A stretch of 63,512 bases of DNA, filler included, from Calcarisporiella thermophila CBS 279.70 (GCF_041956535.1; 12 parts of 11 records of this genome joined end to end with filler, not necessarily neighbours in it); one strand, 5' to 3'. Shown: positions 1-63,512, counted from the whole stretch's first letter. Notes: generated by a model from the sequence alone, not told the origin. Numbers and translations are program-made.

Positions 1-1037
1 AATGGTGTGCAAAAGATGTATCAGTGAACATAACGTTGTCCAATTGTGAAAAAAGATAGGGAAATGGGTGCATTACTTAGCTACACTGTTCTTCACGATA
101 ACTTCATAGGCACTTTTTAATGCTATGGCATGGGCAAGTAGAGGAATATATTCTAACCAGACAATGAAAATAAGCAAACGGCCAAAAATTCAAAATTTTG
201 TTGAAGGGTATTTAAGCTACAAGCATGGTAGTGGCCTTACCTGCCTTAGGAACAATTTTCCATTGAAAACTTGTGGAGTACTGTATAACTCTATCTCGAT
301 AATTAGTCTTGAAGGCTTAAGAACAAGGACGAACTTTGGGTCTGAACTAAATCATCTTAACAAGATGTTAGGCAAGTATTCGTTGAAAAACCTCTCGGAA
401 GTATGCAGTCGCAAGTCTTTTCTATATATATTATCAGAGAAGCCTCTACTAAATAATAGGGATTAGCTTGGCGATAAAGGAGAAAAGTAAAAGGATCGAT
501 TTGTTGGAAAATTGCAAAAGTCAAATATACATATTTGGCAATTTCAACCCCCTGTGTTTCGGATATTTTTTTTGTAAACATTCTCGATATATGCATGGAT
601 GGAAAGGCTAGACCTTGTATTTTATATTAATGAAGTATCAAATATTAGTTTAGATAAATAAAATAGATATTAATGTGTTTAGTAAAACACCTCAATTTCA
701 TATACATTCGTGCAGCATACTGTAGCTAGAGGAAGAGGAAAAGTCCTCCAAACTCATCTGACTATTCTTCTGCGAAGAGGATAGTAAGAAACGAGATTTA
801 ATCTGTGAAATAAAACGAGGAATAGATGTGGAGCAAAGAAGCGTAAAAATGGTTTCGAGAATAAATATTCTTGAATATATATTGTATTTTTAAGGAAATT
901 TAATACGGTTGCAGAGAGTTCTGAAACGCTGATTCTTCAAAATCTAAATGCGGTATGTCTGATCAAGCCTGGAAACTCCCAATTCATTGTCTTCGAAAGA
1001 ACCTATTTGAGTACCCGATCAAGGTTCTCCTGTATTT

Positions 1038-1670
1038 CATCTTGAAGCGTGGACTGCTGATAGAGTCGGCAGTCTATTGCATCTAAATGAAAAACCGAGT
1101 GCCGCTATCACTGAATTTAAATTCCGATAGACATTTCCCATAGAAATCACTTTACAACAAACCACTATTAAGGGAGAGGACCTTGGGAACGATGCCTAAA
1201 GGGCATCTGCTTGTGAAGGCTAATTCCATTCGGGCTCTCGCCTGAAAGAAATTCACCGATTGGTCAAAAACATAAATAAGATATATATATTTCCATTGGA
1301 GGCTTTAAAATATATAAAGAATCGAATAGAATTGCGCCTGAAACATCGATCCGTGCTTAACCTATGACCCAAATTTGAAAAGAATGGTTGAAATCAATTC
1401 AACTGATTCAAGTTCATGTGGATAATTATAAACCCCGGTATGCATAGTTCACGTCCATAATATTCTATGTGTTTGGGTATTCTAGGTTTATTATAGCAAT
1501 AGTATTTAAAGTCAACGTCATTTTCTATTATGAAAGAAATGTTCTCGATATCGTACAAGAAAAGAACAGAGAGTTCTCTTATAATAAATTCGGGTAAAAT
1601 TGCTGAGATATTCCCTTTGTTTAGTTTAGTGTATGCGACGGCTTAAGTGTGATGGGCAAAGCAAAGTCAG
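1038..1670. repeat. Degenerate DIRS terminal/ICR remnants
   Basis: 1038-1077 resembles 3893-3932. 1631-1670 resembles 3951-3990. 1182-1224 resembles the reverse complement of 50272-50319. Confidence 0.6.
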
Positions 1671-1945
1671 TTGTCTAATATCTCAGTTTTAGGCGTTATA
1701 TAGGGAATGACAAAATTCTTAAACCGAAATATATTTAATATGAATTTGTATTGCAAAATATCTTTTTCTCGGAACCAAAAATATTTCACGGTGCAATATA
1801 TGGCAACCAGTGATATGTAAAATTTCAGCCTTAAAATTGTATAAATATGCGAGTTAGTAAAATCAAATTCTTTTCAACAATCTACTATACACTATAAATT
1901 ATCTATCAAAGATTTACCTCCTATTTTCACCAACAACCTGAATTG

Positions 1946-3188
1946 ATGCCCATCGATAGTGCGATAGCTATTAATGAATTATTAGATGAAGTGGCTCAGG
2001 CTGCGAAGCAAAATACATTGAGTGAACTTAATTCAACAGCACACAATTGGGTTTGCGGACGGTGTTACAGCGATGAGACATGTGCATACTATAACTTAGC
2101 AGTAGGGTCAACGGGTCGGACGAGAAGAGACCTTGATGTCAATTGGGAACATCCTCGTTTAGCTGAAAACGGGATTGACAACTCAATAGAAAGTGCAAAT
2201 GGTTATGCGTGCCTACTCACGGATCGAGCGGCAGGCTTATTTTCATATTTCAATAGTCATATTACCCATGGATTAGACACTCTATCTGTAGATCGCACTG
2301 CCATAATAGCTGCTATTACGCAGTTTGACGCAAACGAACATGGCATGTCTCTAAAGCTGGATTATACTGATTGGGCGGAAAAGGGTGATTCTAGTATAAC
2401 CGAAATTTGCAATTACGTATTGCGGGATACTCTGCAGTGGGTTTACAGCTGGATGGGTTATATACCATCACAACAATATGGTGTTTGGTATGTTGCTTAT
2501 ACGACTATATGTGACGATTTGGCTATTCCACCAAAAGATTTGATGCAGGGGCACTTCAAAATAGGCGGCCTATCACTAGAGAAATGGGTAAAAGGCGCAT
2601 ATGAGGTCGGGTACACAACTCCTGTGCTTCGGTGCATGCTCGGATTATTACTTAGAGAATATATCTTTCAGTATCTTGAAAAGGCGTGGGTGACAGCAAA
2701 TTTAGATTTCAGAAGGATTTATACAAATGGAGCTAGATCTTTAAATTGCGATACGGCTTTTAGAGTAATGGGTGCTGATGTTCAAGGATGTGCAATTGTC
2801 ATCCTACACTACTCAGGTCAGAATGCGAGCTGGCAGAGTATATGCGCATCCGCCATAGGTTGTTGTCTCTCTATGGACTTTGCAAAGCGGAGACTCGGAG
2901 TTCTGCAGAGGGACCGAACACTAGCTGTGGAAGGGGGACCCGATTTAGAAAAAGTGCCTCATAGTGCCCAGATGTGTGCCGTGATCGCAGAGCTGTGCCA
3001 AGGAAAGGCTCCACGAGTACTTCTCCGTTATGGCACGTCAGGACTTCATTATGTGTATCTACTAGAGCGTTATCACGAGCGTCTGAATATGAGACGTGAA
3101 GGAATTTCGTCGCTGGTCAAAGAGTGGTGGGGCGCTATGATGGAGCAACATCAGTTTCCAGTAAATAACCAAATTAGAAGGCCTAATT
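1946..3188 (+). CDS. AsR6-like non-canonical class I sesquiterpene (humulene-type) synthase; 3' end cut by contig end
   Basis: Intronless ORF of >=414 aa. Ordered motifs LRDTLQW, ICDD, QYLEKA, FRVMGADVQGC, CLSMDFAK..LGVLQRDRT and LRYGTSGLHYVYLLERYHER parallel the AsR6 motifs as I recall them (MRDSLSW, IPDD, QWLEKA, YRVLTANTLGC, CVTLDMAK..MGILQGERT, RRYGSAGLHYVPMMDRYLER). Confidence 0.8.
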
Positions 3189-3288
3189 NNNNNNNNNNNN
3201 NNNNNNNNNNNNNNNNNNNNNNNNNNNNNNNNTTAATTAATTAANNNNNNNNNNNNNNNNNNNNNNNNNNNNNNNNNNNNNNNNNNNN
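3189..3288. other. Artificial contig linker, first of 11 (others at 7086-7184, 10015-10114, 15780-15879, 24849-24948, 27371-27470, 39446-39545, 48115-48214, 49990-50089, 53571-53670, 56269-56368)
   Basis: Repeated ~100-bp block of N-run + TTAATTAATTAA (stop codons in all six frames) + N-run. Confidence 0.98.
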
Positions 3289-4320
3289 TCAACCTTGCCG
3301 AAAGACCGGTAGACATCGCCCCGATCATTGAACATTTTAAAAAGACGACAAACTCGGCACTCAATTTGCGCGCGCTCACCTACAAACTAACATGGTTATT
3401 CGCGATAGTCACATTTTCAAGAGTCTCAGACATGGATCGTATAGACTGTCGATCAATAGTCATTGACGACACGGCCCTGAGAGGAGTAATCAACTGCCCA
3501 TAGGAGACAAGAAATAATCAACGGGTAGTCAAAGAATTTCACCTCCATTGTCACCCTGACCCCTGTTTGTGCCCAGTGGAGTGCTTCATCGAGTATCGTA
3601 GGCGGTGGCAAGCTAAAGGAAAGCTCGTGGAAGGGGCAAAGATCTTTTTGATTCCCTATACCGGACTTTCAGCCAAGCCTTCAACCTTATCTCGATGGAT
3701 CAAGTCAATCTTCGGGATTGCTGGATCCAATTTACGCGCTCACGACGCACGCAAGATGGGTGCAACTCTCGCATTAAGAGGATTCTAACCACCTTCGACC
3801 TCTTCTACAGAAGAGATCGAGCGTTCAACGCAGACATCACCAGTGTGATACTCTCGACCAACCGCGAGAACACACAGTAGGGCCCTCTGCATCATCCTGA
3901 AGCGTGGACTGCTGACAAAGTCCGCAGTCTATTTCTTACTTAAGCCTAGCGTATGCGACGGCTTAAGGGGAATGGACAAGGCAAAGTCAGCAGTCCACGC
4001 TTCACTTCCCTCCCCTCAAAATTTTCATTTTTTTTTTCTATTATTTTTGAAATTATTTTTTTTTGGTGTGTTTTGTTTGATTTATTTCCCTCCCCCCTTC
4101 TTGGAATGGCCGAGGAAACATCTCCTTGGTCGGTTCATATTTATAGCAAAATCACGTTCAGATTATCGTACGATTTTTTTTTTGTTTACTTTTTCTTTAT
4201 TCTTTGTACCAGCTCATTTTATCCAATAAATCGGCCTCATCATCCTGAAGCGTGGACTGCTGACTTTGCCTTGCCCATTTCCCTTAAGCCGTCGCATACG
4301 CTAGGCTTAAGTAAGGAATA
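3289..4320 (+). mobile_element. 3' end of a DIRS-type tyrosine-recombinase retrotransposon (YR pseudo-ORF, ICR, right ITR)
   Basis: The frame upstream of ORF 3567 gives KLTWLFAIVTFSRVSD ... LCPV ... STLSRWIK ... AHDARKMGAT (YR R and HxxR motifs) with one internal stop near 3500. ICR at 3890-4004; right ITR plus extension at 4108-4320. Confidence 0.85.
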
Positions 4321-4454
4321 ATATTCCGATCCATTCTTCTAGGGTAGTTATTGATTAATTAATTAGTATAGGAAATATGATATATCATTGCAACAGTTTT
4401 TCAGCAACCTGTAAGTAAAAGGACCAAAAAGGACCGCTACAAACGAAAATATCA

Positions 4455-6511
4455 CTACGCATTCACTTCGTGAGGTACTCCTTGCACCACATGTGGCCAT
4501 GTCTGTCTTAATTCTTCAAATAACTCAGGCTTGGTTCGAGCCAATGCCTCTGGATCTTCTGCAAGTGCCACGAAAGTGGTAGTGTTACCCGATAGGATCA
4601 CAGTTCCAAAGATATACCTATTGTAGAAAACAGTAGTCATATTAGAAGATCGATTGTAAAAGTGCAGTATCTGCAGATAAGTGTGGAATAACAAAAGAGA
4701 TGTTCACTCTCAAAATCACTTACATCATCTGCATACCAAGCACGAAACTTATAGACAAAATGAAGAACGTGTATGGGCCATTGGCCAATCCTCCGTTGAA
4801 TGGAGGTCGAACAATCATTAAGTAAATATATCCCAATATTCCTGTGATGACTCCAACAAGATATGCACTAATACCCACCAAGTTTTCAATTATGTTCTCG
4901 TTGATGATCTGCTCGATCCCGCGATCCTCGATAATGGTCCATGTATCTTCCGCCGCTTGAAGGAATGATTTCCCGTAAATGGCACATTGAGTATAGGCAT
5001 AAAAATTGTATCTTTTAAGAATTTCCTCGGCAAGAGTACGTAGATATTCGACGAATGTGAGAGTGCCACCGAACTCTTTGCGTAAAATGTGTTCAATTAA
5101 GCTTATGAGTCTGCTTAGAATCTTCATAATGACAATAAGCAATCCCCCAAAGCAGGCGCTTCCAAAACTAGTGGCCAGCGCTCGCTTCAAAGATCCAATG
5201 ATAGGTTTGGATGGGGCGGTTGGGGTTCCGTACAAAAAATAATAAGAGGCAAACGCACCACTAATAGTAACATGGATCACCCCTTGAATCACTGTTGAAA
5301 AAACAATCTTGTCACTTTGCTATATCATGAAGCTTTATCCCAAAATGCTTATTACCTTGAGTTACCCAATATAAACTAAAAATAGAATATACCATGGCCA
5401 CTACTAGCCGCTCATCACTTGTCGTATGAGGAATGCCATTGGATTGTATAGTAACTGTGGATAGCCAATGATGGAGCCCAATTGTCGTTAAAATCCACCA
5501 AAAGTTATATGCTACAATTATCAATAACCCAGAAATGGCAACAATGACGGTTCCATAATAGCTAGATGTAAAGAGATAGCCAAAAGTTAGAGAAGTTTGC
5601 GGATTACAGGATAGTGATGTGATATTCACTTGCGCATAATAGTAATAACAGCCTTTAGCATAACTACAGAAAAAGAAATGCGCTTTCTTCCCAATAAGCA
5701 CAACAAGATAATATAGATTGTAAATAGTGCCGAAGGAATCGCTATTGCAAAATGCCTACAAAGAGGTATTCAAATACAGATCGGATTTACCCTTTCCTTA
5801 AACGAATATTAATTGCGAATATTTACCGCACAATGAAGTAGAATATTGTTACTCCAATGGACACAAGAATGGAAAAGAGTAAATTAAATTCGATGAAGAA
5901 ACGTGGAAATCTAAAGCAATGTGGAAGAAAATGGAGTCTAAGTCCTTATCGTTGATAGGAAATACTGAAGTTAATACACAGACGCATTACTTTTGGGCGA
6001 GCAGCATATAGAAGAAGCTTATCATGAATCCGGTCACGGTGAGGATGAAGAGTACTATAATTAATCCAGCATCCATTATGTTGTAAGATGCGCCAGAATC
6101 CGCCGATCGATCTGAAGAAATTGCATTTTCCACCGCTAATCGACCTATGAAGATACCATTTCTCAACAATCCATGTGAGAAAACGCCATTTTCCACAGCT
6201 GCTGCAATTCCGAAATAGCTCAATACAGCGAAAATAAATAAGTGCACAACAAAGAGAATGGCAAAGAATACGTCATTGCATTTGGACTGGATATTGTAAT
6301 TATTAGGTTTTGATGGTAGTGTTGGAGGTGATTGGTAAGCTTGTTTGGGTGATTCATAGACATCTTGACCTGGTTTGTATGTAGGGGGAGGGAGTGTGTA
6401 GGGTAAGTATTGTTGGGATTGGGGCAGCGATGGATTGGACTCAGGCGGACATGGTTGATGTAGTGGGGGTGTCGGGTAATAAGTTTGTTGTTGTCCCTCC
6501 TTATGGTTCAT
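4455..6511 (-). CDS. PNS1: Choline transporter-like (CTL/SLC44) plasma membrane protein, multi-exon
   Basis: Pro/Gln-rich N-terminus, NDVFFAILF, HVTISGAFASYY, TSFGSACFGGL, YAYTQCAIYGKSF, FVALAEDPEAL; GT-AG introns. Confidence 0.9.
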
Positions 6512-7194
6512 TTCTGGAAGTTTTGCTTTGAAGCCGAACGAAACAAGAAGAAAAGAGGATGAGAGGGAAAATAAAAAAGATAAATATATATAAAAAGGAA
6601 TTAAATCTTTTTATCTCACGCTCCTGATATTTCTGTGAACAATTTGCCTTAGATAATTTGCCTTAAATAACAGCAAATCACATCTGGATAGAGTTTTCTT
6701 AGCAGTTTTTCGCTATGCTACTGTCTGTTACAGACGTTAATTTCAGATCTTCTTAATCTGTCTACGTACTTGCGTCATCTTTTATTGGATATATACATAC
6801 GTACATTTGAGATTGTAATAAATAATACAGAGTTAAATCTTTCTCTCCTACTAAAACCCCCGTCACAATGTCAATCTTGAGGATTATACCACTACAACTA
6901 TAGGGGTGACTTTCTACCCTATGGCGCAAGGGATAATCAAAGTGCGCCTATGTAACACATTTGTGATAATACGCCAAAGCTTTTTTAAATAGCATAGCCA
7001 GTGAAAGCGATATTAGCAGTTGGTTGGATGGGAAAGGTGAAATTTGTCTTATTTTCCCAAACTGGAATTAAATGCTCTATATATNNNNNNNNNNNNNNNN
7101 NNNNNNNNNNNNNNNNNNNNNNNNNNNNTTAATTAATTAANNNNNNNNNNNNNNNNNNNNNNNNNNNNNNNNNNNNNNNNNNNNAGATGTCTGA

Positions 7195-7266
7195 GGTTCT
7201 ATGGTGTAATCGGTAGCACCCAGGACTTTGAATCCTGTAACCTGAGTTCGATTCTCAGTGGAACCA
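7195..7266 (+). tRNA. tRNA-Gln(TTG)
   Basis: GGTTCTA/TGGAACC acceptor stem, CAGGA-CTTTGAA-TCCTG anticodon arm, GTTCGATTC T-loop. Confidence 0.93.
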
Positions 7267-7639
7267 CAATTGATTCTTCGCGATATTGTTACATATCTTT
7301 TATTCCTTTTTGGACTCGCTTAATATACATCAGAATCTACATTACATGGACGTAAAGCAGTACACATTCGAGGAATTCTCAACCTAATTTGCTAGAGTGT
7401 TTGAATCTAAGGAGAAAGAGATTGATTTTTTTCATAAAATAAATAAAAGGTTCAGAGAACAAATAGCTGAAAGTTATCGCCAATTACTGTTAGAAGTAGT
7501 AGAAAAAGAAAGAGTAATAGCGGAGAATCCAGTTGAAAGAAAAGGCTACTACATCACCTCATTATATGCTCCGCTCTATCAGCTCCTAATATTACCAGTA
7601 CCTATTGCACCACCATCGGAATAGCTCGGTCTCTCGCAT

Positions 7640-8818
7640 TTTTTGTACCCTTACCAACTCGACTTCTACAGCTTCTTCAATATCAAATTTGGCGATTGAT
7701 TAGTGTCTCGACTGATGCTCAAGTGTTTTCATAGCGGTCAAAGACTTGGTTGCGGTGTATCTGCCAAATTACCGATTCGAAAAATATTTGATCTACTGTC
7801 TTACCGCTTTCGGAGCATCGGGTATGTAGCCAAGTGCTTAGATGTCCTGGAAACCTGTGATGTTGTTGATAAATCGATGCGTTTATCGCCACAGTGGTGT
7901 AAGTTCGGGTTTTACACCAGAGTGGGCTTTTTTGAGTAGAAGTCCAGGCCATTTCCCACTCCTTTGAGGTGTATGCAATTTCTGGCCATAATCGAGGCAT
8001 TAGCATCTCAGGTTCTGGAGTGCCATTACGCTAGAAATGCATTCCATGTCGGGTGGAATATTCCAGGAGAGGTGTACCGGCCAGATGACAAAGATGAAGT
8101 GAGAAGCGAGGAGGTGGGTGTTGTCAGGATATGTCAGAACACTTGGTGACCTTTACTATTAAATTTGGAGGCAGGTTAGAATGTCTGTTTTCCCAACGTG
8201 AAGAAGATGGTCGTATCCACGACGACATTCACCTTAGTTTTTCAGTAGGAAACTCGAATGGTTTATGTTTCATTTCTTATTGTATCGATCTGTTTTATTC
8301 AAAGATCGCTTGTTACTGAAAGGATTTTTCTTGCATACTACTTGTCCACCATCAGGAAGGAAAGCTAAAATCTCATTTAGCAGCTATGGCGTTGTTGGCG
8401 CTGTTGATTTCGCTTTTCGATTTGTCAGCGTCAATTTTTCTTTTGTGATTAATGAATATTTATAAAGGGTTAAAACTTTAGAAATGCTCATTGAAAGTAC
8501 ATCTATAGCTGTCCAGGTACGTGACGCAACCGCGCAGCCTTCGAGTGTGCGCCACGCTTAGAAAAGGTTGTTCTAAAACCCACCTATGAGTTTGGCATAT
8601 GCGAAGGTGGTTGTGAAGACATGCAAGATCCCATATCCAAATGGGGCGTATATAATCATGAAGTTGTGTATCAAAATTCTTGTCCACAAAGTCGCTTTTG
8701 AGTCCGGGATGGGCATTTTTAGTAAGCTTGCAATTTTTGGAAACCTTGAGGCTAGCAGGGTTGTTGCCTGATGCGCATTGTGGATTCTTTGGATCCAGGA
8801 GGCAAGGATGGCTCTACA
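7640..8818 (-). mobile_element. Decayed LINE (L1/Tx1-like) ORF2 C-terminal fragments
   Basis: ESVIWQIHRN resembles DSIIWQIHRD of the 8819 copy. YAPFGYGILHVFTTTFAYAKL resembles YAPFGYEMSIFATTFTCAKL at 48.7 kb. Frameshifts and stops present. Confidence 0.65.
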
Positions 8819-9603
8819 TTTTTTTTTGGTCAATCAACGGAGACTTTTATTAGTTGCCGTAGCTTACAAGAGTTTAATGATTACAATAAAAGAAGAAAGG
8901 GGGGAATAAAGGGGTGGGGATAGAGTTAGGTGGCAAGGTGGAACTTAGATTTTGACAATTTATGTTAGCCCAGAAAAGAGAAAAAAGCAAAGAAACGCAA
9001 GGGGGTAAGAACATAGAGAAGGTGATGAACGTGAAGGGAATAAAGGGTAGATTAGATGTATATAGTGATCAGGTATTTGGTGAAAGATATGAAGTAAAGA
9101 GGAGGGGAGGAGGTAAAGAGTGGATAGGGAGAGAGGAAGGGTTGCTTCGTCACTCCAGTTTTAGTCTTGCTCTATCCGAACTTTCTATTACCGCTCCCCG
9201 ACTGCACCACCTTCTTCGGAATAACTCTATCTCTCGTCTTTTTCGTGCCTTTATCAGTTCACCTCCGATAGCCTCCTCGATGTCCATTTTGGCACAGACG
9301 ATGATTGTCTCGGGTGGTGCTCGAGTGCACTCGAAATGGTAGGCGATTCGGTCCCGATGGATTTGCCATATTATCGAATCGAAGACGATTTGAGCCGCGT
9401 GTCTTACTATCCTCGGGGCTTCTGGTAGGTCGCCAAGTACGAGATTCCTGGGGTTCAGCACCTGAGTGTTTAGGGGGCCTGAGATGGTGTTGATACGCCC
9501 CTCCGCCCAATGCCATACTGACGTGAGTTCGGGACATTCGAAGAAGGTGTGGCGGATGGTGTCCCTCGGAGCGTTACAACGGGTACATTTCGGGTCATGA
9601 CCG
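8819..9603 (-). mobile_element. 5'-truncated LINE copy with poly(A) tail and TSD, nested in an older copy
   Basis: Poly-T from 8819 with AATAAA upstream on the minus strand. zf-RVT-like CTRCNAPRDTIRHTFFEC near 9535-9590. TSD AGGATGGCT(C/G)TACA at 8805-8818 and 9604-9617. Confidence 0.8.
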
Positions 9604-9640
9604 AGGATGGCTGTACATTAGAATTTACTAAATATGATCA

Positions 9641-10014
9641 TGTGACTGCTAAAATAACATTTCTGTACAAAAACTAATTTCTTAAAAACGAATTTGTTAC
9701 AGGCAAAGGGAGATTTCGTGGAGAGCTGTGCGTTAGGTATTATTCCTTAATAATAAAAATAAGAGATTGGTGAGGAACAGTAAAACAAAATAGAGGGGTT
9801 TAAATCGAATTAAGAGATAAAGAAAATAGCTCAACTGGTGTTCAAGGATAAACAAAGATAAACCAACAAAATAGCAATCAACCTCAACAAAGTAACCACG
9901 AGGGAGCATAAGAGTAACCACGAGGGCGGCGAGTAACCACGAGGGGTCGGCAACGTAGCGGTAAACAATTCTATTGGCTGCTCCACTTTAAAGATATCGC
10001 GCTTCCTGAATTTT
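9641..10014. repeat. ~370-bp dispersed repeat (second copy at ~49303-49650), possibly a LINE 5' region
   Basis: Both copies share GAGTAACCACGAGGGGTCGGCAACGTAGCGGTAA...TTCTATTGGCTGCTC...AAGATATCGCGCTT(C/T)CTGAAT. Confidence 0.7.
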
Positions 10015-10114
10015 NNNNNNNNNNNNNNNNNNNNNNNNNNNNNNNNNNNNNNNNNNNNTTAATTAATTAANNNNNNNNNNNNNNNNNNNNNNNNNNNNNN
10101 NNNNNNNNNNNNNN

Positions 10115-10666
10115 CGCCTTACCTCATCCGGTGATGCCGAATTTAGACGAGAGCGGATGCTGGGCGGGATGAGGGTGCTGTACTGAACCACGTGTTTAAG
10201 TGTTCTGAAAGCAACAGGGTTAGCGTTCTGTGTGCCAATACGCGACGGGATGGAGTTCATGTTACCTGTCGCTGATACGAGTAAGGCTTTCTTTCTCTGA
10301 CGACCAGAAATGAGAGCAGGGCGAAGAAAACAAGATACGAGCCTGTTAAAGGATGACAATCGTTCCAGAGATACAATAAACTTACCATAGAAGCCAAAAT
10401 CACCGCAATGGATAATGTACTTGGCATTCGTCTCCTCTGCTATCTGGTTCAATAAGGTAATGTTTCCTAAGAATAAAGACGTAATGATGATTACATGTCA
10501 GGAACCAAGATAAATAGAGGAACTACTTACCGCGAACGTCAGCGACGCACAAGATGCGCCCTGCATCTGAGTCCAGAGTATTCCGAATTGGATTCGTGAA
10601 AGCGGTATAGGAGGGCCTGTGAGCAGATGATATCCCGCTCAGTTTGCTGCCCGTGTCCTCGGCCAT
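10115..10666 (-). CDS. Calcineurin-like metallophosphoesterase-family protein (DUF2433-type), 5' part only
   Basis: Spliced exons give RILCVADVRG-NITLLN...YIIHCGDFGFY...RTLKHVVQYSTLI. Runs off the contig end. Confidence 0.7.
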
Positions 10667-11156
10667 GACTGCAAATTTCTAGGGAGCAAAGATGAGAGAG
10701 GGATGAGTAACATCGAAAAGGGGGAGGAGCTGGAACAAAATGAACGTTGCCGTTTGGCTTTACCATGATATGACTAGCCGTTCACTTATAATGGTACTTC
10801 TCCAAGGATCTATTAATGATGGAGAGAATACCTCGAAAATTGTTAAAAAACCAATCGTGGCGTAGCGGACCTATCATTCAACGCATTTTAGATTAACGGA
10901 ATGGATTTAAAATTAAAAATTTACATTTTGATTTTCGAGTCGGCAAGAAAATTAAAAACCATAAAATAGATAGACAAACGGAAATAAACTCTCAAAACAA
11001 AGCAATTAAAAGCATTTAGTGAAAATGTTTATTTTACTTTGCCTCGTCAGCGCCTTCAACTTACAGTTTTTCGGGTTAAAAGAACACAGTTTATTGCGGA
11101 AAAAGGGAAAAGAGAATCTATACAAGAATGCATCGAAGGCAATGCAATTGATTGGT

Positions 11157-13785
11157 TTACTTTTTCTTCTTTTGACGGTTGATGTGTGCCCGCAACTGGA
11201 TCTGAATAAGAAATAAGTTAGCGCCAATGAGTGCAAAATGGGATTAAAGGGGTTGGATTCTTACCTGCTTGTCCCGTAGTGACATTTTCTTCTTCGACAT
11301 AATGGATCTCTTGTGGATCACCATCATAAAAGCTTTGTTCTTTGCCTTTTCCTTGTTTGTTGTCGAGCCACGATCCTCCTTACCCTTGCGAGATCCATAT
11401 TTCTCTCTTCCTTCTCTTCCCGCCATAATGGAGGCTATACGCTCATCATAGTCTGCCTTGGCCTTCTTACGGTATCCAATAATGGTGCTTTCATCCACAA
11501 AGTCGGGGTCCTTTTCCCCTTGTAGTGATTTGTCGTCGCGCTTACGCTTACTAGAACTAGTTCCCATGGCTTGATCGATGGTCTGTTTGGTTCGCAGTTC
11601 ATTAAGTAATGCAAAGTCTTGGGGTGTAAGAATTTTCGACATGGCAATCTGCTTGGCGGCCTCGCGGCGTGCCTCTTCTTCGGCACGACGCTGTGCCTCC
11701 TCCTCTGGGGTGAGTTTGTTCTCGTCCGCCTCTTGTTTCTTATTTTTCGACGACGATCCCTCATTTTCATCGTCGCTAAGATGGATGTCGTCGTCGTCCG
11801 AGGATACATTAATCCACTCCCCATCGGAGGATTCTGATACTGACGCAACCTCCCATTCATCCCAATTGTCTTTAATAAGGTGGGAAAAGCTAAGTAAAGG
11901 GACAAAATATGTGAATCGGCGGATAAACTTACCCTCTCCATCCTCTTCTCCGTTTTCTTTCTTGAGCTGTTCCTTATACTCTTCCAGCAGCTCAAGGCCT
12001 TCAATACCTTCTGCAGCACGCTTCTCTCCAAACTGTGGTGTTCGCCACTCTTTCATTCCCATGGACACCGCTTTGCCACGATCACGCTTCTTAAGCAGCT
12101 CAGGGTTGACTTCCCGGAATAATCCGATCAACGATCTTGCCGCCATCATTACTCCCTTGTCTCGGCTGCTCTTATATTCGGTCAGATCCTGGAGCAACTC
12201 AGCAGTCATTGCCAATGGGCATCGTGCACAGATCTCACGAATGCCGTTTAGACTATAGATTTTGAAACGAGTTAAATATCTGCAGCCACTTTCCAGAGTT
12301 CATATTATCCACAATTGCTTACCCTGCAGCCATGACCTCGTTGGCGCAATGTTCTGTCACAAAATTATTAGCAATGGCTTTGACAATGGGCTCAAGCTCT
12401 TCCGGAGGTACTAGTTCGTGCGCGCTTTGTGCGACAATGGCGAGAATCAGAGTCACGTCACGCTGATGAGGTTGTAGGTAGCGAACCACAAAGGAGTAGA
12501 AACTTAGCAACGAAAGCTTATGTACGCCGATGACACGAGAGATTAGGTTCATCGTCATGAGTTTGACCTCGAATCGGTCGTTAGATTTGTTGAGTTTGGT
12601 GAAAAGTTTCTCGGCAAATCCTGAAGTAATCGACAAAATGATAAATATGAAAAAGTAAATGGATAGGAAACCCTTATTTGATTTACCTTGCGGATCATTC
12701 ATCAAATGAAGAGCAGAAAAGTTAAATGTCTCAGCCTTGGTTGAGCCTTTTTGTTTCTATATCAAGGCAGAAAAAAAATAAAATAACAAGAGTCTAAGAA
12801 ATCACCTCATCATCAAGACAGCAAAATATTTTTTTTACCTTTTTGATCGTCGCCAAAGCCTTTTCATACTTCTTTGCTTTTGATCTTGTCTTCTTGCCGT
12901 GCTGGTTTTTGTGCTGGAGACCTTTGATATCGGGAAGATTCTATGAGTAGAGAAAATTATTATCAGGTAAATAGATGAGCAAGAATTTAGGCCCAACATA
13001 CCTCGTCATCCGATTCCTCCTCCTGATCTTCATTGGTGCCCAAAAAGAACTTCATCGCTGTCACGTAAATCTTGGTGACCGGTGCGAAACAAGCCTCCGC
13101 GATAATATTCACCGTCTTTGCGTCATTCCATACATTCTTGCGATAGAGCTCCACACAAACGTCCAAACTCTTCTTTGCTGCTACGGCACTTTCGCTATCG
13201 GTTGCGGATTGAAGCATAGTATACATAAACGATTGAAGTGTGCGATTAAGTTTGTTATTCTTATGTTTGGCGTTGGTATTGCGAATGTCGTTGACGATAT
13301 GGGTATAGAGGATATCACGAAGAGATTTGTCTCTGCAGCGGAAAAGCACAAAGAATAGCGACAGCAAGCTAGGTAGGAGTAAGCACGTTAGGGCGATTCG
13401 TAAGCTTTTTCGAAATGACTAGAATAAGTTACCTCGTGCTAGATATAATATCTCTGTTTCGCAGAAGAATCAATGCATTGACAAGGCACTTCCTCAACTC
13501 ATGATTCAAAATTGCATAGTGTTGCTGAAGTAGATCCATAATCTGCTGCGGGAATGCGGCACAATCTTCCGGGTAGCAAGGAGCGACTTGGGAAATAAAT
13601 GTTACCAGTTCGCCAAACTCGCGTGCTTCCTCGCTAGGCTTGAGCTGAAAAATGGCGAGGCTGGATTCATAATGACGCAGCTGCTGGATGAATTCATCTT
13701 TGTAGGAGGTGGGATCGCGCTTGATCAGATTCTGGAGCTGAGGAATATTAGTGGGGAGCAGAGCTGCTCTGTTACGTTTCCCCAT
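11157..13785 (-). CDS. SDA1: Ribosome biogenesis protein SDA1, multi-exon
   Basis: [62 protein letters not shown]; last exon [14 protein letters not shown]. Confidence 0.93.
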
Positions 13786-14036
13786 TATCGCAAGATATAT
13801 TATATGATGCAATAACGGTCTTGGACAAGCGAAATATTAAATTCAATTTGTTTACTTCTAAGAGGCAATAGACAGTCACACAGCCCAATGCTGATTGATG
13901 TTGACTGTAGTTTGCTCACTATATGACTGTAATCTTAAATTATTTATATTTCTAGCCGCCACCACTTATCGCTGTTCATTTTATTTTTCTCTGGCCAAAG
14001 TTCCCACGATTCTACTCCCATTGCACAGAAATCATA

Positions 14037-14766
14037 ATGGTTGTATCCCACTGCAAACCCACTCAACCGATCACAGTTGGTGTACTTGGTATGCTAGATC
14101 TTCTACATGGTTAAAGGAGGCATTTTCTCATTATTATTGCATTCCGATTTCACAGCTCTCCAAGGTGCTTTCATCGAGCATATTAATGTACTCCGCCAGC
14201 TCCCAGAGGTTAAGTTCGCACTTGCCGTACGAACTCCCGCCGAACTTGAAAATGTCGATGCATTAGTGATCCCTGGAGGCGAATCGACAAGCATGGCCCT
14301 TATCGCGGAGCGTATGGGTATGATGGAGCCGCTACGCAAATTCATCCACTCCGGTAAGCCATGCTGGGGCACTTGCGCTGGAATGATCTTGCTTGCCGAT
14401 GAAGCGACCAGCACGAAAAAGGGGGGACAATCATTAATTGGTGGTCTCCGCATTTCCGTCAACAGAAATCAGTTCGGAAGTCAAAGGGATTCCTTTGAAA
14501 TGGACTTGTCGATCCCGTGCATAGGAGACCAGAAGTTCCATGCTGTATTTATTCGCGCCCCCGTGATTACAGAAATCAAAGATCCGGAGAATGTAGAAGT
14601 ATTAGCAAAGCTGGAACAAGCGGTTGGTCAAACGGCATCAGAGGCTATCGTTGCGGTTAGGCAAGGTCCACTCATGGCAACTGCGTTCCACCCCGAGCTA
14701 ACGATGGACTCGCGTATGCACCGGTACTTTGTACGAATGGCCCAAGAGTATGTGGCGAAGGTGTGA
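14037..14766 (+). CDS. SNO1: Pyridoxal 5'-phosphate synthase glutaminase subunit (SNO/Pdx2), one intron
   Basis: ITVGVL|ALQGAF, PGGEST, WGTCAG, RNQFGSQ, FIRAP, FHPEL. Confidence 0.93.
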
Positions 14767-14882
14767 GGGCGGAGGACTCCTATTGTATTATAGATGTTTA
14801 GAATGTTCTGGATATTTGGTTTATTATCTACTCTATTACTTGGATTTGCTATCCATCCTTAGAAATTACATATTGAAATATA

Positions 14883-15433
14883 TTATATAATCAAATTATT
14901 AACAGAGCATATGTACATGGCAAGATCAAACTTTACACGCTTCAGCTTCAGTGGAATCGGAACGATGCTGAATCCAACAAATGAAGTCATTAGCAGTGAT
15001 AAGTATCGCCGAATAGAGCCTAACTTACAGTTGACTTTATGATCCGCCCGTTTTCCCTCTTCGACTATCAAGCTGACAATCAGCGCTGCAACGCTCAAAA
15101 ATAATAATACCTTTATGACTCGCATGGCCCACTATAATGGCAGATATTATTAATTAGGAATGTCAGTTCCATCGAGCTCTCAAAATAGTTTCCCACCTCG
15201 AGCAAAGCACATAAGAGACCCCATGTCAGCCACAACACAAACATAATCATCACTATTCTACACCATAGCGGATCAAGACCAATTTGGTTTGAGAAATCTT
15301 CAATATAAGAGGTGATGTGTAGAAGAGGATCAAGTGTTGGAGTTTCCGTAAGCTGAAAAATGCTTAGCGGAACAGCCGAGAGCAATCTTGTGAGATTATG
15401 GAGTGTGAAGTCGCCAAGTGTGTAATTCATCAA
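14883..15433 (-). CDS. Small putative membrane protein, unknown function; exon structure uncertain
   Basis: Two hydrophobic ORF segments (IVMIMFVLWLTWGLL; VLLFLSVAALIVSLIV) separated by a likely intron. Confidence 0.35.
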
Positions 15434-15879
15434 ATGTTAGTGGAGTGAGAAGAAAAAGAGAAGCGTGGTCAACTACTAAGTGATAGAGTGGCCAATTTAG
15501 GAAACAGGAGGTAAGTTCACGGAGCTTGATCAATTGAGGTCTGCAAAATTTGTATGATCCAACTCAATTATAAAAACAAAAAAATGTCAATACTTCAAGA
15601 TTATATATATTAAACAGAAAAGAGAAAAGGAAAAAACAGGCTAAATTCGAAAAATAAAAATCTATTGTGATTTTTTGTCTATAGAAATCAAGTAATTTTT
15701 TATTCCCATTACAACACAAAACTAAGTTAAAGAAAAAAAAGGTATTTTTTTAGAGGGCAGGAACAGCCTTTCCAATTGTNNNNNNNNNNNNNNNNNNNNN
15801 NNNNNNNNNNNNNNNNNNNNNNNTTAATTAATTAANNNNNNNNNNNNNNNNNNNNNNNNNNNNNNNNNNNNNNNNNNNN

Positions 15880-17533
15880 CATGCGAGTAGAGCCAACAGT
15901 GAGCTAAAGACAAGATTTTTGAGGGGCATATTTCCGTTTGATAATTTGCTAGAATGATCACCCGAAAAACAATCCTCTATTTATATTTATTCATATAAGG
16001 TTTATTCGTGATTGAACTTGATGATTTTTTTCCTCCACTTTTGGCCTATTCCCATTGCCGTATTGATTATATGAACAAACGGTAATCAAATGACACTGAG
16101 GTGGTTCTCAACTAATTGCTGACTAAACGCGGCTTGTTTATTTTTACTTTATTGGAAGCGGAATATACTAAACTTTCCGACTAAGTATCCAAGGTTTCTG
16201 TAAGCGAGAATGGTATATGTATTAAAATCTCAGAGTTTGTCACACTAAGTGGCGGCATCAAGAGGTTATCCCATCCGAATCTGCAAAAGTCATCAAGAAT
16301 TCCATAGCATTGCCTACTCTCGTCGCTACTAATACTGTATCCCAGGTTCAAAGTTTTCTGTCATTTATGATTCCCATTCTCTAATATATTTGCCTAAGAT
16401 ACTTTTCTTATTGCCACGTATTCTTCGCATATCCCAATTATTCTAGAAATCTTTGTGTACTGTACGGATGCAGGAGTTCTCCTATAGACTGTCATCGGAT
16501 GAATAAAATCAACGCTACTGATATAGGATGGATTGCAGGGATAAAATATTTCAGATTCTTGAAATAATCTCTATCCTTTGTAACATTAATTATGCAATAA
16601 ATGCGCACAGCCTGATCCAGACCGTGTACCTTGTTAAATAATTTTCCATATTTGTGCAAATTCTCATCCATGTCAAAATACCCTCTCCAACCCCAGTCCC
16701 TAGATATTCTATCTTAAATCTATTTACAACTCAAGGTTATTTATTTAGGTTATGCAAAGTATCAAGTAAGTTATTTTGAATATCCAGTATATAATTATAG
16801 GTTTCGAGATACGAGAGAGTAAACATAGTTTAAATAGAATGGCTCATCTACCCTAGTTGTGCATTAAAGATCAGCTTTGTTGTAGAGGTTTAGATACTTG
16901 AGGTCCTCTCTCGTGTTGCAGTGGATTTCAGCTACTCAAATCTGGGTGCAGGGGTCTTTGGTAAATGGAAAGTAAAGAGGCCATTTGACCTGCAACAAGG
17001 GATGTGAACATAGAGGTGCCTGCGAGATCTATAGATCTTTATCGACCCAATTTGAAACAATCTCCGGTCCAGGAGCGTCAACTTAGGGACCGTGATTAAT
17101 AAAGATATCTTATTTTCCATTGATAAGGGTACCAGCACACGCAGCTCTTCCGACCCGGGTAGAGTATTTTGCAAGCATTGTTATTACTATTTTCGACGGC
17201 AACAGCTAAGTAAAGCCTCGAGTCGATTTCCTGTTCACGAAATCCACTGTGAGTATTATAAGCTCAACAGACAACCATTTTGTGAGGCTTACATTGTTCA
17301 TGGTATCATCCAAGGATCAATACTTTCTATTCGCAAAAGAGCGGTTCACAACAGATTTGACAGGATTATTATGCTCGCTTGATTGGTTGTCCAGTTGAAG
17401 CAGGCAATAACGGAGCTATCGAGGCAAGAATAGTGGGTGAGACCGTGATGGCTCGAGAGTGTGGCTATAGGAGACTTGTTTATCTACACCATTTTCATCC
17501 AGCATCCTCGCTAAAATCAGATTGGCTTTTTTA
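15880..17533. repeat. Tandem segmental duplication, partner of ~19763-21400
   Basis: Collinear similarity in non-coding and coding parts, e.g. ATGCGAGTAGAGCCAACAGTGAGCTAAA and TTCTCAACTAATTGCTGACTAAACGCGGCTT occur in both. Confidence 0.85.
16932..17533 (-). pseudogene. Subtilisin (S8A, proteinase K-like) pseudogene, 3' half only
   Basis: Remnants KKANLI, SVIACFNW and LAGTSMFTSLVAGQMA, with stops and frameshifts. Paralog of 20706-21400. Confidence 0.8.
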
Positions 17534-18356
17534 CTATTGAAACGAGCTAAACTTGAGTTAGTAACCGGCTACTAACTCAAACAAATTGATATAGATAATA
17601 TAAAAATGCGGACATGTGTGCTTTAACGATGATGTTAAACAATCTGGGGGGGGGGGGGAGACTCCTCGGACTTCCACAACTTGTCTAGCTTCATTAAGCT
17701 AGCTAGATTTCTTAAATGTGCTAAGAATGGCATTGCAACAAGAATGGATCAGAATTTTGTGATGGGAGACAACGATACTTCAAACATCAAATGATCAAGC
17801 GCTATTGAAAGGTTTCTCTATGTTCTATATTAGATCGACTCATAATCACAGGAAAAGAGCCCATTCCTTGGGCAGCTATGCGTTTTGACTACAGTATAGC
17901 TCGCTAATTATCGTGCCTAAATTGAGTAAAGCTATAAGGTACAAGGATGCTTCTACGAGGCTAGAAAGGGGATAAGCTATCCAGAAAGAGTTATTCAATT
18001 ATTATTAGATCTTTGACTCCTATCAGGTAGTAGAGGTTAATTTTTGGTTCAGCTTCCAGTAGATATCAAAATGAGAACATAATTATTGATTCCTGTTAGC
18101 ACTGGAGCTATTGGAACCGAAATAAATCCTCCTGTTTCTATTTGTCTAGCTGAGGAGAGCAAGAAGATGACCACTGTCAAGGTGGTGGTTACTTTATGTG
18201 AGCATTTCCTTGATAAATTTGAATTATGGTGCATCGGTCGACATACTGCCTGTGCCCTAATTTCCACTTGGAAATATATCCCCAGGTTTTATTTTAATAT
18301 CAAATACATAGCAATTAAACGTCACAGACGTCTATTCAAACTTCCAATAAAGCCGT

Positions 18357-19476
18357 TTACAGGCCCGAGTCATTGTACACCAAATCACCGCCAGAAATCT
18401 TGGTGGCAATTTGCTTCATGTAGGCGAGCATCGAGGCGGGATCGCGCTGCTTAAGAGCCAAGAAATAAGCGATGAGACCAGCACCGTGGGCAGCAGCAGG
18501 CGACGTTCCTGAGAGAGTATTACTTTTGTTGCCGGGCCAGGCGGAGATGACACTGACTCCGGGAGCGAAGAGGGAAACGCACTTGCCATGATTGCTAAAT
18601 GGCGCCCTCTTATCATTGATATCAGTAGCACCAATGCAGATGGCTTTTGCTGCACTGCATGGAGAGTATTTGCATCCGTCATCGTTCGAACCTCCAGCGC
18701 CTACGGCAATGGGCAACCCAGATTCAACTGCCTTTAGTTTAGGACGAGATAAAAATTCAATATAATGCAACGAAGATGATACTATAAGTACAAACCCTAT
18801 TGACAGCATCATTCAGTGCGTTAGAGGCACCCCCTCCAAGCGGGAGAACCGCGACTGATAAACCACGATTATTTTGCTTGGCATGATTGGCTGCCCAATT
18901 GATACCGGCAACAACATTACTGTTGAGCTACAAATTAGTGAATAGAGCTAGAAAAACTGGTGATTTGATTTGTTACCTTATGCTTGCTGAGCCATTCTTA
19001 TCAAGGACCTTCACGGCAATCAGTTTGGTCTTTTTAGCTGGAGATAGAAAAGGTCTATAGTTCAAGCGGAAACAATGAAATTTTACCAAATCAAAGCCCA
19101 GAGAAACTCACCCACACCATAGGTCTTGCCCCCGACAATACCAGCTACGTGAGTACCATGTCCTAAAAGCCATCGCTTATACGCTCAGCTTGTTTTAAGA
19201 ATATTTAACTCTGCAGACTTACCGTGTAAATCCGAATCTCCATCGTTGGCAAAGGTTGCTCCCCAGCTTGCTCTTCCTTCAAACTCAGGATGCTTTAAAT
19301 CGATGCCAGTGTCAATGACATAACTAGCGGTTCCAGCGCCAGCCTTCGGATCATACACATATCCACCCCTTGTATCAGTTCTTTTGCGGTGCGAGATGCG
19401 CACCAAACCCCAAGGAGCATCGGTTTGGTTGACCATCACATTGATGGATAGGATGCTGTCTGGCTCGATGTATTTT
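18357..19476 (-). CDS. Subtilisin-like serine protease (S8A); 5' end lies in the scaffold gap
   Basis: QTDAPWGLVRIS, VIDTG, spliced GHGTHVAG, SGTSPAAAHGAG. Confidence 0.85.
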
Positions 19477-19500
19477 ACCTAATTTGGAAGAACTTTTTAG

Positions 19501-19761
19501 NNNNNNNNNNNNNNNNNNNNNNNNNNNNNNNNNNNNNNNNNNNNNNNNNNNNNNNNNNNNNNNNNNNNNNNNNNNNNNNNNNNNNNNNNNNNNNNNNNNN
19601 NNNNNNNNNNNNNNNNNNNNNNNNNNNNNNNNNNNNNNNNNNNNNNNNNNNNNNNNNNNNNNNNNNNNNNNNNNNNNNNNNNNNNNNNNNNNNNNNNNNN
19701 NNNNNNNNNNNNNNNNNNNNNNNNNNNNNNNNNNNNNNNNNNNNNNNNNNNNNNNNNNNNN
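19501..19761. other. Scaffold gap with no linker motif
   Basis: 261 N without TTAATTAATTAA. Confidence 0.95.
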
Positions 19762-20705
19762 TATGCGAGTAGAGCCAACAGTGAGCTAAAAACAAGATTT
19801 TTGAGAATCATATTCTCGTTTGATAATTTGCTAGCATGATCGTCCAAGAAACAATGCCCCTATTTATATACATTTATTAGAACTAGTTTTTATGATTGGA
19901 TTTAAGGCTTTCTCTCTCTCTGCTTTTGGCCTATTCCCATTTCCGTATTGATTATATGATCAGAGAGTAGTCAAACGGCACTGAAGTGATTCTCAACTAA
20001 TTGCTGACTAAACGCGGCTTATTTACTTTTACTTTATTGGAAGCAGAGCATACCAAACTTTCCGACCATGTAGCTAAAATTTATTTAGCGGGAATTGCAT
20101 AACATTAAAATTAGAGATTACGTCACCCTAAGTGGCGGTACCAAGAGACGTTCCTTTCCGACCCTCCAGAGGACTGTTTATCGGCAATTCCATAGCGTTG
20201 CTTAGTCTCGCCGGTAATAATAACAAAAAAAAATCTCAATTTCCATGTCCTCTGTCAAATATGACTCCCTCTTCTCCAATATATTTGTCTGAGGCTTTTC
20301 TCTATGCCATATGTCTTTCACATATCCCGATTGTGCTAGAAACCAATAAATATAAGTAATAGGTGTATGAGTTTCTCCTATAGACTCTCATCAGATGCAC
20401 AAAATCAGTAGTACTTATGATGTAAGTTGGATTGCGGGGAAAATGTTTCACATTATTGAAATATTCTCCATCTTCAATTAAGCAATAAATGCAGTCTGTA
20501 TCAGGCCACGTGCCTTATTAAATCATATTCCATTTTTGCCTAACTCCTATTTCATGTCAAAATGCTCCCCCCGACCCCACCAACTTACAACTCAGGGTAA
20601 TTTATTTTACACCATCTATCGATCAATTTACTGTGAATATAGATATGTTTTTAGGCTAGAGAGAATTGAGTACAAATAGAACGATTCGAATTCCTTGACT
20701 ATGCC

Positions 20706-22186
20706 TTAAAGACCAGATTGGTTGTAAAGGATTGGATACTTGGACGCCCCTCGTGTTGCAGTTGATTTTAGATACTCAAGCATGGAAGAAGGATCTCTTG
20801 GTTGTATGGAGAGTAAAACAGCCATTTGCCCTGCAACATGTGGTGTAGACATCGAGGTGCCTGCGAGAGCATTAATACTTCCATTGTTCCAGGTTGAAAC
20901 AATCTCCACTCCAGGAGCATATAGGTCGACGCAACGGCCATAATTGCTAAAGGGTGCCTTATTATCCACTTTATCAACGGAGCCAACGCAGACAGCTCTT
21001 TTAACGTGTGCAGGAGAATACTTGCAAGCATCTTTGTTGTCATTTCCGGCAGCAACAGCAAAGTGCAGCCCCGAGTCGATCGCCTGAACAAGTTCATGCA
21101 ATGAATATTCTAAATGCAGCAGACATCAATTTTGTGAGATTTACATTGTTCACGGCTTCATCTACGGAACGAGACACACCACTCCCAAAGGAGCAGTTCA
21201 CAACTGCTTTGCCACGGTTGTTTTGCTTGGCGTGATTGGTAGTCCAGTTAATGCCAGCAATAACGGAACTATTGAGGTGAGAATAGCGAGTGAGATTGTG
21301 GTGACTCGAGAGCGTAGCTATATGTGTCTTGTTTACCTTAAAGGTCCTGCGCCTTTTTCATCAAGCACCCTCACTGATATCAGATTGGCTTTTTTTGCTA
21401 ACGAAATGCCCCAGGCTTTAGGAACATGTCTGGCTTAAAACAAGACCATTGTACCTACCAACACCATATGTTTTGCTACCAACTATGCCAGCCACATGCG
21501 TGCCATGACCTAAAATACCAACTGAATCGCACATTTGATAGTTTGCAATTCATTTTTCATTTTCTTACCATGAGGATCTCCATCACCACCAGTAGTAAAG
21601 GTTGCACCCCATGTCGCCCGTCCTTCGAACTCTGGATGCTGGATGTGTATGCCAGTGTCGATGACATAGACCGTTGTTCCCTCACCACCTCGGGAGTCGT
21701 ATACATAGTCTTGGGTAGGACTAGTAGTAGCTCGATGCGAAATACGCACTAGATTCCATGGTGCACCTGGTTGGGTGACCATATTAGAAACGGATACTAT
21801 ACCATCGGATTCAACGTATTTGACCTATATATTGGATACGAGTCAGTGAGACTGGAAAGGTCATCGGAATAGAAGCCGCTTACAGAAGGGTTTTGTCGTA
21901 TTTTTCTTAAGGTATCCGCACTAAACTCGCCAGAAAATCCTTTGAAGTTGCCAAGGTCGTACATGTGCTTCACTCCAGACTTGATGTTTTGATCTGATAT
22001 CTCCACGCCACTTCCTTCTTTAAACACCACAATATAGTTGTCCTTCACCGCCTCAATTCCGTTATCAAAGTGAAAGAAAGGGGCCAACCCTTCCTCTTCA
22101 TCCCCGGTTTCTGTCGGAATAGCAAGCGCACAAATAGCTAGAAAACAGGGGAGGAAAAAATATGAAATATATTTTTTCAGAAACAT
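20706..22186 (-). CDS. Secreted subtilisin-like serine protease (signal peptide, I9 propeptide, S8A domain), multi-exon
   Basis: MFLKKY...LAICALA signal peptide, YIVVFK prodomain, DTG / HGTH / AAGN / GTSMS motifs. Confidence 0.92.
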
Positions 22187-23768
22187 TATAATATTAAGGG
22201 TATACGTAGAAGATAGGGACAAGTTCGTGTGGAACAAAATTCGTGTGGAACAAAATTTTATATGTAATTCTCAAGGTCATTATTACTGAATTTTAAGGTT
22301 TAGTCCATCTCATGTAAGTTTCCATTTCTACCATATTGTCCATAGAAACAGCTATGGACCATGCAATATCATTAGCTTTAATGCCTATTGCTTATAGGAC
22401 CTGGGTCTGGTTACATCTGCAGATCAATATTCAACGAAAAAAGCATACGGCTCCTGCATCCACACTTTCCTAAAAGAGCAGAGATTGCTCGAATCCCCAA
22501 TGTATACGGGGATCACTTTATAACGTATGCACCACATGCAGGGAGGTAGAATATTTTCTATTCAAACATCGGAACAGCTTGGCGTTTAAAGATTCTTGCA
22601 ACAGTTGACAGCTTGTGATATTCGTTTTTTTTTTCACTTTCTTTCTATTCTAACTAATGGGCATGATTATGGTTCAGAAAATGCACAGGCATTATCGCCT
22701 AGAATTTGTTTTATTTTTTTTTTTCTCCTGGTTTTGCTCTCAATTTCTACACTGAAGTCATCGATGAGGCATGCGTGAGTTATATGGGTGGAATTCTTTT
22801 TATCTTTATTAAATCGGAAATATATTATTCCATTTTTCTCAAAATAGTATATATACTATCCATTTACGAATTGATTTTTATTGTAGAATCTTTATAACCA
22901 TATTAAAGTTTAATCTACGCAGAGTCAAATTACAAGTTTTGTATTGTTTGGTGTTGGTTATTTATTGTTGTTTTTTGGGGAGCAAACTCTTCTTAATTTT
23001 TTAAACAACCAATATAAGCCCTAAGTTTTCTCTTTTTCTGCTCCACTTTCTAATCATGCTTATTGCAGAGGCTTTTGCATTTCCCAGTAGTACGAGAGCA
23101 GAGCTCATTCTTTAGATTACTCTTTATTCTGTCATGAGTGATGCATCTGAGTGTGTTTATCTTCACAGGTTATGCTCTTATTAAGCACCCCAATTAATGA
23201 ATAAGCAGTGCCCCTTCATGTTTCTTTTCAAGCCCCCCGTGTTGAAAAAGGCATCTATTGTCGAAACGGGATTTCCTTCGGTAATTGGCAAACCAGGCTG
23301 TTCTATATTCAAAGATGAAAGATTATTAAGGTACCTGGCTCTAAAATGCAGCCGTATTAAGGATCGTGCATTAATTAGGTACAGAAGGGAGAAGCCTATG
23401 AACTGTCCGATAGAACCAGCAGCAACGACTGACTAATTCAATTGTCATTTCGATCGAGGAAAATTTTTTAGAAAATGATTTTGTGCGAGAGAGCTATTCG
23501 TCCACCAATGATTCACTAAGTTTATTAACTTGCAACCCAACGCATGGCTTGTACATTCACACAATTTATCCTCAAGAGTTCACTAGTCAAAAACTGTAGA
23601 ATTCCTACTTGAAAATTTCTTTGCATATGTGGCATGTTACTTTAAAAGGAATATCTTGATTGGGCTGGAGGAGAAATAAATTCGAGAATACATAGGAGAG
23701 CATTAAGTTTAAAGAATAATATAAAATTATTATGAAAACTCTTATTCTTTCGACTTTTCCCAGTCGAA

Positions 23769-24848
23769 TCATTGTCCAGGGTTATTATATAATAGTGGAC
23801 ATTCGCGTTCAGGAACACCAATTGGGTTACCAATCAGGACGCGCTTCATCTCGGAAGGCTCTCTTTTCTCAATAGAGAGGAGGTAGGCAATAACGCCAGA
23901 AACATGAGGAGCGGCCACTGAACTGCCGCTGAGAATTTTTGTTTTTCCATCATTCCAAGTGGAGATTATCTCCGCTCCTGGAGCGCACAAATGAATGCAC
24001 CGACCGTAATTGCTAGTGGGGAGTTTTTTTCCAGACCTATCTACGCCAATGACGCTGATAACTTTAGAAGCGCGACCGGGAGAATATTTACAGGAGTCGT
24101 CTCCATGATCACCGGCAGCAACGGCTACGTGCACTCCAGATTCCACTGCCTTTATGAAAAAATTGATATTAATCCTATTTAATGCCAATCGTAATATGTT
24201 TGCATACTTGGTTGACAGCCTCATCTATAGAGTTAGAAGCGCCCCCTACAAGAGATATGTTGATAACCGCTTTACCAGGATGGTTCTGAATTGCATGCTT
24301 TGCCGCCCAATTAATACCAGCAATGACCTCTCTGTCCAGGAAGAAGTTTAGAGACTGGAATCAAATTATGGGAGACATTAAGTATTAATGACCACCTCAG
24401 GTTTCCCTTACCGCTACTATCGAGTACTTTCACTGCAATTAACTTGGTTTTTTTAGCTATAATTGAAATGAATTAAATCAAGTGAAAAATTAATTGTATT
24501 CAAGCTGAAGTAACAGACCAACGCCATATGTCTTGCTTCCAACGATGCCTGCCATGTGCGTACCGTGCCCTATTGGTCATCAAATGGATGCATTCAATGT
24601 AGTTGATAGAGACGAATTGCATGGACCTACCGTGACGATCTAAATCTCCATCAACTGCAAAAGTAGCACCCCAACTCGCTCTTCCTTCAAACTCTGGATG
24701 CTGTATATATATACCTGTATCGATTATATATGCTGCTGTCCCTTCACCCGCACGGGAATCGTATATGTAGCCTTTAGTATTATTAGTCATGGTTCGATGC
24801 GAGATACGCACTAGATTCCAGGGCGCGTCTGTTTGATTGACCTTCCCA
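23769..24848 (-). CDS. Subtilisin-like serine protease (S8A), 5' truncated at contig end
   Basis: [40 protein letters not shown]. Confidence 0.85.
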
Positions 24849-24948
24849 NNNNNNNNNNNNNNNNNNNNNNNNNNNNNNNNNNNNNNNNNNNNTTAATTAA
24901 TTAANNNNNNNNNNNNNNNNNNNNNNNNNNNNNNNNNNNNNNNNNNNN

Positions 24949-25197
24949 AAGCTATACCTCGTGAGCTACGACTTCAAAGACGCATTCGGATCGGTAGACC
25001 ACTCGCTGATCCAACAGTCCCTAGAGCTGCTTGGCTTTGGAGACCATGCGATCCGGGTGATCATGAGCCTCTACGAAGGAATAGGTTTCTGGATCGAGTC
25101 CGAGGCAGGACCAACACGCATCATCCCACAACGCCGAGGGGTCAAACAAGGAGATCCCCTCTCGCCAATGGTATTCAACCTCGTGATAGAACACTAG
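24949..25197 (+). mobile_element. Non-LTR reverse transcriptase fragment (RLE-type clade likely)
   Basis: DFKDAFGSVDH and RGVKQGDPLSPMVFNLVI motifs. Confidence 0.85.
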
Positions 25198-25199
25198 AC

Positions 25200-27360
25200 C
25201 AAAGGATGAATGTGTAATTGCATACGCTAGTCGAAGTCTACATGGGAGCGAGAAGAATTACTCGATTACGCACTTGGAGGGTCTAGCGGTTGTATGGGGA
25301 ATTCAGTATTTCCGACATTATCTAGCGGGAATCAAGTTTACATTGGTAACTGATCATTCATCCCTACTATATATCTTCAATCTACCGAATCCGACGGGGA
25401 GAGTAGCACGTTGGGCGATGGAGCTTGGAAATTATGATTTTGAGGTTAAGCATCGGAAGGGAAAGGCCAACCCGGCTGATGCCTTGTCAAGGTTACCAGT
25501 TGACGTGGTGGATGGCGAATGTTTCGGGGTGCGGGGAATCCTTAATGTGGCGGAAGAAGAAAGAAGGGGAATTGGTGAGAAGGGTAGGAACGGGGACGTG
25601 CCTAATTCAAGGAGGAGGAGAGAGAGGCGAAGAGTGAGGCAGGGAATGGACTTGGCCAAGTATGTAGCGATATGGAGGTATTTAACGGAGCTATCGTTTC
25701 CCAGGGATTGCGACAGAGTAACGAGAAGGAGGATTAGGAGATGGTCGCAGCGGTATCGTGCGGTCGGCAACGAGTTGAAGCTATATCTGAAAAAAGAAAC
25801 AGATATACCAATCGAGGTACTGCACACCGGAAATGCAAAGTCAACAGTACGAGTGGTACACGAGGAGGCGCATGAGGGAGTAAAGGCGACGTGGGAAAGG
25901 GTTAAGAGGAGATATGAAGGTCCACAGTTATACGAGGTGGTGGAGGAGGTGGTGAGATCATGCGAGAGATGCCAGAGAAGAAGGAATAAGACAAGGGTAG
26001 AAGAAATGAGACCAGTAAGGACTAATAGGGTATTGGAGATAATAGGGATTGATGCGGTGGGACCTTTACCGCCCACGAGGAATGAAAATCGGTATTTACT
26101 TGTGGCGATCGATTATCTCTCAAAGTACCCGTTTGCCAAGGCAGTACCAGCAATAACAACGGAAGAAACGATTAATTTTATCTTCGAAGAGATTGTGTCA
26201 AGATATGGTTGCCCAATGAGACTGATTTCTGATCGAGGAAGCAATTTTACGAGTGAACTCATGAAGACATATATGGAGCGATTGGGGGTACGTGCGGCAC
26301 CAACAACATCATACAGACCTCAGAGCAATGGTATGGTGGAAAGGACAAACCAAACCCTGACACAAACGATTGCAAAAGTCGCGAGTGGCAAGGAATGAGA
26401 CGAGAGGTTGCCAGAAGCGTTATTAGCTATGCGCACGATGGTGCAGTCGACAACCAAAATGACGCCTTGCGAGCTATTAATAGGGCAACAAGCAGTTATG
26501 CCTAGAGCATGGCAAGCAGCTAGTGGAGCGGTAATAGAAGGAGACTTTGAGGAAGAACTTCGGTTGAGAGTTCAGGGGATAAGCGAAACCTTACCAGAAG
26601 CTAGAAGGCTAGCAGCCGAACGACACGATAAGAGGCAAAGGCGAAGCAAGCTGCGATATGACGCTAGCATAACACCTCGGAAATACAGAGTGGGTGAAGA
26701 GGTATTAGTGGCGATAGAAGGGCACGATAAGTTCGACGCGAAATGGGAGGGTCCGTTCCGAGTCTTTCAGGTTAAAGACAAAGGTGCCTATATCTTAGTC
26801 GACGAGACCGGAAGACTGAAGGAAACTCCAATAAACGGGGACCGATTGTCGCCTTATACACGTGCTCATGATATGATTCCAGAGGTGGGAAGCGCTAGAA
26901 GTGACAGGAGAGTGCGTTCGTTCTCGGAAAGGAGAATATTTATGGTGGAAGAAAGTGAGAGCGAGTACTGAAGATGTTAGAGGAACTCGAGGGCGAGTTT
27001 ATTGAGAAAGGGGGACTGTTGTGAGGAAATTTGGCACAATATGGAATTATGGCGCAGTAGGAGGAAAGGAGGCTTAGATTTCGTGACTTACTTTTCTTTT
27101 TATTCACTATGTGGTGTGATAGATATTTTTGTGGGGTGACCAGTATACTTATTTTCATACGATTAACATATTTATCCAGAATCACCTTATATTTTTTTAT
27201 ATTTTACCTTATTGTGACACATTATCTTTAGTATAAAAAGGAGAATATCTTTAGTTAGAATAAAGTGTGCTATTTTGTATTGAGATAGAACCGGATACGT
27301 TTCAAACCACCATCTTGTGTCGTTTATTAGTCTTCTGAAGTGTTTAAGGAAGGACAATCA
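25200..27360 (+). mobile_element. Ty3/gypsy LTR retrotransposon 3' half: RNase H, integrase, PPT and probable 3' LTR
   Basis: IAYASR, ITHLEGLAVVW, TDH, HHCC zinc finger, GIDAVGP, SDRGSNF, NGMVER, WEGPF. Nonsense TGA at 26396 where Trp is expected. PPT GAGAAAGGGGGAC followed by TGTTG at 27017. Confidence 0.88.
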
Positions 27361-27698
27361 AAAGCTTATTNNNNNNNNNNNNNNNNNNNNNNNNNNNNNN
27401 NNNNNNNNNNNNNNTTAATTAATTAANNNNNNNNNNNNNNNNNNNNNNNNNNNNNNNNNNNNNNNNNNNNCTCCCATATAAAAACCCTCGATTTTATTTT
27501 ATTTTTTTGAACAATCAAGATTTAGCAGATTTTTACGAGATTCTTTTCTAGATTTTACTTTATTTTTATTTTATGTTTCAAGATATTATTCTTAGTAATA
27601 AATTCTTTATTTTTATTTCTAAGAAATCCAGATTCATTATACAGTAGGTTAACTCGCATTTTTACTAAAAATTCCTTAAATTTTTTCCGATGAGTTGC

Positions 27699-28410
27699 TT
27701 ACGGTATCTTCTTATAGGGTTGGGGCATGTCGTTATGCTCAAATATCAGTAGTTTTCGCTCAGGCTCCATGGGCGGAAAAAGCGGGGGCAAACCAAAGAG
27801 GTTTGCAGTTGTCGCCACTCTATAAATATACATACGGAATAAATTTGGTGATGCGCAAATCTTTGCTGGATCTTCGCCCAGAGTTAAAGCGAGGGTGATC
27901 ATGCACGCATATGGCCCACAGTCATCGCTAGTGACCTGTTTGATGCTGTTTTCAGCTACAGATGAGAAGTACCAGCTGTCATCAATCTCCCAGTCCAGAT
28001 AGTCACGAAGAAAGTCTGCGTAGAGACGGTAGTCGGAAGCGTCTGAATGGGGATATACAGTACAATAACATCGAGCAATTCGCAAATTTCGAATAAATAA
28101 GTAGACATTCCAGTGTTTATTTTGCCCCAGTTTGTTGTTGACCACCACAGCTCGGTTATAGCTGCCAATGTTTGTTGGAGTAACTCTACACCCTCCAGGA
28201 ATACCGCATTGGCATGAAGACAATCGATCATGTGTGAGCAGTCCACGTAGAAATGGGGTACCAATGAAGATACTCCCAGATTTATTCCAAAGACGTTCCA
28301 GGAAGTAATTGATCGCATCATCGCTCATCCACCCTCTCTTTTTAACACGCTCGGTGCACTCTATGGCACTTTTCTGAGGTGTAGAGTATCCTAAATAGAT
28401 CTCGTATAGC
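27699..28410 (-). CDS. Ulp1-like (C48) cysteine protease domain, possibly transposon-associated; start uncertain
   Basis: WMSDDAINYFL, HW, QxxSDDCG motifs. Confidence 0.65.
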
Positions 28411-29443
28411 CTAAAATAAATATTTACGGATGATGCATTTGATAAACACAAGCATAAATAATAATAATAAATCGGTGTTTTTACCTTTTTCTTGGACAAT
28501 CAGGATTACCGTTTTCAGGAGCAATTTCGTATTTGTAAGAGGGAGAGAACGAAGAAGAAATCACAGGAGAACCAGCCAGAGCTGTGATGTTGTCAAGAAC
28601 ACAATTGTTTTGATTAGATACAAATGAGGAAAAAGTAGTTTGGCGCTCGTCAACTAGTGAATCTACTGAGAGATCAATAGAGATGATAAGTCAACTTTTT
28701 AAAACTGACCACGCTAAAAGACTAAATGAAGGATTAATTCATAGTAATGATAGTAATATTGGGCCACATCGACAAACCTCTCTGTTGCGAATTAAAACAA
28801 CCATGGGCCTTTAATTTTATGAAACATACCTGTATCCATTTCCTTGTGATCTTGTGGCTCTTCCCAATTGCAACTCTCTTCTACTGCTATTAAGGATGGA
28901 TCAGTACCACAAAACATAAAGCTTAGATTCAAAAAGGGACTTGACAAGCAAAAGTTGTTTTCTCTCAAGGTCAAACATACGGTCATCTTAATAATATTTC
29001 CACTTACATAAAAATTCAGAGTTTAAGCTCGGTAGGCGCTTTGAACCTGGACCTACTACAGTATAGCAAGCTAAAAAATCAAAATTAGAAATTGGTTTAA
29101 AAATGAATCTTCCAGACCAATTGGTTACTTGGTTTATGTTTATTTACTTACGAATTTCCACCTCCTTGGGCATCGATGCATACTCAGAACCAAATTTTTG
29201 TGCTATCGGAAAATCTTGAATTAAACAATAGTTAAACTATACAGAATATATCTACTATTAAGCAGCGGAAATGTATAATATTTACGTTGAGCGAGAGAGG
29301 AAATCGCCTATTTGACCGAAAGAATAAAGTACAGGCGGTATTATTATTTACAGTAGCAATGCATTAGTATTTAACAAAATAATTCACTGTGCTTTATAGG
29401 GGATACATCCAATTGCTGCATATAGTACACCCTATGAATCTAA

Positions 29444-31468
29444 TCAAACAATACTAACCGAGATTTTTTCTGTATGCAAAAAAACAAGCAACTGTTTTAT
29501 ATTTGGATGATCATGATCGGTTGTCTCCACATTTACAATTGAACTGAGCTTTACAGTGGGGATTACTACGAGGGTGGTAGAGTTATCTATACTAGTAGTA
29601 TCGAAGGATTCTGAACCCAACCTCTCTGAGCTATTTTTTATTGCGCAGTTAAATGCTTCTTCAATAGTGTTGATAAGCTCTGAGTCTTGATACAAAAGAA
29701 GTGGATTCCACAGTATTCGCAGAATCTTATGCAAGCCAAATAATGCGCTCCTCTGTTGCTCTGCGTTTCCCGATATTGTCATTATAAGGTAGACGCACAC
29801 GCTTGTATTTAATCCTAGTGCCATTGTCGAATGAAAAGACTTGCTATTTTGATCACTTAACAATGTATCTGCTATATCCACTATCTCGTCTGCTGATGCA
29901 ATGCATTCCGCAAGAGAAGGATAGTCGATTGACACAATCAAACTATCTTCCAGCTTAAGGAAATGTGAATGTATCTTGATAATGAGGAGATAGAGTAATA
30001 GTTCTGCTTTGTTTAGGAATGCCATATCGGGTGAGATCGTGCCAATCAAATTGTCCAACCGGAGAGTCAAGCTCGATGCATATAGCTGCAATAGTGTGGC
30101 ATCTATAGACATTGTACTTGAGTTCCCCTGAAGCTTCATAGAGCGTAATCCGGATATTGCGTTGAAATGCATCAATATTTCCGAGAGTATGGTCATCAAA
30201 TAAGCGCAATTGTAAAAAGCACGAATTTCATGTGCTTCCTCGTTTAAGATAAACGAACTGGAGCCATAATGACGGCTATATGCGTATAGCACAGACTCAG
30301 TCTCTTTCATGACCGGTAATCTTATGGTGGCATTGGCAATCTCTTGTTCGAACCTAAAATCGAGTTTGGCGTAGCTCCATGTAGTAAAAATGTACATGGC
30401 CCACCATATAAAATTGCGTTGTTCGCGGCTTATTGGATCTAATTCTATATCGAAATCCTTATTATCCTGCTCATGAATCCGCAGCTCAAATACCATTTTC
30501 CACGCTCTACTCAGGAATCCTCGGGCTGAATGCAGGTAACCTCTATACGTCAACGTTACAGCGAGAATATAGAAGCTCTGGAGGTTGATAAGCGAAGATG
30601 AACTATATGCCTTATCTTGCGTTGATGATGCCGCATATTCTAAGAAAAGTGAGCTCAGTGTTTTTCGTAGTGATTCGTGATAAAATGCGGTTTCCGGGAG
30701 AGAGAGCGCCAGGGCGAAAATGCTTGAATAAAGCACTGAGTGCGTCTGGCCCTTGATATAATCTTGAATCAAGGCAACACGATTTAACACGGTGGGAAAT
30801 GGGAAATTTCTAAACCATAAGTTAATGAGTACAGTAGCCTGGATGGCTGTCAGGAACTTCATGAGGTCCTTGCGCATAAAGTCTCTGGATAGAAAGAGTC
30901 TCGCTTCTTCCTTAACAACTTGGGGATAATCTTTTTCGATCTTCTCGTTAACACAGAGTGCGCTCATTTTCTCGATAATTACCCCAAGTACATCGTTGGT
31001 ACACATGCTATATGCCGGAGAGCGGGGGAAGTGGATCGCCTGTGACCATTTCCACCTCCAAGGGTTTTCCGTAATTTGGTACTATACAAAATAGAGGCAA
31101 TCAGATGAATACAAGTTCATTCCGGTAAAGACTCTTGTGATTACATTAAGATTATTAATCAATTTTTCTGGCTCTTCGATGAGTACGCGATATTGACAGA
31201 GTAAGGAATCCTGCATAGTCAATCGAGGTGCCTTTGTATCACTCGCAATATTCTGCTTTCTGCACCTCTTTTGCGATTTGGAAGGTCGCCCCACTTTAGC
31301 GGTAGTTACTTTGTATACACACTGTTCTTTCAGAGCTTTACACCGAGTGCACTCATTCATGTTGCCATCGCACCTCAGTTTGCGTTGTTGGCATAAATGA
31401 CATGCTCTGAAGAAGTTGAAGTTGTTCACGTCTCTGGATAATGATATTATATTAGAAATATGGGTCAT
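29444..31468 (-). CDS. Zn2Cys6 fungal transcription factor with middle homology region
   Basis: RACHLCQQRKLRCDGNMNECTRCKALKEQC; EQRNFIWWAMY; probable intron near 31082-31130. Confidence 0.9.
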
Positions 31469-31822
31469 ATTAACATGGGAAAAATTTAGAGGCGTGTCAT
31501 GGATATTGCAGACAATATCAAAATATACGGCACCCGTTTTTTATATAATGTTCGCTTATCTAAAATAAACTAGGGATTTATTATGAAACCTGGTTCTTTT
31601 AGTTTATTCTTCAAGCTCCGCCAATTCTTTTTAATGACGGTCGCATTGAACCCTCGAGGTATGTGTCTTACCTCTTACGTGTTCATTAGGAGAGGGCGTG
31701 GAGCAATGCGTTACAGAATATATCCCTGGGTCACCAAACACGGAAGCAAAAGCGGCGTCGAGGAAAATCAAGGAAAACCTGTCTTGATTCATCGATAACA
31801 GTACGTTCACCAGGATTGAGAA

Positions 31823-31875
31823 GAAGTGGGAACCCTATCCTAGTAGGAAGTGGGAACCCCACCCTAGTAAGAAGT
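31823..31875. repeat. 24-bp tandem repeat (~2.2 copies) upstream of the TF gene
   Basis: GAAGTGGGAACCCTATCCTAGTAG / GAAGTGGGAACCCCACCCTAGTAA / GAAGT. Confidence 0.7.
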
Positions 31876-33021
31876 CGGTGTTGGGAAAATGTTCTGTTAG
31901 CCAAATGAAATGCAGGCTATACTTTCATTGTCAAAGAGCATCCAGCATGGTCACATCCCAGTCTGAAGTCGGGGTAAGGAATAAGCTCAGAAACTCATGT
32001 AGGAAAATAATGTATAACAAACATACGGAATGCCAGGATTTAATTTTTACTTAATTTTACATGCATCTAATTATTACTTGTTTGGGTGTATATGAAAATC
32101 CTGTTTATTGTTTTTGTTGTTATTCTTTAAATAGTTCAGCTATTTGTTTTCTGATCCTCACTCCTATTTTTCTCTTATATTTTTACTATTATTATTATAG
32201 TAAACTATAGGAGTCCGAAAGTCGAAAACTACTTTCGTTACACGGAAAGTGAGCAATTCCCTATGTTGATTATCACTTATATGAAAGGTAATTCTTGCTC
32301 AATTACACCAGGTTTATAAATGATATTATGCCAATAATGTATGGAATTATTTATTCAATTAATAATTAAAAATTAAAAACTTTTTAATGCTGCATTACAA
32401 ATCATGGAGTTACTATTACATCCTGATTTCCAAGGTTGTAATGCGCCTAATAAACTAATTTTAAGCTCCGCTGGCAAAAATCCTTATTTGGGATCAAACC
32501 AAGCCATCAATTTTGGGGCTTAGCTTTTATTCGAATATTGTTACGTTTCGTAGTTTCAGCTTGTCTTATACTTGTGACTATTTGTGACATCATCATTATA
32601 TGCATATATATTGGCTTTTAGATATTGGAATAAACTAAGCGGAGTTTTCTCTTACTCTCCTATCTCAAACTATCCATAACTAATTCAGGCAAAATAATAA
32701 GCCACAAGATTTTTGAATAAAATTTTTTCCAAGATACGTTGCCAATTTTCTGGAATTAAAAATGAATTAGACATTTTTTCCTATGAACCCTAAGTGTTTT
32801 TGAAGGAATTATTAGATGAATATAAAAATAATTATGTGTCAAGAAACTTTTGCGGTGCACTTTTCATTTATTTATTCCAACATTACATCACCAACAAACT
32901 GTTTTCAAAAAGCTGATTTCTAAGAATCAGTACCTAAGCACACTAAAATTATTGCAAAATCCCAATATATTGCCTATGAACAGTTTTAACGAATAAAGTT
33001 AAGAGAACATACAAACTTCTC

Positions 33022-34824
33022 CTAGGGATTATGACATCGCTTCTTGAACTTAATCCAAACCCCATCTTTCGGCTTCATTGAAAAAAATACTTTCGTATTG
33101 ATTTCACTACCTTCTTTGAGTTCGAGATGAAATGCGTTAACCAATAACGCGATTAAGCAACGCAATTCAAGTGTGGCTAGGTGTCTACCCATACAAGCGT
33201 GTGCTCCGAGAGTAAAAGCAGCCTCCGGAACGCCTTGGTTAACCATTACATTCTCTTCAGCAGGTGCGTTTGCATTGGAATTTACTGTGGAGGTTGTCCA
33301 ACGCTCAGGGTCGAATTTGTCCGGATTTGGGAATAGTTCTGGGTCTTTTAAAATTCCAAGAATGTTACACATTATATCGGTACCTAAGAGGAGCATAATT
33401 GTCAAAAAGTTAAAATTTGGAGACACCTTCACATATTATCTTCACAGAGCATTCTGCAAAGGAATATAATAAAAAAATAATCAAATGATGCTTGCCGGCC
33501 GGAATCAAAAATCCACAGACTTGATAATCCTCCTTTGCAGTGGCATAGGATACAACTCCGGGGGGATAAACCCGATATGATTCTCTCATTACCGCGGTAG
33601 AATAGTTGAGTCTATTTAGGTGCTCAGGTAGAAACTCCCTAGGATTTACCTTAAACACGTTGCCAAAAATATCTTGGACTTCGGCAAAAATTTTCTTTTG
33701 CACTTCAGTTCGCCTTGCAATCTCGCCAAAGGCAAAGGAAAGCACATTAGTAGTAGTTTCAGAACCACCATAGATGAGGATAAGCATATCATGCATTAGA
33801 GTTATCCGGCCTTCTTCTCCGAGGTATTGCGGGAATTCGGCAAGAATACACACCAAGGGTAACTTATTCTTGTCAGCTATCTTGGAATAAGTTGCAAGTG
33901 ATTTTTCTATTGCCTTGTTGACGAAGGAATAAAGCCGATCACGATTCCCGCTGAAACTTTTTTTAGCCCACTCAGTCTTATTCACAATAGGAATAAACTG
34001 CCAAAAGCAAGTCAGTCCTGAATTCAAAGACTGAATCATATGCTGATATTACTAGTTAATTAAAGACCATAATATGATTGAAAAATTGATATCATTTACC
34101 CCAAAATTCTCTTTTCCATCGACATCAGAATAGTCTAATTCACTCTCTCCAGCAAGGCCAAAAAGACATTGACATATCATATCCAATGTAAAAAGAGTAA
34201 ATTCATCTTCGACATTCAAAGCATTACCCCTCTGTGATTTAGTATCAATTTCATCGATAAATTGATTAACATGTTGGACAGTATATTCAAGAAGATTTGG
34301 AATTATTTTTCTGGGTTGGAAAAAGGGACCCATGACGTGGCGACGCCATTTCCATTCCTAAAACCATGATAAATGCAGTTTAGGAGAAGTAATCTGACAA
34401 AAAAACAGCAGAAATATCAATATACTTCATTAATAACATTTCCTATGTTTTTGCCCCCAAAAGTCCACAAGACCATAGAACGTTGAAGGGATCCTCTTTC
34501 AACTTTATTTTTTCCGTTGTAATTTGCCTGCCCATGAACAAGTACCTCCTTTATGCCCTGCAACGAATTTACAAACACTATATCACGAGGGAATCCGTGT
34601 AGTACGCATAATGGTTTGTAATTGCGGGCAATTTCAATGAGGTGGTCGCCGAAATCTATCGAACGCGTGCCAGGTAAAATACGCTCAATAAAATTAGCTG
34701 GCTCCCACGATACATGAGGAAGATGAGAGAGTTTGGGCTTTTTAAACAATTTAGCAGAAACAAAGTATGCTACTGCAATTGTCAATATGGGAGTTATCGT
34801 TTTAACCAGAATTTCATTTATCAT
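33022..34824 (-). CDS. Cytochrome P450, 4 exons
   Basis: N-terminal TM anchor, WKWRR, GGSETT I-helix, ESYR, DPERW, FTLGAHACMG heme loop. Confidence 0.93.
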
Positions 34825-36254
34825 GATAAATTATTGAAAGAAAATAAAAAATTCCAGTTCAAATCTCAGAATACAATTATTTATATATATTTTTATAAGT
34901 TAATCAAATATGTAATCTCAAATTTTGGTGCTTTTTCTCAAATGGACTAGAAGAAATAATGTAGCAATCTAGATTTTCAGGTCAATCATAATTTAGGCCA
35001 GATAGATGTTGCAGTATTGAGTATTTTTTTTTTTCACTTCCATACCCCTTTATTATTTATTCTAGAACTTTGAACTTATAATATAGATGATCAAACCCTT
35101 CCATAAGCGCTTATACTGATAAATTTTAAAAATTCGAAACACAGAGAAGTTGAAATGTCTAATATGTAGTAATGAAGTCAGAACCGCGTGGTAAGCAAAA
35201 AATTGTATACAAGTATATGTGGCCTGGAAAATACATCTCAGCACTTTTGTCAACTAACTTCCACAGCATTGTTTTCAATCCATATTGATTTGGTTACTGC
35301 TACAAATAATAAGAATTTTATGCTCAGAGAAAACTCACTGTAGTATCATATTGCAATGTCTCGCAAAATAGTCAAAATTATTTAGATATTATAAAAATTA
35401 CTATGGCTTTATCTGTAATGTTAGCTATTATATTTAAATATGACCTGATTATATTCTTCTCACCTTTTGGGACAAAGTTGAACTAAGCATTAGAAATTAA
35501 TGATAGTACATGGGATTACGATCAAGAATCCCCCTACATAAAGATGGTCTTGATCAGGAGTTTCCGCATATTCCTTGTGTTCTACAATGAAATACTGAAA
35601 TTGATATTTCTTATTGGCTCTCGATGTTTAAAGGAAAAGGGATTCTCCACATTCCGATTTTAAATATTGCCTCTTCCTTTTGCATATTTGGCCAATCGGA
35701 ATATTTCTTTAATTTGACCCGACATTTATTAGTCCATTCTTTCAGGTAGTTTTTGGTCTAGAATCAACTCATTCGCGACAGGCTAAAAATTAATTGGCTA
35801 ATTGATGTAGTTAGGATTGTTTGAAAATTGAATATTTCATGAAAATATATCATCTTATGCAGGAATAACATTTATTCATATATTAAACCGAACTATATTG
35901 CATCAATACTGCTCTAGCTTCATTAGAACCGTACTAAGGCTAATTTTTACAAAATTTGAACATGTAAAACTGATGAACACGATGTTAACAGGTCAAATGA
36001 TACAGAAAAAGAATGTTCGAATTAGCATTAGAACCACGCGCATACCTAGTTTTATTCACATATCCTGCAACTGTTTAATAAATACGCCTAAATCATTGAA
36101 GCGCCCAAACCGTATTGTTCATAATTCTAATTAATATCTTCGAGATCATAGGTTAATTCAACCTAGATTTAAAAATATATATAATCGGTCTCGCTTATAT
36201 CACTTTGAATTTTTTTTAAATTATACAAGTTTATCCTTCATTTCCGTGTATAAA

Positions 36255-37106
36255 ATGATCCAAAATGCAGCAGCTCCAATCGAAGCACCATCTGCCAAAC
36301 AAGTAGGAGAGTATTATGAGTTTATCTCCCCAGCTTTGACTACCGCCACAGGAAACGACTGTATGCATTACGGGTTCTGGGAAAACGCGGAAGATGAAAG
36401 TTCTTATCCTCAGGCTGCAGAAAAATTAACTGACCTTTTGATCGACAAGATGGACGTTAAATCGGGAGAACAAGTGCTTGATGTTGGTTGTGGGGTAGGA
36501 GGACCGGCAATTAGTCTTGCACGTAAGACCGGGGCCAGAATCGTGGGTATCAATATTTGCAAGTCACAAGTAAAACAGGCGACAGAAAATGCTATTAAAT
36601 CAGGAATGGCGGGACAAGTATCCTTCGAATATGCTGATGCAATGGACCTACCTTTCCCGCCAAATTCATTTGATGCCGCGTGGGCCTTTGAATCCATAAT
36701 TCATATGGACCGACTCAAAACCCTTCAGCAAATTGCCAAAGTTTTGCGCCCTGGTGGCCGCCTTGTGCTTACTGATATATTTCGTCATCCAAGCGACTCT
36801 CTGCAAGTTAATGAAATCATAGAGAAGTTTAGGAGAGACGGGTTTATGACTCCTTTTCCTTACTTGAATGAGTATCCGGTGCTTATTTCAAAAGCAGGCC
36901 TCAAGTTGGATCATTTGATAGATATATCAAGTAACACAAAGAAAACATTTCGTGCGTTGAGTGAGATGTTTCAGCGCGAAGGAATTAGAGCCCAGCTGAC
37001 TACGTCAATAGGTACTCAGGCTATCGATTCCATGGCTTCCTTTTTATTGCCAGTGGCAGACCTATCAGAGATTGGCTATCTTGTTCTTGTGGCTTCCCGC
37101 GTGTAA
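36255..37106 (+). CDS. SAM-dependent methyltransferase (RebM/AveD/tocopherol-sterol MT-like), intronless
   Basis: VGEYY, MHYGFW, VLDVGCGVGGPA, ADAMDLPFPPNSFDAAWAFESIIHM, VLRPGGRL. Confidence 0.9.
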   Translation: MIQNAAAPIEAPSAKQVGEYYEFISPALTTATGNDCMHYGFWENAEDESSYPQAAEKLTDLLIDKMDVKSGEQVLDVGCGVGGPAISLARKTGARIVGINICKSQVKQATENAIKSGMAGQVSFEYADAMDLPFPPNSFDAAWAFESIIHMDRLKTLQQIAKVLRPGGRLVLTDIFRHPSDSLQVNEIIEKFRRDGFMTPFPYLNEYPVLISKAGLKLDHLIDISSNTKKTFRALSEMFQREGIRAQLTTSIGTQAIDSMASFLLPVADLSEIGYLVLVASRV

Positions 37107-37173
37107 CGGGAATTTATTTTGTGATGCAGTGATACGATATAGCTCTTAAGCAACACTATGCCTTCTATCTAAC

Positions 37174-37390
37174 TGTAACTGATCTTGGAGTAATTTTGTA
37201 ACAGGACCAGCTTCCGATCCTATTCAGATTCTGTAGTGACTATCCTTTACTTTTATTTGGATCCAATCCTTTTCGTATCACCTAATGTTTCCCATATATA
37301 AACCCACCTTCCTTATTATTTTCTTTCTCACTTCTTTCTCTCTACTAATTAAGGTCACCTTTCTCTCTCATAACAGTTCCAACTGTTACA
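37174..37390. mobile_element. Solo LTR, 217 bp
   Basis: TGTAAC...GTTACA termini; 5-bp TSD CTAAC at 37169-37173 and 37391-37395. Confidence 0.75.
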
Positions 37391-37483
37391 CTAACTTTCA
37401 ATCATATTGTCTAGTAATGTCATTAGTTAAATAAACTGCGTGCCTCATCAGCAGTCTACAGGTTGCAGAAAAACAGTTGCAAT

Positions 37484-37786
37484 TGTCACGGTCCTTTTGG
37501 GCAGACTTATAATAATATAGCAATTAGTAAAAATATTGAGAGTTAGTAAGAATAAAGAAGATTGGCGAGGAACCATAAATAAAAACAAAGGAATTAAATA
37601 GTCGAAGAAATTAATCAGATGATATAATAATAATCAGGCGATATAAATTACTATGATCAGGAGATATTGATTCTAAGCGAAAAATAATAAAGATAATAAG
37701 ATAATAAAAGATAAAATTAAATATTACTATTGAATGAATCTGTTGAGGAACGTTTCGGTATAGCTTGAATGGCTCGTCGCGCTACA
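37484..37786. mobile_element. Probable solo LTR, 303 bp
   Basis: TGT...ACA termini; 5-bp TSD GCAAT at 37479-37483 and 37787-37791. Confidence 0.55.
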
Positions 37787-38031
37787 GCAATGAAATGACA
37801 TATCTTCTATATTTATTAATTAATTAATACCTACCCGAGTAAAATGGATCAGAATATTATTGTAAAAATATACAACACTGAGGCTAGTTTTATTAATACG
37901 TGACACCCATGTTTAAAAAAGAAAAACTACAAAGCTGGAGGTTTAAAGTTGAAAAAAGTGTTGCAATGTTCTTTACACATATGCCAATTTTATATACAGT
38001 TTTCACAAATTGCATATTGTATTCTTTTTTA

Positions 38032-38680
38032 CTAATACTTCGTGTGTCCTCCTTTTGCACTATATACAGCACGCACTCGCTCCGGCATGCTTGCATAGAG
38101 CTTGCTGACAAATTCTACATCTATGCTTTCCCATTCTTTCTCAACACGTTCCCATAGTTCGTTCTTGTTCTTAGGAAGCCGTTGAAAATAACTTAGCCTT
38201 CGTTTTAGTTCGCTCCACATATGCTCCATTCTATTGAGATCAGGCGACTGCGAAGGCCATTCTAGCACGTCTATCCTCTTGTTTCTCAACCATTCCCGGG
38301 TTACGTTGGATGTATGTTTTGGATCGTTGTCATGTTGGAATATGACTTGGGATTTCTTTATCCCATAATAATCCAAAAATTCAAGATAATCTTCGTTAAG
38401 GATATTCATGTATAATACGGAGTCGAGCCCTCCGTCGATACGGCTCAAGTTACCGACGCCTTGTGAAGTGACGCAGCTCCACGCCATCAAAGACCCACCA
38501 CCGTGTTTGAGTGTTGACCTTATATGGCGACTGCGAAGTGGCTCAGCTTTGTGCTTATAATAATATTCTCTGCCGCTTGCTTGGGCGAATGTGACCTGCG
38601 TTTCATCTGAGAGTACAACTCGCTTCCAATCAGCTTCGGTCCAGTCTTTTACTTCTTGGCAAACTCCATCCTCCGTCTTC
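38032..38680 (-). mobile_element. Tc1-family DDE transposase remnant, 5' truncated
   Basis: KHGGGSLMAWSC, FQHDNDPKHTS, WPSQSPDLNRMEHMW, GGHTKY. Confidence 0.88.
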
Positions 38681-39245
38681 GGTGTGCAGTTAACAGTAAA
38701 ATATTTGTCTTGGATTATTGTCAGGAAGAGTTTTATTGACCCAAGAGGATATATATTGAATGATACCGAACACCGGCGCTTCAGTGAGTTCTATGCAAAC
38801 CTTTACAAAACTAATCTCTCTTTAATATAGCTATTAATGCATGTTTTTATTATATGGCATCTATTTAAGCACATAAAAGGACATATTTCTTGTAATAGGA
38901 TGTTGAAAGAAAGGGCTTTCAATATAGCCGCTTACGGACCAAAGATGGTCACAATATAAGCTCGAGGCGATATCGTAATGATGTTGATGTTTACTGGCGT
39001 AATAATTTTACCGTTGCAGTAATAACTTAACATTGCTTTTTGCGTTACCATTGAGTTAACTAATAGTATAAATTTTCTTGGCTGGCATGTTCAAGTTGAT
39101 AGTAACGCGAGATATCACAGCCCAAGCTCAATGGTTACGAAAGAATGATATGCAGTGAGTAATATAAAAAAAAACTATTGCTTTATATTTTAATTGTGTT
39201 TTTTTTTTGCTCTTTATATAAACATCATCGATAATATATTTGTAG

Positions 39246-39445
39246 ATAGACTGCGGACTTTGTCAGCAGTCCACGCTTCAGGATGATGAGGCCGATTTAT
39301 TGGATAAAATGAGCTGGTGCAAAGAATAAAGAAAAAGTAAACAAAAAAAAAATAGTACGATAATCTGAACGTGATTTTGCTATAAATATGAACCGACCAA
39401 GGAGATGTTTCCTCGGCCGTTTTGAGCTGGATACTTCCGTTTAAT
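39246..39445 (+). mobile_element. Left end (left ITR) of the DIRS family seen at 3289-4320
   Basis: 39246-39288 is the reverse complement of ICR 3890-3932, and the sequence continues as the reverse complement of the right ITR (4108-4237). Confidence 0.85.
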
Positions 39446-39756
39446 NNNNNNNNNNNNNNNNNNNNNNNNNNNNNNNNNNNNNNNNNNNNTTAATTAATTA
39501 ANNNNNNNNNNNNNNNNNNNNNNNNNNNNNNNNNNNNNNNNNNNNATTAATGACGTACACCACCAGATGAGAAAAAGTTTAAGACTCTTTTAATGAACTT
39601 TGGGCACGACACTTAAAGAGCATTGGCCAAGCCTGTGAAGGCTAATAAAATTTATTAATATTACCAAAGATATATGAGATTCAAAAGGTATTTAAGGGAT
39701 TAAAATAAGAATATTAAAAAGTCTAGTAGTTCAGCCAAGAATTATATATAACTTAT

Positions 39757-42700
39757 CTAATTTAGCATCTTTTCCAAATGAAACAAGGTAAGATTAAAAG
39801 GATCACACTTATGTTGAGCTAACTTCTGAAGTATTTCTTCAAAAGTAGTAATCAAACCATCCACAGTAGAGGGCTTAATCATACTTTGATTAGTCAAGGC
39901 TGTGGCTCTTAAGGTATCTCCAGACGAGTAAAGCGTAAGATAGAGTGGATAACCAGTATTTTCAAAAGAATCGATCTCGGACAAATCGAAGCAATCTGGT
40001 TTATAATCTATAGTGTGGTTGCGGAAATTCGAATCTTGGAATGAAAGTACAGTTGGAACGCTGCATTGTGGCCATTGAATGCCAGTCCAACGAACAATAT
40101 CACCAAGCGAAACATTACTATGAGAAAGCGATGATACATGTTGGGCCTGGATCGCTTGTAAGGCTTCGGATAAAGATGTCGAGTTTTTCAAAATAACCCT
40201 GACAGGCACATGGTTAATGAGGGGGCCAAGTATCCTAATTTATATAAAGTACATGTTTTAATAGAAATCGTTAATATTAAACCATAAATATATACCTTGT
40301 CGCATTAAAAATGCTGTTATCACGGCCTAATAAAACGCAACCAAAGATAATATCGTCGCAATGAGTGTAATGTCGTAAAGAGATAGCCCATATAGCTCGC
40401 AGAAAGTTAGATATTGTCACACCATATTCTCTACAATGGCGAAGAATACGATCAAATGGAATATCAAGATTGTAAGTGCGAGTGATAGGGTAAGTTTCAT
40501 TTTCGGCCATTTGACTATTCAAGATCCGGAAATTTTTGTGAACGTCAGCACTGTTAAACAATGTTTGCCAGTATTGCCTAGTATCCTCAATATTTGTTGC
40601 CATAATTGCTTCTATATGCGCTTTAAAAGGCGGGCGAGTTTCAATAATGCCGCCGGAGTAGGCCTTCAATAAATCAGCGAATAGCATTGTCGACGACCAA
40701 GCGTCCGTGATATTGTGGTGCATGGTCAAAAATAGTCGATGGCGATTGGTATTTTTAATATGTACCACCTTAATTCTAGTGAAAGCTACGTTGTGAATGT
40801 TAAATCCACGACATCGATCAAAAAGGAGAAAGCCTTCTTGGGCCAATTCGGCTCCATCTAATTCCCATTCTGAGGTATCTTCGAAGACATCTGGAGGGGT
40901 TTTGAGAACTACTTGATAAACTCCTACTTGTGTGGAGATAAATGAAGTGCGCAGAATTGAATTGGCTGCCGCTACTCGATACCAAGCTGATCGCATACGC
41001 CCTTCATCAAATTCGCCCTCAATCTCGTACACCCACTGCAATATGTAAGATTGCCTATCGCTCTCTAGTGCCGAAATAAAACTGGATTGAAGTGGAGTTG
41101 CTGGATAAATATCCTCCACGTCCCGTGGGAGTAGCTTTAAGGCCGGCAAGTGAATATTCTCAATCTCTAATATAAGCTCTGGGTTCGTAGCCAAGGTAAA
41201 ATCGGTGCTGGTGAAACCTCCAGGTGTGTTGGTGTCACAGCAATGTTTAATGAGCCAATGCATTTCTTCGACCCACGTTCTTCCCCATGAAGCTAGAATA
41301 TCTTCATAGAAAAGTGAAGAGTTGAATGAAAAACTTAGCTCAAGGGACCCATTTTCATCGTAGTAGCAATTGAGGAGAACATCGTGTAATATTTCATTTT
41401 CTGAGATGTCGCAAGAATCGAATTGAGCATCTGGAACGAATAACGACGACGGTTGCTCGAAATTATAAAAGTGTCCAAAATAGTTGAAGTAAATAGGTGA
41501 GAGTTCATGTTGTTTGACCAACTCTGCTCCTCCAGTAGAAGTACTGTTTAGGTATTTGATTATACCATATGATAGCCCCTTGTCCGGTATCGATTGTAAG
41601 GTACTCTTGACCTTCTTGACCGCTTCGCTAATGGTATCACTTACTTCTGAAGAAAGTGTAACTGGATAAATTGTAGTAAACCAGCCCACGGTTTTGGTCA
41701 TGTCCAGCTGGTTATCCCATGGCTCGCGTCCATGGCCTTCAAGATTCAGAGATAAGAGCGTTAGTCGATTATTTTTACGAAAACTCAAAAGAAGTGCCGT
41801 TAATATCAGATCCTGGGTGTTTGTCCTATAAGCCGAATTCGCCATATCCAAAAGTTTGGTTGATTCGTTGCTTATTCGGTAGTAAAGAATGCGATTGTTA
41901 TCACTAGAGACTCTACTAATGTATAAAAAGAGACAGTCAGATTATTTTGGCGTCAAATATAACTCAAACACAAAGCAACTCTTACCTTTTGTTGACACAA
42001 CGAATTAGATCCATGTTTGTAGTACTGAGATGAGGTATCCACTTCTCTGCACTGAACTTATCTGCTTGTTGCACCTGCAAAAACGCCCATTCGCGATACG
42101 ATAACGTCTTTTCTTCAAGCTGAAATCCTCTTAGAAGAGTTTCAAGGTCATCCAGTAATATTCGCCAAGATACAAGATCTACTACCAGGTGATGAATGAA
42201 GAAACCTATCCTTTGCTCTCCTTTGATCTGTATGTAAGAAGAGGTGAGATGAGACAAAACCATAAGTTTTCACAGTGGTTTTATTTTGGGGCACTTACCT
42301 CGAATAGCGCAGCCTTGTGAACATTCCCTCTTTCAATATCAAAAGAGGATGCTATGTGCTTTATGTGTGCTTGGAGTTCCTCATTTGTTTCACATAAAAT
42401 ATGCACGACGTTGGCAGGACATGCTTCTGCTTTCATTATTACTTGATTCCATCGTTCAGTATTATCTCGGTAGTAGCGCGCTCTTAGAGTATCATGATGA
42501 GCAACGATTCGTGAGATGGCTTGTTTGAAGAGATTGAAGCCAATTCTCTCTCTCGGAATTAAAACCCATCCTTGGTTATAATGATTAAGGCGCAATGTTT
42601 TGCCTGTCAAAAAATGATTTTGTATTGGTGTAAGGGGAGTATCACCAACAGCAGCTAACATTGATTTCCTCGCCAAATGACTTTTTACTACCTCCGATAG

Positions 42701-45700
42701 TCTCGCTGGAGTGGGTGACCTGAATATTTGCTGAACGGATGCATGGAGGTTCTTTTTGCGGAGAGCGGATACCAAAGCGATGGCAGAGATCGAATCACCA
42801 CCAAGTGTAAAGAAAGATGAATGAAGGTTAATGCAACTGGCATCAAGGTTGAGTACCAACGCCATGGATTCGATGACCCGTCTCTGATTATCGGAGATTG
42901 CACCATATTGTGGTTTTCTTTGATGTTGGGAAATATTCATTAGCTTCGATTTATCAACCTTTCCATTAGTCGTCATGGGGAAATCTTCCAGCGAAAATAT
43001 GGCAGCTGGCACCATGTAGTCAGGCAAGAAATCAAACAACGAGTCTCGGACGGCTTCATCATCCACCTCGGCTGGTGTAACAAAGCCATACAGGGTATTA
43101 TCGTGTACCACAGCAACGGCAGACTTAACCCCTTCATATCGGCGCATTGCAATTGCTACCTCTTCAAGCTCTACTCGGTACCCCTTCAGCTTAACCTGGT
43201 CGTCAACTCGTCCACAGAACTCCAACTCGCCCGAAGAAAGCCAGCGCACTACATCGCCCGAAGCATACATTCGGCTTCCAGGCCCTGCAAACGGATCTTC
43301 AACGAACTTCTTGGCAGTCAGCTCGGGTAGATTGAGATAGCCCATTGCCACCCCCACGCCGCCAATGTACATCTGACCCTTGACTCCAATGGGGACGGGT
43401 CGAAGCTCATTGTCGAGCACATATGCTCTCATGTTGGGAAACACTCTTCCCATCGTGGGTGACATGCCAGGTTTTAGGGGTTGGGTGCAGGTGCAAAATA
43501 TTGAGCACTCCGTTGCTCCATAATCGTTATAAAAGTCGGCCTGTGCGCCCCATCGATCCACCAAGGAGGGCGGGCACACTTCCCCAACTGTGTTGATAAC
43601 TTTGATATTTTTGTAGCTTTTAGGGTCGAACTTAAGAAGACCGGTTGGAGTCAATCTCACAAAATCAACCCTGGACAATGTTGATGCAATATTATCTTCC
43701 GGCAAGATTAGGGTGGCGCCCTTTGACAATGTCATGAAGATATCCGCCACACACGCATCGAATGACACAGACATAAATCCACCAGCTCGAATTCCAGGTT
43801 TAAGATGTGATGCAGTGGGATGTTCTAGCACATTGTTAATTGCACCCTTATGTTGAACCATGACCCCTTTTGGTTTCCCAGTCGTACCAGAGGTGAAGCT
43901 ATGGAGAAAAAATACTGATGAGAAAAAAAAAGATGTAATATAGAAGTAGTATCAACATTTACATAATATAGGCCAGGTCTTCTCCCGTAGCTACTTCCGC
44001 AGGTTTGCTCACTTCATCACAGCTCCAACCACAGCCATCTACAAGTATGACCTTTTGCGAATATAGCTCTGGGACCGATCCCACGTCCCGCACGGTCGAT
44101 AGTAAAATAGGATCTGGTATATCGTCAAGGATGGATGCAATGCGCTGACAAGGATACCCTGCATCAATGGGGACATATGCACCTCCAGCCTTGAGGACCG
44201 CGAGAATCCCCACAATCATCTCAATAGACCTCGTTACAACGAGACCAACGAATATGCCCGGACCAACCCCTTGATGGCTCAGAAAATGTGCAAACGCATT
44301 GGCCTGTACATCCAGTTCTTTGTAGGTGACGCTCCTATCTCCCTCTTCGACAGCAATATTTAAAGGAAACTGCCCAGCCATCTCCTCGAAGCCGTTGTGG
44401 AGACACTCAAATGGAATCTTCTTGCTGATCCCTCTACTGAAGTTTTCAACGAATGTGACTTCCTGCTCGGACAGTTGATTCAAGTCGCCAACCGTCAGCC
44501 TGTCCGCCGAATTGCTTCTCAGAACTTCGTGCACTATCATCCGATATTTGGACATCATCCTCGTTATGGCTTGGCCGTCAAAAGCAGAGGCATCGTAATT
44601 GACGTTAGAAAAAATTGTGCCGTTGTTGGGATGCAGTACGACAACTAGCGAATATTCTGTATTGCCAGGTTGTATGATATCGCAAGACTTGAATATTTGA
44701 GATCCGGCTCTCACAGAGGGAGAAAATATATCGAGACTTATATAATTGAATAGTGTTGGAAACATCGCGCGAGTCCAGGGAAGATCAGTCCACTGCTTGA
44801 TGTCCGAGAGAGACGTTTGACTATAGGGAAGAGAGTTGATATGGAACTCTTGTATTGCAAGAAGTAGCCGCTCCACTGTCATTGCGGTATCCAATACAGC
44901 CCGGAGTGGAATGGTGTTAATCAGCGGGCCGAATATCCTATTGCAATTAGTAGAGATCAGCCAACCTAACTTGAATGTAACCTCAATAGATATGTCATAC
45001 TTTGTAACATCCCGAACGCCGGATTCGCGTCCCAGAACGACGCAGCCAAATATCACATCGCCGCAGCGAGTATAGTGATAAAGAACTACAGCCCACATTG
45101 CACGAAGGAAGTTGGATGTGGTTACACCAAGCTTTTGGCAATAGCTCTGGATCTCTTCACTCGTGACTCCCAAGTCAAATGACAGATCGCGGAAGCCCTT
45201 TTCTTCAGATTTACGCGGCATGTCCACAATCTCCAACTGACCCGGAACCGTCGCTCCATCAAATACCGACCTCCAAAACTCCGTTGCCTCGGTGGAGTTA
45301 CCGGAGAGTAGCGACTCAATATGTGCTCTGAAAGGTGGTCGGGCCTCCACCGCACCTCCAAGATATGCCCTGTGCAGATCTTCGAAGAATAGCGGCATCG
45401 ACCAGCCATCCATGATCGAATGATGCATGGTCCAAAGCAACCGATGTCGGCTTGTGCCCTTGATGTGGGCAACCGAAAATCTCACAAATGTCATGCACTC
45501 CAGGCTGAATCCTCGTTGTCGCTCCGCGGCCAAGAGAACCTCCTGCTGCTCGTCAACCTCTGACTGACTCCACTCAACCATCTGCACAAATGCTTGCTGC
45601 GGTCGTTTGAGAACAACCTGGAGGACGCCTTCTCGAGTGGTGATAAACATTGTGCGGAGAATGGTGTTTGCACTCGCTATTTTGGTCCAAGCAACCAGCA

Positions 45701-47650
45701 GCCGGTCAATGTCGAAATCTCGTTCAACCTCATAGACCGACTGCATTAAATACGATCCGGAATCTTGTAAAAGACGCGACACGAAACTCGTCTGCAATGG
45801 GGTGGCCGGGTAGATGTCCTCTACTTCCCGCGGCTTAAGTCCCAATGATGGTAGAAATTCAGCCTCAATCTCCTCAAGCAAGGTGGGATCCTTCAGTAGA
45901 GTAAAATCGAAGATCGAGGAAGCTCCGGCAGTATCTGGGCTGCAGCAGTGGGTTATAATCCTTTGCATCGAAGCCACCCACTCTTTCCCCCATGAGGCAA
46001 GGAGATCGGTTTGGAACAGCAGCGGGTTGAAGCTCATTATCATTTGGAGGCTTTTGCTAGTATTGAGCACATATTCGACGCTGATTGCATTATATATCTG
46101 GCTCTCACCACCGCCGTACACACCGCATTGCTCCTCGGTCGTAAAGAGGGATAACTCTCTATTACCATCACAATAAAATTCAGAGCACCTGAAATAAATT
46201 GTCATGTTGCGTTCGCCTTGATTTGGCCCTCCCTGTCTAATTGGCAATGTCAAAGCTTCGTTCATAGCGGAGGTCAAATCTCCAGCTGGTGTTGTATATA
46301 GAGCGGCTTTGATTCCCTTGACAATGGTACTAAGTTCATCCCCATTGGTCATGGATAGAGAGGTGAGATGGTGGGTGCCAAATTGTCCCACCGTTCTTGA
46401 GAGGTCGAGGTACTCGCCTGCATGTCTACGGCTCAAGTCTTCAAAGACGATTGGAAGAAATCCCTCTCCCGTGGTCTCTTGGAGGCTAATCAGGAGAGCC
46501 GCAAGTATCAGATGGTGATTGTCTGTCTTATAAGCTTCATTGGCCAACTCAAGTGCACTTGCATTGATCTCATTAACGATCTTGCAAATGCCACTTATCG
46601 AGTCACTATCGGTTCTAAAATAGGCAAAATGTGCCATAAGATAATGATAATGGTGGGCTTGCCTGATTTTGGACAACAACTTACCTAGCAAATTGATAGG
46701 TGGAGGGAGCATCCCAGTTAAGCAACTGAATAAAGCGCTGCTTCTCCCCATTACCACCATTGGATGCCTGCTGCTCCATCCACTGTGACCATTCGCGGAA
46801 CGAAGTCGTCTTCTCCCCAAGCTCGCCCCCGCATAGCAGCCGATCAAGGTCCTCGAGCAGAATACGCCAAGACGCGAGATCAGCCACAAGACTACTCGTC
46901 GCGAAATACATCCTCTGCTTGCTCCCAATCTGTAAACATATCCAATGGTTCGGTTGTATCACAGTTAGAACAATTGTCTGCCTATCAGAAGTTCAACAAT
47001 GGCGCATTTACCTCGAAGAGTGCGGCGCAGTAAACGTGCTCTCCTGCACACTCACGAGAGCTTAGGCGTTTAGCCTGCTCCCACACTTCCTCCTCACTCT
47101 CACATAAGATGTGGCTAACATTCACTTCACATGCATCAGGCTCCAATACGTTGCATGTCCAGCAGTCATCCTCATCTAAATAGAAGCGCGCCCGGAGCAT
47201 ATCATGGTGGGATACGATCTTCCTTACAGCTTCATGGAAATCCATGTAGTCGATGCGCTTACGTGGTATAAAGAATCTGTCCCGGTCATATCGACAAGGA
47301 TGCAGGTGTAAGGCCTGAATGAGGCGTTCTTGTAGTGGTGTCAAAGGAGTGTCTCCAACTGCACCAGCTGCAATTGCACTAGGCTCTTTCCATGCTTCTT
47401 GCGCAACTTCAGCTAATCGTGCGGGAATCGCAGCTCTAAAGATTTGCTGCGTGGTAATGTGTAGGCCATGCCGACGGAATTCATCTGCCATAACTATTGC
47501 CGAAATCGAATCACCACCAATATCGAAAAAAGATGTATTGGAATTGATAAGACTGGGGTCTATTTTGGATATTGATGCCATTATTTTCATAGCCAACTGC
47601 TCTCTCTCTGCCGTCGGTTGTAGAGACATTTCCTGATTCTGGCTTACCAT
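39757..47650 (-). CDS. Nonribosomal peptide synthetase, T-E(inactive)-C-A-T-E-C, multi-exon
   Basis: GGDSI twice; C domains HHSIMDG and HHNITDA; A motifs TSGTTGKPKG, YGATE, GRVDDQVKLKGYRVE, NGK; E2 motifs HHLVVD, EGHGRE, TVGWFT. Confidence 0.92.
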
Positions 47651-48214
47651 TATTACCTAATACTACTTTTCACACTATTATTCTATTGTAAAAAAGATTT
47701 TTTTTGGCAAGACACTCACGGTATATATTGTCAAGTGCGGATGTAGGGATAAGAAAGCAATAGGGTACGAAAACGGTAGTATATTCCAAGCTTGATGCTT
47801 TGACAGCGGGATTTACAATATAGCATAATGTCCGAATTACCATATAATCTTCAGATTCAGACATATTCAGTTATGTCTTATAAGCCTTGGTTACATTATC
47901 CAATTAATTGCAAGTGTATCAATAGATCTGGTTGTATTGACCTCAAAATGAAAAGAATAAGTAATAATATCATTTGAAGTATCTCTTATTGCAAACCATC
48001 CCCTTCAAACTATCCAGATCCACCTCAATAGATTGAATATTTTAGAAAGTTTAAACCCCATATATTGTACATTTGTACACTTGTAAACTTCGCTTTGTTT
48101 GTGGGGTTGTTCACNNNNNNNNNNNNNNNNNNNNNNNNNNNNNNNNNNNNNNNNNNNNTTAATTAATTAANNNNNNNNNNNNNNNNNNNNNNNNNNNNNN
48201 NNNNNNNNNNNNNN

Positions 48215-48835
48215 TGACAAAGGTGAAGTGGGAAACGAGGAGGCGGATGTTGTCGGGGTATGGCAGAACATTTCGTGATTTTCTCTACTAGGTTGGGGGG
48301 GAGGATAAGGTATCCGTGTTCCCATTCTAAGGAAAAATCGTTATAGCGACGTTCGCACGCTCTTTTTAGCCTTTCCGTGGGTTGCGCAGAGTATCTACGC
48401 TCCATTTCCGATTGTATCGGCATGTTCCGCTCCAAATAGGCTTGTCGCCGGAGTGATCTACATTCTATCCTTCCTCCATTGATAAGGAAGGTTAGAATAT
48501 TGTTTAGTAGATACGGCGGTGTTGGCGGTTTCGGCTCCTCAAATTGTCGACCTTGTTTCGTAATTAAAGGGCATTTGTACAAGGGTAAAGACAGTACATC
48601 TGGAGTTGACCAGTTGGGTGACGCGACCGGGCCGCCTTCGAGAGTGCGCCACGCTTGATACAAGTTGTACCAAAATCCCCCTTTGCGTTTGAGTTTGGCA
48701 CATGTGAAGGTGGTTGCGAAGATGGACATCTCGTATCCGAATGGAGCGTACATGCTCAAGAGATTATGCTTCAGAATGCTTGCCCACAGAGGTGTTTTTG
48801 GGTCTTGGTTAGGCCTAGACCTTCCAAGTATCTAA
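48215..48835 (-). mobile_element. LINE ORF2 fragment related to 7640-8818
   Basis: YAPFGYEMSIFATTFTCAKLKRKGGFWYNLYQAWRTLEGG parallels the degenerate copy at ~8540-8660. Confidence 0.65.
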
Positions 48836-49066
48836 GTGACTGCTTACGTGATTTTTCCGTACCAAAAGCCAATATCCTTGTAACAAAAATATTACGTGGG
48901 TTTTGGGGTTTATCGTGAATATTTGTACGTAAAGAAAACAAATGAAAGATTTTCTTAAAAAAGAAAATAAGACAATAAATTTCAAGACTATTACTCAATA
49001 TAAAAAAAACTAATCCACCTCCCCGTTCACTCACGCTTGAATCTCTTCTTATATAACAAAATTAAA

Positions 49067-49165
49067 CTAATAGAACGAACCGATTAAACAAACTGGTTAA
49101 ACGAACTGAATAAACAAACTGGTTAAACGAACTGAATAGACAAACTGGTTAAACAACTAGTTTAA
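49067..49165. repeat. Minisatellite with a 26-bp unit (two related 13-mers), ~3 copies
   Basis: AAACAAACTGGTTAAACGAACTGAAT repeated. Confidence 0.8.
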
Positions 49166-49908
49166 CAAAACAGAACAAACTCGAATAAGATTTTCAAAGC
49201 GCTAGTAATTTGCCGAAAGGTTATTAAGGTAACAAAAACTTATTGTGCATAAAGTTAAAGAAGAAAAGAAGTTTTTTCTTTTTTGGCTTGTAGTGGCGCA
49301 GTTATGACTGTCTGTACGAAATACCGATATTCCCGTAACAAAATGTTACGGGCGAAAGGAGGTTTGTGTGGAGGGGTATCCGGATCTTGATAGAAATAAG
49401 AGATTTATCTTAATAATTCAGGGAATTGGTGTTGAACATTAATATAAACCGAAGGGTTTAAATAGAATTGTGATCAAAGGAGAATAATTCTCACTGGTGT
49501 TCAAAGATGAGATAGATAAGACAACAAAGTATCAATCAACATCAACAAGATAGCCATGAGGGAGTATAAGAGTAACCACGAGGGGTCGGCAACGTAGCGG
49601 TAATCGATTCTATTGGCTGCTCTACTTGAAAGATATCGCGCTTTCTGAATGTTTTTTTTTATCAATCAATGGAAACTTTTATTTAATTTCCATATATTAC
49701 ATGAAGTTATTGTCAATGAACTTAACATAACGAGATACAGGTCCTTGATCGATAGGCGTTCAATCGATATTCGTGTATCGTAGTTGTCGTGAATAGCATG
49801 TACGTGAAACCGATATAATCGTTGTACTTATCGTAAGGGCGATCTTTTCAATAATCAAGACTCAGCTTCTGATCAAGTGGACAGCAGTCACAAACTAAGA
49901 GTAAGTGC

Positions 49909-49987
49909 TGGTGGGGGAAGTGGGACTCGAACCCACGCCGTTCTCATCGGCATCCCAGGGATAGTCCACTACACTAACCCTCCCCCC
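49909..49987 (-). ncRNA. tRNA-like element with encoded CCA and no anticodon loop
   Basis: GGGGGAG/TTCCCCC-A-CCA acceptor, A-box TAGTGTAGTGG, T arm GTGGG-TTCGAGT-CCCAC, GCCG/CGGC hairpin. Confidence 0.5.
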
Positions 49988-50089
49988 GCNNNNNNNNNNN
50001 NNNNNNNNNNNNNNNNNNNNNNNNNNNNNNNNNTTAATTAATTAANNNNNNNNNNNNNNNNNNNNNNNNNNNNNNNNNNNNNNNNNNNN

Positions 50090-50242
50090 GAACCGCTCCC
50101 ATTTGAAAACGAGAGCGTTGACTTTGTGTTCGTGAGGTGTGTTGGACTCGGTGTGTATCAGAGCGAGTGGCCGAAACTCATTGAGGAGATAGCGAGAGTA
50201 CTTCAGCCGGGGAGATATTTAGAGGTTGTAGAATTGAGTAAT
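50090..50242 (+). CDS. Class I SAM methyltransferase internal exon fragment
   Basis: PLPFENESVDFVFVR...EWPKLIEEIARVLQPGRYLEVVE. Confidence 0.65.
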
Positions 50243-50271
50243 GTAAACTAATTGTATGTCGAATAATTTAG

Positions 50272-52220
50272 ATTAGCCTTCACTAGTTCGGCCAATGCCC
50301 TTTAGGCATCGTGCCCAAGTCGCATTCGCTGGATGGTATCGGCTCTTTCGGAGCCCAAATCGTGCTTTATTCGTAATAAAATATAGAAAAATTCGAAAAA
50401 TAACTAGACAAAATGAAATTGGAATTGAATGTCTTTAAACTGATTTTGATGTAAACTAAAACAGTGTATGGAAAAGTAAACATATAAATTGAGTTGCTCC
50501 TCTTTATCCTTCTCCTCAGCTTTTTCGAAGCCTCCGAATCGTGCGCTAAGAACAAGTTCACAAAACCCACACCTCTTCAAAAATCGAAAAATATGAGCAA
50601 TGAGCGTGCCATGGAAGGAATCCTCGAGAGAATCGAGCAATTGGAACTGTATTTCGGTAGACAACGAAACGAACGAGATAACAGAAGACCCCAACTACAA
50701 GATGACGGGGATGACGGGGAATTCCACTCTGATCCAGAAACGGAAGAGGAATCAGAAGAAGAAGAGGAAGAAAAGTTGGTCGCCGCCATAAAAGCGCGCG
50801 AGGCTGGAGCATACGACTTACGAGAAAACCTTAAGCAACTATTCCCAGAAGATTCCATACTCTCATTACTCTCGGGGAAATCAGCAAGACGATTTTACCG
50901 AAGATATCCACTACCGAGAGGAGGGTACCTACAAAGTCCCCAATTGGAAAGCTTCTTGCAACATCGTACCTCAAAGCCCACACAGCTGCTCGACGTATAC
51001 CTCGCAGAAATCCAAAAAGATATCCTTGGACTTGCAAGACTCCTCCTATTACTCCTCAACAAACTCGGTTCAGAACAAGGGAGAATCACGCAAAAAGGAC
51101 TTGAGGTCACCCTCGAGGATACCATACAACTCATCCTTCACACTGCGGTAAAGATCAAAGTGGAGCGGCGATCAAGAATTGCGAAAGAGGCCAAACTCCC
51201 CCAAGGAATGGTACGAGACGCAAAATTCGTACAATCAAAATCAAAAAGATATCTTTTTGGAGGAGTTTATCGGAGAGGTCATGGAACTTGAAAGAGCAGC
51301 AGCATTGTTCAACCAAGCACACAGAACACGACCTCAGAGCAAGCCCAGCTACTACAGCAGACGACGGTACAGCAATGGAAGACAGGGAAAAGGACAATGA
51401 GGGACAAATGTCCCCAAGTCCCAGCGGTACGACAACACGCCCAGCACCAACTACAACAACCTGCCGAGCAACCCAAAAAACACAAGCTCGAGTCAGAACA
51501 ACAGGTTCCCCGGGAATTAAAGGCGAGAATCCCTCCGGGTGGACGAACACAGCACTTTGCCAAGGAATGGGAAAAGCGAATAGGCAAGAGCTGGAGCACG
51601 AAAACAATACGGGAGGGGGTAAGGATACATTTCGAAAGAATGCCACCCCAAGAACAAGTAAAGCCATTTCATCTCTCCCACGACGACTTACAGGCCCTAG
51701 ACGAAGCAGTGGAAAGGTTCATAAAAGACGACACGGTAGAGATAGCGCAACCAGATGCAGAAGGATATCTATCGAACCTGTTCCCGAAAAGAGAGAAGAC
51801 CAAGATCAGACCGTTACTCGACCTGAGAAGGATAAACCAATACATACAGTACCAGCACTTCAAGATGGAGGGCCTACCAACAATACGGGACTTGGTACTA
51901 CCGGGAGATTATTTGATCAAGGTCGATCTGAGCGACGCCTATCTTACGATACCGATACATCAGAAGAGCCCGAAATTCCTCTCGTTCAGACATCGCGGAG
52001 AGACATATTCATTCAAAGCAATGCCATTCGGTCTAGCGTCAGCACCGAGGATATTCTCAAAATTGATGAAAGACGCACTAGAGCCACTGAGGAAACAAGG
52101 AATGCGTCTGACGTTCTATCTCGACGATATCTGCTTGATGCACCAATCAGAACAGAAGGCAAGAGAACAAGCAAAAGTTCTGGTGGAACACCTGGAAACA
52201 CTGGGATTCCTGATCAAATT
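50272..52220 (+). mobile_element. DIRS-type retrotransposon 5' half: terminal motif, frameshifted gag-like ORF (50594-51400) and truncated RT (to ~52220)
   Basis: GGRTQHFAKEW, RPLLDLRRIN, HFKME, DLSDAY, MPFGLASAPRIF, YLDD; overlapping ORFs. Confidence 0.88.
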
Positions 52221-52577
52221 AAGATTTATCACACAATAGCCAGGTTATAAATACGTGTAACGATAATTCTTTTTGACCTCCAAGAATGTAGTACGTTCGA
52301 ATATTCAATAGACAATAAACCTAATAAAGAGTTTAGTTTAGAATAGCCATAATTTACTTAGTTTCACGCAGCGACTTGATTATGGTTAATGCACAAGAAC
52401 CCCCTCTCCCCTAAAGGAGTTGCGCCTGAGTGAAATGAAATAAGAACAGTAGCAATATGCTTCTACTTTTAAGATTAATCATTTGGAGCTGTTAACACGC
52501 AATTTCACGCTGATTTATCGTCGCATTAGCTACATATTTTTCCTTCTGATTCAATTAATTTATCTAAATGTACAAGG

Positions 52578-53570
52578 ATGATTTTTGCGATGTCTGATGC
52601 AGAAGTTGCACTCAACTGTGCTTCCATCTTCTTTGCTCTTTTCATGATGAGTATCGTAATATGGTTACGAATTGTACGACCAAGAGTTTCGAACAACATT
52701 ACTTTCACTCTCAGCTTTTGGATTGGGATGGCCGATGCTTTTTATCGAGGTTCATATTTAATGTACATGGCATATGATTTTAACGATGCTATTCTCCCTT
52801 CGAACAACTGGCTTTGTCGAATACTGCTTTGGACGATCTATTTCTTTCCAACCTGGTTTTCACTGCTCACTGTGAGCATTGCCTTCGATCTACAAATTAC
52901 TTATTTACATGGAAAAAATAACATAGAGCGGTTTCAAGTGTGGTATCTTCCTGTCTCTTCAATAGTGGCTTTTATTATGTCGACACCACAACTATTCTAT
53001 GGAAGTGTATGGTGGAATACAGAATATGTATGTAATTATACCTTTTTATCAAATCGGACTAATGACGGAAATCTATATTTTAATTAGAAATATATTAGCA
53101 CAGATTGGCCTGATATCGTTGACCTTTCTATTGTCGTTATTCGCAGTACTATAATAATTATCAGCATATTCTACTCTGTCGTTGTTATTGTTGTCGCGCT
53201 CTTCCGAGTTCTACGTCAACTGCATGATTTAAATATGAAAAAGTATGTTATAAGTGAAGAGCGTCGTATTAAAGAGCGCAGAATTGTGCTCTCAGTATTA
53301 CGAAATCTCGGTTATCCATTGGTCCTCATTATTTGTATGCCGGCCGAAAGTATTATGGGCATTTTGTTTGCAACCCATACTAGATATACACCTTTTGGCG
53401 ATGCCACCAAGGTGGCAAAAAATATCACATCTGGGATGCTAGGAATTCTCAGTTTCATTGTTTTTCTATTCAATCCAACCTTTTCCAATTCGCTCTTCAA
53501 AAGCAGCTTCTTTAGGAAATGGATGACCTTCCAGTCGATTTCTCGGAGCATATCACACGCATCCACCGCT
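52578..53570 (+). CDS. Putative 7TM GPCR-like (Git3/cAMP-receptor-like) membrane protein; 3' truncated, start uncertain
   Basis: Series of TM segments; LSFWIGMADAFY, LCRILLW, SIAFDLQ, YPLVLIIC, GILSFIVFLFNP; intron at ~53028-53087. Confidence 0.65.
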
Positions 53571-53755
53571 NNNNNNNNNNNNNNNNNNNNNNNNNNNNNN
53601 NNNNNNNNNNNNNNTTAATTAATTAANNNNNNNNNNNNNNNNNNNNNNNNNNNNNNNNNNNNNNNNNNNNAAAGGAAAGAAAAGACTAGATTCTTTTGGT
53701 ATGTCATTCATTTATCCCTGGATTGTAGAAATGGTTGAATTAAGTTTTATTATTC

Positions 53756-55594
53756 ATGATAGAAGGAGAGAGTGATAATGCTTCTAGTCAAATGAATGAA
53801 CCGTACGATCTGCTAAAGTTGCACACTACAGCTGTTATTTTCGTACACGAGAACCAGCGATCTGTTTCAGCTTTTTCACTCGCGTTGGGTCTACAAAAAT
53901 TTTCAGGAGCTGCTCTGACGAAACTTGACACATGTGGCCCATGGTCTCTTCATCCTTCTGGGCAACCACAACGTCGAGAAGATATACATCTTCCGCTACA
54001 GATCTGCCATTCTGGCCAGGCAGAACGTTTATGGTTTTGGCTAACTGACTGGGAGATTGATGATAAGAACCCTCAAGTTGGCCACGAAGGCTGGCAATAC
54101 TCTAAGAGTTTTGATGATCCAGATGAAATATGGTCTCCTCATCAACCGAGCACAGGAGGAAGCTGGGTTCGAAGACGTCGATGGTTTAGGGTCATGAAGC
54201 GGAGGATTGAGCTAACAGAGGAATGTAAAGACGCAAATTTTGTCACCAGTGAGCCCCCTCAGAAAGGTGCTTTATCTCATATGATATTGCTTTAACTGGA
54301 TATCGAACTAAGCTAAAGTGTTTTTATTTTAAAACTAGCTCATGTTATCGGAATTATAGAAGCCGATGAACAACCTGAGTTGAACCTACCTTCCGTCACA
54401 ATTGACTCAGCTAATGATGCTATTTCTCAAAATCGAGAGTCACTTAATGCTACACTCGCCCCTATGCGTATATCTCCAGGCACAGTTTTTCCGGCCACAT
54501 CTACTTCTGTAACCACATCTGTTACTCACGCACATGCTCTCTCTGGAACATCTAGCTTTGATGACGATTCTCAGTCAGCAAAGCCTAGGAAAGAATCTAG
54601 TAGTCGGAGCTCAACTCCTCCCAATGACTATGTTTACACAAGTTTTCTAAGAATACCCGCGACTACACAATATCCTGGTAATACTTCTGTACATGACCAG
54701 TCAGCAATGCCGCAAGAGCTTCAATATAGAGAGTCAGGCATACCCTCAAACTTATTAGATAGAGTAATATGGGAATCAGATCAAGATGTAATCGAATGCC
54801 GTGTATGTAATCGCAAATTTAACTTATGGATACGAAGACATCATTGCCGGTATGTTTTGTTATATTGCTATGTTCACTGAATAGATACGCTCACTAAATA
54901 TTTTATTTATTATCATGCAATAGTCGATGTGGGCGCGTTGTATGCGATAAATGTTCGTCTTCTCGGGCTTTTCTGAAAACCGATGAAATCGCATATGATC
55001 CATCAAATCCCCCATATCCTCTCCCGTCCTCCGGATATTACCGCATATGCGACGATTGTTATCAGGATAAACAGCTAACTCACCATTCTTCATTATCGTC
55101 CCCTGAGATTCCCACCAGTAGTACCCTTCAACGTACACATAGTAATAGTAGTTTATCTGAATGCCCAGTGTGTGGTACCCGGCTGGCCGATATTGCAGGT
55201 GGAAAAGACGAACAAGAGCAACATCTAAAAGACTGCTTGGAGGGTAAAGTGGGGTCTGGTAGTGTGGGGGTAAAATATCTTGGTAGGTTGAAGATTATCT
55301 TAGATATTGATATCCTCATATGTTGTGTTAAATTTTATCTTCAGTTTCCAAACTAGCTGATGGCTCGATGCTTGTTGGAGAAGAATGTCCAATATGCTTC
55401 GAAGAGTTTATCCCTGGTAAATCAGTATTAAGAGGTTAAAATTAAACTATTACATGTTGCTGAAAAATAGTACATTTTTTCGAATATTAATAGGCGATGT
55501 CGTTGCGAGGTTAACCTGCCTCTGTACCTACCATCGACACTGCATCCATTCTTGGTTCTCAAGAGCAAAAGAGTGCCCCGTTCATTATACTTGA
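53756..55594 (+). CDS. DysF + FYVE + RING-H2 protein (Pib1-like C-terminus); 5' end uncertain
   Basis: WFWLTDWEID..EGWQY..WVRRRRW; WESD..RRHHCR|RCG..RICDDC; ECPICFEE..CLCTYHRHCIHSW..CPVH. Confidence 0.85.
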
Positions 55595-55737
55595 ATTGAT
55601 TGTACACTACATTGTTTTATCTGTGGTTTGGCCTGAAAATTAATTATTTCATTTGTGATGATTGTATTTGTGATATTTTTTATACTTTCCTAATATATTC
55701 ATAGATATTCGTTTCTAAGAATATTGAATTTTCTATC

Positions 55738-55871
55738 TTTTTTTTTTTTGATCAATCAAAGGAGACTTTTATTAGTTTCTTATTAGTTACAAGAGTTTAA
55801 TGATTACAATGAAAAAAGAAAGGGGGGAATAAAGGGGTAGGGATATAGTTAGGTGGCAAGGTAGAGCTTTG
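55738..55871 (-). mobile_element. 134-bp 5'-truncated LINE insertion
   Basis: Poly-T followed by a 3' UTR closely matching 8819-8947; perfect 17-bp TSD ATATTGAATTTTCTATC at 55721-55737 and 55872-55888. Confidence 0.88.
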
Positions 55872-55986
55872 ATATTGAATTTTCTATCACATTTACTTGA
55901 TTTTGGAAAAATGGCGCAGTAGAAATTTGAATTGGATTCAAACGAGCATTGAGAACTTTAATTTCAATAATACTATTACCCACACG

Positions 55987-56268
55987 ATGGCAGCGATGTC
56001 ATTCAATGCGGCACCGGTCATCCCTGAATTTGTCACTCCTCCTGTCCCAGGAGAATCGCATCCTTACTATGGCAATGACCATTTTGCTCAAGTTCGCTTA
56101 CCATCTCAACCACAATCGTCCATTCGACAACAGCATCGGTTTCAAATACGGAACCCATACGAGGATATTTTGAAAAGAGATCGAGATTTATACGAAGCTT
56201 GTGCGGATGGAGATGTATATCGATTACGCGAACTGATTTCACATGGCTTCTCACCGAATGATACGCAA
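55987..56268 (+). CDS. Ankyrin-repeat protein N-terminus, truncated
   Basis: LYEACADGDVYRLRELISHGFSPND. Confidence 0.55.
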
Positions 56269-56448
56269 NNNNNNNNNNNNNNNNNNNNNNNNNNNNNNNN
56301 NNNNNNNNNNNNTTAATTAATTAANNNNNNNNNNNNNNNNNNNNNNNNNNNNNNNNNNNNNNNNNNNNTTGCGCTTCCTGAATGCCTATGTGACTGCCTC
56401 TGTGACTTCTCCGTACAAAAACCAATTATATCGTAACAAAACATGTAA

Positions 56449-56521
56449 GCCCGGCTAGCTCAATCGGTAGAGCGTGAGACTCTTAATCTCAAGGTTGTGG
56501 GTTCGACCCCCACGTTGGGCG
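56449..56521 (+). tRNA. tRNA-Lys(CTT)
   Basis: GCCCGGCTAGCTCAATCGGTAGAGCG TGAGA-CTCTTAA-TCTCA ... GGTTCGACCCC ... GTTGGGCG. Confidence 0.96.
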
Positions 56522-56879
56522 ATAGTTTTTATTGCTCGTCTCTTTAGAATAATTTTTTTGGAATTTTATGGAAAGGCTTGGAAATTAACAACTAATTAAG
56601 CAAGGTATAACTCATTGTTGACAATCATATAATAAGGTTGTATAATTGGAAATTGCCGAGGAGTAACTCGGAGGTTGATCTTGCGCTCGGATTGGCCGTT
56701 AGTATAAATGATTCACTATTTAAAAGATTTTATCAGTGGCTTAATATGCATGAAAGAATGTATAAAAGAATTATCTTGAAAACAAAACTTTTTTAAAACA
56801 CATTCTAGTTTTTCATTTGTTTTTTCCTCTTTTATTTAAAGACCTTTTAAAAAAGAATCCTCACACAAGTATATACATT

Positions 56880-58412
<1,533 letters not shown>

Positions 58413-58883
58413 CCTACAAACCCAAAATATGGCTTATCCTCCTCCCCTTAAAAAAGAACTTATTGTTTTATATGGCAGAAAGGTTTTAATTTCTCAGAAA
58501 GTTTGATATCCTACTTTGCATTTATTTTTTCAACACTTGCTAGGTAGTTTTTTTTTTGTTGTGTTGATCTATTTGAATACAAAACTATCCTATCTAGTTA
58601 TGCCTCAGTGCCTGAGCAAAAAAATACTAAAATTTTTTCAAAAATCTCTTGCTATTAACTCTTCAATCTATTAGAGTTAATATGTTCAATAATACTAATA
58701 TCAATTTCTTTATTTGCACCCAAAGCACTCTAATTTTTTATTTAAAGTAGAATATTACAGTTTTTGTAGAGTGAATTTTCAGCCATAACAAACATTGCAC
58801 AACTGTGGCACAGTTTACTATTTAGAATCTTTTAACCCCGCAAAGAACAAATGCAGCCCTTAGTTATATCCAAGCTATGATAA

Positions 58884-60842
58884 ATGGAGAGTTCAAATAT
58901 AGATCAAATAGAAGATGAGGTACACTTGCTGCAGGAAAGGGATGAGATAGATAATAGATTTTCACCCATGGTGGTGGAAGAAGATGGGGAAGAAGAGGAG
59001 GAAGAGGAGGAAAGTGACGAGATGAAATGGACGCGTAAAATAGCCTTAATATGTGGGTGCACTTTCGGGGTTGGATCTCATTTTGCCGTCCATATCGTAG
59101 GGCCATTAAAGGATACTTTAAGAGAGGTTGCTACTTATTATATTAGTTTCTGGAATTGGTACTAAAGTTAAGTTTATTATATTTATTAGAATCTTGGCAT
59201 CTCGAACGCACAATTCTCCTTGCTTCAGTCATCGCTCAGTCTTTTTCCTACAATTTTGCCACTATTAGGTGGAATGATAATCGAGCGATTCGGAATTAAA
59301 ACAAGCTCCATCCTATTTACATCCATAATTTTATTGGGGCAAACATTGGTGCTAATGAGCGTATATGGTGGAAATGTCGAGGGAATGGTGATTGGATTCT
59401 GTGTTTTTGGAGTAGGATCATTGCTAGATCACAAGGAAGTCAGATATTAATAATATTCATTTCGATTTTCGTATTAGGTGGGTGCCGGACCTATTGTTAC
59501 TGTAATGGAGACAATTTTCGTTCGTTTCGCACGCAACAAAAATGTATCACTAGTCATGGGGCTCGGCCTATCTGCTGGCAAAATTGCAGGATTTATAGCC
59601 TCCATTACTGCGATCCCGCTGTCGAAAACGTTGCTCTTAGGCTGGCAGGGCCCATTCGTGGTCTCAACTCTGTTCTGCGCACTATCTTGGTTGGCCAATC
59701 TTTTTTATCTACGCTTGGTGAATAAGATGGAGCGAATGGGAAAGATATCCAACAAAGGGCAGGGACACACAACACGTCTACGATGGCAGGACATTTATGG
59801 GTTCTCAAATTTATTTTGGTGCTATCTTCTCATTTGTAAGAAATGGATGCGTCAATATTAAAAGAGAAAATTATTGATTTAACAATTCCTACCCTAGGCG
59901 TTGGTTTCGGTAGTGTTTGGACGCCTTTTGCCCATTTGTCACAGTCAGTTATCAAGCACCGCTATTACATATCCGACTTCACAGCTGCGTTGAACGCTTC
60001 CATCATTTTTGCACTTCCTATAGTTTTATTCCCATTCCTTGGACTAGTACTTGATAAAGTCGGCAAGCGATGTTATATTTGTGAGGGCTACTTTAAGATA
60101 TATATACATATAGAATCTCTGTCCTAATCAAAGTTTGTTTATAGTAACAGGATGTGCTCTATGTCTTGTATTGTGCTATGCCTTCATTCTGCTTCCTCCT
60201 GATTCTATTTTTACTCCACACCCTTTGATCCCGCTTTTGCTCTTTGGGCTCTCAATATCATGTGGCCCTATCACTCTGGTAACAGCCGTGCCTTATCTCA
60301 CCCGCCACATCCCTACCGGCCTAGGCCTTCACACATGTGTTGAAAGTATTGGTGCAACCTTTTTTGGTACTCTTGCGGGTGTATTGCTCGATCTTCATAT
60401 GGGAAAAGGCAACACAACGGTACCCATTGGACCAAATGATGATCTACCAGCAGTGAGACTCTTTTTTGGAATATCTTTGGTAACTTTTGTGGGCTGCGTC
60501 GTTTTTTGGTATGGGGACCGATACTGGGAACGAGATGGGGATGAGTCTGACGGGCCATTGGCAAGAAAAGGGATATTGAATGCTGGTGAGCGATTGTCCT
60601 CCCTAGCTGCTGCCGTTGATCCGTCCCAGACAATATCAAGAGAAGAGGAATTCGAGTTGAAAGGGACATCCTATCCGGCTAAAGAAAGCAATCTTACTCC
60701 AATACGGCGATTGAAAGTAAATATTTTCGTAGGGGCATCTGTAATAAGTCTTGTAACATCGTGGGTGTACTTTGCAGTGGTGGTGAGTAGCCATCAGTAC
60801 CTGGAGCATATTCCTCTGAAAAACAGTACAATAGCTGGCTGA
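58884..60842 (+). CDS. MFS transporter (MFSD1-like), multi-exon
   Basis: Multiple TM segments; GGMIIERFGIK and GLVLDKVGKR motif-A loops. Confidence 0.82.
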
Positions 60843-61215
60843 TAATTTATTAATTCGTGTTTGTCTTTTCATTTCGCTTTAATTTTGTACAATCATAAAT
60901 TATTTTCTATGCTATTTTACTATGTTAATTCATACTTTATAAATATTCTAAATTTATTCGCATTGATAAAAAGCTGTCGATTCTTATTTACGCACATAGT
61001 TTACTTGACGCTGTGTTCATTCGCGCGATCTTTTTTTTCTATTAATAAAATGCCCTGTGTCTGCTGGGTATATTGTGAGAAAAAATAAACCCGAAAAGAA
61101 TATTTCAACAGGTGTTATCTCAGCCTAAAGATTTTAAAAACCCCCGACTATAATGAGTTTCCATTTAGGTTAGGTTGATTCTATTAAACTCGGTTTTCGC
61201 TGTGAGAAACAGAGT

Positions 61216-63038
61216 ATGAACAGAATTTTCACCACATTTTCTCGTAAAATTCCCAAACATCAACATCTTCGCACTATGAGCACACAAATATCCGAGTTCC
61301 AGGGCCTCGTCACTGGCATTACCTCGGATAAGACGTTCCCGAGCCTTAACTCTGAAATACAATCTCACCTAGTTGGACAATTGGAACAATCTGGAGCAAA
61401 GGGCAAACGTGGAGATTGTCGTGTACTTTATCCTTCTAATGGTGAATTCCAACAGGTTGCCGTCGTGGGCCTCGGTAAACAAAATGAGGCCGAAGCAACG
61501 CGAACCGCTGTAATACTAGTACTAGTGAAAACGTGTTGCTATAATGATATATTTACACATATTTGTAATTTAGGCAGCAGTGGGTATCAAGACTCTCCGC
61601 GAGCGGGGTATAAGTTCCATCTCGGTTGACCCCATGGGAAATTCCCATGCCGCAGCCGAAGGTGCACATTTGGCTCTTTATTGCTTTGATGAGCTTAAGT
61701 CCTCAAAGCCAAGGCCCGTCCCTAGTATCAAGCTTGCGGGAAGCGAAGAAGGAAAAGATGGACTCAACTGGAAAACTGGTTTAATATATGCTGAAGCTCA
61801 AAATTTAGCGCGACGGCTAATGGAGATGCCTGCTAATCTAATGTCGCCGCGTATTTTTGCCGAACAGGCTAAGAAAAGTTTCGAGGGAATAAAAGACGTA
61901 GAGGTTATTGTGCGTGAGAAAGAGTGGGCAGAAAGCAAGGGCATGGTACGAGATCTTATGTAATCCCGCTAGCTTTAATGTGATCATACATTTTTCTTCA
62001 TTTTTTGAGTAGAACGCCTTTTTATCAGTTGCCAAGGGCTCCTCGGAACCTCTACGATTTGTTGAAATCCACTACAATGGAGACGCCAAAAACAAAAATG
62101 ACCTTGCACTCGCTTTGGTTGGAAAAGGAGTTACATTTGATGCCGGAGGTATATCAATTAAACCTTCCGACAATATGGCTTCAATGAAGGGTGATATGGG
62201 AGGCGCCGCGACAGTTCTCAGCACTTTGTACGGTATTGCGCGCCTCGGCTTGCCTCTCAACGTGAAAGGCTTTATTCCACTTTGTGAGAATCTCCCTTCC
62301 GGCACCGCGAGCAAGCCAGGAGATGTTGTTAAAGCGATGAATGGCAAATCAATTGAAATTGTGGACACTGATGCTGAAGGCCGAATGATCCTTGCTGATG
62401 CAATTTATTATGCATCCTCTACATATAGGCCTCGTACCTTACTTGATGTTGCGACTCTTACGGGATCGGTTATTATAGCTTTGGGAGAACTTTACGCGAG
62501 CGTTTTTACGAACTCGACCTCGCTCTTCAGAGAACTTGAGGCTGCAGGAGAGGCAGAATCCGATCCTTTTTGGAGGATGCCGTTACACTCTGGCTACATG
62601 AAACAAATCACAACGTCAACCACGGCGGATTTAATCAACTATGGGGGAAGGGCTGCTGGTGCTTGCACTGCTGCCATTTTCCTGAAAGAATTCGTATATG
62701 GGTTGAGCAAGGAAGTGAATGAGGAGTCTGAAAATGATGATGATGATGAGCTTGGGGAGGTGAAAAATGAAGAAAAAATCCGTTATGCTCACATTGGTAT
62801 GTATTGGTTCTCTAATAATCCTTATCAGAGTATTTGGCACATGATTACTCATTTATATTTTTAGATATTGCCAGCGTTATGGAGACTAATTCAAGCGAGG
62901 GATATAATGTCAAGGGAATGACTGGTAGCTATCAATAGCTTATTTTCAGAACATACTCCTACTGACCTTTGCATGATTATTCTAGGTCGACCCACTCGAT
63001 CTCTTATTGAATTCGCTCGACGTCTTGCTCAGAAATAA
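61216..63038 (+). CDS. Leucyl aminopeptidase (M17), multi-exon, possible mitochondrial presequence
   Basis: VGKGVTFDAGGISIK, MKGDMGG, DTDAEGR, ATLTG, AHIDIA, GRPTRSL. Confidence 0.94.
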
Positions 63039-63368
63039 ATAGAGTATGACCTTTTACTAAAGCAGTATCTTTTATAAATAAAACTTAACTATAAACTTAC
63101 GGCAAATATATAAATTTAACACTTCTCTTCGTTGTTTATCTTTGACAATTCAAATTAGCTGAAAATGTACTAAAGTGGATAATATGAGCTCGTGTATTAA
63201 AACGAGGTCTGTCAAACTATAAAATTTTAATTCTCCAATATTTAAATAGTGATAGTATCCCACATACTAATAGCTCTACTATTTATATATCATTTTCATT
63301 GAATATTTTGCAAAAGTGCTAATTAGAAGGAAAAATAATATTGAAAAAATTATACAGATGTACATATT

Positions 63369-63441
63369 CGCCCAACGTGGGGGTCGAACCCACAACCTTG
63401 AGATTAAGAGTCTCACGCTCTACCGATTGAGCTAGCCGGGC
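63369..63441 (-). tRNA. tRNA-Lys(CTT), identical to 56449-56521
   Basis: Exact reverse complement of the 56449 copy. Confidence 0.96.
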
Positions 63442-63512
63442 TTGTTGGAAACATTGGAGATTTTAACATATATCAGCTTCTAAAAATCATTAAATCTCGG
63501 ACATTTATTAAG

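Follow-up and report, generated by a model that had tools for sequence, protein, structure and literature searches.

We found that the intronless ORF at the end of contig C6 of Calcarisporiella thermophila encodes, judging by its sequence and modeled fold, an AsR6-type terpene cyclase in the broad sense (class IC of PMC11234867). Terpene cyclase activity is very probable on these grounds, and Mg2+-dependent cyclization of a prenyl diphosphate is predicted. Genes for an HMG-CoA reductase (HMGR), an IPP isomerase (IDI), a methyltransferase, and a P450 lie 5 to 14 kb upstream on the same contig, the whole spanning ~15 kb. On balance, we favor a reading in which these ~15 kb form a sesquiterpenoid cluster not described before, with the cyclase at its core; farnesyl diphosphate (FPP) would be cyclized, oxidized, and O-methylated.

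The window is the whole stretch of DNA that was analyzed (63,512 nucleotides with filler, joined from 12 parts of 11 records of this genome). The part that holds the cyclase is the final 3188 bases of contig C6 (1,270,426 bp), from an assembly of 28.2 Mb in 116 contigs, and the stop codon of the cyclase lies beyond the assembly (Table 1).

Table 1. Features of the cyclase locus. Plain coordinates are window positions; those marked C6 are contig positions.
Feature	Coordinates	Strand	Remarks
AsR6-type (class IC) terpene cyclase gene, predicted	1946..3188	+	Intronless, at least 414 aa, cut by contig end
Cyclase ORF on contig C6	C6:1269184 to contig end	+	
Interspersed repeat	1..725	.	Six other full- or near-full-length copies, 91-99% identity, on C8, C10, C11, C20, C23, and C49
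Second, shorter high-copy repeat	723..985	.	More than 20 genome matches
Short repeat fragments	1037..1235	.	Pieces at 1037-1078 and 1145-1235
Probable promoter region	1236..1945	+	AT-rich, essentially single-copy; almost no matches elsewhere in genome
N-terminal H33-x3-C37-x2-C40-x5-C46	2042..2083	+	Motif scan across 36 homologs
W165, equivalent of AsR6 W138 (aromatic cavity wall)	2438..2440	+	Alignment; role from PMC8457177
D190-D191; D190 equivalent to AsR6 D164 (ligand of both Mg2+)	2513..2518	+	Alignments
R273, equivalent of AsR6 R240 (diphosphate ligand)	2762..2764	+	Multiple alignments
M310-D311-x-x-K314	2873..2887	+	K314 equivalent to AsR6 K289
M310, putative stereo-gate, Met type			Equivalents AsR6 L285, EupR3 M261, Lpg1 M254
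R375-Y376-x-x-R379, equivalents of AsR6 R350/Y351/R354	3068..3082	+	RY pair, diphosphate ligands
Shortened HMGR	C6:1255664-1257740	-	Pfam HMG-CoA_red
IDI	C6:1258812-1259992	+	Extra copy
MitM/RebM-like SAM methyltransferase	C6:1260206-1261048	-	Pfam methyltransferase domain
P450	C6:1261963-1263779	+	Pfam p450
Transposon remnants, 5.4 kb	Between P450 and cyclase		Window repeats, a masked 1.8-kb stretch, and a retroelement remnant

Reading frame, fold, and active site of the cyclase

The frame that opens at ATG 1946 stays open as far as the sequence goes, over 414 codons with no stop and no need for an intron, as the first-pass annotation had described; an in-frame stop lies 16 codons before this ATG. 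The public gene model (P0001, window 2345-3160) covers residues 134-405 only (272 aa) and starts at Met134. Lacking the conserved N-terminal third, it is probably a mis-annotation. We take ATG 1946 as the real start because the N-terminal His/Cys motif is conserved. The cyclase is single-copy and is the sole AsR6-like gene in the genome.

The DNA upstream of the ORF had been called transposable-element debris. This was partly right: positions 1-985 are multi-copy repeats, and the fragments at 1037-1235 also turn up at and close to the termini of a DIRS-type retroelement that lies 14-17 kb upstream. Positions 1236-1945, by contrast, are essentially single-copy and are probably the cyclase promoter; TATA-like hexamers lie ~50 and ~105 nt upstream of the cyclase ATG. 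A promoter scan of the upstream DNA gave chance-level results with a bacterial model, which is not applicable to a fungal host. The ORF at 125-466 inside the first repeat has no Pfam match. DIRS-type retroelements around the cluster (L003:2817-6389, L005:6932-9998, and L069:3371-7557) carry a reverse transcriptase, an RNase H, a Dam-like methylase, and a tyrosine-recombinase-like ORF.

Pfam and NCBIfam scans of the cyclase returned no family and no canonical terpene synthase profile, so that standard scans are blind to it, and a regular-expression search for DDxxD/E, DxxxD, and NSE/DTE came back empty. Both points had been anticipated in the first-pass annotation, as had homology to AsR6. AsR6 was the sole significant phmmer match among PDB sequences (E 1.5e-19, 73 bits, residues 148-381). 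The AlphaFold model of the cyclase (pLDDT 75, pTM 0.84) matched AsR6 in Foldseek (prob 1.0, TM 0.63) and in VIA-align (Z 33.7, 335 residues, rmsd 3.3, ~20% structural identity), and the next-best fold matches were canonical class I cyclases at Z ≤12.9. Because model residues 14-409 align to AsR6 chain residues 8-384, the whole ordered part of that protein, we consider the catalytic domain complete despite the cut at the contig end. A fold search of the ESM Atlas gave nothing above TM 0.35, and a feature search pointed, as a lead only, to an unnamed "terpenoid synthase" cluster at 0.95.

In AsR6, D164 binds two Mg2+ ions, and the ammonium group of the essential K289 replaces the third; R240, R350, Y351, and R354 are diphosphate ligands, W138 is a cavity wall, and Leu or Met at position 285 decides between 2E- and 2Z-humulene (PMC8457177). 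We found by alignment that every AsR6 ligand given in that study has an equivalent in the cyclase (Table 1), and the nine residues singled out earlier (D190, D191, E245, K246, R273, D311, K314, R375, and Y376) are all at the positions claimed for them. D190 and K314 are nearly invariant among 32 homologs. The cavity-proximal residues D278, Q280, C306, and C307 differ from those of clades A and B (defined below).

All full-length proteins of clade B, a second subfamily, carry the N-terminal His/Cys motif. The clade B profile matches cyclase residues 16-49 and the clade A profile does not; an hhalign comparison gave E 4e-4. H33, C37, C40, and C46 are a probable structural metal site. We looked for the zinc site of AsR6 (H41/C43/C85/C87, HxC...CxC), and the motif scan found no HxC or CxC in the cyclase.

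FPP is likely to be the preferred substrate. By analogy with characterized relatives, M310 predicts a 2Z/nerolidyl route, and the chemistry is probably conventional sesquiterpene cyclization. Humulene, in either isomer, is doubtful as the main product. The product cannot be named as humulene from the sequence because Lpg1, with the same Met, makes longipinene, and it cannot be transferred from relatives because identity to them is too low (≤33% over the tree alignments). An FPP cyclase of the humulene synthase family had been proposed for this ORF; the family assignment stands, and the humulene part was overstated, given a position outside the AsR6 clade, a different N-terminal motif, and a Met gate. 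We rejected a narrow-sense AsR6-like humulene synthase of the tropolone clusters, a group made up of AsR6, PycR6, EupR3, and EupE, on the zinc motif, the clade, and the cluster.

Relatives, phylogeny, and host

A full HMMER scan of 1.84 billion representatives returned 41 relatives at E ≤1e-3, and a word-indexed homolog search recovered only the cyclase itself. The named relatives include proteins of Aspergillus, Penicillium, Hirsutella, Ophiocordyceps, Nemania, Sarocladium, and Cladorrhinum, as well as of Mycena, Martensiomyces, Basidiobolus, Streptomyces, Amycolatopsis, and Nonomuraea. We also scanned bacterial genomes by pattern and found 25 actinobacterial loci with ~50% identity to the Streptomyces protein. 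No relative exceeds 33% identity to the cyclase over the tree alignments, and phmmer local matches reach ~39-43%.

Our trees gave three clades. Clade A is fungal and includes AsR6 by bit score (317 bits for one member); the trees themselves were built without AsR6, EupE, and Lpg1. Clade B (45 bits to AsR6) joins actinobacteria with scattered ascomycetes, its members coming from Streptomyces, Amycolatopsis, Kitasatospora, Microtetraspora, Hirsutella, Nemania, and Aspergillus indologenus; we found no functional study of any member in the literature searched. Clade C (33 bits to AsR6) holds Nonomuraea, one more bacterial protein, and Basidiobolus. In the careful tree, the cyclase falls outside clade A (97/95) and outside clade B (100/99), as a long-branched sister of clade B with weak support (94/89) and an end branch of 1.6; a position as sister to clade A was not rejected (p-AU 0.087). 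The same tree ruled out a cyclase nested in the ascomycete AsR6 clade or in clade B. Clade A and clade B profiles score the cyclase at 169 and 180 bits, above their scores for each other's members. In these comparisons, the cyclase is a separate deep lineage.

The patchy occurrence of the family, the lack of introns, and the many bacterial kin make an old horizontal acquisition likely. A quick tree with Martensiomyces was unstable, and because it was outscored by constrained trees in which the cyclase was the neighbor of clade A or of Martensiomyces, we claim neither a donor nor a direction. A recent bacterial transfer was ruled out by the GC3 of 0.38 and the long branch. Horizontal acquisition had been raised as a possibility in the first-pass annotation and is plausible in this form. 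The same annotation had the family reaching beyond the ascomycetes into an early-diverging fungus. The host is early-diverging, but the cyclase is not unique outside the ascomycetes, given its relatives in actinobacteria, Mycena, Basidiobolus, and Martensiomyces.

Several relatives deserve mention in their own right. Actinobacteria commonly carry AsR6-type cyclases (L032-L056, the 25 loci of the pattern scan, and a separate P450-linked Nonomuraea clade), and we found no paper that describes them. In the literature searched, which excluded most subscription journals, no AsR6-type enzyme was reported in Mucoromycota or bacteria, nor was this cluster. The catalytic Lys and/or the RY pair is lost in AsR6 relatives P0015, P0021, P0029, P0030, and P0035 (the two named ones are from Penicillium), which suggests an inactive or repurposed subfamily. 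The AsR6-type genes of Basidiobolus (P0034) and Martensiomyces (P0032) sit on branches other than that of the cyclase; the Basidiobolus gene groups with actinobacteria (100/100) on a 2.3-kb contig, where contamination is possible.

C. thermophila is a thermophilic member of the Mucoromycota (PMC11393059). We found that the HMGR on C6 groups with three other Calcarisporiella HMGRs in a tree (97/97), and the HMGR on C16 is 100% identical to VTP21DRAFT_3033 of C. thermophila. The GC3 of the cyclase (0.38) lies within that of the cyclase and cluster genes together (0.34-0.41); three housekeeping genes have 0.49-0.70, and an actinomycete homolog has 0.90. Because the C6 HMGR is of host type, the flanking repeats occur on six other contigs, and GC3 is like that of the neighbors, we concluded that the locus is native to C. 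thermophila. Ascomycete contamination was ruled out by the native-type HMGR and by the repeats common to other contigs.

The upstream genes and the alternative readings

The cyclase, tailoring, and precursor genes are physically linked in the assembly, by a link that crosses repeats, where a mis-join could have occurred. The genome has four HMGR genes and two IDI genes, and the copies on C6 are host duplicates. Compared with housekeeping HMGRs of 1130-1148 aa, the C6 HMGR keeps the catalytic domain, and its membrane part consists of fragments matching residues ~1-55 and ~250-330. Pfam gave no match to a sterol-sensing domain, and we infer that the shortened enzyme may escape sterol feedback. 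The C6 (L008:1116-3192) and C20 (L007) HMGR duplicates are both fast-evolving and have lost most of the membrane/sterol-sensing domain. In the IDI gene, exons 1-3 keep the frame, have GT-AG borders, and contain no stops, exon 4 matches the copy on C24 without stops, and the exon structure equals that of the C24 copy. A ~270-bp element occurs at 93% identity inside IDI intron 3, where it is harmless (L002:2189-2449), and in the coding region of a P450 on C40 (L066:1048-1319). The cluster P450 reads as 524 codons in four in-phase exons with GT-AG borders and no stops. Searches with the spliced neighbors used one exon at a time.

The C6 methyltransferase (VTP21DRAFT_10251) is intronless, is divergent from the P450, and lies 8 kb upstream of the cyclase. 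In the structural database, it matches MitM best, together with enzymes of the RebM type and SpnF-like ones, at E 8e-60 to 2.5e-40; matches to BezA, a C6-FPP methyltransferase, and a GPP methyltransferase are weak (E 5e-15 to 4e-10), and the NCBIfam GPPMT model scores 74 bits versus a cut-off of 400. Because the score is far below this cut-off, we read the gene as a tailoring O-methyltransferase. Beyond the three Calcarisporiella copies, its named relatives are all bacterial and nearly all actinobacterial, at ≤47% identity, and the gene is probably an old horizontal acquisition. We checked the surroundings of two close bacterial relatives and saw no terpene gene beside either: one is next to a polyketide synthase, and the other is next to further methyltransferases and to oxidoreductases. 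No close homolog of the methyltransferase was found at any of the 25 actinobacterial AsR6-like loci.

The cluster has no prenyl synthase, so the context does not set the chain length of the substrate; a GGPP synthase lies elsewhere in the genome. In the 60 kb upstream (downstream is beyond the contig), we found no tropolone NR-PKS, oxygenases, or hetero-Diels-Alderase, which bears out the earlier report of no tropolone genes nearby. Genome-wide KS matches comprised one A-PCP-KS hybrid (checked with Pfam) and two loci classed by reading, one FAS-like and the other rich in introns with a KS only. No tropolone PKS was found in the genome, and a tropolone-sesquiterpenoid role for the cyclase was rejected. 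The A-PCP-KS hybrid is an NRPS-PKS on C3 (L078, C3:1185804-1189262). Farther upstream on C6, 45-60 kb from the cyclase, is a partly masked multi-module NRPS that ends in two carrier domains plus a hydrolase of the FSH1 type; a P450 comes next (L031-L030, C6:1207239-1223100).

According to the favored model, the spare HMGR and IDI would raise IPP/DMAPP flux, with FPP supplied by a housekeeping FPP synthase. By the chemistry of AsR6, D190 would hold two Mg2+ ions and K314 would replace the third, and R273, R375, Y376, and R379 would grip the diphosphate, the departure of which would yield the farnesyl cation. Met310 may favor the nerolidyl/cisoid route from that cation to 2Z-humulene or a polycycle. 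The P450 would then hydroxylate the hydrocarbon, and the methyltransferase would O-methylate it. That the neighbors act in the same pathway as the cyclase is, in our judgment, probable.

We found parts of the same gene set elsewhere in the genome. The start of C20 carries, in mirror order, a Zn2Cys6 factor, a P450 (62-66% identity), a methyltransferase (71-74%), an HMGR (90%), and another, related Zn2Cys6 factor (pieces L028, C20:1-10000, and L023-L024, C20:20808-27972). A third methyltransferase is on C74 (3.2 kb, L058), and the start of C40 (L066, C40:1-4055) lies inside a third, interrupted P450, probably a pseudogene, followed by an MFS transporter. No cyclase lies beside the C20 HMGR-methyltransferase-P450 copy in the assembly. 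All module copies are at contig ends, and the end of C6 has no terminal overlap with C20, C40, or C74. We offer, as a speculative and rather improbable extension, that these ends form one repeat-broken supercluster, a mosaic of bacterial-type and host genes that would make a new sesquiterpenoid skeleton with a cyclase family largely bacterial in origin. On the flanks of one deep-branching class IC cyclase, it would hold as many as three diverged modules of P450 plus methyltransferase, both shortened HMGRs, an extra IDI, two Zn2Cys6 regulators, and an MFS exporter. Two further loci were seen. On C40 (L067:2753-9382), three or four genes in tandem encode related proteins of ~340-360 aa that look secreted and have repeated WRGP/WNGP-type motifs (the one tested has no Pfam match). 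On C5 (L077:1141-2100), an intronless 319-aa gene matches TRI5 weakly (E 5e-5, below cut-off) and contains DDY and the NSE-like motif NDAMSVYKE; it probably encodes another class I terpene synthase, a divergent one.

The cyclase had been proposed as a stand-alone system for volatile terpenes. The P450, the methyltransferase, and the extra IDI and HMGR on the same contig argue against this, and we consider it unlikely that the cyclase is a stand-alone volatile sesquiterpene synthase whose neighbors serve another pathway or were joined to it by chance or mis-assembly. It is true that 5.4 kb of repeats separate the cyclase from the P450 at the end of a contig in a repeat-fragmented assembly, that no cyclase accompanies the methyltransferase-P450(-HMGR) module on C20 and C74/C40, that several fungal and most Streptomyces homologs lie outside obvious clusters, and that the weak TRI5-like gene on C5 might serve as the partner instead. 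However, it is unlikely by chance that a pair of dedicated mevalonate duplicates and a pair of tailoring genes should lie no more than 14 kb from the sole AsR6-like gene in 28 Mb, the cyclase and its neighbors have a common codon composition, and the module copies, all at contig ends, may be one fragmented region. Still less can be said for a contaminant or a decaying pseudogene, which we regard as extremely improbable. The contig end, the repeat-rich setting, the lack of a close relative, the partial public model, and the decayed C40 P450 copy would fit it, but the gene sits on a 1.27-Mb contig with a native-type HMGR and with repeats found at 91-99% identity on six other contigs, its GC3 is 0.38 like that of its neighbors versus 0.90 in the actinomycete homolog, and its 414 codons have no stop and keep all catalytic residues intact.

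Two other readings keep the cluster and change its chemistry. It is quite unlikely that the cyclase is a cluster enzyme that acts on GPP or GGPP or releases an acyclic product such as nerolidol or farnesene. The deep separate branch with its end branch of 1.6, the divergent D278, Q280, C306, and C307, and the GGPP synthase elsewhere in a genome whose cluster holds no FPP synthase would allow it; against this, AsR6, EupR3, and Lpg1 all use FPP, and the fold aligns over its whole length. A methyltransferase, a cyclase, and precursor genes are also the layout of sodorifen/2-methylisoborneol-type systems. By that precedent, the methyltransferase would C-methylate the prenyl diphosphate first and give noncanonical C16 (or C11) terpenes, and the weak matches to BezA and to the C6-FPP and GPP methyltransferases point the same way. 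We consider this very unlikely, since the MitM, RebM-type, and SpnF-like matches are far stronger, the GPPMT score is low, and neither bacterial relative that was checked has a terpene gene nearby.

Comparison with known systems

In a survey of Mucoromycota, most of the clusters were of squalene, GGPP, and carotenoid genes, and no more than four homologs of type-2 terpene synthases turned up (PMC8070225). The cluster described here comes from a thermophile in this cyclase-poor lineage; its cyclase is possibly heat-stable, and its pathway can be tested directly. Because the cyclase has no Pfam or NCBIfam match, profile-based mining is blind to the cluster. The cyclase forms a separate branch of a family whose few characterized members are all ascomycete, and at least three clades with many actinobacterial members make the family a wider target for mining. 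The family also allows a test of how generally Lys stands in for Mg2+ in the active site and how far the Leu/Met gate rule reaches. If the supercluster is real, it has no class IC predecessor in Mucoromycota in the literature searched.

AsR6 is the 2E-humulene synthase of Sarocladium schorii (PDB 7OC4, 7OC5, and 7OC6). Like AsR6, the cyclase has the fold over the whole ordered chain, equivalents of D164, K289, R240, R350, Y351, R354, and W138, and no DDxxD or NSE motif. Unlike AsR6, it has Met for Leu285, another N-terminal His/Cys motif, and ~20% structural identity to that enzyme; it lies outside the AsR6 clade, has no tropolone PKS or Diels-Alderase neighbors, and belongs to a Mucoromycota host. 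The Met stereo-gate and the catalytic Lys are shared with the 2Z-humulene synthases EupR3 and EupE (PMC8457177), compared here by description. These two are ~50% identical to AsR6 and have the AsR6 zinc motif and tropolone clusters, whereas the cyclase has neither motif nor clusters.

Lpg1, the ent-beta-longipinene synthase of the Aspergillus aculeatus lpg cluster, requires M254 and K258 (PMC13213483). Like Lpg1, the cyclase is of the AsR6 family, has the Met/Lys pair that is essential in Lpg1, and has no tropolone cluster. The Lpg1 product is hydroxylated by a P450, and the cyclase has a P450 neighbor, for which the same role is predicted. Lpg1 is 42-49% identical to AsR6 and EupE, has a C-terminal membrane helix, and is partnered with an HR-PKS and an acyltransferase, whereas the neighbors of the cyclase are HMGR, IDI, P450, and methyltransferase.

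With clade B, the cyclase shares the H-x3-C-x2/3-C-x5-C motif, the Met gate, and the catalytic residues, yet it is excluded from that clade (100/99). The clade B homolog of Streptomyces sp. NPDC001941 adjoins a full mevalonate operon, two P450 genes, and canonical terpene synthases. Both bacterial clade C genes come after a P450, and the AsR6-like genes of Martensiomyces and A. indologenus have P450 neighbors; most Streptomyces clade B genes and those of A. wentii and Hirsutella show no obvious cluster. The neighboring methyltransferase resembles MitM/RebM/AveD-type enzymes in its match to MitM (E 8e-60), its 41-44% identity to actinobacterial proteins, and its lack of introns; unlike them, it occurs in three copies, in a fungal genome, and beside terpene genes. 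We concluded that the enzyme kind itself is already known and that what is new is a class IC variant in an undescribed type of cluster.
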